A DNA stretch of 59,108 bases, counting the filler, from Sphacelaria rigidula (taxonomy: Eukaryota): NCBI GenBank assembly GCA_964200075.2. It is 8 parts of 8 records of this genome, joined end to end, with 100 filler letters (N's around TTAATTAATTAA, not from the genome) between each part and the next. Parts side by side here need not be neighbours in the genome. Positions count along the whole stretch, not along the records: positions 22,204 to 29,504 come from CAXNAA020015546.1; 7 more parts are not named here. The stretch is one strand, 5' to 3'. The notes beneath the pieces were generated by a model. That model saw only the letters and a list, made by a program, of their open reading frames with translations, searched no databases and was not told the origin of the DNA. Within the stretch, counting starts at the first letter, position 1, and each line of letters opens with the position of its first letter. Both the position numbers and the translations under genes were made by a program. Shown piece after piece: positions 1-59,108 of this stretch.

Positions 1-2068
1 GGGACGGAGCACGCCGGGTTTTCGCCGGACCAAGCTAATAGGGGGGGGGGGGGTAGGCTCCTTGCACATACCTCATGTGCATCGTGTTAAAGTTTTGTAG
101 GAAGAAACTTAGAATTGAACTGCGCAACCGCGTCTTTCTGTCGGAAACCGATTGACTTGCTTTTTGAATACAACTTCAGCCGGAACTTTTACGCTTTCTA
201 CAAGCTTTGTTCACCCACTGCTCACCGGTTCGCACGGTACTACCACACGCCTGGGCGCGCTCGGGGCCTCGTCTGCGCGCCATCTTAGACTGTATCTAGA
301 AGAGATGAAATCTACAAGAGCCGGTCAGTTTCAATCACAAATACACGCGTCACTTGAATCGACGACGGCGCTCATACAAGATGTACTATTTTTATAATAC
401 ATTCTACAACAAACCTGCGACTGACGTTGCTGTACACCTGTACATAACAGGAGGATATAAACTGCTGCTCGTGTTGTTGCTGTGCCCCTCTGGATGCAGT
501 TTGCTGTTGTGTTGATATTTCAACGCGGTTTTCTCGGCAGCCAAGCAGAGAATTGGACTGCGGTTTGATGCGTGCGCTTCCCACACACCAGAACTAGTCA
601 CTGTTGCGGCGGATTTTCGTAACGCGTGCCGCAGAGGCCGCAGGCAGCACTCTGCAAACCGCAAAAACGTACTTGAAAACGCGTTTCCTTTAATGTTCTG
701 GGGCTTTTCGGGTCCACTCTGTCGAATCGAGCGAATCCGCCCTAACACTGACTAGATCTACTGTGTATGCGGTGGCCTGTGACGTGCCACAGGCTGGTTT
801 GCTTCCTGTATCGAGAAAGACGCGAAAAACAAATTGCAGCTGTCGCATACTAAACCTAGGTAAGTTGGGATGGGGCGTGTGTTCTGTTCGGTAGAGATTC
901 GGCACAGATCCGACCAATCGATGACGTCTTTACCATCCCTACGCGTTTTTTTTCGCCCACGAAATTTTGGCCGCTAGGGCCCCCATTCACGGGCATAACA
1001 GTACGACACGCCCACAGTACGACACGCCTACAGTACGACATACATTGTTGTACAACCATAATGGGTGCGGTACCACGACTTGCGACCGCGGCACAATCGA
1101 CTGTAGCCGAAAATTCGATTTCAGCCGTTTTTTTTCTTGTAATTCCGCAGCATGTGTCGCCCTCAACTATCTACATTTCGCAGGTGGTTACAGTTTGGTT
1201 TTTCGTTTGATGGGAACTTGTCGGATCGCAGTGCCACGTAGACTGAGAGACACGCGTTGATATGCCGATTTGCACAATGTGTCATAGTAGGCATAACTCA
1301 CGGTACATCGGGAGTGAGAACAGGCCGAACGGACGTGAGCTTCAGGGGCGACCCAGCTTGTACTCGTCTCACGCCCCAAATCGTATGTTGTCTACCCTGT
1401 TGCTGAAGTAGCTTGGTTGACCGTTTGGTCGGCTGACTGGTCGAGTAGTTAGTTAATCATTGCACATGAGTTGATCCGCTGACGCATACCATGATGATCA
1501 TACCACGGTTCAGCCGTAGATAATGACGATAACAAAGCTCAAATACTGTGTGGTGAGTAAGTAGTGAGGCGTTACTTTGCACTCTCTGTATCACAGTAGT
1601 TGATCGTCAAATCGTGCGTGTTGTACCGTATTTTCTAGCTCCGCCTTTTCCCTCCTCATTCTTCCGTGACGAGATTGCGCGCCTACTTTCTCCATTCGTT
1701 CGTTCATTCATTTGTGTGGCCAAATTTTTGTTGTTATTTTTTTCGTCGGTATCTTCGGGGGCGACCGTTCTAGTTCTTAACGTGGCGTCTATGTCACTCT
1801 AATTCCGCTTTATCATCGCCTCGTATGCTTGTAAGTTTAAGATTCGCCCCTTTTTATTATTGAGTTTTCAATCGGCGACGGTTTTCCGTTCTTGTTTCAT
1901 CGTGGGAGGTGGATATTTATTTGGTGTGAATACAGCTGGGTTCATGGCGATCAGTTTATGCGCGACAATCAATCCCTTAAATTAATCAGTCGATATTTCG
2001 TCAGTCCACCTTATCAACTAGAGGCTTCACGGTGAGGTGTTTCTTCTTCGTGTCTTCTTTTTCTTTAA

Positions 2069-2302
2069 CCCTTCGGGAACTAGACTCCCAGGGAATGTTT
2101 TTTTTGTTTGTGAATCGGCGTCTTTTTCATTCATTTTCAAGTCAAAATGATGCCAATTCGCAAAGATTCCATGGTTGAGACAAATCATCACGACTCATAA
2201 TCACCAAATTCANNNNNNNNNNGTAATTTCCAGACGAATCATTATTTGTCCGACCCTTGAAAGATTCACAAAACAAAAATCAGCACTCAAGTTCCCAAAG
2301 GG
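2069..2302. mobile_element. piggyBac-like MITE
   Basis: TTAA|CCCTTCGGGAACT ... AGTTCCCAAAGGG|TTAA: 13-bp TIR with 1 mismatch, CCC terminus and TTAA duplication (2065-2068, 2303-2306). Contains a 10-N gap. Confidence 0.75.
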
Positions 2303-3083
2303 TTAATAATGTGCTGTACTTGCAGGCAGCCACGACGACGCCAGTTAGTGTCCACGTCATCCTAAATTTTCATGCGTACTGTTTGTATCAACAACTAAAT
2401 GGAGTAAATGACGGCGAAAATTTGTATCCAAATGGTCATAAACCGTATTAAAATAAATCGAATCGAACGCGTGCTCATGAAGAAATACTATTGCAACATT
2501 TTCGTACTGTTGTATAAAAAATATCGTGTTCAAGATTTTAACGAGAACTTTTGTTTTTTTACCGAAGACGAAAAGCTCATACAAACAATATAGTTTTCGA
2601 AAGGCACTCCCTTGTAGCTTTTACTGTACTTCAGTTGTGTCAGGTTCCCACCATTTTTACTGTCCTCTTTAACCCTTGGCGCTTTATACCGTGGCGTTTT
2701 TGTGTGTGAGTGTGGGGGGGGGGGAGGGGGGGCAGGGGCAAGACAGGGGAGGTGGAAGTTGCTTGCATAATATCTTGAAAAATCCTCTGTAGTGATCGAA
2801 GAGGACCATCGCACTACGCGCTCATTATCATATATAACAACGTTTTCCTGAGGTTGAGAGTAGAGTATACGATTGAGAGTGAAAAGCGGTCAAAAAGCAA
2901 ATTAATCGTTTCAGTTCCGAAATGCCCCTCCACGAGGCCCGATATGCCAAGGATATCGACGTGTAGCTTTAAGCACCCGCTAGTGATGGAGTAAAAAAAA
3001 AATACACACGGAATGAAAGATTCGCCAAGTGAGTGACCGAAGCCACTCTCAATCAGCGCTCTACTTTCAATCTCACGAAAACT

Positions 3084-4431
3084 TTGTTATATGTACATGT
3101 ATAATTTTACATTTTTCACCACTTTCATCAAGTTTTCTCTGGCCGCAAGGCCTTTTCCCCCGCATTTTGTTTTGCAGCGCACTGAGAAGGCTCAGTGGTA
3201 TATTACCGTTCAGGTTTGGGCGTCATCTGATATCTGTGGCGCGTGTTCTGGCCACCGAAAGTCGCCAAACTGGCCCTTTTTCGCGGGGTGTCGATCCCGA
3301 ACCACAAAAGCCTCTTCGAGAGCATGAAAAACTTAAAACAAAACCCCGATTCACAAAAAAATCCTGTCGAAGATCATGGAAATATTTAAACAGGATTACT
3401 TTTGGCGGGGTATTTCTCCCCCGTGTTTCGCTTTGTCGCGTTCTCGGTCATTTGGGAGCACGAACACACGGGTTATGCCGTCAATGTCACGAGAACATGA
3501 GAGCAAAGCAGTTGAAGACAATTGAACACTGCCTTGGCCTTCGTCAGTAGCAAACACAAGACCGTGTATTGGGCCGTTGGCGAATTGAACAAAGCACAGC
3601 AGCACAGCAGCACAGGAATGTTTTGCCGCGAAAAAAATCACCCTCTTTTGAGAAAAGGCCCGGTGGTGTGGAAGCCACAACAGTGATGTACGAAGAGTAT
3701 GCCAAGAATGTTCCACGCAGTCCAATTTTTCGAAAAGTGCCTTCCGCTGTCATGTCTTCGTGAGCTACTTCGCACTCTGGCACCTCGGGTATACCACACA
3801 CGTCCTACGCTAGCGGTTCCGCCGTCGGCCTCCGTCCAAATTCCTATATTTCCGAGCGACATCCGGTAACACGTACGAGGTTTTGTGCAGCCACGATCAC
3901 TACTTTACATTGAGATACAACAGTAGCTTCTCTTAGCCATATATATTCGACTTGCGTCACCCCCGGGAGGCCCGTACCAACCAACCTCCCGAAGGGAAAG
4001 CTTGTATATGTACATGTATCATTTCGCATTTTTCACCACTTTTGCCGAGTGTTCTGTGGCTGCAAGGCATCTTAGCCCGCGCTTTCTTCTGCAGTGCACG
4101 AAGGAGGGTCAGCGGTACATTACAGTTCAGGTTTGGGTGTCATCTGATACCTGTGGCGCGTGTTCTTGCCATCGAAAGTCGCCCACACTGGCTCTTTTTT
4201 GCGCGGTGTCGATCCCGAACCACAAAAGCCTTTCCAAGATCGTGGAAACTTCAAACAAGAGCCATAAAAGCCCGCTCATGGCGGGGTATATTTTCACCGT
4301 GATTTTCTGTGCGTTCTCGATGTTTTGGGAACACGAAGACGGTGGTTATGCAGCGAATGTCACGAGAACATGAGAGCAAAGCAGTTGCAAACAGCTGGAC
4401 GTTGCCTTGACTTAGTCAGCAGCAAACACAA
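3084..4431 (+). repeat. Two diverged direct copies of a ~430-480-bp repeat (3084-3560 and 4002-4431)
   Basis: Colinear similarity from TATATGTACATGTAT to GTCAGYAGCAAACACAAG. The matching short ORFs (3029/3952 and 3091/4002) are paralogous shadows of the repeat. Confidence 0.8.
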
Positions 4432-5239
4432 GTCGAATGATCTGAGATCCCTTATCATTTAGTTTCGACGTGAAGCCTCGAACACGGTCATATCTGCGTA
4501 ATATGTGCCCCAATTATGCGAACGTAACAATCCACAAAAAAAGCATCGTGAACAACACTGAAGAATGTGTAGATTGGTACTAGAGGAAGGGGTCACAGTC
4601 ACAGCTGCAGCAGGGGAAGTCGCTGATGGACCGGTGTGCATTGATACGGTGGATACCCACGGTGCGTGGCATTTTTCGTTTTTTCAACACCCTGCTGTCT
4701 GATGACGGCTAGATAGAGTGGGTACAGTGATGGTTGATCACGCAGGCTGCGACGGATCCTGCCGGCCTCATCATCAATCTTCGCCCAGTTATGGACGAAC
4801 GCTCGAAGAAACCCAGCAAACAAGCATCGTTTATGGTCCGCTATATATGTGAGGATTGGGAGCTGAACATTTCCGCTTCAAAAATCTCGACAGTCGAAGA
4901 TTGAGCGCCTGTCGCGCGACCAGTGGGTAGTGCTGCGGACCTTTGCCGGCGTACCTGGCACTGGGTGCGACATCCCGGTACAGACAGTCTCATCACTACC
5001 GGGACGACCGTGCACAGGCCGGCAGCCGGAATGGCCGTTACACTAGTGTTATTCTAGCGTTAACAAATTAGAGTACGGCCGCGCAGGCTTTGCACGCGAA
5101 TATTTCGGTGATTGCCTCACTTTCACTTCGGTCATGTGCTGTGGATTATTTGATTATTTCACTATCTCACCGCCTGATATGTATGGAAATGTATTGCACC
5201 CTAGACAAGAGCTTGCTACAGTCAGTAAACAATTTAAAA

Positions 5240-5560
5240 ACATGTACTGTGCACAGTATAGGAGCTATTGCCTTCTGCGACGTGCACAATACTCTTACAA
5301 AAGTGGGAACTGCGCGCAGTATGACTTCGAGACAGTGTAGAGATCTCCACGCAGTATGAATTGTTACAGCCGCCTTGCGCGCCATAGCGGCTGTGTTACC
5401 ATCCGCTCAAGATACGGGCAGAAATTATAGCGGCAGAGGCGGCTTATTACTCTTGCGTGTGCCTCCTAGGGCAAGTGAACACTTAGCTGCAACACCGACC
5501 GCTGTACTAGATGTGGCAGAGCGAGGGGTGGTACACCACGTACACACGGGCAGCAAGCAA
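5240..5560 (+). repeat. Dispersed repeat; an inverted relative lies at ~57137-57595
   Basis: Shared blocks such as CGCGCCATAGC(G/T)GCTGTGTTACCAT...CAAGATAC. Shadow ORFs 5375 and 57308 both read RAIAAVLP..AQDTG...RGGL.LLR. Confidence 0.7.
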
Positions 5561-7301
5561 TATCATACATATATACTGTATACAAGTGTGATTTGAAATC
5601 CGTGCGCGCGGGGTCGGGCCGGCATTTAGAGAACCCTCCACAAGTTCGCCGTGTACTACCGGGACGCGACCTTATTTCAGTAGCAATCACTTGCGATGTG
5701 TGCTGTGACGGGTCTCGTGCGTGATGGTGTTTTTTCCACCTCCGCACACCGCCCGTGAAGCGAGCTTTTCATGCTGGAAGTGTCCACCGCTCTTCCCGCC
5801 TCTCTTGGTCTGAGACATTCGAAACTGCGGAAGATGACAGTACGAGTATTTACTGGAAGGCACGTATTCTCAGATTATCCCAAATAATTACCTCCATAAT
5901 ATAAAAAAGGAAAAACACTGGTATATTTTCGACTTGCGTCACCCCCGGGAGGCCAGTATCAACCTCCCGAAGGGGAACCTTGTCATTATATGTGTGAATA
6001 TTCATGAAGGGCGAATATATGCGATATTATATAATCGTTCATGAACATATGCTACATAATATATATGATACTAATATTACAATTATATAACATTTATGTA
6101 TAAATATGTAAATGAACATAGGCGAACATACACCCCGCAAAGCCCACCAAAATTTTCGGATTTTTTTGTCAATGTTCATTGATCAAATTTATTTGCAACA
6201 AAGTTAACAGAGAATATCCAAAAAATCAGGATAACTTAAATTGTCGAAAAAATGCCCTCCGGCATCTGAGGTCATCGGTACAGAACGGGCAAGGAGCAGA
6301 ACAAGCAGATATGCGAACCCCATAGAACCCACTAGACGTTTCGGTTTTTGTCGGCGTTTATTGATCATTTTGTTGTCACAAAATTAACAGAAAATATCAA
6401 AGCAGTGTTTATTGATCAATACCTCGCGACAAACTCAGCAAAACAAAATCGAAAAAATCATGACAATTTTCGAGAAAATGCCCTCCGGGAGGGGGGGGGG
6501 GGGGGGATAGGTGCCGCAAAAACTGCGACACGCGTCCCCCTGGGAGATACACGGTCATTTAATTAATCGATTGAGCAGGAACTCTNNNNNNNNNNACGAG
6601 ACAAAAACAAAAAAAAAAAGGAGAGAGTAGGGCCGGGGTGGGGGGGGGGGGGGGGGGTGGGGGGGGGGGGGGGGGGGGGGGCTACGTGCCCGAAAATTAT
6701 CTCCGCGCTGCCCCCTGGCAGCATGCTGGTATTTTGACGAAGCATTTCTGGATCAACTTGTTTGCGAGGCACAGACGGGTTTTGATTAATTTGGAAGGTA
6801 ACAACTAGACACGTTTTTGTGTATCCCCTTGTGCTAGCTCCGGGTATGTTCAGGTCTTGGTGATGCATTTACGCGCATACTGTGTCAAGCCACCCACGCT
6901 ACTTTGAGGGGAATGGGTTTTGTAGGGCGTTTGCTGACATGACGGGTATCAGCCTTGGCCGGCGTCGATGGATTATTTAGATATTTTACAGGCTGGATCA
7001 CGTTTATCACCCAAAAAACACTCATCATCGGCGAAATCTCACGCCGTTTTAAGGAGTTAGACCCTAAAAATTTGCACGAATGTTCTATGGGTAATTACGC
7101 AACTTTCGAAGGTCGAGGTTTTTCACTTATTTCACCGTTTTTCGGGGGTCCGAGTTTTTTGGGGGAAACCTCGACCCAACCGGACCCCCGTTTAACGGTA
7201 ACAGCCGGCGTCGATGGATTATTTAGATAACAGCCGATTTTCGAAAATGGGGTTGAAAAAAAAAATGAGGTTCAACTCAAAAGTCGTGCTTTCCCTGGCC
7301 T

Positions 7302-7401
7302 NNNNNNNNNNNNNNNNNNNNNNNNNNNNNNNNNNNNNNNNNNNNTTAATTAATTAANNNNNNNNNNNNNNNNNNNNNNNNNNNNNNNNNNNNNNNNNNN
7401 N
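7302..7401. other. Artificial contig linker (N44-TTAATTAATTAA-N44); the same linker occurs at 14703-14802, 22104-22203, 29505-29604, 36906-37005, 44307-44406 and 51708-51807
   Basis: Seven 100-bp linkers recur with an exact 7,401-bp period and separate eight 7,301-bp segments. TTAATTAATTAA places stops in all six frames. Confidence 0.97.
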
Positions 7402-7915
7402 TCTCCCCGCTACCATTGGAATTCTACCGGGTTCTTCTCATCTTGGTTACGTACAAGTACCGAGCACTTGTTAACGCTCGCTGTCATTTTCTATTTCCTA
7501 TTGCATTCTAGCGCCTTCTCTGCTGGCTTCTGCAATCCTTCTGGCGTCTCTGGTACCTCCACACAACCATCCGCGAACATCAATCGTGATACCTGATCTT
7601 GCCCCACCGTGACTCCTTGCTTTGCTGCTTCCATCGCTCTTACCAGATCATGAATACATACTTTGAATGATAAAAACCTTGAATAAACTGGGTGATAACG
7701 TACATCCGTGTGCAACTCCTTGTGAAGTAACGAAGTATTTTGATATTTCCCCGCCTAGCAACATAGCACTTTTCGCACATTCTGTCGCCATCTCCTTCAC
7801 CATTCTCCACATTTCCCCTCTAATGCCCGCTTTTCTAACATCTTTTCCCACAGCCCATTTCTCCTACGACTTTGTCATAGGCCTTCTGTACGTCTAGAAA
7901 GAAACAGTACGTCGA
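7402..7915 (-). pseudogene. Degenerate non-LTR retrotransposon (LINE) reverse transcriptase fragment
   Basis: Frameshifted RT motifs in the expected order: TYCFFLDVQKAYDKV, GIRGEMWRMVKEM, SQGVAHGCTLSPSLFKVFI, and LMFADG (decayed YADD/FADD). Truncated by the contig end. Confidence 0.9.
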
Positions 7916-9489
7916 TAGGCGGGGGGGGGTCTGCATTTGCTTTGCAGAAAAAAGCTTGGCGTGGAAACGGGTTAGAGGGGAGAGCGTGCTTGTCGTTCAT
8001 CGAGCCTCTTCCTCTCGTCTGTTGTAGTTTTGGTGAGTCGCTAAAACTTGGTTCTCGCAGGGGCATTGACAGCGTTTCACGGTGTCCATGCTTGCCTCTC
8101 CAGGGCTGGAGCGAGTTCTGGGCGGCGCCCGAGGCCACGAGGGGGTGAGGGGTAGGGGAGGCGTACTTTGTGCGGAGTCGGACCTGCCGCGTTCAAGCGA
8201 CCAGCACTTGCTACGGTACAGTGTGGTCGATATACGGGTGGCCAGAGGGGGGTATATCGAGGTGTATATCGCGACGTTTCACGCTACGGTTGGGATTGTG
8301 GGCATACATGCCATGTACCAGGGCGCCATCGTGAGGGTTTTTCATGTGCGCACTATGTACCGACACCTTGTGTGTATATGCGTTGGAAGTGACCGGTGTC
8401 AAGGCGTGGACCGCTACGGAACGCGCCGCTCAAGGTACACGGGAAGGGGCGGGAGCGGTTTCGCTTTTGGTGATCGTTCTGCGCGATTTCTCTTTCGATC
8501 GAGGCTTTGTTTTTGTGTTGTTGTTCTTTCAACTTTGGTGTTGCAGAGGCTTGTCTCGACCTGCGGATACACAGATAGTGACATTCGTTCTGTCGGGCGG
8601 GGGCGCGGGGACTTGGAGGTCGGGCGCCTTGCACCGGTAGCAGAATGATATTCAGACTCGACTGGTTTGAGGGATCTGGCATTTACCATGAAGAAGCAAG
8701 AGAACTACGACAAGAGTCGGCGAATGAGGTGGAGTTCTAGAAAGCGATACGTGTTTCATTTTAGGAGGCGACGGCGAGATGTTACTACGTAACTGTGTGC
8801 GTTCCTTGGCGGAGTCGTTTCGTAGTAGGTGTGTATATGTCGCTCGTGTTGTTCGACCGCAAATGTGACAATGTATCTCATCGATACTATTTTTCTTCAT
8901 TGCTGACCCCCTTTTGACGGGAGCTATTTTCGTGGTTACTCTAGAACGTGTGGGAAGCTGGGCCACGTAGTAACATGGGCACATCCGAAATATGCATGTG
9001 TTCTTGAGGGCCGCCAGCGACTAGGACAGTTACGTCATCGCTTCAAGCGCACCTCGACACACGAGCTGTTACCCTGATTTGCTTTGGGTGTCCAGAGTCC
9101 TCCTTCAAGCACGTGAGTTGGCGGGAGACACGCCTTGTTCTTCGAAATGATAGTCTCCACGGCAATAGCTGCATGCGAAAGAGTGCATGACCAACCTTCG
9201 GCTAGGTTCCATGTTGGGGAGATAAAAGGTGGTATGTTGGTAGGCCTCGATGAATGGGTGTTTGTAAGAGGTGGGTGTGAGATGCTCCTGCGATTCATCA
9301 CAGGGTACGCATGGGTAATGCATATCACATGTGCGTTTTGCACGAACGGACAGACACTCTTTAGGTGCATGGACTCTGGCGCGAAAACATGATGGGGACT
9401 TATCTGTACATTCGGGACCCAGACAGGACATGCACACGTGTCCGTTCGATGTTGTCCAGAGCTCATAGTTGATCGCTTGTTTGGCTAAT

Positions 9490-11050
9490 TTGATCGACCG
9501 TCGCATATTCACCCAACGCTAGGAATCCAGCCGTGGTCACAAAGTAGACCTACCGAAGGTGAATAAAATGGGTGCACTCGCTAACGAGAGCTCGAGATAA
9601 GAAAAGCGAAAGTAGAGTGGAAGAGTACACAGAGTAAAGTAGAAAACAAACATCGGGGCAAAACGGAAACGAAAACAAACAGAAACAAAAACAACAAAAC
9701 AATGAAAAAGAAAGTAGAGGATGGAAAAGACAGCAAAGGAGAGATGAGTAGCGCCGAGAACGTTCATGCAGCGGTCCTCATCAAAACAAGAGATGCAAAG
9801 AGTGAGCGCCCCCCACCATATGGCCTCAGGTGAGGAGACCGTACATGATCAGTCGAAACCAAACCAGAAAAACGGAAAGCTGCAAGGTCGTGGACACAGC
9901 TTGCGACCCAGCTATTCGGGAACAAAGAAAGAAAACGAAATGAAAGGAGGATGTCCGCGAAGGGAGAACAGAGGAGAAAACATAGGGGGAGAGAGCGTAA
10001 TATTAGAAGATAAAAAAGAGATGAAAACCAACTAACAGTGCAGAAGCTGTACTGGAACGCCGGTAGACAACGTCGCTACGCATACAAGCTGAAGAAGGGA
10101 ATTAAGAAGCGAGATGAACACACAGAGGTATCACGGTTTCCTGCTACCCCCGCCCCCCCCCCTCATCCCTAGCAGGAGCAAAGCGGGTTACTCCCTCGAA
10201 CATTTCCATCTCGGATTCTTCACGAGCTGTAGTTGTTGCCACCATGTGAGCCATAGCGACTTTCCTCTAGTAGAGCAGGCTCTCCTCCTGGCGGCTCTCA
10301 ACCCAACAGCCTGTTGCTCGTGACGTAGGTGGGATTTATCGCTTGCTTTGATTGATTGCCGCGCGTCCGCCGATCTTCAAGGGATCCGGTTGTGGTCACA
10401 AGATGGACATACTCACGGTAGACGAAACGGGAGCAATCGCTGAAGGGAACTCTCTAGAAAGGGGGAGAGTAGAGACGGGTAAAACGAACGGTGTAAGAGA
10501 AGCCCAAACAAGAAATTATCAGACCAACAGAGGAGAAAATATTGACTGCAACGTACAGTAAATGAAACAGAAAAGAGGAAAATAACACGAAAACACTGGT
10601 GCCGATGGGAAATAATGAAAATGGTGACAAACAAATGCCAAGCGTATGGAAAGAGAGAAAAAAAAAGGCAAACGGAGAATCAAGAAAATAGAAAAAGAAA
10701 TGGCCAGTTCCTGCTGCATGGCTTTAGGTGAAGAGACAACGTGCGAGAAACACACAAGTGGAGGAATATGACGTTGAAGCTACTTGGGATCCACACTAAT
10801 GGACATGAACGTCCACCCAAGAGCTCCACGGGTGCTAGGCACAAACATCACGAAAGCATAAAATGAAAGAAGAACAGGCAAGGCACAAAACGGATCGTCA
10901 CAGGTCTTCGCGTCGGCAAGCCTTCTCCAACTCCTCCGCCCTTTTCTTGGCCCACAGATGCCTCTTGCCCGCGTTCTTGGCGGCAATGATTCCACCTTCT
11001 TCACGACAGTGACTCAATCTTGCAGGTGTTGAACCTCCATACCGTAGACG
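9490..11050 (-). mobile_element. LINE-like 3' region(s): decayed ORF end, pyrimidine-rich 3' UTR and conserved tail
   Basis: The minus strand is pyrimidine-rich and ends in GTGACCACGGCTGGATT..., the same tail motif seen at 19990-20047 (-), ~47090-47165 (+) and ~1925-1985 (+). Boundaries are approximate. Confidence 0.5.
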
Positions 11051-11259
11051 AGCAATTCCCTCCGTTCTCCCTCCCATGGCAGATCCTATAACACACGTCG
11101 GTTCTCGTGGAGGCCGCCCCCCCTCAGTGTATTATGGAGGGTCGAGCAGCCCCTCTTGGCCCTTGTGCGGCCGACCGTCCGAACAGGGTGGCCTTCGCAA
11201 CCCCACTTCCGGGAACTTCAACCCCGGTACGATCAATCCCGCCGTATACAAGTCATTTT

Positions 11260-12792
11260 TTCAGGAGGTCGACGTCATCCGGCAATACCACCGCAGGCTG
11301 TCGCGGCATAGTCGAATGAGATCGACCTCTAGCATCAACGAGTTACACGGGGCAGGATTGACAAGACCGGGTTTGACGTTCCTGGATATGCATATCACGT
11401 CCGACATGGGATAACCGACCTTAGAAGCGACACAGTATGCCGGCAAGTGGAGCGGCACCACGCCGAGCAATACAACGGACGTGGCCACCAACTTCGCCGA
11501 CCAGATCCACGCTTGAACTGCCTTCCCTAGTTCAATCGACGACTATTCTCACTGTGATTGTCGGTCGGCATGTGGGCAAGAAGAGGAGCGGCATCATGCC
11601 GAGCAATACTGTTGTTTCAGCGATGCATGTCTGCATATCCCGAAGGATATCTGCTACTGTAGAGATTACTAAAACGTGAACAAATACAACGGACGTGGTC
11701 ACCAACTTCGCCGACCAGATTCACGCTTGAACTGCCTCCCCTCATTCAATCGACGACTATTCTCACTGTGATTGTCGGTCGGCATGCTTCCGGGGGTGGG
11801 ACGTTCATGCCTACATTCGATTCGACCTTGCCGAAGGTTGACCAACTTGATGGTTTGTCATACATGACGGGCATGAAATACATGACGTCAGAGCATAATG
11901 TTCTATGTCGCGCAGCATCACTGCAAGTGAACGCCGCGAGTATCATGGCTAATCTGAGGGATGAAGGGGCGTGATACCTTGGAGTTTCCCTAACCCCTTT
12001 CCCCCCCCTGCGGCGGGCCTTACAGCACACGCCTGAGCACAAGTACGGTAACCTTGTTTGCGAGAGCCTGGCTATGTGGTAAGTTGCGCGAAGAAACGTA
12101 CGTTGCGGAGAAACCTTCGCCAATGGCAGCGTCATCTCCGAAAAATGACCGAAAATTACATAATGACGTGACAAGTACCCATCCTGCGGGCAAAGCAAAA
12201 ATTATATTTGGTGAACGAAAAGAGGAAAGTTGTAACTTCTTTTGTCGTTATCCCTCCTCTCCGTCCAGCCGATCTAACAGCAATAGGTCTGAACCAAACA
12301 CGGTGACAGTGCAGTCAGAAAAAGAGAAGCCTGGGTGGACGCGGGTAACTCCATCGAGTGGGTGTGACAAGCAAACTTGGGGTGTGCGAGATCAATCTGG
12401 CGAATTGACGACGACTCTCAAAACGAGCCGTCTACAACAGTGAGCTGTGAGAGCTGTCTGCAGGAAGTGTAGGAAGAGAACGATTTTTGTAGTTATTCGC
12501 TTGTCGGGAGTAGGCTCAGGGACGGACGTGTCTACCTCAATATCAGACAGCGTGGACAGCCCATTTGCCATCGTCATCGAGGAACAAACACGGGATATCA
12601 AAAGACAGAATTTTCAACGCTGACAAGTAAGTGGTGCCGGTGACTTGGGCAGCATTAGCTTCGTGGATCTTATCGGAATTGAAGACGTTCGGTGCGGAGA
12701 CGAGAAGCAGGACAGGACAGTACAAAGCATCAACATGTTGGGATCTCGACGCAAGGATGAGGTGAGTGTTTTGTGGAGCTAGCTCGGTATCA
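11260..12792 (+). mobile_element. Probable 3' end of a decayed LTR retrotransposon: pol-tail remnant, PPT (11956-11969) and LTR-like segment 11972-12792
   Basis: The purine tract GAGGGATGAAGGGG is followed 2 nt later by TGATACC, and the matching inverted GGTATCA ends at 12792 (TG...CA). Upstream broken ORFs (QEVDVI...HGAGLTRP) loosely resemble a pol C-terminus. No second LTR is present in the contig. Confidence 0.4.
11469..11786 (+). repeat. 104-bp direct repeat (11469-11572, 11683-11786)
   Basis: Near-identical copies AATACAACGGACGTGG...GTCGGTCGGCATG with a few substitutions. Confidence 0.9.
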
Positions 12793-15700
12793 GGAGAAGA
12801 CTCTTCACTATTGGCAGCTGGAGGTTGTATCGACTCCCTCGCATTGCAAGTCGGTATGGTCGGTAAGCGAGTGACCACAGTCTGTAGCAGTATGTGTGGA
12901 TGGTGATCCTTGGGGCGTCCCAATATTTGAGAAGAAAGTACATGAAGTAACTGGCAGCGTTGGCGACAGGTGGTGCTCGATGCGGTGAGACACAAGGCCA
13001 ACCATGGCTGATATTGTACGTGCCGCATACTTGTACACGTGAGGATTCGTATCTATCTGTTCACGCGCGCCGCGACGCGGCTTCCGGTTGATCGATGTTG
13101 GCGCAAAGCCTGAACTTTACTAGGAGAGTAATGTAGTGCAATACGGCGAGCTGGGGGATGGGGCACAGGAAGACCGTGCGAAGTGTGTAATACTGTCTGT
13201 GAGCGATGGTTTGAAATTCAATCCAGCACCGAACAATACAGTTTGGCCGATTCATCCTCTCACATACTGTACAATCAAGCATGGTGTCGTGCCGCATATT
13301 GCTCGATATAGGACGTCGTCGGAGCGACTTCCATGTACAACAGTGATGGTGGCGGCTGGATGGTTAACACCCTTGTGTGAAAATCGAAAGTAACAGTAAA
13401 CGTTTACGCGAGTTGTTCAACCCGTACATGACTAAAGAAGGTCAAAAACTGTTGAATCGGCATCACTTTCACTTGAAAAAAGTATGTGGGAATCAGATGG
13501 ACTACAAGTAGGTCAATCCATAACTGTTGAATCGGCATCAACTTCACTTGGACAAAGTGTCATAGTCCAGATGTATCGAGGAGGGGAGTACAGTCGGTAC
13601 CACGACAGAGAGTGGATGAGGTGTAACGGCGAGGACAACCACGCACTCTACATGCAACAACAGACAACTTAACAACGTGTAGAGCTCCGTGTATTGCCGT
13701 GGCTTTTCTTTCTTCCGGAGGCATCCATGTACCCCGACTGTACCTCGGTTCTTGCTTCTTCTTGGTGCTTTCTGAAAACGATCGATTCTGGGCGGGTGCA
13801 TGAGGGACATATCCCTTTCCTTGTCCAGCCCCACCGCAGCTAACTGTTGTCGTGAGCTGTACGTCGTAGCGAGCCAAAGAAGCGGAATGAACCCACACAG
13901 CAAGCAATCATACTTTCATTGATATCTTGTTGAGCCATCTGAGGCGGATACCACTTGAGCAGCACCCGTGTACTTTCCAACAGTGTGTATAAAAAAATCC
14001 GCACACAATAGTTAGTCATGCGCAGCAACAAAAAAGCAGTCAGAAAAACTTCAGACGTTGAATCAAGGTTGCACGGCTCATGAGCTACCTGAATATCACC
14101 TGTTATTAGTGCACTGATCTCGATCACGAGCTATAATAGCTCACGTGGCCGCTTTTTCCGTATTTGCTCCCCCCAGCCTTGGACGCCGAGCATGCGGAGT
14201 AGCGTGAGGTAGTAATAGCGCTTTGGCTTCTTGGACCATGCTGTCACGTCACTTGTGTCTTTGGATGAAGGATCTGAGAGTCCCCTTCGATTCGGTATTT
14301 TGGGTAGTATATATAGCTCATGAGCTGTCCGACGTGTGTTTTTGACATTTCATTTGAGCTTCGGACCTCTTTTCGGTACACTACTTCCGGTGGACACTTC
14401 CATGGAAGAGTGCGCATCATGTTACGATCCAACGTTGGAACACCGTCCCGTACAGTAGTATAGTGCCGTGCTGCCTGTGTACAATGTGTATATGGCTGTT
14501 TGCGTGTGGTGCAGTATGGTGTCCACATTCACCCTTGCTCTTCTCCAAAGTTGCGCAGGACTGTGTCACGACGATGGCACTCGCCACAATAAGCCCGCCG
14601 CGGTTGCACGACGATAGCAGCCGGTAGGAAAGGCTGGACTCAAGTGTAAAGTTGGACGTACCTCATGAACCTTTCCGTGCTCGACTCGTGATTTCCTTAT
14701 ACNNNNNNNNNNNNNNNNNNNNNNNNNNNNNNNNNNNNNNNNNNNNTTAATTAATTAANNNNNNNNNNNNNNNNNNNNNNNNNNNNNNNNNNNNNNNNNN
14801 NNGCCAGTATGTCGATTTTAAAAAAATACCGCGGTATCACGGGAATATTCCCGAGAGGAGCCTTGAAAATTTTACGCTCCAACTCTTAATATTGGGGTGA
14901 GCAAACCCATGTAAACTTCAAATCCGCCTCTAGGCTGGCTCAGCTCGTAGCATTTTTTGTTTCGATCCAAAAAGTGCGACCGATTTGTTTCCGCCGATCT
15001 GACAGGTTCGCCGCATTCATGTTCCTAGAAGGCTTCAACTCAAAATTGTAATTAGCGGCGCGCGGAAAATAATTACTCAAGGTGGAAAATAATCGTTTAC
15101 GATCGAAAATATGCAGTAGAAAGGCACGAAGCGGCACTTAGCCGTTATCTTACAGACCACCACGCCAGATAACGCCTGTTCAATGGACCATGCAAACTCC
15201 ATCCCACTCATTCTCAGCCACCACCCCCACCCTGCAGCATAGAGCACGAGTTGAGCCCAGGGATAGATACACTGCAGTTGTTGAGCATGCCATGTTTATT
15301 TGTTATTGGCGAAAACTTGGGCATTTCTTTTCATGTTAGGGATCAGCGACGGAACTGCGTGGTACGGTGGACAACAGAGTTGCGTGCACGCTCATGGATA
15401 GTGCAGGCAGTACAAGGCTGCACGTTGCTGAAGTCCTTTCACGTCGCATAGTTCTGGGCTGTCTGCACTGCACGTTGCCCGCTTCTCTTTTACATCCTCC
15501 TGTTCGAAACACACACATACGCACTCAAGACATACTGCTTGCAAGAAGTGCACAAGTGACCATGTACCGTTTCACGAATTTCACCGTCGTTTTTCGATCG
15601 AAAGCTTGAAAATCCATCTGGACCCAACTATTATTCATGTCTTCCTGTTCCAATAATATATAGTCCTCCTGGGGATTTCACTATTATTAGTTCGGATTCC

Positions 15701-16025
15701 TGTTCTTGTAACTTTTCGTACTTGTTTTCAAGTTGTTTATACAAATCAGAAATGTATTGATTTTCTAAATACTAATTATTTTGTTTGAAACAGAAAAAAC
15801 TGTCACGAGAGTGATATCAATTCACTTTTTGAATCACATACCTGCATTTTTTATTGTGATAAACTAATTGAATAAGTAATTCAACAAGTAATTCCATAAA
15901 TGGTTAAATAAATGATCAAATAAATAATTAAACGATGCATCGAAACGACAAAATTTTTGCTCATATCGATTCCACCGCCCCATGCTTTCGATCCGAAAAA
16001 AAAGTGCGAAGACACGCTCTCATCA

Positions 16026-16200
16026 GGCCAACTCTTGTGGGAGCGTTTGAAAATTTATTTTGCAACAATTTCAGGGGAGTTTTTCTTTTTTTCTTTGTCA
16101 CCATGGTGAACGGGCACAAAATATACAACTACAGCAAAGGAAAAAAAACGTTCAAAATTATTGCAAAATAGAATTCCAAACGCTCCCATAAGAGTTGGCC
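16026..16200. mobile_element. PIF/Harbinger (Tourist-like) MITE, 175 bp
   Basis: ~45-bp imperfect TIR GGCCAACTCTT(G/A)TGGGAGCGTTTG..., with the 3-bp duplication TCA on both sides (16023-16025, 16201-16203). Confidence 0.8.
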
Positions 16201-19200
16201 TCAGGCCGCGACTTTTCAAATTGTTTTCGTGCCGAAAGCTTGCGGTCGAATCAAATTCGCTCGTGTCTGATCCGCCTGTCGTCCGGGTTATTAATTTCTC
16301 CAGATGGTTGACAACGTGAGTGCGGTGGACGTATCCGGTACGGGCGAATTTGATTCCACCGCACATTTTCCACAAAAACAATTGTACTCGGATACGCTCT
16401 AACTTACAAGCATGGCTGGATCCCTCGCGGACAGGGCTTCAGATAAGCCGAAGGTCACATGTGCGGCAAGAATATCTGGCAGGCACAACATTTAGGGATT
16501 CAGGCACAATTTCATAAAAAAAATTGCTTGAAAAACAAGCGTTTGGGGAATAACTAATATAGCATCGTATTGTTATCTACTGCTGTTGATGGGAAACATT
16601 CTGCTCGTATTTCTCACCCGACCTCTTCTCACAACACAATTTTCTCGCTGACTGATATGACGCGGCGAGAAGAAGGGGCCGGATTTCTCCTTCGCTTCGT
16701 TCGATTTGGATCACCATGCCGTACATTTGTTTTTGCTTGCGGCGGAAATATGCGCGCTGCAAAATTGCCGTCTGCGGCAAGCAGCACATGCCACATTGCA
16801 CAAAATGCGTTCTTGCTCTTTCTCGTTGCAGCTCGTGCGCAGCTGCAACTGCTCGTGCGGAGCTGTACTGCGCGACACCTATCTGAAGCCGCGGTCGGAG
16901 ATGAGGCAATTTGCGACACTCAACCCGTCAATGTCTACATGAGTACACACCTACTTTACAGAGTGCGTGCAGAGTGTTGTGTCCCGTCAAGTATTGTGTA
17001 CATTGAGCACCCTCGGTAGCGACTACCAGCTCATCATTATGGTCGATCTACGGGGAACTCGGGAATTGAAGTCGGCGCAATCACAAGCTCCAGCCTGTCG
17101 CCGTCCAGTTAGCATCAGAGCATCGTGCAGCTGAGATATTCTCGGAAGGGGCTGATTCCATTACTCTTAGTTGGGGCCACCACGCGCGCAATCACACCGA
17201 GAATGGAAAAAAATGTGGAAGGATTTCCACCTTTGCACAGGGCGAAGCGTTTTTTTGCAACCGCTCGGCTTAATAATCTCGGTCACGATATATGTCCTAT
17301 GGTGTCAGTGTCTTGGATCCCGACACGCTGCATGCTATTCTTGGCCCAGGCTTCCATCATATCGGAAAAGGGACTACAACTGTACATGTCAGCGCATGTG
17401 CCTCACAACACGAGTTTCCGCCACCTAGCGTAGCCAGCACATGAAAAAATGTCACTGTACGCTCTACTGGTCACGCTGGGGGGTTCCACAGAGTTGAACT
17501 TGATCATGAAACCAACACAGTCAGTATAGTCAGTACATACAACAGTCAAGTGACGTGCAGCTTAGTACATAGTACGAATATATGGTAGTAGACGTAGACT
17601 TCAAACTTCAGGTCGAGGATTTGTGACATACCTCAACAGTGGGGCGTACAGATGTAGCTAGGTTGGCTAGCAGAAACACCTAATCATCGCGTGGCCAGGT
17701 ACATCATGCAAAATATATTTAATTGTGCACAAACGCAATTACATGGGCACAGCAATAAACAGGTTTCTCACGCCACAAGGGGTGACGCGCGGGTGGGCTT
17801 GAAGAAGCTTGCACGCCTACAATCATTTGAAATTTCCGTATTTGATCCACCCCCAGGACATCCATCTACCGAACATGAACTTCCACCCACCTCAGAAAAG
17901 CAGCAACAGGGTAGCATATCGCAACGAACACAGATCTCCCAAGCACCAACCCGAATATTACGAGCCTCGCGTTTCGCGCCGTAGGCCCAAGCGGCGGTAG
18001 TATCTCCCTCGCCTCGATAAAGGCCCATAGCTGCAAGCACAGCAACCCAGCGGCGTGTACGCGATTACTTCTGGTGACGGCACCCGAGTATGATCCCGAG
18101 TATGATCCTGCTCGCCCACGTTGGGAGTGCCGAGATGTAGATGGCATGCTTCCCTCTGATCTCGTGACGGAATGGTACGACATGATTTCGTGAGGGCCAA
18201 TCGGCCGAGAATATGGGGGGGGGGGGGGGGGTACTTGGGCCAAACCGTTGCCCTATTGAGTTGATGTTCCCGCTGGCTTGTAGCCTGTGTTCGGTACTCA
18301 CACGAATATTAGAATCACTTTTTCATATGTATATTCGAACATCAGCGGGTTTATCAGACTCGCGGCCAATAATCAGACTGCGGGACTGCCCGTTCTGATT
18401 CTTCGCCGTCTGCTACCTTGTTGCGGTGTGTCAACAACGGTGAGGAACCAACAGTTCTGTCGTTGGCCAGAAGAGAAGGAAGAACTGCAAGACACCAGAA
18501 AGAACGGTGGGGCTGAATTTTGCTGACTGGATTATTGTTTTGGCCCCTGCGTTCCGAGTTATAGCCTGATTTTCTAGTCCATCCACGCGATGCACTGTTG
18601 TTGTATCATACATGGAAACGGATCATGATATTGCATACATCGACACCGTACATCGGTGCTTTACGCCGTGCAGGCACGTGGGTACCGGGTGAACCAGAGA
18701 GCTCGCCCATTGCAGTGTGTGGTGGTACCCCATTATGTGGTATCGACGCTAACATTCAGAAGATGCAGCCGAGTCCAGTTCTGTAGAGTGCCCGGTGACT
18801 TGTACTATGCCCCGTACTCCTTCCGCGATCAAGCAAATTCGTTCATCCATTGTGAGATGGAAAAAACGAAAAAACGTCGCGCAGTAGCTGAAGATAGCGG
18901 CGGGCAGCGGACGAGCAGCACGCGCTGTTCGCTAGAACTAGAGCAGTCATAGTGTCAGTAGATAAAGGTCACCCCCCCTTCCTTTTTGAAAAAATGTGGG
19001 ATTGGTCCTGGGATCTTCGCATGCGTACTGTATCACAAAGGTGCATGTAGCACATGCGGTTTGGGTGCGAATTTGAATTTGTCCGCTGGCTCTGTCCCCC
19101 CCCCTCAATTTTCAAATTTTGTTCAAGCAGCTCATTGTCCGAGGTGGTCCAGCCTATCGTAGGCACGGGTTGAAGCTCTCAAAGCAATATCTCATCGACA

Positions 19201-19390
19201 CAGACGAGTTGGGTCGTGATCCGCATATCGCAGTAATTCTCTGATGAAGGAGAAAATGCTCATGTGCTCAACAGTCCGAACCAGTTTTTTGTCGCTGATT
19301 AACTTCACGTCTAGTAATTCTTGTATTGTACGGACATAGAATCCATACTAAAGTCTAAATGAAACAGCGAACGATATAGTTTTTTTCTTG

Positions 19391-19528
19391 CCCAAAATTG
19401 CATTTTTCTCGGAGACCGCTCATTTCCCTCGGAGACCGGTCAAGTCGAGACAAATCTCGCATTTTTTTTCTTGACTTGACCGGTCTTCGAGAAAGATGAG
19501 CGATCTCCGAAAAAAATGCAAGTTTGGG
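19391..19528. repeat. Long imperfect palindrome / fold-back (~60-bp arms)
   Basis: TTGCATTTTTCTCGGAGACCGCTCAT...GACCGGTCAAGTCGAGA pairs with TCTTGACTTGACCGGTC...ATGAGCGATCTCCGAAAAAAATGCAA around a short loop. Confidence 0.85.
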
Positions 19529-19940
19529 GTACGTAAAAAGAAAATGCGGTCACCGGCAAGACAGATAGGTATGCTGGAACCGTCTCAATGAGTACAGCAA
19601 GGCATTCCAAGGTGTCAAAATCTGCCTAGATCTCTTGCGCGTGAAACGACATAAAAATCTTCAAAAGGGGACTTTTCTACATCTTTTTTTATGTCTGCCA
19701 TAAGGAGCGGCCTTTCGGTCGGAATGGTCGAATGATCTGCTGTGTCATTATTCCTGCTCTTATTTTATCGCGTCTGTGTTAATTTTTCTGGGACCTATGC
19801 CATGCTTCCTTTGATTCCCCTGCACCTTATTTCGGGTATTTTGCCTGTTACACCGGGAAGCGTCCGCATGAGATGCTCAGTACGATAGTACAAAATGATG
19901 CACAGATCGGAACGACTTTTTCATGTAAGGATAACAGCGT

Positions 19941-19941
19941 C

Positions 19942-19978
<37 letters not shown>
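19941..19978 (+). repeat. (CAA)12 microsatellite
   Basis: Direct reading of the sequence. Confidence 0.95.
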
Positions 19979-19989
19979 GTTTGCCCTCC

Positions 19990-20047
19990 ATTGATTGATC
20001 GATTGATTATCTCACATTAGCTGATAGCAACAATCCAGTCCGTGGTC
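19990..20047 (-). mobile_element. LINE-type 3' terminus with (CAAT)n tail
   Basis: The minus strand reads GACCACGGACTGGATTGTTGCTATCAGCTAATGTGAGATAATCAATCGATCAATCAAT; the motif is shared with other tails in the window. Confidence 0.55.
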
Positions 20048-22741
20048 AGGAGCAGCAAAAATAGGACATTCATGTTGTATACTAATTCTGATGCCGGGTG
20101 TTCGAGGAAAGACTACAGTAAAAAGCGATGCGCTCTTAGAGTTTTCCGTGTTGCCGAGGTGGATGTCCAAGGGTTTTGTCAACCCTTTAACCGCCCGGGT
20201 AGGCCATGTGTTGAAAAAGATTACCTACTGTACCCTGGCGGTGAATGAGGGAACGGAATAGTGTTTTCAGATGATTTGCGCTTTTCCCGATAAATTAGAT
20301 GTTGCCCCCGACTTTTCTGAAGAACATATTCTGAAAAATAAAGTTCAACGCTGAATTTTCGGAGAAAACCTGTGTCCCGTCTTACAAGGGTAATTCATCT
20401 GGATCATGCATACTTGTTTCTAGTGAAGTTTATGTCGATTCAGCAGAGGACCCATTCCCGGTAAGGGTTAAGTTCACCTATTGCCTGGCCCGGTCAAAAA
20501 ACCTGCGCTCACATTTTTCAGAGTTTTTTTTTTCCCCGAACATTTTTGGAGATTCCGGGATTGGAAAAATCGACCCGTCAAGAAAGCCGTGTATTATTGA
20601 GACCAAAGAAAAAGCGGGAAAAGGAACAAGCGTCCAAATGCAGCACGCTGATTAGTCGCCTCAACCATAGATCCGCCGGGGGGATCGACCAACGTGCTGC
20701 CTTTGGACGCTTGTTCCTTTACTCGATTCTGTATTTGGTCTCGATCAGACACGACCTAAGCACAACGGCGGTGCGCAAAGTGACCTGACTGTTTTAAGTT
20801 TCCTGCAGAATGCAGGTATTATTTGTGGGTTGTGTGGAATCCCTAGTCTATCGCAGGAGTGTCGAGTGTGCAGAATGCAGGTATCGCCTCAGAAGAGTAA
20901 CAACCGAACACGGCAAAGCAACCACAAGAGTTTACCCTGTGATGTCTGGGGGGCCTCCTGTGCGATATCGTCCACTCCTTGTTTTGTGGGTGTACTTCAG
21001 TATCGTGGAGAGAGTAACTGTATTCGCACGAGTTTGGACAACAGCGTTCGTCGTTTGCTCTCCCTGGCTCTGTCCAAAACGCGGTATCCTTTGTTTTTTC
21101 TTTTCGTACGAGATGAGCTGTGGATACGAATTCCTCGCAAACAACGGCTGTGAAACGTTCTTGGAAGTTCATGATCTTGAATAACCCTGAAACCCTAACC
21201 CTAACCCGAGGCATGTCAAAAACCCTCGGGTGAGGGGGGTGCGGAGGGTTACCTAGGTAAAGTGTGCGTTGGCAGACCTCACATCGGCGCCGTGGGCGTT
21301 GTTTTGGACAAAAACATGCTCTGCGCAAGTCTAGGAGCACGTGGTACTGTAAGACCCACTAAAGATCCGAACATCGATGTTCACACTAAAGTCAAGGGAT
21401 ACACGTTGTCAATCATTGTATACGACAAAAGCTTAACCCTTAGACTGCGAGCTTCGCCTCGGAACAGTTTCACGGGCTGACAGCCCTGGGGCATTCGGGA
21501 GTTCCCAGGGGATGGGGAAAGGTGGTTTTTGACAGGGGGTGGGGGCCTGTTCGCAGAGTAGCCGAGAAGGTTACCAAGTCAACCATGTGTCCTTGAAACT
21601 TTCCCACGGAAAATTTCTAAGCAGGGACGGAACCCGAGAGGAGCGGAATGACCATTTCGCTAGCCGTGATCGGTCAGAATGGCCAGTATGCCATACCCCA
21701 GATGGACAACAGAGGGACTAAATCGCAGTCTAGCCGTGTTTCCTATTTTGGTCATAATCATCCAACCATAGGCAACATTGGCACAACAACGTGCTTTTTA
21801 CTCTGCTCGTGGTCTTGGCCGCCTGCCTGACCCGTCTTGTGTTTGCTTAGGGCCAGTGGATGACACCCCATCATTGTACAAACTGGGCCAGCCTCGAAAC
21901 GGATTCAAACAAGTACAGCCGTATCTCATCGCCGCAGACGAATTGTGCCGCGATCTACACATTTGTTAATCGTCTGATCAAGGGGCAGATTCCCATCTTA
22001 CTCAACAGCCCGGTCAGATGCTTGCTCGTTGGTTCAACCCCATGTCGAGTAACGAGATGAAGACGCTGAACGATAGAGTACCAAAGCCAAAGGCGCAATG
22101 GACNNNNNNNNNNNNNNNNNNNNNNNNNNNNNNNNNNNNNNNNNNNNTTAATTAATTAANNNNNNNNNNNNNNNNNNNNNNNNNNNNNNNNNNNNNNNNN
22201 NNNGTCTGTGTCGATGAGATATTGCTTTTCGAGCTTAAATCCGTTTTTAGGCTAGCCCAGCTCGTATCACTTACGTCTTCGATACGGCACTCATTAATTC
22301 GAGACAGCACGTACTCCTTGCGCAAGATATCATTTATTTTTCGATACGACACTCAACGATAGACAAGGAGAAGCCCGGTGACCCAACTTACTACAGCACC
22401 ATCAACGGAAGGCCACATTGCACCAACGCTATGGGAGGTAAAAAGCCCTCATAGCCGTGGCGCATTTCCACCATCAACGTTTGCACAGCTCATGTATTCG
22501 AACTAAAATACGTGGCACCCACAGATCTACCCAGATATAAACACAGCAGGCGGGACACATCGTAAACGAGTCTCGCTCGACGTCCAGCGTCGTGAAACCC
22601 TCTCGAATCCCTACTTGTATGCTGGGTGGAACCATTAGCGCCCCCAGAGTACACGTCACGAGAAACACAAAAATACGGCAACACAAATAGCACACGTACC
22701 AATACTACACGCTCACTGCAGAATGCAGTTACGGTTCGCTG

Positions 22742-25700
22742 TCACCGGCCATCTGAATCTAGCAACTCATCGTCTCCATTGACGTTCGGCGAGCGCGCAT
22801 GGTTGTCGTCAGTTTCGCCTTCTCTCAGTCCCTCGTCTTTTTCCCTTCTCCTACTCCCACCACTCGAATTATCTTCGGTACCACCAAGAACCCTTCTGGC
22901 CACTGGATCCCCCGCCACCCAGACATCATCACGCGGTAGAATCACGGGTAACCCCTGATCTTCTTCATCTCTGGTTTTGCCCCGACCGCCTCGATCTTTC
23001 AGGGAATACTTTTGAGGCGAGGAGACAACATCCCTTGCCCCCACCTGGTCAAATGTTCCTGTGCTCCGGTTCCCGCCGGCCAACGACGAGGAGGTCGACG
23101 CTCTCCTCCCCCCTTCCTCCGAAGCACTGGAAACCATTGCCTCCGCTGAGCGGTTTTCCCTGAAGGAGTGCCCCCGTAAAGGCGAACGAGGCGGTGATGA
23201 CGAGTTATCATCCTTCGATGACGGTTGAGACAGCCGCGCTTGAACAGATAATCCCAAACTCGGCTCCCCCTCACTCACACCTTCTCTCGCGCTTTCACCC
23301 CTCCGACTACCGCCGTCAACAAAACTCGGCGCTCTGCCTGAATCTTCTGGTATTTGCAACATTGTTGCCTGCATCTCTATTCCCTTTTCCTCCTCTTCCC
23401 CATCCCCGACATCCTGCACAGCAGGACTTTTAGAGCGTAGGCTACTTTTTACCGCCCCCGAAGCGCGATGCCTCCTCCCTGTTTCCCCCCCCCATCCCGC
23501 CCCAACGACCTCCTCACTAAACACCCGTCGATGTCGCTCTCTGCGGTCAACTTCAGCAAAGGCGAGGGTGGACACGGACGAATGCCTTATCCGCCCGCGC
23601 CGGCTACCGCCTTCGTCGCATTCTCCGAGATTTGCGGCGGCGGCGGCGGCAGCCACCGTGCTTGCTTCGATCTCACCGGAACTCCTGCCGAGTAACTCGT
23701 TTCCAAGTCGCAGGTATTCGGTCGTGAGTTTGCGTGTAAAGGATGACGGTTCGGAAGGTGGATCCGGCACCAAAGTTTCTTCGCCCTAGGAGGGGACATG
23801 GGGCAGCGGCGGAATGGACGATGGGTTGCGTTGAGACGGTGGGCTGCCAGGATGTCAGCGTGTATGGAAGGCGGTTTCACTTGGAGACGTACTTCATGCA
23901 TGGTGGTGGTGTAGTAGGGTGGCGTGGATCAAATCCAAACGTTTCACCCTCGCCCTTCTCGCGCACGCGACAAGACATTTCGATGCTTCGCAACTCATTT
24001 GTCTCCTGAAGAACTGGAACCACGTGTGAACTGAAGACTGGCAAAGCATGATGTCTTGGAGGGATTGGTGTGTGTTTCACTCCGTGCGATTTGAAGTTTG
24101 AGCCCTTGACATATTTACATGTCTCTATATGCCCCCCCCTCTCCCCCTTCCCCCCAGCGTGTCTCCCTCTCGGCACGTATCCCAACTCTCGAAAGATTAC
24201 CCACCTCTCCCCGGGCACCTGCCTCGCGAGTTATTTCTAAGCAGTGGATCATGACTACAATGTCAGTACATCGACTCTTCCCGGTGTTTCTGTTGGCTCG
24301 CATTTTCATGCTTTCCACAGCGGAGATCATTGAAACAAAGCACCACTGCGGCGATTCCAAGACACTGCTTGTACTCCGCCCAAATTGCGCGATCACGTAC
24401 AAATTTGACCACCGGAGCGCGCCGGCTGTACTTGGCAGTTTCACGACGCGCTCGTGGTGGGCAGAAATACAACTGCGTTTTGCACATGCCCTCGTTCACT
24501 CATCGATTGATTGGGGGAAATCAAGTCACCTGTCTGTAGCCGGCCATCTTCATCCAATACTGGACGACGTCCCCTTGCCACAGCATCCCGTGGATGCCAC
24601 AGGCGAAGATCGACACTATCCAAACCACTAGCGAAATGTCCACCCATCTGGAAAAGAGACAAGACACAAACATCACGGATGCGCATACATATGGCAGATA
24701 CGTTCAAACGCTGTCAACATCGCGCGGTGAAGTATTACCCCACCCATGGGCGACAACAACCCTCTCGGAGGTCTCTCCACCCTGCAACCCTCCCCCCTAC
24801 TCACAGCACATATATCAGTTATTTGTTTCGCATTCTTGGGTGCAGCGTCACGTTACAAATACAAATCAATCGAACAACTCGTAAAAGCAGACAGAAACAA
24901 TGGCTCATAGAGTGGAAGCTGTGACGTTATAGCCGCTACTGAATCGCCATGGTATTTGTTTTTACAACGATAGATCCTTGGTACGACCCCCGCTGAAGTC
25001 ACACGAACTGGGTTTTTCGCTCACAACATGCCTCAGTGAAAAACTATATATATTTCGATCGTAAATAAAAACTCGATTCAACTTTCGACGAGGGAAAGGG
25101 ACGGTCCGTATCTTCCTCGCGATAAAAATCAAGGCAAGCCCCGCAAAAAGAAGGTAGGGAAACAGAAACACCTGTGTGACCTTCGTATGTGATTTCTTGT
25201 GTGAACCCCGCTGGCGCACCAAGATACACCGGACGGTGACGATGTCCAGAATAAATAGGACGAAATACACACACAGCTAGGGTCAAAACCAACATTTTCG
25301 TATTATCAAGAATCAATCGGCCACCACGGAAACGGGCAATGAAACGGCGAGGCAGCACCAACTCCGTTCAGATAGCGTAGCTAGCCGCCATTTTACATGG
25401 CAAATGCTCTACTCAGTTCCGCATCTGGTACTCTCCGACGAGAAGGGCTCGGTGCTATGGCGCCCAGCGCACTCACGTGAACGAATTTTTCGACTCCTGT
25501 ACTTCTGGTATCTCCTCGGGCTCCGTGATGTGATCTAGCTTGGCGGATGTCAAATTCACCTTTTTCCAACGTCGGAGGGCATACGGCATGAGGCACCAGA
25601 ACGGCAGAGGAGGGGAGGGAGTGAGCAAGCATTCACCGATGCCTTTCAGTCTCTATCCATGTGCTGCTGTGGTTCACGACCCGAAGCACAGCGAGAAGCG

Positions 25701-28700
25701 CGGCGAATGCTAACTCAACGGACGCGAAACCCAGCACGAGCGGAGACCCGTCTAATGCCAACGCGAATAGGGCCAGGGAAAGTGTTGCTCACGCGGAAAA
25801 CATGAAGAGAAGCGCCAGAGAGTGCTGCCTGCCTTCATCTTCTCTCGAGGGGTTCAATGGCTCTCATGTCACACGCTGCGATATATACAGTGATTCATTT
25901 GAGACAGTGGCGCTTTACGGTGTCGGCACCTTAGCAAGGGATATTGTCACGGTCCCGGAGAGTGTTCATTGAAACTCAGTCAACAAAGGCCATCTGGAAC
26001 CTTGCCGTTACATCCGACGAGTGAAGAAGCACACCTTGTAGTATTCATGCGGCCCTTTCGAGATGAAAGCCACATCATCCAGGCAGTCGAAGTACTGCGC
26101 GAAGTCCTTCAGGCTGGTAACAAAGCTGAACTTTCGCTGAAAACACACGACAATACAAGTAAACAGCGTGCGCAAATAAAAAAGTGCAGCTTTCAGGCCG
26201 TGCCAAGCGTCCCGATGACCGTCCGACACAGACGCAGTTTGTACGCGCGAAATGGAAATAAAAGCGCGAGAAACATCAATCTTGGTAAAATGCTCCTGAG
26301 AGTGTGCTATATATATCCCAGAGGGTGGGTCGAAATATTTTCCATGACAAAAAACGTACTGTAAAGTTGACGCACCAACAAACATTTCACCACGGGCCCG
26401 AATATATCAGGCAACTTGGGTTTGCCCCAGCGGTTTTTCTACCAGTATTGCACACCCTCTCAGTCTATAGCTCACCTCCTGGAGACAAAGCTGTAGTGAT
26501 TGGTAGTAGGCCACCACCTGCTCCCAGTCATCCGTCTGAGCAGCGCCCGCTGCGTCCGAAGCCGGAGCCACCTTGGCTTTCAAGCCCCATCCGTCGTCAG
26601 CATCAACGTCTTCTTCCCCTTCGACGCCCCCCGATTCAGCAATCGATTCTCCCGCAGCCGTCGCCGCCGCTACCGTGCCCTTTGCTACCGCCTCTGATTC
26701 TACGGAGGAGGACGCAGCTGTGGTGGATGTTTCTAACCCCCTTCGCGTAACGACGTCCGCCCCCTCGGACATCGTCGCAGAGCTAGTGCTTGAGGGGAAC
26801 GCAATGGCATGAGCCGCTTGTACTACAGTAGTAGCTTCCGCGCCATCTTCACCATCCCGATAGACTTGCAGCAGCGCCTTCCCGCGTAGCAACACTCGTC
26901 TCCTGCTTCTCCTGCCGCCATCGCTGCTCTCACCGCGACTTGTCCCATCTCCACCGTTCCCGTCGTCCACTTCCCCTTGCCGCCCCCCGACAGCCCCACT
27001 GCTACTGTCACTACTGCGGTCATCGTTCGCACCATCTCCCTCATCGTCCCCTCCACCGCCGGACACTCCCGACGAGGAGGAATCGACCGTACTATTGCCA
27101 TCATTCCTTCCAACGGCTGTGTCGTTGTTGTCGCGGGTTGTGTTGTTGAGGTCCCCCCCACCAGCTACTGGCGCACTCTCGTGTTCATCTCCGGCTCCGT
27201 CCAGCTGCGCATCTAGCGTGATGACTTCAGGTGCTGTCTCGGTGTAGATGACGATCTTGTACTTACGAGGCATGACAGCGGGGGCCAGCCTCACACCCCG
27301 CTCCTGCGCCGCGGACAGCAGCTCCCACACGTACTCGTCGCAGCTGCTAGCCGTCACGAAGGCACGGCCTACACGTGTGCATGGAAGCATGGACAGACGA
27401 AGGCGGCGGGTTCAGCAAAACAAAAACAAAAGGAACACTGTACAGGCTGGTCCAGCCTAGAAATAGGTTTGAGCTCTCAGAGCAATATCTCATCGACACT
27501 GACCAGTCGGGCCATGATCCGCATATCGTCTTATTTGTCTAATCAAGGGGAACGTGCCCATCTGCTCAAAAATCTCGGCCAATTTTTCTCAGTGATCAAA
27601 CCTCATGTCTAGTAATTCCTGAACCATGCGGAGATAGCGTCCATTCTAAAGTCAATATGAAACTTTGAACGACGTGAACAGCGGATGATGACGATTTTTG
27701 GTGTGGACATGCCCTGGAGCACAGGGAAACGACCGATGCCCTTGCCTTCACCTAATTTGTTATGTCTAGATATGGCGCCCAAAATATTCCACACCATAAT
27801 CAATGTATCACGAGCATAGCCGCTGAAAACACTAAATCTGAATATCTCGTCTCAGTTTCTGAAACTTGTGCTTTGAAACATCTTGTGAAGAATCGCTAGT
27901 GCATGATAAAATAAATATATAACAGATTCTTTCATTTTCTTCACTTGTTTTTCATTTTTTTTCATGAGCACAACGCTATAATCACTCTTCAGGTTTCAGT
28001 AAATTGCGGTTAGATCATGGGGAGGAAAAAAATCCTTGGGTCTACAAATACATGTTCAAGTATGTCTCATCCATTGTCCATACCAAATTTTAGGGTCCAC
28101 CTCTAGAAATTGAGGTAAGAATGGGCCTGCAAACTACGAATCCGCTTCTAGGCTGGCCCAGCTCGTACTTCGAACTAATTGCTAGATTGTTAACAAAAAA
28201 CACAGCCTATGTAACAAGGGACCATGGATCGACAGAACAGAGAAATGGGAAAGTACAACACAATATCAACAATATTCCCGCCGGGTTGTCTTGTGTAGCT
28301 GGCGAGATAGTGGTGGTTGGGGGACCGTTACTCAGGACGTGAATGATGTGTGGAACGCTGGGGTAGAGAGTCCAAATAGCCACCGGGGATCAGCGTGTCT
28401 GTGTGGGTGCGGGCACGCTCACTGTTGAAAATCCAGCTAGTGCTACCGGGGTTAGATATTCGGATGTAAGGCAGCAAGGGCACACAGAAGAAACATCCAG
28501 GGAGCATCGAGCCGTCAAAAATAATTTTAAGCGACCGTCAAATGAGGACAAATTGTCAGTTGCTGAGACAGCACAGAGCGGCACGGCCCACAGGATACGG
28601 ACTCCATCGCATTTCCATTGCATCTTCTCTGCAAGTTGAGTACTATAGCTGCGCCACGCACATGACGGTACACATTTCATTTGTGTTCTCTGCAAATCGG

Positions 28701-28928
28701 AGCGCCCCAGAAGGGAAATGCGTAATCACCTCATCCGGTGTAAGGGTCATTTCTAGACCTCTCCCCTTTTAGGCGTATACATTGCTGCTAGATACCTGGG
28801 TAATCCTCGTAGACGCTGAAGGGCTGATATCGAGGATTTTCGCGTAAATAACCCGTGCTGAACTCGACAGCGTAGCTGAAAAACGCACCGGTCGTCTCCC
28901 CCATGTACGAGGTTCCCGTCCAGTACGC
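22742..28928 (-). CDS. CLN5: CLN5-family protein (NlpC/P60-like, BMP synthase/thioesterase-like), 5'-partial, with C-terminal TM helix and long cytosolic tail; exons 28928-28796, 27368-26476, 26136-26035, 25559-25477, 24647-24530, 23785-22742 (790 aa + stop)
   Basis: All junctions are AG/GT with matching phases (1,0,0,2,0), totalling 2,373 nt in frame. AYWTGTSYMGETTGAFF...RYQPFSVY...FVTASSCDEYVWELL...GVRL...KIVIYTETAPEV aligns by eye to human CLN5 (HW..TISGNMF..YYETWNV..DSYDCSKFVL..GAEF..RIFLYSGEPT), including the catalytic Cys. VAYY...AFI...EYYKVNL...ITEPEEIP matches the CLN5 C-terminus (FYY...FYL..EYW...ITYEEIP). Exon structure is more certain than the family call. Confidence 0.78.
25020..25270 (+). 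repeat. Dispersed intronic repeat; second copy at ~44577-44850
   Basis: Shared blocks TCGACGAGGGAAAGGGAC, AAGGCAAGC.CCGCA, GTGTGA.CCC.GCTGG.GC.CC, GTCCAGAA...GGACGA. It resembles an abundant brown-algal interspersed repeat (from recall, unverified). Confidence 0.75.
27443..28165. mobile_element. Tc1/mariner-type MITE (~720 bp) in the first visible intron of the CLN5-like gene
   Basis: TA|CAGGCTGGTCCAGCCTAGAA ... TTCTAGGCTGGCCCAGCTCG|TA. Other ends of the family occur at ~14930-14949, ~19143-19380, ~21878-22005 and 22204-22266. Confidence 0.75.
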
Positions 28929-29689
28929 CTGAGTATTACGTCCAATCGAATCATCGAATTTGACACCCCAAGGCGCAAGAGCGAGGCAAGGCGAAGACGA
29001 GAGTTCATGGAACAGTCGCAGCAACGCGGTGGTACCGTGAAAGCGGAGTATGCTACTGTATGGAGCAGAACAGTCCATGTGCGCAGTGCACAGCGGATGA
29101 GTGCTGTTGTTGCTGCAGGTGTTGTGGATTTCTTGCAACGGAGAAGAATACCGGGTGTTGCATCACGTCGCTGGAAAAAAATACGAGACCACAAACGTGA
29201 CAGTGGCCTTGTTCGGTCGGTTGAGAGCGCAACTTGGATACACAAGACGCGCTGGTTGGGGGTGACAACGAGCTGCTGTCGTTGGCAAGTAGCAACGGGC
29301 GACGGTTCCATTAACCCTATTGGGACCGGACCCCCACTAACACAAAGTTGACCCTGTGTTAGTGTAAAAATAAAAAAGAAGTCTTCCAGCGACCTGCCCA
29401 ATCACGGCGAGGCGAAATTTATCGACCAAGCCCGAACGACCAGCGCGGGGATCGTTGTCGAGTGTGATGCCATTGCAAAGATCGTGTGGGGGCCCTATCC
29501 CTGGNNNNNNNNNNNNNNNNNNNNNNNNNNNNNNNNNNNNNNNNNNNNTTAATTAATTAANNNNNNNNNNNNNNNNNNNNNNNNNNNNNNNNNNNNNNNN
29601 NNNNGCTGACTGGTCAGTAGTCTAGTTGGTTGTCTCTTAAACCGTCACAAGACGGAGCCGAATGTCCACCTGTGGTGCTTTTCGTTGCC

Positions 29690-30545
29690 TGCAACACTGA
29701 CGTGTGCTTCCAGCTACACATCGACATCCTACTCAGGGATATCAAAGGCTTCATTGGCAAAGATACAAGAGAAAACACACCAGGGCTCGTGTAAAGCCCC
29801 GAGGGGCATTTCGGAACTGAAAGTATCCCATTCATTACTGAAAGGCTTCTCACTCTCAGTGGTATTCTCGACTCTTGATCTTACGAATACTTTGTTAATA
29901 ATACTGAACAGACAAAAAATCAAAAATGGCTCAAGAAATATGAAATATCGGTAAGAAGGTGTTGTGGGTGACGTATTTTGTGGGAACAATCTACACGCCA
30001 CCACTATCGTAGGCTCATCGTGCGTCCCTTCCGTTGCTACCGGTTTGCACAAGCTTAGTTGTAGGTTATCGTTGTTGTTCTTTTTTCCATCATTTTTGTC
30101 CAAGGTTGTCGCAGGGGATAGTTTCGGTTGAGAGTCGTCTCCAACCACGAGCAAAGGGGACCTTTTCCAGATCGAGAACCTAGCGCTCGAGTGGCAGTGA
30201 TAATCCAAGAGTAGGAAATCTTGACGCATTCATCGACAGGTTTTTCTTCGTGAATACTTCTCCGAGACAGGCGCGGAGCTACTCGAGCGAAGGCCCTTAA
30301 CCATGGGGTGAGTGCGATTCATATATTTTTCACAGGCGGCCATCGTCAGCCAGCAGTAATATAGAACTCCAATTTTCCAGTGATGGTCAATTATTGAGGC
30401 CTAGAACAACAGTTTGCTTCCGAAATGCCCCTTCAAGCATTTTGATGCGAGGCCTTATTACACACGACTTTTGTAAAAGTAGCTTGCCACTGAAGCCTCT
30501 GATATCACAGAGGGATACCAACGTGTAGCTGTAAGCTGAAGCCAA
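29690..30545. repeat. Inverted pair of a dispersed repeat (arms ~29690-29820 and ~30420-30545)
   Basis: CCGAAATGCCCC...TTGCCA.TGAAGCCT.TGATATC...GTGTAGCTG.AAGC appears on opposite strands. Further copies occur at ~2917-2985 and ~44150-44220. Confidence 0.6.
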
Positions 30546-31336
30546 ATGACGAGGCCAGTGCTACTGGAGGAGTCCCTGGTGGATAGTCCTCTTGTCCAGG
30601 TCATCTGGCAGAGGCTACAAAGCCCACGACAGTGTTACAGGGGAAAGACACACACGCGACGAAATGAAAAATGATAGAAACTAGTGCAAGTGAAAAACTC
30701 ACTCTCAATCAATGTTACACTTTCACTCTGGCGACAACCCTGCCCAGCGTTTAATGAAGCCAAGCCATAACCAACAACAACAGCATGTCGGTGTTTCCAA
30801 CAAGTAGGTATATAGCAAGAAGAGTCTGAAGGATAATGGGCAGTGGAAACACGAATTGAGACAAAAGGAACACTGAGGGGAGAGGGGGGTAATCAGGGGC
30901 AGTGGAGGAGGGGAAGGGGGTAACGAGGTGTGCGGGATCCCTTTCTTCCTGTGCGCCCTTCCTTGGTACAGTGTATAATATCTATACGATTTCGTTCCTG
31001 ATCTGTAGACCACAACTCACGCTGCGCTCCACCCTCGACGCGTCTTTTTGTGTTTACTTTTTCCTTGCCTTGAAAAGTTGGATTCATCCCTCCGGAGAAG
31101 GAGGGGGATGGGGGTATGCTGGGGTTTACCGGGACCTCTAATTTACAGGCACCCTTCCGTGGTCGGTAGCAAGTGTAAGTGTAAACTCGCTGAGATCCCG
31201 TGCTATTTTTGCTCCTGACCGAAACGCCATACTTTTTATTATATCGAGTTGGAATTATGCTCGAAATGATGCCTGGATATCGGTACAAGACTAGGTGCGG
31301 CCTACATTATTCAAATTTGGTAATTTATGTGCATTA

Positions 31337-32550
31337 CGAGCTGGGCCAGCAGTAAATCCCGCATCCGCTTTCCACACCACAACTTCTCAAGTTATCCAAG
31401 TCAACGCGACTTGAGCTTGTCGCTGTGAAGTGCAGACCAACCTGGTAACACAAGGCACGCTGAATGAAGGGGAAAAAATGTACTGCATAATACATGACCT
31501 CGACGACGGACGAAAATAAATGAGAATATGCCGGAATTCGAACCCACGACCTCCACAACTAACTGGAGTCTCCTGTATCACTTGAATTAAAGGGGCGCGG
31601 CCGTTTCACACGAAAGGTGCGATGCCGCGCCCAATTTGAGGTATTTTTGGCCTAAACTCTACCAGAATGTCGTTGACGCGAATGCCCGTATGTGTTGGAG
31701 CGTTATCGTCGTTTTTATCATTTTTCAAGGAAGTTATACGAGCTGGGCCAGCTTAAAAGCTGCTTCAAGTTGCTCACACCACAGCTCCCCCATTTTCCCG
31801 AATGAACCTGATGTAAGCATATCACTGTAAAGTGCAGACCAACCTGGTAACACACGGCACCACCGCTGAATGAAATAAAAAACGAAAAAAATGTACGGCG
31901 TAATATATGACCTCAACGGCGGACGGAAAAAAAAAAAGATAATCAACCGGGATTCGAACTCATTACCTCCATAATTAGAGTCTCCCATCACTTGAATAAT
32001 AGGGGTGCAACAGCGTCACGCAAAATGTTGCACGCACGACCCAATTCGACAATTCTTGAGCTGAGATTTCAGGAAGACCTTCTGCACCCAAGGAAATGAT
32101 ACATGACACAAGCAGCTGCAGGTTATCATTTTTTTCCTGCACTTATGGCATCATCTTGTTTTTGGTGGAATTTCGAATCCCCTTAATAGCTTCCTCATCC
32201 TTTTACTTTTTCCTTTGCTGCTCACGTGATCTTCTGCGTTTCCATCATAGAAAGCTGCTGTCAATTTTTCAGCGTCTAATTCCTTATGTCACGCCGTGCA
32301 TCGTCTGACCTGAGCGAGATTCACACCTAGTCTTGGCTGGCCCAGCTCGTAGCATTTTCCCTGTTTTGCTGAAACTTCAACAACTCGCTCTCGCTCTGAC
32401 TTCTTCTGTTTTTTTTCCCTCTGTACCCCCAACAGGGTTGCGCAGGTTGATGATAAAAATGCCGTGTCAAAACTTCAGGCCCTAGCCCTTCGAATTACCA
32501 ATGACATCTCCACTCTTCGTTCAAAAATCACTGTCAGCTGGCCCAGCTCG
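31337..32550. mobile_element. Mariner-type MITE (outer) containing a related MITE (inner, 31739-32349)
   Basis: Four TA-flanked CGAGCTGGGCCAGC ends lie in L,L,R,R order (31335, 31737, 32351, 32552). The first ~400 bp of the outer and inner copies are homologous. Confidence 0.8.
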
Positions 32551-32879
32551 TATAACGAAGCACCAGATTGTTCTGGTGCCTGCCGGCCGGGCGGGGAATG
32601 GCTGAAGATGGGTTGAGGAAGGTCGTGATTGGTCCGACTGAGACATTGTCCCATGACTTTTGTCGTAGAAAATACTCTTAATTTACCCTGCTTTTGAGAG
32701 CAGCTGAGGCTGTGGGACAAACGAACTGTTGGCGTTGCTTCTCAACCAACTCGCTATCTTGCGCGCTGTTGCTTCGCTGTATATCGCTTGCACTACTGTG
32801 CTGTAATCACCATCCTGACTTGGAGATCAGCGAATGAGCTTTTGCACAGTACTTCATAGAGCAACGGTATCTTTGCGGT

Positions 32880-33620
32880 GTTCTGGACGCCAATAGCACG
32901 GAGTATGATGGGCGCATCGACTGGGAGCAAGCTTCTCGGTTTTCTCAACAATCCCGTGGTAGCTGTGGTGCAGGCCAGCTCTATCTTACACTGCATCAAT
33001 GAATACGTGTTCGGCATCACCACGGTGAGCACTGCCCTTCGTCTGATGACAAGACGTAGCCGCTCGTGTGATGGAGTATAACACCCCCCACACGCTGAAC
33101 AATTAGACCTCGATTCCTCAACGAATGAGACCGTTCTTCTCTGACCAATATCGCTTGCCAGAAGATCTCGTCCGAGGTCCTTCCGAAGACGCACTCCCTG
33201 TGAAAGGTTTTGCCCGCATGGCGGCGGCTGTCTTTGAGAGGAAGGCCTGTGTCGTTCCGGACCATCTGTTCCGCCGCCGAGGTAGTGACTACTGTGCGGT
33301 AGTGTCCACAGCATCAACTTACCAACCGTGACGTGTAGATCGAGATACACCGGAGCGGCTCCGATTGATCACTGTGCATCTGTGCATGGATATAATTGTC
33401 AGGTGGCCATCAAGTATGAAATACTACATAGTCGAGCCACTGATCCAGGAAGCGAGCCTACTTGGTGGATCTACTCGATTTATTGGCTAGAGATAATACG
33501 CATGACACGGACTGCTGTCCGTTACGCACTGCGGCAGCCCCCCCGCTGATGACACTTTCAACCTCGCACGACTTCTTCGAGAATACGACATTCGAAAGAA
33601 GAGAAAACTCGAAGCGTTCA
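32880..33620 (+). pseudogene. Possible decayed hAT transposase C-terminal remnant
   Basis: Broken-frame motifs in hAT order: IDWE/LLGFLNNPVVAV, AAPID, DPGSEPTWW, LARD...TAAAPP..LSTS (cf. WW...LAR..L.IPATSA.SER.FST). Weak and heavily mutated. Confidence 0.3.
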
Positions 33621-33789
33621 TGTCAGACAGAATGCTTGGTGCCGTATGCTGCTCCCGTCTATGGGCGCATCTCGACCCAAATCCTCCCCGCAGCGAAGTT
33701 TCGACTGGATAATAGCCTTTGCGAATTTGGAGGAGAATGAGGCTCTACATCTGATCGACGGGGGGTGTCATATCGCATTCCCTCCGAAA

Positions 33790-35123
33790 TAGTGATGGGT
33801 ATCGTAACCTAAATCGAGATATACTTACCCCTGTATTGTATGTCTGAGATATGTTGTATTGGTATCGCCCAAAATTGCGGGATATGTCGATACCAAAGTG
33901 TATCCCATATCCCGCGATACATCAAGGGAGAAGATATATCGCAGGATATATCGCGGCACACGACATGTTATGTACTGTTCCTTCAAGAGGTGAGCATTAG
34001 TGCGATTGGGATGCATGAAATTGGCGACACGCCCCGCATGCATGCCTGTCCGTGCATCGCAGTCGTGGCCATGTCATGTGCTACCGTAAAACTGCCAGTC
34101 AGTACATATATCGGGGTCATGGCACAGGGGTGTGTAAAAAAGTAAGCACCAAATAATGATGAACTCGATAATCGCACAGGTATCGGGGTCATCGCACAGG
34201 GTTTTGACACCCCAAAGAATACCCAACTTTCGGGTATGAGGTTCAGTTCTACCGCGAGTTGTTCCGGGAAAACACATATTGCGCTGCAACGGTCGATTGA
34301 TGATTTATTGTTGTTGTCATCGGGGGCTCCACTGCTGTGATCATAACACCATGGTGGTCTACATGCAGAGATGGGGGACATGATTCGATTGATTTGATTT
34401 GATTAATGTTTCATTAAAATTGTGTGCGTCAAAATAACTCAATATCGCCGCTGAGGGTTCTGTTCTGTATCACACATATCGGAGTCATCGCACAGGGGTG
34501 CGGGAGAAGGTCAAGAAAAACAAAATTCACGAACCGATCGAACAGGGTGTGATAATCCGCAGTTTTACGGAAGGTGAGAAACACGAATCACTTCTCGGTA
34601 TTTAATGCTTGCTTGCTGTAACTTATGGTACTCGGTGCGCGTTGTGGCGGGTACTACTGGTGCGTGCTCACCCAGCCACTCAAGGTTAAAGAAATCAGTA
34701 TAGCATTCCCCGACAGTCGAGCTCCGGACAAACGGCTAGCCAAAAAAAACAAATGCTGGTTTCGAAATACTCGAAGTTTTACGAATGCATCAACAACTAC
34801 GGAAATCAACGTTCTCGCGACAGCATGCTTTGTGCTGCCAAACGGAGGGGCGTTGGTGCTGGCTGTTTTTGTGTGTAGTGTGTAGTGTGGAGTGTGTAGT
34901 CATGGTCTTCTCTGATGTCGACACGATCCTGTGGTTGGTCTCACTAGATTTTCAAAGATCATACCCATCGAGAAGTTTAGCGGCGAGTTTCCCGTTATCG
35001 TATCTGGCATCGTGCGATATTACGGAATATAATATATCGGATATTGTATCCATATTTGCGAATGTATCACAGTATTTCTCGGATATCGTATGCCGCCGAT
35101 TTTTTTCTCGATACCCATCACTG
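33790..35123. mobile_element. hAT-like non-autonomous element
   Basis: Terminal inverted repeat TAGTGATGGGTATCG ... CGATACCCATCACTG, with GATA/TATC-rich subterminal repeats at both ends. No clean 8-bp TSD. Confidence 0.5.
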
Positions 35124-37279
35124 CTACACAGGGTATGCAACGGCACTGCACATTATCCTTCCCTCGGATGCTTACAGGTTGGTTCCAACGCTTGACCTCA
35201 AGGAAGTCTTTCCAGAGAAAATAAGAAGAACAGCAGCGACTAGTAGCAAGACAAGTAGGTTCCCTGCCACGTCATCGCCAACCTGAAGTGCGCCCCTCGA
35301 CCACCCAGGCACTTTCATCACACCACACTATCCTGGGACGCCGACGACGGCCTGATGGCAGTACCCGTTGATGGCGTATGGTACAAGAATCAAGCTACCC
35401 GAAATCTCGGCCAAATGCTCCAAACATTTGTGGCGATGAAGCTGACATCAAGGCGAGAAGAACGGCACCAGTTCCGGCTCCTAACTCATCGCCATTCCGA
35501 AGTGATGGCCAAGAAAAATTCTGGGGGGAATGTGTACAACAAGATGTACTTGAATTTTTCATACCCTGGACAACAGAATACACAATCAAAACGTGCACTG
35601 CGTACAGTATCGACTATTGCGCCTATTGCAACAGACAATAGTCTCCACACTGTACGCAGTACATTTTTGACAATATATTCTATTGTCCAGGGTGTGGAAT
35701 CTTCACCCACAGGAATCCATGTATTTCGGATTGTTCACTCGAGGTCTGAGAGTTAAGACCTGAAAGTTCGAGGAGATGAGCATTTCAACCATATGCGGGG
35801 CGTCACTGGTGATGTTTTTATGTTTGCTTATTTATTCTGGTGATGAAACCGGATATTTATTCCGAGAGTTCCATTCAGTGGACCTAACTCAAAAAAGAAA
35901 GGATAAGACAGCATCTCTGCTCATGGCGATGTCCTCGAGGTGGTCGATGCGTCAATCTTCTTGAAATTCCACGTCTTGGCTCTCACAGCTCGAGTGAACA
36001 ATCGGTGGAGAGACTGCTTCGTCTCAAATAGTGTGACAAATCTGTAGGCCATGTCTTGGGCCGCCTTTCATGGTGACAAGTATAGACCCTAAAAATGTTT
36101 TCCGGGCCTCACTTTCATGTTTTCTTGAAAATACCACGTTGTGGGGGCATTCCTCGCAAATGAAAGTGCATGCACAATCGCGGTAAAAACGCTTCTACAT
36201 TTTGATGGCGTCGCTGAGTATCGTAGTCCAATCACTGGCGCCCCCATCAACCGAAGAAACATGGAGGATACAACATACAACCCTTTTTGCTTCGATAATC
36301 ATTATTAACACGCGAGAGAAATCAGAGCCATAGTTAATTGGTACACCCGAGGGGCTTCGGCAATCATCCCCGACCCTGGTTTCAAGGCGTCGACGGAGCC
36401 GTGAGATATCCCCTGGCAACGTTTTCTTCGCAACGCTAACATGATGGCGATGCTCCCGCAACGAACTACAGTCTACTAATTACGGTACCTCTGCAGCATA
36501 ATAATCGGCCTCCGCAGGCGGAAAACATTGATTGGTATGTACCGTCTGTGGTGATGTTGGCACCTGCGCGGAGTGTCGCAGCTCTTGACGTATTGCATGG
36601 GATGGACTCGTGCAAAAGGTGATTTCCAGAGCAATTACCGTGATTTCCCGCGGTAAATTTCACGTAGGAAAATTTCTGAAGTTAGCCCTGATTCTCACAA
36701 GATTTATTGCCCGTTTAACCTGAGAATGCGAGCGTTGCCTCGGAACAGTTCCACCGGCCGACAGTCCAGGGACATGTAAGGTTTTGCAGGGGGATGAGGA
36801 GGTGTTTTTCTAGGGGGGGGGGGGGGGGGGGAACTGTTCGTAGAAGAGCCGGAAAGGGCACCTGGGTGACGACCCGTGGGGGGAGTTTCCCACGGGGAAC
36901 CCAAANNNNNNNNNNNNNNNNNNNNNNNNNNNNNNNNNNNNNNNNNNNNTTAATTAATTAANNNNNNNNNNNNNNNNNNNNNNNNNNNNNNNNNNNNNNN
37001 NNNNNCCCCCCCCCCCCCCCCTTCTTCCCGCTCACATTGAAATGCTGAAGATTGTAGTGATAAACCATAGCATTCCTAACCTCAAGAACAAAATAGGGGT
37101 CTATTTGGGGTATCAAGGGTAGCTGTTGGTTCGGTTCTCTTCTCCAGTTGTTAGTGTACTATTATAGTACCATAGCACGAACACTGCATAAGCCTGAACC
37201 ATATAGTAGTCTACGGGCATATTCTCCGAGCGAACCAGTCTACGCAAGCGTACCCTGAGATTGTTTCCCCACGTCTCAC

Positions 37280-40200
37280 CGAGGCCATTTGGAGGAGATT
37301 GGACATGTGCTTGCCTAACTTTTGCTGTCGTAAGGATAGGTCACCGCGACCGCTGAAGTCCACTCGAAAGAGAGCGATCACGGAGTCTATGATGACCAGC
37401 CGGATCGGACCGTCTGACAGACATAGGGCCGCGATTTCCTACCAATAAGACGGCGAGGAAAGCGCGGAAGTGGTAGCGCGTGAACATGCATCTAGTTCCG
37501 ATGACGAAAGCGAAAGATACAGACAACATACTTGCAAGCGAACCTCGATCGATGGCAGGTATCATGCGAGGAAAAGGCACCGACCCGCCATGACGCTCTG
37601 TTGAGTGGGCAGAAGGGAGCATGGCGGCCTAAAAATGTGCGGTTATCGCGAGGCGTTCGAAAAAAGGGGCAACGAGGTGTAGACGACATGATTGCAGATT
37701 GGTGTGCAAAACCCTACAATTTGTTTGCAGAGATGCGCAAATAGTGTTGGTATCCATAGTTCATTTGAGATGATAGTGTGAACGGGCATACCCGCACTCA
37801 GTTCTTCCAAGGCCAGCAATGACAACCATTTTGTTGCTGAGTAGCATACTTGGAGCTCTTCATGATATTGCCCTTTCCCGAAGTATAATAAAGTCGGGTG
37901 GCCCATCTACTCAGTACTTTCAGGTGGATCATACCCACGAGTTCGCCCTCGCGGTGACGCAATGGTGAACACTCACAACGTGTGTGCCACACCTGTGCGC
38001 GATCTATCTGCTGCTCGTGGTTGAAAGCTCTTGCAACGATAATGTTATCCAAAGTTTCGTCACTGTCTAGGCCGAAGCGTCCGGCGATAGACTCGATCCG
38101 TTCATGCCGAAAGTTTCCCTCGGTATCCATGTACACCGCCTTCTCAGCACGCAGACCACATGTACGGGAGAATGCGAAAAGAGCGCAAAAAGTTGGATAT
38201 AGTTATTAAAGGTCAACGGAAAAGGCTACTGGGGGGTGGAATCATAGGTAGGGGTGAAATGCGTGCGCTGAAATCGTCGCATGCTTCCTCATCCTACGAA
38301 GCACAATATTTTCCAAGTGTAGACGAAGTACCCAATCAAATCACACACTCCATTCGAAGTACGCATCAAGGCTTGAAATCCTGGTCGATTCGAGGTGCAG
38401 GAATTATTACCGCGGATGAGAGAGCGGGTGTCGGTGTAGCGTTCGAACCGAGGCGGTGATTATTCTGTGCGGTAACTGACACTGAATGTTACAGTTCAGC
38501 TCAAGCATAGTATGTGTGATTTGTGAGCGACCGCAGCCGACACGAATAAATTCTCCTTTTCGTACCCTGCCTTCAGCGCCTCCGGAATCTCTGCTGAGCT
38601 GTGACGTCACACACAGAGTGTGCATCAGCTGCGTTTTCCCCGATCTGAACTCACCGAAGAACTCTGTGATGGATCCTAAAATCGCGACGCGACGGAGATA
38701 CCAAGAGCAGAAGTAGGAGAGTACTTGGAAGTTGTGATATTGCGGAGGGATAGATGCACGAATTATCATGGATTACTAACAACACAGTGAGGCTTCCTTG
38801 ATCCGGAATAGAGATTCGTGATTGATCACAGGTGGTGGAAAGCAACAGTTGTGTAAGAGAGCATGTATACCATTGCGAGGCTTTAGACTTTATTTCCTCT
38901 GTGCCAGAAGTAAATATCCTTAAGATTGCTCTGACCCATAACGGTGTGATATTTGATTTTCCATCTTTTTATTGCATTCGTCGGCGTTTTTTGAGCTCAA
39001 ATCAACATTCTTTCTACAACGTGGGTGCTCGGCCCATCTAGCCACACGGCCGAGAAAAAGTAGGTCGGTCCAAAAACGGCCATTTTTCGCTCTTTTCCCA
39101 GGAAATGATGAGATACCTGGGAACACGAAAAATCGTGTGAAATGGGCGAGAAAATGTGAAAATCGCCAAACCACTATTGATTCTGGACATGTTCGTAATG
39201 TCAACCTACGCATGCCCCATCCAACATTATATTAGCACGTAATTGCTGGTGCTCGACGTGAAAACGTCCAAACTCGGTCGATGATGGGGTATAAATGAGT
39301 CAAAAAGGTCAAAGAGGAGTATATTTCGACATAATTTTAGTGATGAAAATAAGTTTTTTTTGTTTTGTTTTTTTAATCAGCTTCGTCTACGCTTTATCTC
39401 TCCAACGAACCCAACCATAGTATGATCGTCAACGTCGAAATACCCAAACGATCAAATGCCCATAAGGACCTTTACTTATGGCACAGAGGAACTAGGTTTA
39501 TAATAGGTGAACTTCACATCGTACCCAACAGATGCAATTGCGGATTTCCCAAATCTGCAGTCGATGTGACCTGGAGTGGTGGAGTCGTGGTCTTCCAGGG
39601 TAGCCTGTGTGATTGGAACAAGTTGAACAGGACGGCAATATCCGAGCGACTCCTTCGATTCCCGTACGGCGGGTTAGGGTAATGTAAGTACCTGTTTCAA
39701 TACCTCCACCCAAGAGTGCGTCCAGTTGCTTTGATCCTGTATGGATCTGCGAAAGACATGAAGCGGATGAGGAGCAAATGCAGTATAGTGGAAGTAAGTG
39801 AATGCAGAGCGGTGCGGCGCATGGTAAAAAGTAGGGCGGCTCAAGATGTGGAGCATACCAGGTAAGGGCATATTGCGTTGATTCATGCATCGTATATTCC
39901 CCGGGAGAGCAGTTATAGGCATTTTCATATGTCCCATTAAGAGTGGTGGTTGTACAAAAAGGGCACACTCCAGACGTGCGCAAACTCGCCGGAAGGAAGG
40001 GAGCATCGAAGCCGTTTGCTAGGTAGTAATTCCCGGGTGCCTCGTAAATGTATGGTCTAAGATCAAACTTGTGGAGTTGCGAGGAGATCGAGGCGAATGA
40101 AGCGTGGGCATCGACTTTGCAACCGAGAATACGCACACACAAGTATTGTTTTGCAGGCCCCTGTGCGTTTGCGCGTAAAGGCTTCTCATTCTTGAGATTT

Positions 40201-42624
40201 TCAGCTTATCGTACCGTTGTTGAGGCGGTACGCCAATTGAAAGCTAGCGGGCCGACGGCATGCGACTCTACTGGCAGCATACATGTACTACCCGAGTTGT
40301 GGTACAGTTGAGGGATTTACGACAAGTGGCACGGAGTGTGATTTCCTAGGTTCCCCATAGAGTGTGATTTATTGCAATGGACTGACTACGTCGTTGCGAT
40401 CAATTGTTGTATCAAATTGATCGTGTAGGTGGAAGCTTTCATTGAAGCCACAGCTTCACNNNNNNNNNNTGTGGCGATGTCAAAATCGACGGGAAAGTCA
40501 ATCGTTTCGGGTCTCACTCTGAATCTGATGTTACACTCTGAATCTCACGAATACAGTGTTTACTGCTGCTGCTGCACTTCTCTGGACATTTTCTCGTCTT
40601 GCCACTGTACTGCTGTACATCTTCGCAAGTATGTTTTTGGAGGGTACGGGTTTGTTCTGTAGGGTATGAGATTCCTTACAGAACTCAAAGAACTATCGGG
40701 TGTGGGTATGGAAGTCTTTTTCACAGAACTGTCGGGTACCGGTATGAAAATCTTACAGAAGTCACCGAACTGTCGGGTATGGTAAACGCCCGGGAAAATG
40801 CCCGGGGTACACAGAAAACCGTACCCTATAGAACACAACCTTGCATCTGTGCACCGCCACGCACGCGCTCTGACGTGTTCCACGCACGCAATCGACGGAT
40901 GCAACGCTCAAACGTCCATTGTTGCTCCCTGTAATGCGTGAGAGGACCGCGTGCCTAGAGGACCGCGCCGCAGTTCAAAACACCTCAGGATCGATGTTTT
41001 TCAAAACCAATCGGGCCGGTCCCTGCAGGTACCACGCCCCTGACCCTAACCCCAATGCTAACCCTAACCCTAACCCTATCCATGGGGATGTTCAAATTCC
41101 GATGCGGTCCTCTAAGCACGCGGTCCTCTCACGCAGTACAGCTCCCTTACCTTGATAACCTTTTGACGACTAGCCCGCGCTTCTAGCCCCGTCGTAAACG
41201 CACCGCCCGAGCTACCCTTGTCGAGTTTGGCGGCGGCTGTGCGTACTTTGGCAACGGTGGCGTCACTGAAGCCGCGAATGGCCAACAGGGTCTATTCTTG
41301 TGTATATTTCACAAAAACAGGGAGCGTAGGCGACGCGCAAGAATGCTAGCAACGATGAGAGCGCGATGTGCATGAGGTTTGAAAGCGGGAAATGAGGAGA
41401 GTGTGAGAGGCACACAGAAGTCTCGATTTCTCTTTTGACGCGCGAAGCGTGCTTGGCCAGATCCGGGCATACTTCGACGCCGCGGACAATCGCCGAGCGA
41501 TCATGGGCAACTCAGGTTGCATCACGTACGTTCCATAGAGTCTGATATCGATAGAGGGTGAAACATTGCATAGCGTCACGCGAGAAGTCAAAATTACAGG
41601 TGCGTTAAGCTGAGCAAGAGACTCCAAGCGCATATTGATACATACCGCACAGCTTCAATCAGCGCCCATTGTGTGTTCTCTTCCGTTCGCGCATACGCAT
41701 GATGCCGCGTCTTCAACACTAGACCGCATGTATACACGGATGTGTAGAGTCAAAGCCGAATCACGAGATATGTACTGCGGTTGCCTCGCCATAGTTTACG
41801 AGCCTTCATTTGGTGACCGACGCTGGCGGCATATAGGGGGCAATTCCGAGGCGTCAAGGTAGTGATATAGGCGACTGTCGCTTGGAATGACATGTGCAGG
41901 TCTGCGAAGAAAACGGATATCTACAGTCTTAGCTACCTTAGTCGGGGTGGACAGGACGGCGCCGATGGTGACGATGCGTGCCTCCTTGAGCTTGTTCACC
42001 TCTGCCATCTTGATGCCCGCGTTGGCAAGCTCCTCTACCGACTGCAGAAATTTAGAAGATATCGATCTATGGGGTGGAGGATAGAAAAACAGTCAATGCG
42101 GGCATTGGAACTACAGAAGGGCATCCTTCTGATACTACTGTATGGGCACATTCTCGCGACAGGTGGCAGGGTAGGTATGGGGAATAAATATCGGTGCCTG
42201 CATGAATGCATTCGAGTATGTACCGGGAATGGCACCGGTTGGGGGCATACGGGGGATGTACTTTGCGTAGAGAGTGACGACAATGTGAGGATTTCGTACG
42301 CAACAGATGAGAGCAACACTCTGTGACGATACACCAACCGGCGATGCTACAACGGAACGAAGGGACGAAAGAAAATAGCGCGCATGTGGTGGCAGGTTAG
42401 CATGCGGTAGTAGGGCAGAAAGCAGCGAACACGTTCACTCAAATGCGGGAGTAACAAATGGAGGGCTATTTGACCGGCACAGGAGGGGACAAGAGGGAAG
42501 CACAGATAGCAGTAGGCAAACAAACCGCTGTAGTAATACAGTACTATGCCTGGAAGTTGTCAATGTCCGTGTACTCGTCTTCCTTTTCCAAGGCAGCACT
42601 GCGAGCCTCTTGGGCGGAAGCCAT
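37280..42624 (-). CDS. DMC1: Meiotic recombinase DMC1, 3'-partial; exons 42624-42550, 42041-41937, 41291-41151, 39746-39692, 38675-38566, 38139-37993, 37438-37280 (264 aa visible)
   Basis: The spliced protein reads MASAQ...[13 protein letters not shown]...[13 protein letters not shown]...[34 protein letters not shown] (Walker A)...YMDTEGNFR...LVIIDS (Walker B) [28 protein letters not shown] and RQQKL are DMC1-type (RAD51: YRTDY, RQMHL). Phases are consistent. The last ~80 aa lie beyond the contig end. Confidence 0.9.
40648..40841. mobile_element. Short TIR element with internal ACAGAA/GAACTGTCGGGTA subrepeats in DMC1 intron 3
   Basis: Inverted ends GGGTTTGTTCTGTAGGGTA ... TACCCTATAGAACACAACC; three internal GAACT(A/G)TCGGGT units. 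Confidence 0.65.
40929..41141 (+). mobile_element. 213-bp MITE carrying (CCCTAA)n telomere-like repeats, copy 1 (DMC1 intron 3)
   Basis: 38-bp TIR CTGTAATGCGTGAGAGGACCGCGTGCCTAGAGGACCGC; internal CCCTAA units at ~41044-41078. Confidence 0.85.
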
Positions 42625-43606
42625 TGTTGTTGAACTGGGGTCGTGAGGAGGTGCTAAGATGTAGAAACGAGAGAAGAGGCGAGGCATTTTACAGTGAAAT
42701 GATGGACATCAGATCGAATCTAAGCTGTGACGCTTTGGGAGAAGAGTTGTGAATGCCCTAGAGTTCAACAGCGGGAGCACAGCTCTTACAGCAATAATCG
42801 AAAGCAGCGAAAGGCAATGCATTTGGTACATCAGTGTCGAGAGCTCGTGCCCATATCGCAGGAAAGGCAACTGGGACACACACACTGGTCGGCAACAGCA
42901 TATATATGGGGCTCATAGCAGGGCCGAAACTTTAAAACTCGGCTGGAGCACTGCGCGACAGACCAAGACAGGCCAAGCACGGATGTATAGCTCGACGCCC
43001 ACCGCAAGTAACTCGTGGGCCCTGCACTGTATGTTCAGACACAATGGCGGGTGTCGTGCTTGCGTTTCCCATGCAGGCAATGCCGCATCACAAACACACA
43101 CCCACATCCATCCATCACGCCTCCATCTGCACAACCCGAACAGCCCTTGACTTTACTGACAGCGAACGACATCGTACAAATTGTGTCCCCACAGACAGGC
43201 AAGGCACAGCAGCACCACCTATCGACACACACTCACTTGAAGCAGAGTACTGAGCTCAACAGTGAACTATCAGGTGGGATGTGCTGTGCTATGGTAATAT
43301 ATGCCTTGCGCGCCTGTTGCGGCACGTTGTGATGGCGTGTTCAACCTGCTGCAAGTGCTCACCGATTGGAAAATGACATAATGTTTGCGACTGTGGGATT
43401 TTCAAATTTCAATTTCAAGTTTCAACATGCCTCCAACAGCGTCTTCTCACCACCCATTTTCGCCGCGTTCTTGCTCTCACCTGTTACTGTTTCTCTCAGT
43501 TGAATCTTTTCATGCCGCAATGTTTGCGACGACCCTTTCGTCCCAGCAACAGGGTGTCGGCCACTGGTTTCATTGCTTCTGATGCCGTGGGATATGACAT
43601 ACGGCG

Positions 43607-43819
43607 TTGTAATGCGTGAGAGGACCGCGTGCTTAGAGGACCGCATCGGAGACTGAACATCCCCATGGTTAGGGTTAGGGATAGGGTTAGTGTTGGGGTT
43701 ATGGTCAGGGGCGTGGTACCTGCAGGGACAGGCCCGATTGGTTTTGAAAAACATCGATCCTGCGGTGTTTTGAACTACGGCGCGGTCCTTTAAGCACGCG
43801 GTCCTCTCACGCATTATAG
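43607..43819 (-). mobile_element. 213-bp MITE carrying telomere-like repeats, copy 2 (inverted, ~1 kb upstream of the DMC1 ATG)
   Basis: Reverse-complement copy of 40929-41141 with the same TIRs and a GGTTAGGGTTAGGG tract. Confidence 0.85.
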
Positions 43820-45979
43820 GTCTCCAATAATCATTTTCGGCGTCGCTATCCCCAGGTATAGCCGGAAGAAAGCAGACGGCACACGCGCATGAAAGGTGGA
43901 AAATCTGACCTCACAGATACCCGAAATGCTTCCTTCCGCGCCATTCTTTTGCAAGCCACCCCGAGTGAGATTATCGCTGTGCCCGTTCATACACCATACT
44001 TCCCGGAGAAGCGGTGAGGCGTGCCACGGTACGGGTGCGCAAAATGTTTCTGGGGCTCGTTCATTAATGAGCCCATGAACCAGAAAACCTGGGCCCCAGT
44101 GTGCAACCTCAGACAACGTTTGGCCTAAGAAGTGCGCCCGATACCCTTTTTGTAGTAGCTTGCCGCTGAAGCCTTTGATATCGCTGAGTAGGATGTCGAC
44201 GTGCAGCTGCAAGCACACACATGCGGCCATTTTTTGGCTACACCCCAAAATACCTGCGGAGGGATGCGCTGCGCTCCAGGGAAAAAACAAGCCTCCGGAG
44301 GCCTTCNNNNNNNNNNNNNNNNNNNNNNNNNNNNNNNNNNNNNNNNNNNNTTAATTAATTAANNNNNNNNNNNNNNNNNNNNNNNNNNNNNNNNNNNNNN
44401 NNNNNNCATGCAGCCTGAACCCAAACATCAGGCACTGTATGGCCATTTTTTTCGTGACACTTTTGGGCTGGTTTTAGGGGGGGGCTATCGTAGAAAGTGT
44501 CACGTGTGTTACTTTTCCGTCTTGACTTTGTGCATTTGTTGACAAGCAGTTTTTTTCACGATAAACGTCTTCCCCTCACACCATGCCCAACAGTGGAGGG
44601 CGACTATGTCGTGGGTAAAGAAAATCCAAATTAAAGGTCGACGAGGGAAAGGGACTGCTGATGCTGAATCCCTCGCGCGATAACAAATAAAGGCAAGCAC
44701 CGCAGAAGAAAGGTGGGGTACCAGAAACATTTTTTTTTAAAGAAGCTCCCATGCTGACCTTCCTCCTGTGTGACCCCGGCTGGTGCGCCCACATATATAT
44801 ACCGAAAGGTGTAGACCAGCGTCCAGAACAGTAGGGACGACACCACACGAATACATCAGACGTTTTTTTCGCGGGGGATATTCGTCCATGTGGTCCGTCA
44901 TTACCACAGTACATGAAGTCGCATTCTTTTCGCTTACTGATGTACTATAGCTTCATCGTGAAATGTCGAATGTTGTATAGGTATATGATGGGGCGAATTC
45001 AAACCGCATTTGTACATGAAGATGTTGCTCTTTCGTAAGCAAAATATCAACTTCTAAGCAAACTCCTACTTCTGGAACACGAGTTCACTTTTTTCTCCAT
45101 GTTCCAGCTTTTTTTTCAATCAGAACGCATTGTCTACGATACATTCGGGTCTTCTGCGTTCTTCACACTTTTAATACATGGAACAAAGTTAAGTGTGTTT
45201 CATCCACCACTCCGCGCTCTCAACGTTTGCGTTCCTCAATACCTATGAAGCCACACCCATGCCAGATCTTCCCTCTTCTACTCATCACATATAGCACAGT
45301 TTCATAACCGATACTCACGTCAAATCTCCGGCTCAAGCTCTTGGTAGGCGTCATTACGTCTACCATCTCCCGATTTTAGTTAATCCTTGTATATTAGACA
45401 TATATGTTGACCATTGTAATCATAGCCTGAACCGGCAGTTCTCCCCTTCAGTTGCTTCCAAGAACCTTTTTGCCCATGCTAGAATATCGCCCTGTTGACA
45501 ATTGCTGCTTCAACGGTTATCTACACGATTTCTCCCGCGCAGCGGAGACAAGCACCCGCAAGTTTTAAGCTCCGCAGCGCATCAACTAAGAGGTGAGATC
45601 AGGATGCTGGATGTTTGGGCATTTCCCCTTTAACCACACATATGACATAGTCACATTGAAGGCGGAGGGCGCAGCACCGACGTTGTCCAGTCTTACCCAA
45701 GAATACATGCGCACAACTTTTGGGAGACGCTGTAAACCTCACCACAGCGTTTAAACACGTTGAAGGGAGATCGCACGTCTTACCAAATGTGATTAGAGTT
45801 GAATCCTCCTCAAGGTACTCCTCCGATTACGTGTGCACTCGGGCAAGGGTGCTGATGTGCGGTATCTCCTGCGAAATAGGAACCCCAAAATTCGTGACGC
45901 CCTCCTCTAGAACATAGAACAAAATACCGTAACACTGGGAATTGCTCCAGGTGCGGCACGACGGTTCGTTATAAAGGAG

Positions 45980-48900
45980 TCAACGTAATAAGCTCCGTCG
46001 CTTGGTACTCCCACGACCGACAACCATCTTGGCAATGTACTCATCACTGAGGACCTTCCATGCCTTGAAGTTCATATCCATATGCTCGCTCCAGGTCGAC
46101 ACCTGCTTCAGAGGGAATGGGGTGGTTGGGATTGGGTTTGACATCATGGCTCGGGGTAATGGTTAAGGTGTGATCTTTTCAGCAAGTGAAGATAGAACGT
46201 ACGACACAGACGCGCGGGAAGAGAAGGAGAAAAAAAAAAGCAAGAGGGGAGATACCATAGAAGGAAAAGAAGGATATGAACAACTCCTTACGCAAACTAG
46301 GGGAATGAATGGAGAACCGTGTCCTGCGTCGCGCATTGTCCGGCATGGAACAACTTACCTGGCAATATTCTGAGAAGATGGTGACACAGGGTCGCACGAT
46401 GAAGTTGATGAAGTCGCACTGGCTCTTCGGTAAGTTTCGTTCCCTTCGATCGCACAGCGGTGAAACAGGAAACCCTTGAGCCAGTTCTTTGTCCCCCTGA
46501 TCATCAATTCAATAGAAACAAGCGAGGAGTATTTTCAAGCCACACAGAGAGGTTGACCGAGTGTGTTCACAAACGCTGGCGTGGTGCGGAAGTGCTGGTC
46601 ATGATCCAATCTGCAAGACAAAAGTTCGAGGCGTGTACTGGGGAGAGATGGGTTGACGCCTTGAGATCACGGACTCGTCGGGGGGACTGAAAGGGGTCCC
46701 AAGTGTGACAAAAACAAACGAAGGCGTGGGCACCGTTAAGATACCGCCTCATAAATACAACGACAGGGTTCCTGCCTGTACACTGTCGTCTCCAGATAGC
46801 TGAGTAGTTGCAACCTACTCTCACGACGTTGTTTGTTTTCCGATTGCTTTTTTATGTTTTCACGCGATTTCCTCATATGAAGAAGCCTTGAGGCTGTACC
46901 GCGTCCTTCTTTCAGGATCGATAGATGTCAGTCTAGCGCTCTTCATAACTATTCCCTCTTTAGGTATTTTCCTCTCCATTCCGTTTCTCTGTCACTCATT
47001 TTCTCTTTATATCTCTCGTTTTCAGTATTCTGTTCCTGTGTTCGCACTTCACCTACCTTACTGTTCCTACTTTTTCTTAGCTATGTCTGTCGTATGACCA
47101 CGAGTGTGTTCGTAGCGGAGTCATCTCATGTGCAATAATTAGTCAGGTAACCGATCAATCAATCGGCGACTTGATTGCCTGGTCCTGCGAGTATCGACTA
47201 CGGTTGATAATGTGCCATGGCGTAGTATTAGGAGTTCATACATCAGGGACCGTCGGAAGCATATCGCTGTGTTTCAAAGCCGTACTGTGTGGAAATCGTG
47301 ACCAAAAACAGAAGCCGTTCGTGCGCGGTCGGTCCTCGACCCGTGATTCATTGTCATGCGGTAGAACATGGATCTTCACGAACCATCCGAACAGTTTGTT
47401 TGATTCATGATCGATGATCCACCCACCTGCAGATACTATTCATTCAGTTTCAAAGGGATATGCAGTTTCCCTCGCCTCCGTTTTTCTACCCGAATGTCTC
47501 GAAGAACTCGTCTTCTATGGTGTGTATAGGAATTTCCTGTTCAAGTATGTAGGCTGCACTCGTGTTGACAAAGTTGTACAACAGTAAGCTTGTACAAAGC
47601 AAATATTTTCCCCTAAAGGCTTTGCGTTACTACTATTCCCGGCGTGATTTGCTTTTACTCATAGCAGAAAAACATGAATGCCGCGTATACAGCCCGTGGA
47701 CAGAGAAAGCACGAATTGACACCATGCATTTCACACAAGTCGATGATTCTCAGAACCACCAGCCGTCATCCCTCACCCTACGAGCAGTACAGTTCAAGTT
47801 TTGCGGGCAGATTCCATTAGTACTGTTGCGACGGCATTCAGTCAGGATGATGGGGTGCTGTGAAACGTTGACTCACCACGGGGGTGCTTGATAAACCTTT
47901 GAGGGGTGGCTGGGCTTTGTGAGTCGCGATACGTGCGCCGTGATATCCAAGCTAGCTAGATGACAACATTTACGAAAGATCTCGATGTGTAACAGCAGAT
48001 TTCGCCTTGCTCGAGCTGACCGGTCGTGCTTATCCCCTTGTGTACCGCGTGAACTACATACCCTATATCCCTGCCCACTAGAATACATCGAACATCCGCC
48101 TCCAGGAACGTCCCGATTTCAATTCTCATCTGCACTCTATTTGATCTGTGCAATCCCGAAGCGTTAAGCCTCGTTCATAGCACTGAACCCGAGCCTGAAC
48201 ATGTGCGGTCTTCATGACGACCGAGTGTCATCCCCTGCCTTGAGTGGGACTCTAGCCTGAGATTTTCACGTGGAGCAAACCCCACTCTAAGCCCTATTCC
48301 GTGTGTCTTCACATATGAAGAGAGTTAGCGAACCTCATGAACAGCTCCGTTCCCGGCCGGCTGAACAGAGTTCTATCTGGCTCGCTGTAACTGTGAACAC
48401 ACTGTTTAAGCAGCAGTACTTCGGAATGTTCAGCTGCTTCTTGCCTAATTTTTCTTGGCTGAAGACGATATAATAATACCCAATATAACCCTATACAATA
48501 CCCACCGGTTACCGCCCTGATCCTAAATTGAACCCTGATCCTGCCGAAGATTTGACCTGCGTCCCGATGGTTTTATTGGGTCTCTACCTCCCCCACTACT
48601 CCTCACAGCTGTCGACAACACATTGCTGAAAACAATCTTGGTACTTTCCTAAAACTCGGACGTGACGCAAGATTCTTAAAAAATGTACTGGAGCTCCGTA
48701 TAATCCGTGATGCATGCGCTCCTACCCCCCGTCAACGCGTTCGTTCTGAAACCAAATCTTAAGGTCCACTTCAGCCAGCAGTGTAGGAAGTCGGATGAAA
48801 TGGAGTTGCATGTTGGGTCGAGTTTGGCGCCAACGATTCCAGCTCAAAGACACGCGCAACAGAACCTTCACCACGCGAGGTCGGGCGCTTTGGATCGCCT

Positions 48901-50781
48901 TTTATTAAGTCATCATGGCGACGTCGTGCGAGAAACAAGCCCCAACGTTGTCGTGTGGCGGTTATTCGCTGTGTGCAGGACTACTTCCTTTTGTCTCGCG
49001 GGTGTCCGAAATGTATCATCATCATCATCATGTTGCTTTTTTGTTGTAAATTCCCCTCGAGTCCAACCTTAACCCTGACTCATGCTGTCCATAGTTCCAC
49101 TCATTGGCCTACATCGTGACGCAAGCGCCAGACAGATCGCTCGAAACTGTATTTCAATTTGATTCTTGTAAATCCACACCTGTCGAAAGAACTCTTCTGT
49201 AACCAGGTCTGACCACTTTCGATGAATGCTCCACGGCTTGCACGGGTGTGACACGTCGGCGACCTGACCAGGAGCGGAGAAGGGCCCGACAACGATTCAT
49301 CATGTTCTCGAGAGTTCGACGGGTACGTGCAACACGTTCCATGGACATTTCCCACGTCTAGCTGCGAAGACAGTGCTCGAACCGAATTATGGTAGGGCGC
49401 CTTCCTTTCTAGCACATTTCCTGTGACGTAAGACGTAGCACCAAATAGCACGTTCATCTGCTGAGGTGGTGCTCGAAGGGCATGTGATGCAGCGAAGTCG
49501 TTCCTGTCATGGCTGATAAGCATCGGGTATATTAGGCCTGGGGCTTGATCGCACTAGTTGCTGGAGCGTTTCCATTTACTACATAAGCGAGGGGCAAACG
49601 GCGATGCGACACGGCAGCCACGCTCACCCAACATCTGATACGCGAAGCAGTATACGCCTGAACCAGCTCGCGGAATATTCTCAAAAACTGGTTTTGATTA
49701 CCGCCCCTAGGTTGAGTACTGGAAAAGTTTTGTTGGTTCCCGAAGCTGAGCGTTTCAGTTGCAGACCTCACTGTGTAGTTCAGTGACGCACCGCGGTTTA
49801 CAAATTCGAAGTGAACAGGCCAAGACTTGTAAAATCAGCCGGGAATAGAACTCTGACCTACAAAAGCGAGTCAGATTCATGGATCCGTGCCTGTACTGAT
49901 TCCTGCATTTTCATCAATTGACTCGAGATAATTGGAGGTTTTCAAGATCCGATCGGCTTGCTTGAAATTCCCCAAGATACGTTTCAACTTCATGACTTTA
50001 ATAGTGGAGCGAATGAGAAGTAGAAGAAATAGTATTGCTACTGGCTAGGCAGCAATGCTGGTCCCGCGTAGGTTGGAGTGCACTGTATTGCTTCTTAGAG
50101 TGTCACTCGTACACCCTTTGGCTGTTTCCGACCGCACGCCGAGCACCACGCACAACAAGTACATATTCTGACGCTGGGTGCTCCTCGTGTGATCTGCTTT
50201 TGGGGTTAGGGTTAGGGTTGGAAAGTCAGGGTTAGCGTGAGGGTTTCCGCTAGGGCTAGGGCTAGGGCCAGGGTTGGTTTCTTCATTACTCACCGCGCTT
50301 TCGAAGTTGCCAATGCAAGGTTTCACAGTGTTTGACGCACAGCGTTTACTTCAGTCAGGGATAACTACCCTGGCCGCCGTACCTTAAGGACCATCTGCAG
50401 CAGCAAGATCTGGTTCTGAAGGCTTTCGCTCATGCTACCTCCTTTGTCCTTCCCAGCAGCAGCATGCTTCAGTCCCCCACACCCACCGCCGCCATCCCCA
50501 CTACTACCCCCACCACCGCTACCGCTATTTCCACTTGTACTGCCGTTGCAACCCCCGCCGCTGCCGCCGACACCAACACCATTAACCCCCCCAGCAACCC
50601 CGCTCCCACCGTCACAGTTCCCACTATGCTTCCTTGTGCTCGTTTTACCACCCGCTCGAAATCTGCTCATAGTCAGCGGCTCAAACTTCGATATATACTC
50701 CAGAGAAAGCGTGAGGTCGGTGGCCAGTATACACTTGATGTAGGCGCTGCGGAAAACTTTGACATCGTCGGCTTTCCATCC
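45980..50781 (-). CDS. Class I 3',5'-cyclic nucleotide phosphodiesterase (PDEase_I), 5'-partial; exons 50781-50383, 49263-49180, 46496-46359, 46102-45980
   Basis: Phase-0 AG/GT joins give FRSAYIKCILATDL...LLLQMVLK|VADVSHPCKPWSIHRKWSDLVTEEFFRQ|GDKELAQGFPVSPLCDR...LPKSQCDFINFIVRP...|...NFKAWK...stop. These are the hallmark ATD, AD.S.P, EFF.QGD.E and invariant Gln motifs. The HD-containing exons are not in this contig. Confidence 0.93.
46520..47165 (+). mobile_element. LINE 3' remnant in a PDE intron (antisense to the gene)
   Basis: Pyrimidine-rich UTR ending in GTATGACCACG...CTCATGTGCAATAATT...CAATCAATC; a related tail lies at ~1430-1515 (-). Confidence 0.5.
50201..50275 (+). repeat. Interstitial telomere-like (TTAGGG/CTAGGG) tract in a PDE intron
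   Basis: GGGTTAGGGTTAGGGTT...GCTAGGGCTAGGGCTAGGG. A similar tract occurs at 21183-21206. Confidence 0.7.
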
Positions 50782-51375
50782 CTGACAAATGACAATGGAG
50801 AAACGATAAAAAACGACGGGCGGACTTGAGTGATCTTTTCCGCGATGTGCATTTACATCTATGCGGAGGTGTATTTCCCGTTCCTTCTTTTCACTTTGGG
50901 TTTCGCAGGATTTTTCGGGTTTTTTTTCCCTTTCCCGACATCCCGTGAGCGAATATTTCCGTCTTGTTTCCCTCGACTATACTCGTATATTTGTCTTGTG
51001 ACTACGACTAGCTTCGCCGGGGGTCGGTATTGTACCGCAACCCATCAATGCATGTATCGATGTGTTGGGCAAGCTGAGCGTCTATTATCAAACTTTTAGG
51101 AGATTGAAATCGTACCGCTCTTATTACACCTTCTACCACCACACATTCGGAATCTTCTATTTACCATGCTTAATGATGAATATCGCACTCAATTCATGCA
51201 GCTCCACCTATGATATACACCTCCTTCTCGACCCCTAAAAACGCTACTGCAGTACGTTGATTGTCCGTGGGGTACATTGGAGGCTGTTTGAGTTATGGGT
51301 ATGAATGGTATGCTCCTTGCACTCTGTGAACACGGGTTCGAGAGATGGGCTAATGTGACGGAAAAAATAACAAAA

Positions 51376-51707
<332 letters not shown>

Positions 51708-51933
51708 NNNNNNNNNNNNNNNNNNNNNNNNNNNNNNNNNNNNNNNNNNNNTTAATTAATTAANNNNNNNNNNNNNNNNNNNNNNNNNNNNNNNNNNNNN
51801 NNNNNNNGAGCTAGCGAGACATCGTAACTTGCATGACCGAAATGCTATTGTTGCTTCGCTCTAGTACTCGGCTCGGACAGTAGAGATATGCATATTGACA
51901 ACAACTATGGCCAACACTATTCTGTTTGTAACA

Positions 51934-51951
51934 TGGCGCTTCTACAAACGG
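51934..51951 (+). promoter_or_regulatory. Primer binding site (PBS) of the LTR element
   Basis: TGGCGCTTCTACAAACGG directly follows the LTR end ...GTAACA, and TGG is complementary to tRNA CCA. TGGCGCT resembles Asn-type PBSs, but tRNA identity is not established. Confidence 0.75.
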
Positions 51952-54900
51952 GACTATTAGGTCGTATCATATCATCTGCGGTAGTCACACCTTCGGGTAG
52001 GTACCACGATGCAGGACGAGATTCGTAACAGCGGCTGAGAGATTCGACCCTTCATATGAAAATAGTAATTACAACCTCGTTTGCATCACCACGCTAGATT
52101 TGTTTAACAAGGACATAACTTGACAGAAAAATAACCAGTTATCATGATGTTCGCTGGAAACGGCGCACTCACGTTTTGCGTCAGTGCAGGGGTGATCAAA
52201 CTACGGGACAGCTATAGTGGTTCCCACCACACTTGGATAGGGTACAGGGATGCCGTTACAATGCTGCCCGCTTGATTTGGAGCTTGGTGTGCACTGTTAA
52301 AAACCGGAGATATTCTACGCCTAAACTTTATGAATCAAACTTCTTATGTACTGCCTGTTGCCGTTGAACTGGGGGTGTAAAAGCAGGTCATCTACTGTGT
52401 GCACCTCATCACCTGAAATAGCGTTGTCACATTGTTTGCGCAGTGCATAAACCAAGCTGATACCCATCTTTCTGCAACCTACATTATATCATCAATCATT
52501 CTCCGGCTGATCAACTGATACTGGTATGCATGAGACCATAAACTGACTGAGTGTGATGTTTGGGGTGCATGTTGCATGACAGCGGTGCCATATATATATA
52601 TATATATGCATTCAACAAAATAGCGGGTATTTGCAGTGTAATTTCCCGCCCCAAGTAGCCACCTGCATCAGTCGCCAAGCGTTGTTTCAAGCATTATCGA
52701 TCTGCTGCTATCCAACCTTGCTTTTGCCTTGACACGTTGCAATCGAGAGGCAGACCACCAAACAGATAGTGAGTGAAGCGCACGAAGGCATACACGGGGA
52801 AACATTATGTTACATGAAGCTAGGGGGGGGTATCACCTGCGACCACGTACAAGACCATGCTATGCTTGCTTTACACACCGTGGCAGGTCAAATATTTCGC
52901 ACACAGCAATGAAAACGTTTAAGCGGTGTGATGTCCCTTACGTCTTGAAATAAAAACTTGCCCTCACGGGTGAGTGCACAGGATCGAAATGTGAAAGCCG
53001 ATCGTGCAAGGAAGTGTGAGATGAGACAACTTGGTGCTTGCTTTATACACCACATCACGGTTGACGCTAAGATGAAATGGTTCTCTACACCGCTTTACTG
53101 TATTCCTGGATGCCATAGCTGCTGTACGCCCGAGTTCTGCTGTGTAACGCAGCTGCTCAGTTTTAATGTAGGTTATGATTTCGCCGTGTGATGAGACAAC
53201 GCCATGCTTGCTTCATAGCCATGACAGGTCAAATATTGTCGTGTAGACCTTATTGAGTAGAGCACGTGGATGCTAGGGTTGCATGACTCTTCACACTGCT
53301 TTGCTTAATCTTTCCATGCAACAGCTGCTGTGTGTTTTCTGCTGTGTGATGCAGCTGAGAGAAGCAACACAACACTATGCCGTCTTCACCCATCAAGCTT
53401 GTTGTGCTTACTGTATTTACCACACGGGAGGAACAAAGGGGCTTTTGAGATCTTTAGGGTACTGGGTTGTACTCCACTATTGTTCGATTTGCACACACGA
53501 TGCGGGCAGACCCCTGTCAATTGTCCAGCACTTGCATGTGGGCAAACTGATCATGTGCGTAGTACCACACTGGGTTGACACACGATAATTAAGTGACTGA
53601 GCTGTGTTGAACCGTACTGCGGTTGGGTACCGCTGCATTCGATTAGCTTTACGACACGAGTAGTGTATCGAGGCTGGCAGTCAGGTCTTGGTGTTCCGGC
53701 TCGTTCACCAACGCTAGCCACGCCTGAAATTGCTGTTACCTCAAAACCTGACATGCTGACCGTTATGCAGCTTCATAACACCGCCACGAACCGTTATCCG
53801 TCATGCTCCCGCAGCTTCACAATGCTGCCGCGTGTTGGGTGAAAATGATGTTGAGAAGGATGGCGGTTAAGTGGACGATACGCAGTGGTGTGGAATGTTT
53901 GTGTCTATAACTCCGAAAACGCATCGCGACCTGTCTGTAGTGAATCTCCATCGAATCACAAATTACGCATGCTACTAGACTAGGCGGTCAATTTGTTGTG
54001 AACGGAAATTGCGAGGTTTGAATGAACGATCCATGATGCATTTACACTACCCCCTGGTCAGGGGGGGCAGGTCATTGATAGTCGAAATGCTTTATTGTCA
54101 TGGAAACTGGATGTAACCTCTACGTGGTCCCCCTGATTGATCGTTTGCGCCCTTGGTAGATATCTTCAAAGAGTACAAACGAGCCATGCATGTGTAAAAT
54201 AAATGAAGATGTAAAGTTGTTTCGATTCTAAGAGATCAAATCCAACCATGTACTTCTAGCTTACCATTCGACTGTGAATACGTGGATGCTTTTTCCAGGT
54301 GCACTGCTGAATATACCATTATTTGACTAATATTACCCGCAGCGGTGGATCACAGGACTGCATGAAGCCTGCACCAGTTGCTCGTCAACAATTATTGTTG
54401 GTGCCCGCCTGCCAATTTCTAGGTAGCTACTCATGAGTGTGATAATCAACCCAGATCCACAACGATTGAGCGACTATGAGTGAAGCTGTATGCTAATGTG
54501 CTTGCATGAGACCACCAGACGGATGCTCCGTCAGTTCCCGTTGACTGTCTATACTCGTGCACGCTCCGACCATCAATTGGAAGATGACCGTCTACTTGTG
54601 CACGCTCTGACAAACCCTTCGAAGATGACCGTCTACCTGTGCGCGCTATGACCGTCCCGGGGCAGGGCTACATTCTTCTGGCCTTGAGAGTCCAGGGGTT
54701 CCACACACACCACATTTATTTGCCGACGTTTATACCGGAAATAATCTGATGAGAGTTGTTGGCTTGTAATGAACGACTCGTGTGTTTATCGCGGAGACTA
54801 TGCAAGTTGATGACATACAAGCCGGACATCGAATCGATGAACAAGAAAGTTGTATGAACTATATATATGAACATATATTCGTGCACCATACAGCGAACAA

Positions 54901-54958
54901 GCAGGGTTTGATTGCATACAGGAAAATGGGCGAGGACGAAGGATCAAAATGTCAAGAC

Positions 54959-55350
54959 CATGCTTGTTCGAACAGGTTGACAGGGGGCCAGGAGTTTCCC
55001 ATGCGTGTTCGAACAGGTTGACAGGGATCCAGGATTTCCCATGTGTTTTCGAACAGGTTGACAGGGGGCCAGGATTTTCTCATGAGTGTCGAACAGGTTG
55101 ACAAGGATCCAGGATTTCCCATGTGTTTTCGAACAGGTTGACAGGGGACCAGGAGTTTCCCATGCGCGTTCGAACAGGTTGACAGGGGGCCAGGAGTTTC
55201 CCATGCGTGTTTCAACAGGTCGACGGGGGCCAAGGATTTCCCATGTGTGCCCGAACAGGTCGGCAGGTATCCAGGAATACCCATGCTGCCCGAATAGGTT
55301 GACAGGGACCAAGGATTTTCTCATGTGTGTTCAAACAGGTTGGCATGGAG
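54959..55350 (+). repeat. Tandem array of ~10 x 39-41-bp units inside the LTR element
   Basis: Consensus CATGYGTGTTCGAACAGGTTGACAGGGRKCCAGGAKTTYC, head-to-tail, no spacers. Confidence 0.95.
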
Positions 55351-55571
55351 CAACATTTCCCTGTCCAAATGCACACGCGTGAACCTGTTTTGTCAGGGTA
55401 TATTGCTGCTCCCTTCGTTCTCCTTCCCCTTTATTTTCTTGTTCGCTATCGTTATACTGGTGAAGCGTGAACGCCATTTTAGCCGAAGCGAGTAGGAACG
55501 ATGCACAGCAGCTGTGGGTACAAGCTGAAGTCTGGCACCACAGCAAGAGTAGCCACCGCTCACCAGTAACG

Positions 55572-55875
55572 GTGTTACTGGGCACCGGGTCAGGGGGGGG
55601 AGCTATGCATCGAAACTGGTGAAAGTTGTTGGTAACATGGAGTGATATAGCAAATAAGTTGCAACGACAGGGAGCAGGAATTTTGAGGTCCGCTAACCCT
55701 AGTAACAGTAAGATACCTCAGATGAAAACTGTAGGGTCAGCGGTAATTCCTATTATTTTTCGCACAAAGGATGAGTTAATAAAGGTATGAGTCCGGGTGG
55801 TCCATGGATTACCATATGGATTTATTCCGGCAGCGAGTTTCTTCAGAAAAAACAAGAGCACGTTATCTTTCGAAG
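55572..55875 (+). pseudogene. Decayed retroviral-type aspartic protease remnant
   Basis: VLLGTGSG (LLDTGS with D>G), followed after a frameshift by LRSANP...MKTVGSAVIPIIF...V*VRVVHGLPYGFIPAASFFRKNKSTLSF (cf. AN..G...VV..L...ILG.DFL). Confidence 0.6.
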
Positions 55876-56466
55876 CGCAATCGAGATTTCGGCCTTCGCC
55901 GGAGGCGCGGTGAGTCCGGTTCGTGTCTAACAGTCCCCCAAAACTCGGAGCTGTTGACACCGACCACCTCACCAGCCAAGGAGATTCGGCAACTTTGAAC
56001 CTCTTCCGTGCTGTCAAGCCAAGCGCGCTTGGTGACGACTCGACAGTAAGGCTATCTGGTCGGAGCGAACTGGCAGCATCGAATGAAGTGCGGAAAAGCC
56101 TTGGAGTGGCGTGGGAGGACGATGCTACGCTGCAGTGGCTGCTGCATCCAACGGAAGACAGTGGTCAACAAGATCAAGGACTTCTCCGGAGTGGATGGGA
56201 TCATTTTTGTACGGTGTTTAAATTCCCTACGTGGTCTAACACGGCAGAGCGGTCAACAAGATCAAGGACCCCCCCCCAGGCGGGATAGAATCCTTCCTGC
56301 GCGGTGTTGAAATGCCCTACGCGGTCTAACCCAGCAAAGCGGTTATCAAGATCGACGGCTACACCAAGACGCCGAGTACTCGGGAAGAGGGACATGGTAA
56401 CACGGCGATCTACCATGTGAACCACGTTCAGTCCCAGAGTTTTTCAATCCTAGGACTGACGGGGGG

Positions 56467-57132
56467 TGTTACGGATCGCAGCGTGGCGTGGTGGATAAGG
56501 GTAGTACTAGTACGATGATGGGTCGTCGGTTTCAAAACGACACTACGCCCGGAGGGCTGATTGCGGGAACTGGCTAGTACCGCAATCAGGGGTGAAGGTG
56601 ATGTAATCCGTCAAGAGACGGAATACATAAACATGTCTCTTTACACCTGGTCGGATTCGGTTATTTCCAAGGATCGATTAGCTGTCACCCTGGTGTTTCA
56701 CTTCTTCTTTTGAAGTGCGACTTCTCTGAAGTGCCATGTCAACACCACCAAGAGAAAAAGAGAAATTGAATCGGCCTGAAGCTGTGATCGAGGATATCCT
56801 GACGCTCGTCGTGTATCGTTCTGCGTTGGACTTTCCCACGTGCTGTGAGCTTACGATTGTTTCAGGAATGACGGTGAGACTATAAGATGTTTGATTAAAG
56901 CAGTGAGCAGATGCATGAAGGTCGACAAAAATAGTAAAAACGAGCTGTGTGCCAAATGGAATGGTGGAATATGTATGCATTTAGTAAGAGTGAGTCGTAA
57001 TCGCATGAGCTAGCGAGACATCGTAACTTGCATGACCGAAATGCTATTGTTGCTTCGCTCTAGTACTCGGCTCGGACAGTAGAGATATGCATATTGACAA
57101 CAACTATGGCCAACACTATTCTGTTTGTAACA
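56467..57132 (+). repeat. 3' LTR, 666 bp
   Basis: TG...CA ends with a 6-bp inverted terminal repeat, preceded by GGGGGG. The last 126 bp are duplicated at 51808-51933. Confidence 0.88.
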
Positions 57133-59108
57133 TTCAGTGGTACTACCTGCTCACTGCACAGCGACAGGGTGCAGGGTGACAAAGCACACCACAGAACACC
57201 ACATCCTCAGCCTACCCCTGTGCTGCATTGATTCCGCGCTGTCTTATGTAGTTCGCCACATCATGCACGCAACCGCTTGTATCTGCGGTCAACGTGCACG
57301 CGGGATATCATGCTGTGAAGCCCTTCGTGTCGTAGCTACAGCGTGCGTTTGCTCCAGGTTGCGCACGCAGGAGTGAAAGACCGCCTCTGCTGCTGTCATG
57401 GCTGCCTGTATCTTGGGCGAAGCTGTATGGTAACACAGCAGCTATGGCGCGAAAGCCGCCGGTAGCATTTGATACCCTGCAGATTTTCACACACTGTTGT
57501 TGTCTCGAAGTGTACCGTTCCAGTTACCGTCTTGAGGTACGAGTATTACACAAATTATAGTCGGCAATATATTTTATACTGTGTGCAGTACACTTCTAAC
57601 ACCGTGTTCGTACTGGCTTTAGAATCTTATTCCAGAGTCTGGGACATTTCAACATGATGCAGGATCTGATACATTTTCACATATAATCTGGCGCGGTGAG
57701 ATGGTGGGAAAATCCACTACATCTGGTCGAACTGTGGGTGGGGCAATCGCCAAAATGTTCATCTGTGAACTCTGCAACAGTGCACTGTAAGTTGATATCG
57801 ATAGAAGGACATCATCATAACGGTAACACAGCACGCGAACACACCAGCGACTTCAAGGAGGGCGGCAGTCACGCGGAAGGGGGTATGGGTATTGTCGCAG
57901 GTCGAAACGCGGATCGCGTTCCGCACGAGAAGAAGAAGCAACAGCAGCAGTATCAGCAGCATCTTTACTGCCAATAGATGTACGCGGCTGGGGGTGGGTC
58001 TAAATCATCCGGTGCCGATACTGCTGCTCCTGCTGCTCCTGCCGTTTTTCCTCATGAGGAAAACGGTCCGCGTTTCAATCGTGCTACAACGCCCACGCAC
58101 CTTACGCACGGGACCGCCTTTCATCCAATACTGGACGGATTTTCGTCAAACAAAAGCTGTCTTGTGTGGATGATGAGCTAGTGCTTGAACAATGCGCGTG
58201 AGTGGTGGGTGTCTGTATGTCGCAGAAATCCAACGCGTCACAGAAATCCAATGCCGAATCTGGAATAGCCTGAGACAACAACCAATTTGAAAATGGAAAT
58301 GACCGATGCTGCGTCGTTTTTTTCATCTGGGGCCCACGCAGCAGATTTGAACGACGCGACAGTAAAACAGCTCACACGCAGAAATGGGTGGAAGGACTAT
58401 TATATGGGACATCGAGGCAGACAGCTCCTGTCATCAAACGCTTGGGATAGAGCAGCTCCGTGCTGGCTCAATTTGTTCGCCCCAACGTGCACGCGTCCGC
58501 CTTGCGTGTCTGCTCCGATCCCAGCACCCGACTATACCTTAAGTACGGACGGAGACACAACAGACACCTGCACAGCCGTCACGTGATCCTTTCATCATTT
58601 CCCCTTTGTGTACGGGCAGTAGCTAGTGTAGAGCACTTTGATCTCACCCCACTTCTGTGCTTCCCGGAACACCGTATGCAGCGCTACAACTGTTCAGGCA
58701 CTCTCCAGCGCACCTCACACCATGTTCGTCGTAGAGTGTTCAAATGCACAACAGCACAGCGTCAACTACAGCATAGAAATGATGGGTGTGGAAAGCGCCT
58801 TGCTCGTTTGACTACATATTCTGAAAACAATATTGCTGTGTTGTCGTAGTGGTACAGCAGCAGCAGCTGGACACTTTAAATTTTGCAAAAGAGAAGCTGA
58901 TGCATACTGCATACAGTCCGTCTTCAGGTTTTGAAACTAAAGAACACTGCAAAACTGCTGTGTTGTCTTGTGTTCAGTGTAGTACTCTGTACTCCATATA
59001 CCACTGCAGAATTGTGTTGTGTTCGGTATAGTAGCCTGTACTCCATATAACAGCCGTTTTTAAATTTTGGGGTTCATACAAAATATGGGGTTGAAGTGGC
59101 ATTTCTCT

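What the first reader, a model, noticed from the sequence alone, without database searches (positions are those of the whole stretch)
22742..28928. Membrane-anchored CLN5 (BMP-synthase-like) homologue with a long cytosolic tail in an alga
Seen: six phase-compatible exons encode a CLN5-like domain with the Cys of SSCDEYVW. It is followed by an N-glycosylation sequon (NLT), a hydrophobic helix (WVDISLVVWIVSIFACGIHGMLW) and a ~360-aa disordered tail. Known: mature animal CLN5 is a lysosomal NlpC/P60-fold Cys enzyme (bis(monoacylglycero)phosphate synthase / S-depalmitoylase activity) that ends right after the ITYEEIP motif, with no C-terminal TM. Inference: this is a type I membrane form of CLN5, suggesting a BMP-like lipid or thioesterase pathway in algal vacuoles with a different targeting mechanism. 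The ORF track does not show it because it needs splicing.
Basis: partly seen in the sequence, partly recalled or inferred. Interest (0 to 1): 0.8.

Follow-up and report, generated by a model that had tools for sequence, protein, structure and literature searches.

The report
Membrane-anchored CLN5-like protein lacking catalytic histidine
A brown-alga gene encodes a true relative of the human Batten-disease lipid enzyme CLN5 that is tied to a membrane and carries a long cytosolic tail, but its closest relatives lack the enzyme's essential histidine, so it probably binds rather than processes lipids.

Summary
Six in-frame minus-strand exons (28928 to 22742) give a 790-residue partial protein with no internal stop. 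Spliced contigs in four runs of one study join exactly these exons through GT..AG introns, so the CLN5-like domain, the membrane helix and the 363-residue tail lie in one transcript. The NCBI model (Sphacelaria rigidula, 359 aa) stops too early.

CLN5 homology is real but distant. The window's exons and the NCBI model give no Pfam or PDB hit. Orthologues score below the Pfam cut-off. An ochrophyte-only profile hits only human CLN5 (E 7.6e-6), hhalign gives 99.9%, and the orthologue model matches 6R99 at Z 20.8.

The enzyme reading is weak. Cys280 and Tyr258 are kept, but His166 aligns to Leu in the orthologues. The exon that would hold it is missing, because the contig ends at 29504.

The architecture is not special to this alga: 47 of 67 relatives lack the His, and 29 of 35 long ones have a C-terminal membrane helix.

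Best reading: a type I endomembrane protein with a probably non-catalytic CLN5 fold. Earlier notes of this scan reported membrane-anchored CLN5 homologues in giant viruses, on other DNA.

The parts
28796..28928 (-). Exon 1 of the part held in the window (aa 1-44 plus 1 base). It encodes AYWTG...RYQPFSVYEDYP. The Tyr at 28829-28827 aligns to CLN5 Tyr258.
   Evidence: RNA-type contigs cover 28795-28932 and join to 27367. tblastn with P0009 gives 83% identity. Tyr mapping.
26476..27368 (-). Exon 2 (893 nt). It holds the Cys280-equivalent in SSCDEYVW (Cys codon 27342-27340), the strand KYKIVIYTETAPEV, a disordered insert and the helix WEQVVAYYQSLQLCLQE.
   Evidence: One unbroken stretch in the spliced contigs of all 4 runs. 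Eight relatives from other assemblies keep this ORF open. Cys mapping.
26527..27213 (-). Acidic, Gly/Ser-rich disordered insert of about 229 aa inside the CLN5 fold, with four N-x-S/T sequons.
   Evidence: Variable in length and sequence among brown algae but always open. The equivalent part of P0009 has pLDDT below 50. It is present in the RNA-type contigs, whereas NCBI model P0003 removes 37 aa of it.
26035..26136 (-). Exon 3: RKFSFVTSLKDFAQYFDCLDDVAFISKGPHEYYK, part of the C-terminal half of the CLN5 fold.
   Evidence: Joints 26136->26476 and 25556->26032 (cut +3) in 4 of 4 runs. 94% identical to P0013.
25477..25559 (-). Exon 4: VNLTSAKLDHITEPEEIPEVQESKNSF(T). It is the last strand of the CLN5 fold, with the NLT sequon at 25556-25548, and is the counterpart of the human ...ITYEEIPLP C-terminus.
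   Evidence: Joints on both sides in 4 of 4 runs. The donor TTCAC|GTGAGT is used; NCBI model P0003 instead reads through to TGA. Human C-terminus printed.
24530..24647 (-). Exon 5: the single transmembrane helix (24646-24578) and the juxtamembrane QGDVVQYWMKMAGYRQ.
   Evidence: Kyte-Doolittle 19-residue score 2.14. Joints 24647->25477 and 23784->24529 in 4 of 4 runs. Conserved in P0009, P0013 and P0047.
22742..23785 (-). Exon 6: 347 aa of the 363-aa disordered cytosolic tail, plus the stop codon (22744-22742). It contains YLRL (23716-23705, a YxxPhi-type motif) and C-terminal DDELL (22774-22760, a DxxLL-type motif).
   Evidence: Open frame. Covered by the spliced contigs. The islands TTEYLR[LV]G, G[IL]EM, RW[IV]GFAG.P and [DE]DELL recur in Ectocarpus sp. 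8 P0047 and Hapterophycus P0013. Coordinates checked.
22231..22741 (-). 3' untranslated region.
   Evidence: RNA-type contigs run on to 22231 (X1) and 22315 (X2).
28929..29504 (-). Part of the intron upstream of exon 1, reaching the end of the contig. The 5' exons (signal peptide, His166-equivalent region) are not in the window.
   Evidence: Acceptor ...actcag|GCG. The spacer begins at 29505. tblastn with the N-terminal 125-178 aa of P0009 and P0010 finds nothing in the window. The loose end of the RNA-type contigs behind 28932 translates to ...ASLGYVMDIDQ, which matches the orthologues.

Best explanation
This is the 3' three-quarters of a brown-alga gene (Sphacelaria rigidula by the 100% identical NCBI protein) for a type I membrane glycoprotein.

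Shown:
- Six exons are spliced into one mRNA.
- The ectodomain is a genuine, very divergent homologue of the CLN5 fold (a permuted NlpC/P60 papain-like fold). A loop of about 230 disordered residues is inserted in it.
- One transmembrane helix follows directly after the last strand of the fold.
- A 363-residue disordered tail follows the helix.

Inferred:
- An N-terminal signal peptide, seen only in orthologues, puts the CLN5-like domain in the lumen (or outside the cell) and the tail in the cytosol.
- The tail's conserved YLR[LV] and [DE]DELL islands look like adaptor-binding sorting signals. They suggest cycling in the endosomal or vacuolar system.
- The closest orthologues have Leu at the catalytic His166 position and Met or Leu at Glu183. 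Related ochrophytes have also lost the Cys. The domain most likely no longer works as a Cys-His acyl-transferase or thioesterase.
- I read it as a lipid- or acyl-chain-binding module on a sorting or receptor-like membrane protein. The pocket positions Val150, Ile164 and His166 are Ala, Phe and Leu here.
For: Transcript: the joints and depths, and the in-frame join.

Homology:
- phmmer with orthologue P0010 finds 139 proteins at E<=1e-3.
- Of the 88 I scanned, 28 pass the Pfam CLN5 cut-off, 9 more hit it below cut-off, and no rival domain family appears.
- The ochrophyte-only profile hits only 6r99_A (E 7.6e-6).
- hhalign gives 99.9%, E 2e-34, over 252 columns on both sides of the insert.
- Foldseek gives E 6.4e-10, with the next hit at 0.1.
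- VIA-align gives Z 20.8, rmsd 3.2 over 243 residues, with the next hit at Z 4.0.

His loss:
- Three alignments (hmmsearch, MAFFT, hhalign) use the same register. That register puts Cys280 on the Cys and Tyr258 on the Tyr, and it puts His166 on Leu.
- All 20 proteins that have the His also have the Cys.
- 47 of 67 lack the His, and only 7 of those keep the Cys.
- A midpoint-rooted FastTree separates a His+Cys clade from a His-less clade (support values not inspected).
- Per PMC9012467 (passages read), the H166A and C280S variants of human Cln5 have severely decreased activity.

Topology:
- Kyte-Doolittle score 2.14 for the helix.
- Hydrophobic N-termini in P0010, P0019 and P0148.
- 29 of 35 long His-less relatives have a downstream hydrophobic 19-mer.

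Tail motifs conserved in P0047 and P0013.
Against: - The residue at the His166 position of this very gene is not known, because its exon is missing.
- The Cys and its SSCDE[FY]VW motif are invariant in the 16 brown-alga sequences I saw that cover it. This could mean a retained chemical role with another base.
- Brown algae and Tribonema have a His six residues upstream (LNH[DEA]).
- The sorting-motif reading rests on short motifs and on my knowledge of YxxPhi and DxxLL signals, not on a test.
- Whether brown algae use such signals is not shown.
- Location (vacuole, plasma membrane or other) is unknown.
- No run is on record as RNA; the kind is the tool's guess.
Confidence: 0.6

Rival explanations
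1. One reading: an active, membrane-tethered CLN5-type enzyme (BMP synthase or S-depalmitoylase) working in the algal vacuole. It would use the conserved Cys with Tyr and some substitute base.
For: - The Cys280 and Tyr258 equivalents are kept, and the Cys motif is invariant in brown algae.
- The whole fold is retained at Z 20.8.
- A nearby His (LNH[DEA]) co-occurs with the Cys in brown algae, Phaeothamnion and Tribonema.
Against: - His166 aligns to Leu and Glu183 to Met or Leu in every close orthologue.
- Raphidophyte-type relatives keep the Cys without that upstream His. Chrysoparadoxa and others replace the Cys by Thr, Ala or Ser.
- The H166A variant of human Cln5 has severely decreased activity (PMC9012467, passages).
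- The upstream His sits six strand positions away from the His166 position. This is an inference from the secondary structure.
Confidence: 0.2
2. Same protein, but it acts at the plasma membrane or cell surface as a receptor-like protein with an extracellular CLN5-like domain, not in the vacuole. The tail motifs would then serve endocytosis or signalling.
For: - Type I topology with a very long disordered tail of 363 aa.
- YxxPhi-type motifs also drive endocytosis (my knowledge, not tested).
- Tails of relatives vary from 20 to 346 aa.
Against: - Characterised CLN5 proteins are lysosomal (PMC9012467, PMC11568333, passages).
- Dictyostelid relatives carry an ATG27 / mannose-6-phosphate-receptor-type membrane segment and tail, which points to endosomal traffic.
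- There is no direct evidence either way.
Confidence: 0.15
3. Gene-model artefact: the transmembrane and tail exons belong to another transcript, and the protein ends at ...ESKNSFT as in the NCBI model.
For: NCBI protein P0003 (359 aa) ends there by reading through the donor.
Against: - Spliced contigs of 4 of 4 runs join exon 4 to the helix exon and on to the tail exon at depth 80-102.
- Gene models of Ectocarpus fasciculatus, Ectocarpus sp. 8 and Hapterophycus canaliculatus contain the helix, and the last two also the tail.
Confidence: 0.02

Closest known systems
Human CLN5 (PDB 6R99; Pfam PF15014), lysosomal S-depalmitoylase and BMP synthase
   Same: - Same fold over nearly the whole crystal structure (orthologue model Z 20.8, chain 126-399).
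- The Cys280 and Tyr258 equivalents are kept.
- The fold ends on the same motif (ITEPEEIP here against ITYEEIP).
- N-glycosylation sequons lie in the domain.
   Different: - His166 is Leu and Glu183 is Met or Leu in the orthologues.
- Asp279 is Ser.
- A disordered insert of about 230 aa sits in a loop.
- A transmembrane helix and a 363-aa cytosolic tail follow, where the human chain stops after about 10 more residues.
- Pfam scores are below the cut-off (18-21 bits against 27).
Uncharacterised ochrophyte orthologues: Ectocarpus sp. 8 CAM9514459.1, Tribonema minus KAG5193069.1, Chrysoparadoxa australica CAM9148025.1, Fibrocapsa japonica (MMETSP)
   Same: Same architecture: CLN5-like domain, transmembrane helix, tail. 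His166 position not His. The YQPFSVY and CLxxR motifs are shared.
   Different: - The long insert is found only in the brown algae, with a short one in Tribonema.
- The Cys is replaced by Thr, Ala or Ser outside the brown-alga, Tribonema, Phaeothamnion and raphidophyte sequences.
- Tails are 33-346 aa.
- None has a described function.
Dictyostelid CLN5-domain proteins with an ATG27 / Man-6-P-receptor-type C-terminus (Cavenderia fasciculata XP_004366313.1, Acytostelium subglobosum XP_012749200.1)
   Same: CLN5 domain followed by one transmembrane helix and a cytosolic tail.
   Different: They keep His and Cys and pass the Pfam cut-off (58 and 75 bits). Their tail is about 50 aa and is related to ATG27 / M6PR. 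They have no long insert.
Diatom-type His-less relatives (for example Coscinodiscus wailesii MMETSP protein P0053)
   Same: His-less CLN5-like domain, C-terminal helix, and a tail of 100-220 aa.
   Different: His is replaced by Lys and Cys by Ser (15 of 67 sequences). They form a separate branch in the tree.

Membership tests
CLN5 (Pfam PF15014) | Score at or above the Pfam gathering cut-off (27 bits) | tested here: not met
   Window exons and NCBI model P0003 give no hit. Orthologues P0009 and P0010 score 18.2 and 21.2 bits, with CLN5 as the only family listed.
CLN5 (Pfam PF15014) | Homology to CLN5 by profile methods | tested here: met
   The ochrophyte-only profile A2 hits only 6r99_A at E 7.6e-6. 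hhalign of A2 against 23 Pfam-threshold CLN5 proteins gives 99.9%, E 2e-34. 28 of 88 phmmer hits of P0010 pass the Pfam cut-off.
CLN5 (Pfam PF15014) | CLN5 three-dimensional fold (6R99) | tested here: met
Foldseek E 6.4e-10. VIA Z 20.8, rmsd 3.2, 243 of 285 residues. The window protein is 69% identical to P0009 over aa 317-443 by blastp and 83% over exon 1 by tblastn.
CLN5 (Pfam PF15014) | Catalytic Cys280 | tested here: met
   The Cys of SSCDEYVW (27342-27340) aligns to Cys280.
CLN5 (Pfam PF15014) | Catalytic His166 | tested here: not met
   Tested in orthologues only, because the exon is not in the window. The position is Leu in P0009, P0010, P0017, P0018 and P0019, and Val, Ile or Glu in further ochrophytes. 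All 20 canonical proteins in A1 have His.
CLN5 (Pfam PF15014) | Tyr258 of the His-Tyr-Cys arrangement | tested here: met
   The Tyr of RYQPFSVY (28829-28827) aligns to Tyr258. This column is Tyr in 62 and Phe in 19 of 84 sequences.
CLN5 (Pfam PF15014) | Glu183, which positions His166 | tested here: not met
   Orthologues only: Met in P0009 and Leu in P0010, P0017, P0018 and P0019. The exon is not in the window.
CLN5 (Pfam PF15014) | Soluble mature luminal protein ending just after the fold | tested here: not met
   A transmembrane helix (Kyte-Doolittle 2.14) and a 363-aa tail follow in the same transcript. The human chain is 407 aa and aligns to residue 401.
CLN5 (Pfam PF15014) | Thioesterase or LPG transacylase activity | not testable with these tools
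   Needs a biochemical assay.

The most novel reading that the evidence does not exclude
Ochrophyte algae (brown algae, xanthophytes, raphidophytes, diatoms) share an undescribed family of type I membrane proteins. In this family a CLN5 lipid-enzyme fold has lost its catalytic His, and often also its Cys. The fold has been turned into a luminal lipid- or acyl-chain-binding head on a long, motif-bearing cytosolic tail. It would be a lipid-sensing or cargo-sorting receptor of the endolysosomal or vacuolar system, not an enzyme.
Probability: 0.3. Interest if true: 0.65.

Novelty: new variant of a known kind. Interest (0 to 1): 0.45.

Why it matters
CLN5 is a Batten-disease protein. Its role as S-depalmitoylase and BMP synthase was settled only recently (PMC9012467 passages; PMC11568333 passages).

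A large algal clade keeps the fold, loses the catalytic histidine and gains a membrane anchor with a long tail. This shows that the fold has a second, probably non-enzymatic use. It gives a natural set of variants for asking what the CLN5 pocket binds.

For brown-alga genomics, the public model of this gene is wrong at both ends and in the middle. Several orthologue models are partial.

I found no paper on algal or stramenopile CLN5 relatives. The search for CLN5 + stramenopiles + homolog returned 0 papers. The search for CLN5 + algae returned 3 papers, none on the subject by title (listing only).

Tried and rejected
- Single-exon translations against Pfam and the PDB gave only chance-level hits and no CLN5. 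NCBI model P0003 also gave no CLN5 hit, and P0010 alone against the PDB gave none.
- The whole genome is not held.
- tblastn for the 5' exons anywhere in the window found nothing, because the neighbouring stretches are other contigs.
- No RNA holder is listed by the look-up of sequencing runs. The four runs laid are 'RNA?' by guess. I did not lay the probable DNA runs X5-X8, so I did not test whether the joined form also exists as DNA.
- The ESM Atlas gave no usable hit.
- A profile search with canonical CLN5 proteins listed no named brown-alga protein. The search is word-based, so this does not show that brown algae lack a canonical CLN5.
- I first took KFDDSIG, upstream of exon 1, for the His motif. 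It is intron: the acceptor is at 28929 and the RNA-type contigs leave the genome there.
- I also took FWCLMPYALRRW, upstream of exon 4, for coding sequence. It is intron.
- The literature search was too loose to be useful.
- Cluster look-ups gave no names for most metagenome relatives.
Full report
**What the window is.** The 59-kb window is not one stretch of genome. It is eight pieces of 7301 bases, separated by N44-TTAATTAATTAA-N44 spacers. The finding lies in the piece 22204-29504. NCBI protein P0003 ('unnamed protein product [Sphacelaria rigidula]', 359 aa) is 100% identical to parts of it and sits on a contig of 7301 bases. The flanking sequence in the window is therefore unrelated, and anything upstream of 29504 is missing.

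**The observation.** From the splice sites I derived six exons: 28928-28796, 27368-26476, 26136-26035, 25559-25477, 24647-24530 and 23785-22742. They are phase-compatible and give 790 residues with a single terminal stop.

**Transcript evidence.**
- I laid the contigs of four public runs (one study; 'RNA?' is the tool's guess) on the contig.
- In each run, one contig at depth 80-102 joins exactly these exons.
- The five skipped parts all begin CT and end AC on the + strand, which is GT..AG for the gene.
- The introns have depth 0-4.6.
- Exon 2 is covered as one block. The 37-residue 'intron' inside it in the NCBI model is therefore not supported.
- The donor after ...NSF(T) is used, whereas the NCBI model reads through it to a stop.
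- The contig of run X2 is 3601 nt long and runs about 797 nt beyond 28932. Its first 30 loose letters translate to ...ASLGYVMDIDQ, which is what the orthologues have before AYW.

**Orthologue models.**
- Ectocarpus fasciculatus P0009 (560 aa, partial) has the N-terminal half, the insert and the helix.
- Ectocarpus sp. 8 P0047 (707 aa, partial) and Hapterophycus canaliculatus P0013 (369 aa, partial) have the helix and a long tail.
- Discosporangium P0010 (302 aa, partial) has a hydrophobic N-terminus and the domain up to the Cys.

**Is it CLN5?**
- At first sight, no. Single exons and P0003 hit nothing in Pfam or the PDB.
- P0009 and P0010, which hold the N-terminal half, hit only Pfam CLN5. 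They score below its cut-off: 18.2 and 21.2 bits against 27, over profile positions 37-218.
- An exhaustive phmmer search with P0010 found 139 proteins at E<=1e-3.
- I scanned 88 of them against Pfam. I left out 9 exon-2 fragments already seen and 42 others, mostly short pieces of 46-252 aa.
- Of the 88, 28 pass the CLN5 cut-off and 9 hit it below cut-off. The only other families are a PT repeat in one protein and ATG27 / Man-6-P-receptor tails in two dictyostelid proteins.
- A profile of 12 ochrophyte sequences, none of which reaches the Pfam cut-off, hits only human CLN5 (6r99_A) in the PDB, at E 7.6e-6.
- hhalign of that profile against 23 Pfam-threshold CLN5 proteins gives 99.9%, E 2e-34, over 252 columns on both sides of the insert.
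- An AlphaFold model of P0009 built with a 90-sequence alignment has pLDDT above 90 over residues 20-220 and 440-560.
- Foldseek finds 6R99 at E 6.4e-10, and the next hit is at 0.1.
- VIA-align gives Z 20.8, rmsd 3.2 over 243 of 285 residues, model 20-511 on chain 126-399. The next hit is at Z 4.0.
- Homology with CLN5 is therefore established, for the orthologue and by extension for this gene.

**Catalytic residues.** According to PMC9012467 (passages read):
- Human Cln5 uses His166, Tyr258 and Cys280.
- Glu183 holds the His in place.
- The H166A and C280S variants have severely decreased activity.

What the alignments show:
- In the alignment to the human chain, Cys280 falls on the Cys of SSCDE[FY]VW and Tyr258 on the Tyr of RYQPFSVY.
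- His166 falls on the Leu of FFLTGVGF, and Glu183 on Met or Leu.
- MAFFT and hhalign give the same register.
- The column is Leu in the brown algae, Phaeothamnion and Tribonema. It is Val, Ile or Glu in other ochrophytes.
- In the 90-sequence alignment, 67 sequences cover both columns. Twenty have His and all twenty have Cys.
- Forty-seven lack His, and only seven of these keep the Cys. Those seven are two brown-alga, the Phaeothamnion, the Tribonema and the two Fibrocapsa (raphidophyte) sequences, plus one unnamed relative (P0022).
- A midpoint-rooted FastTree of 75 of the 90 sequences separates the His+Cys proteins from all the His-less ones. Fifteen were dropped for covering less than 60% of the domain, and support values were not inspected.
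- The His-less groups include a diatom-type group with Lys and Ser (for example Coscinodiscus wailesii) and a Thr/Trp group.
- For this gene itself the His position cannot be read, because the exon is missing.

**Architecture.**
- The helix WVDISLVVWIVSIFACGIHGMLW starts one residue after the last strand of the fold.
- The human chain ends about 10 residues after the matching ITYEEIP.
- Among His-less relatives with at least 140 residues after the Cys column, 29 of 35 have a hydrophobic 19-mer downstream. Among canonical ones, 5 of 9 do.
- The membrane-anchored form is thus the rule in this clade and is not special to Sphacelaria.
- The tail is poorly conserved except for a few islands shared with Ectocarpus and Hapterophycus. 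These include YLR[LV], about 40 residues after the helix, and [DE]DELL near the end.
- From my knowledge, these resemble YxxPhi and DxxLL adaptor-binding signals. This was not tested.

**Reading.** I conclude that this is a type I membrane glycoprotein. Its luminal or extracellular head is a CLN5 fold that has probably lost Cys-His catalysis, and its cytosolic tail carries sorting-like motifs.
- The most likely role is binding of a lipid or acyl chain in the endomembrane system, not BMP synthesis. I give this about 0.6.
- An active enzyme with an unusual base remains possible (0.2), because the Cys motif is invariant in brown algae.

**Known or new.**
- The protein is in NCBI as an unnamed, mis-modelled product, and the relatives are 'hypothetical'.
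- I found nothing in print on algal CLN5 relatives (listings only).
- Earlier notes of this scan describe membrane-anchored CLN5 homologues in giant viruses with intact catalytic residues. I did not test them. Some of my canonical, anchored metagenome hits could be of that kind.

Noticed in passing
window 7302-7401, 14703-14802, 22104-22203, 29505-29604, 36906-37005, 44307-44406, 51708-51807: N44-TTAATTAATTAA-N44 spacers recur every 7401 bases. The window is a chain of eight separate 7301-bp contigs, so neighbours across a spacer are not genomic neighbours.
   Followed up: yes
window 28060-28303, 27328-27571, 22204-22447, 29280-29504: Stretches inside introns and at the contig ends have very high summed contig depth in the four runs (up to 4993). 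Odd short-flank joints such as 22225->28140 also occur. These are probably repeated elements that are transcribed or abundant elsewhere.
   Followed up: no
window 25473-28904 (NCBI model P0003): The public gene model starts at an internal Met, removes 37 residues inside exon 2 and ends by reading through a used splice donor. The spliced contigs contradict all three.
   Followed up: yes
P0142 (Cavenderia fasciculata) and P0146 (Acytostelium subglobosum), residues about 296-369: Dictyostelid CLN5-domain proteins with intact His and Cys carry a C-terminal membrane segment and tail. These match Pfam ATG27 and Man-6-P_recep.
   Followed up: partly
P0010 residues 30-60; P0148 residues 20-36: The N-terminal hydrophobic stretch is followed by ...GSVFAAAA (Discosporangium) and ...CSAFHVS (Fibrocapsa). 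Both recall the ASAFAP-type signal-peptide junction of ochrophyte plastid-targeted proteins (my knowledge). Tribonema lacks it.
   Followed up: no
C-termini of P0021, P0023, P0024, P0025, P0033, P0053, P0060: Many His-less relatives end in two or three hydrophobic residues (...ATLL...FRTL...RSVI...RALV...VFSL...LEVV...LQIV). The brown-alga proteins end ...DGR or ...EDR.
   Followed up: no
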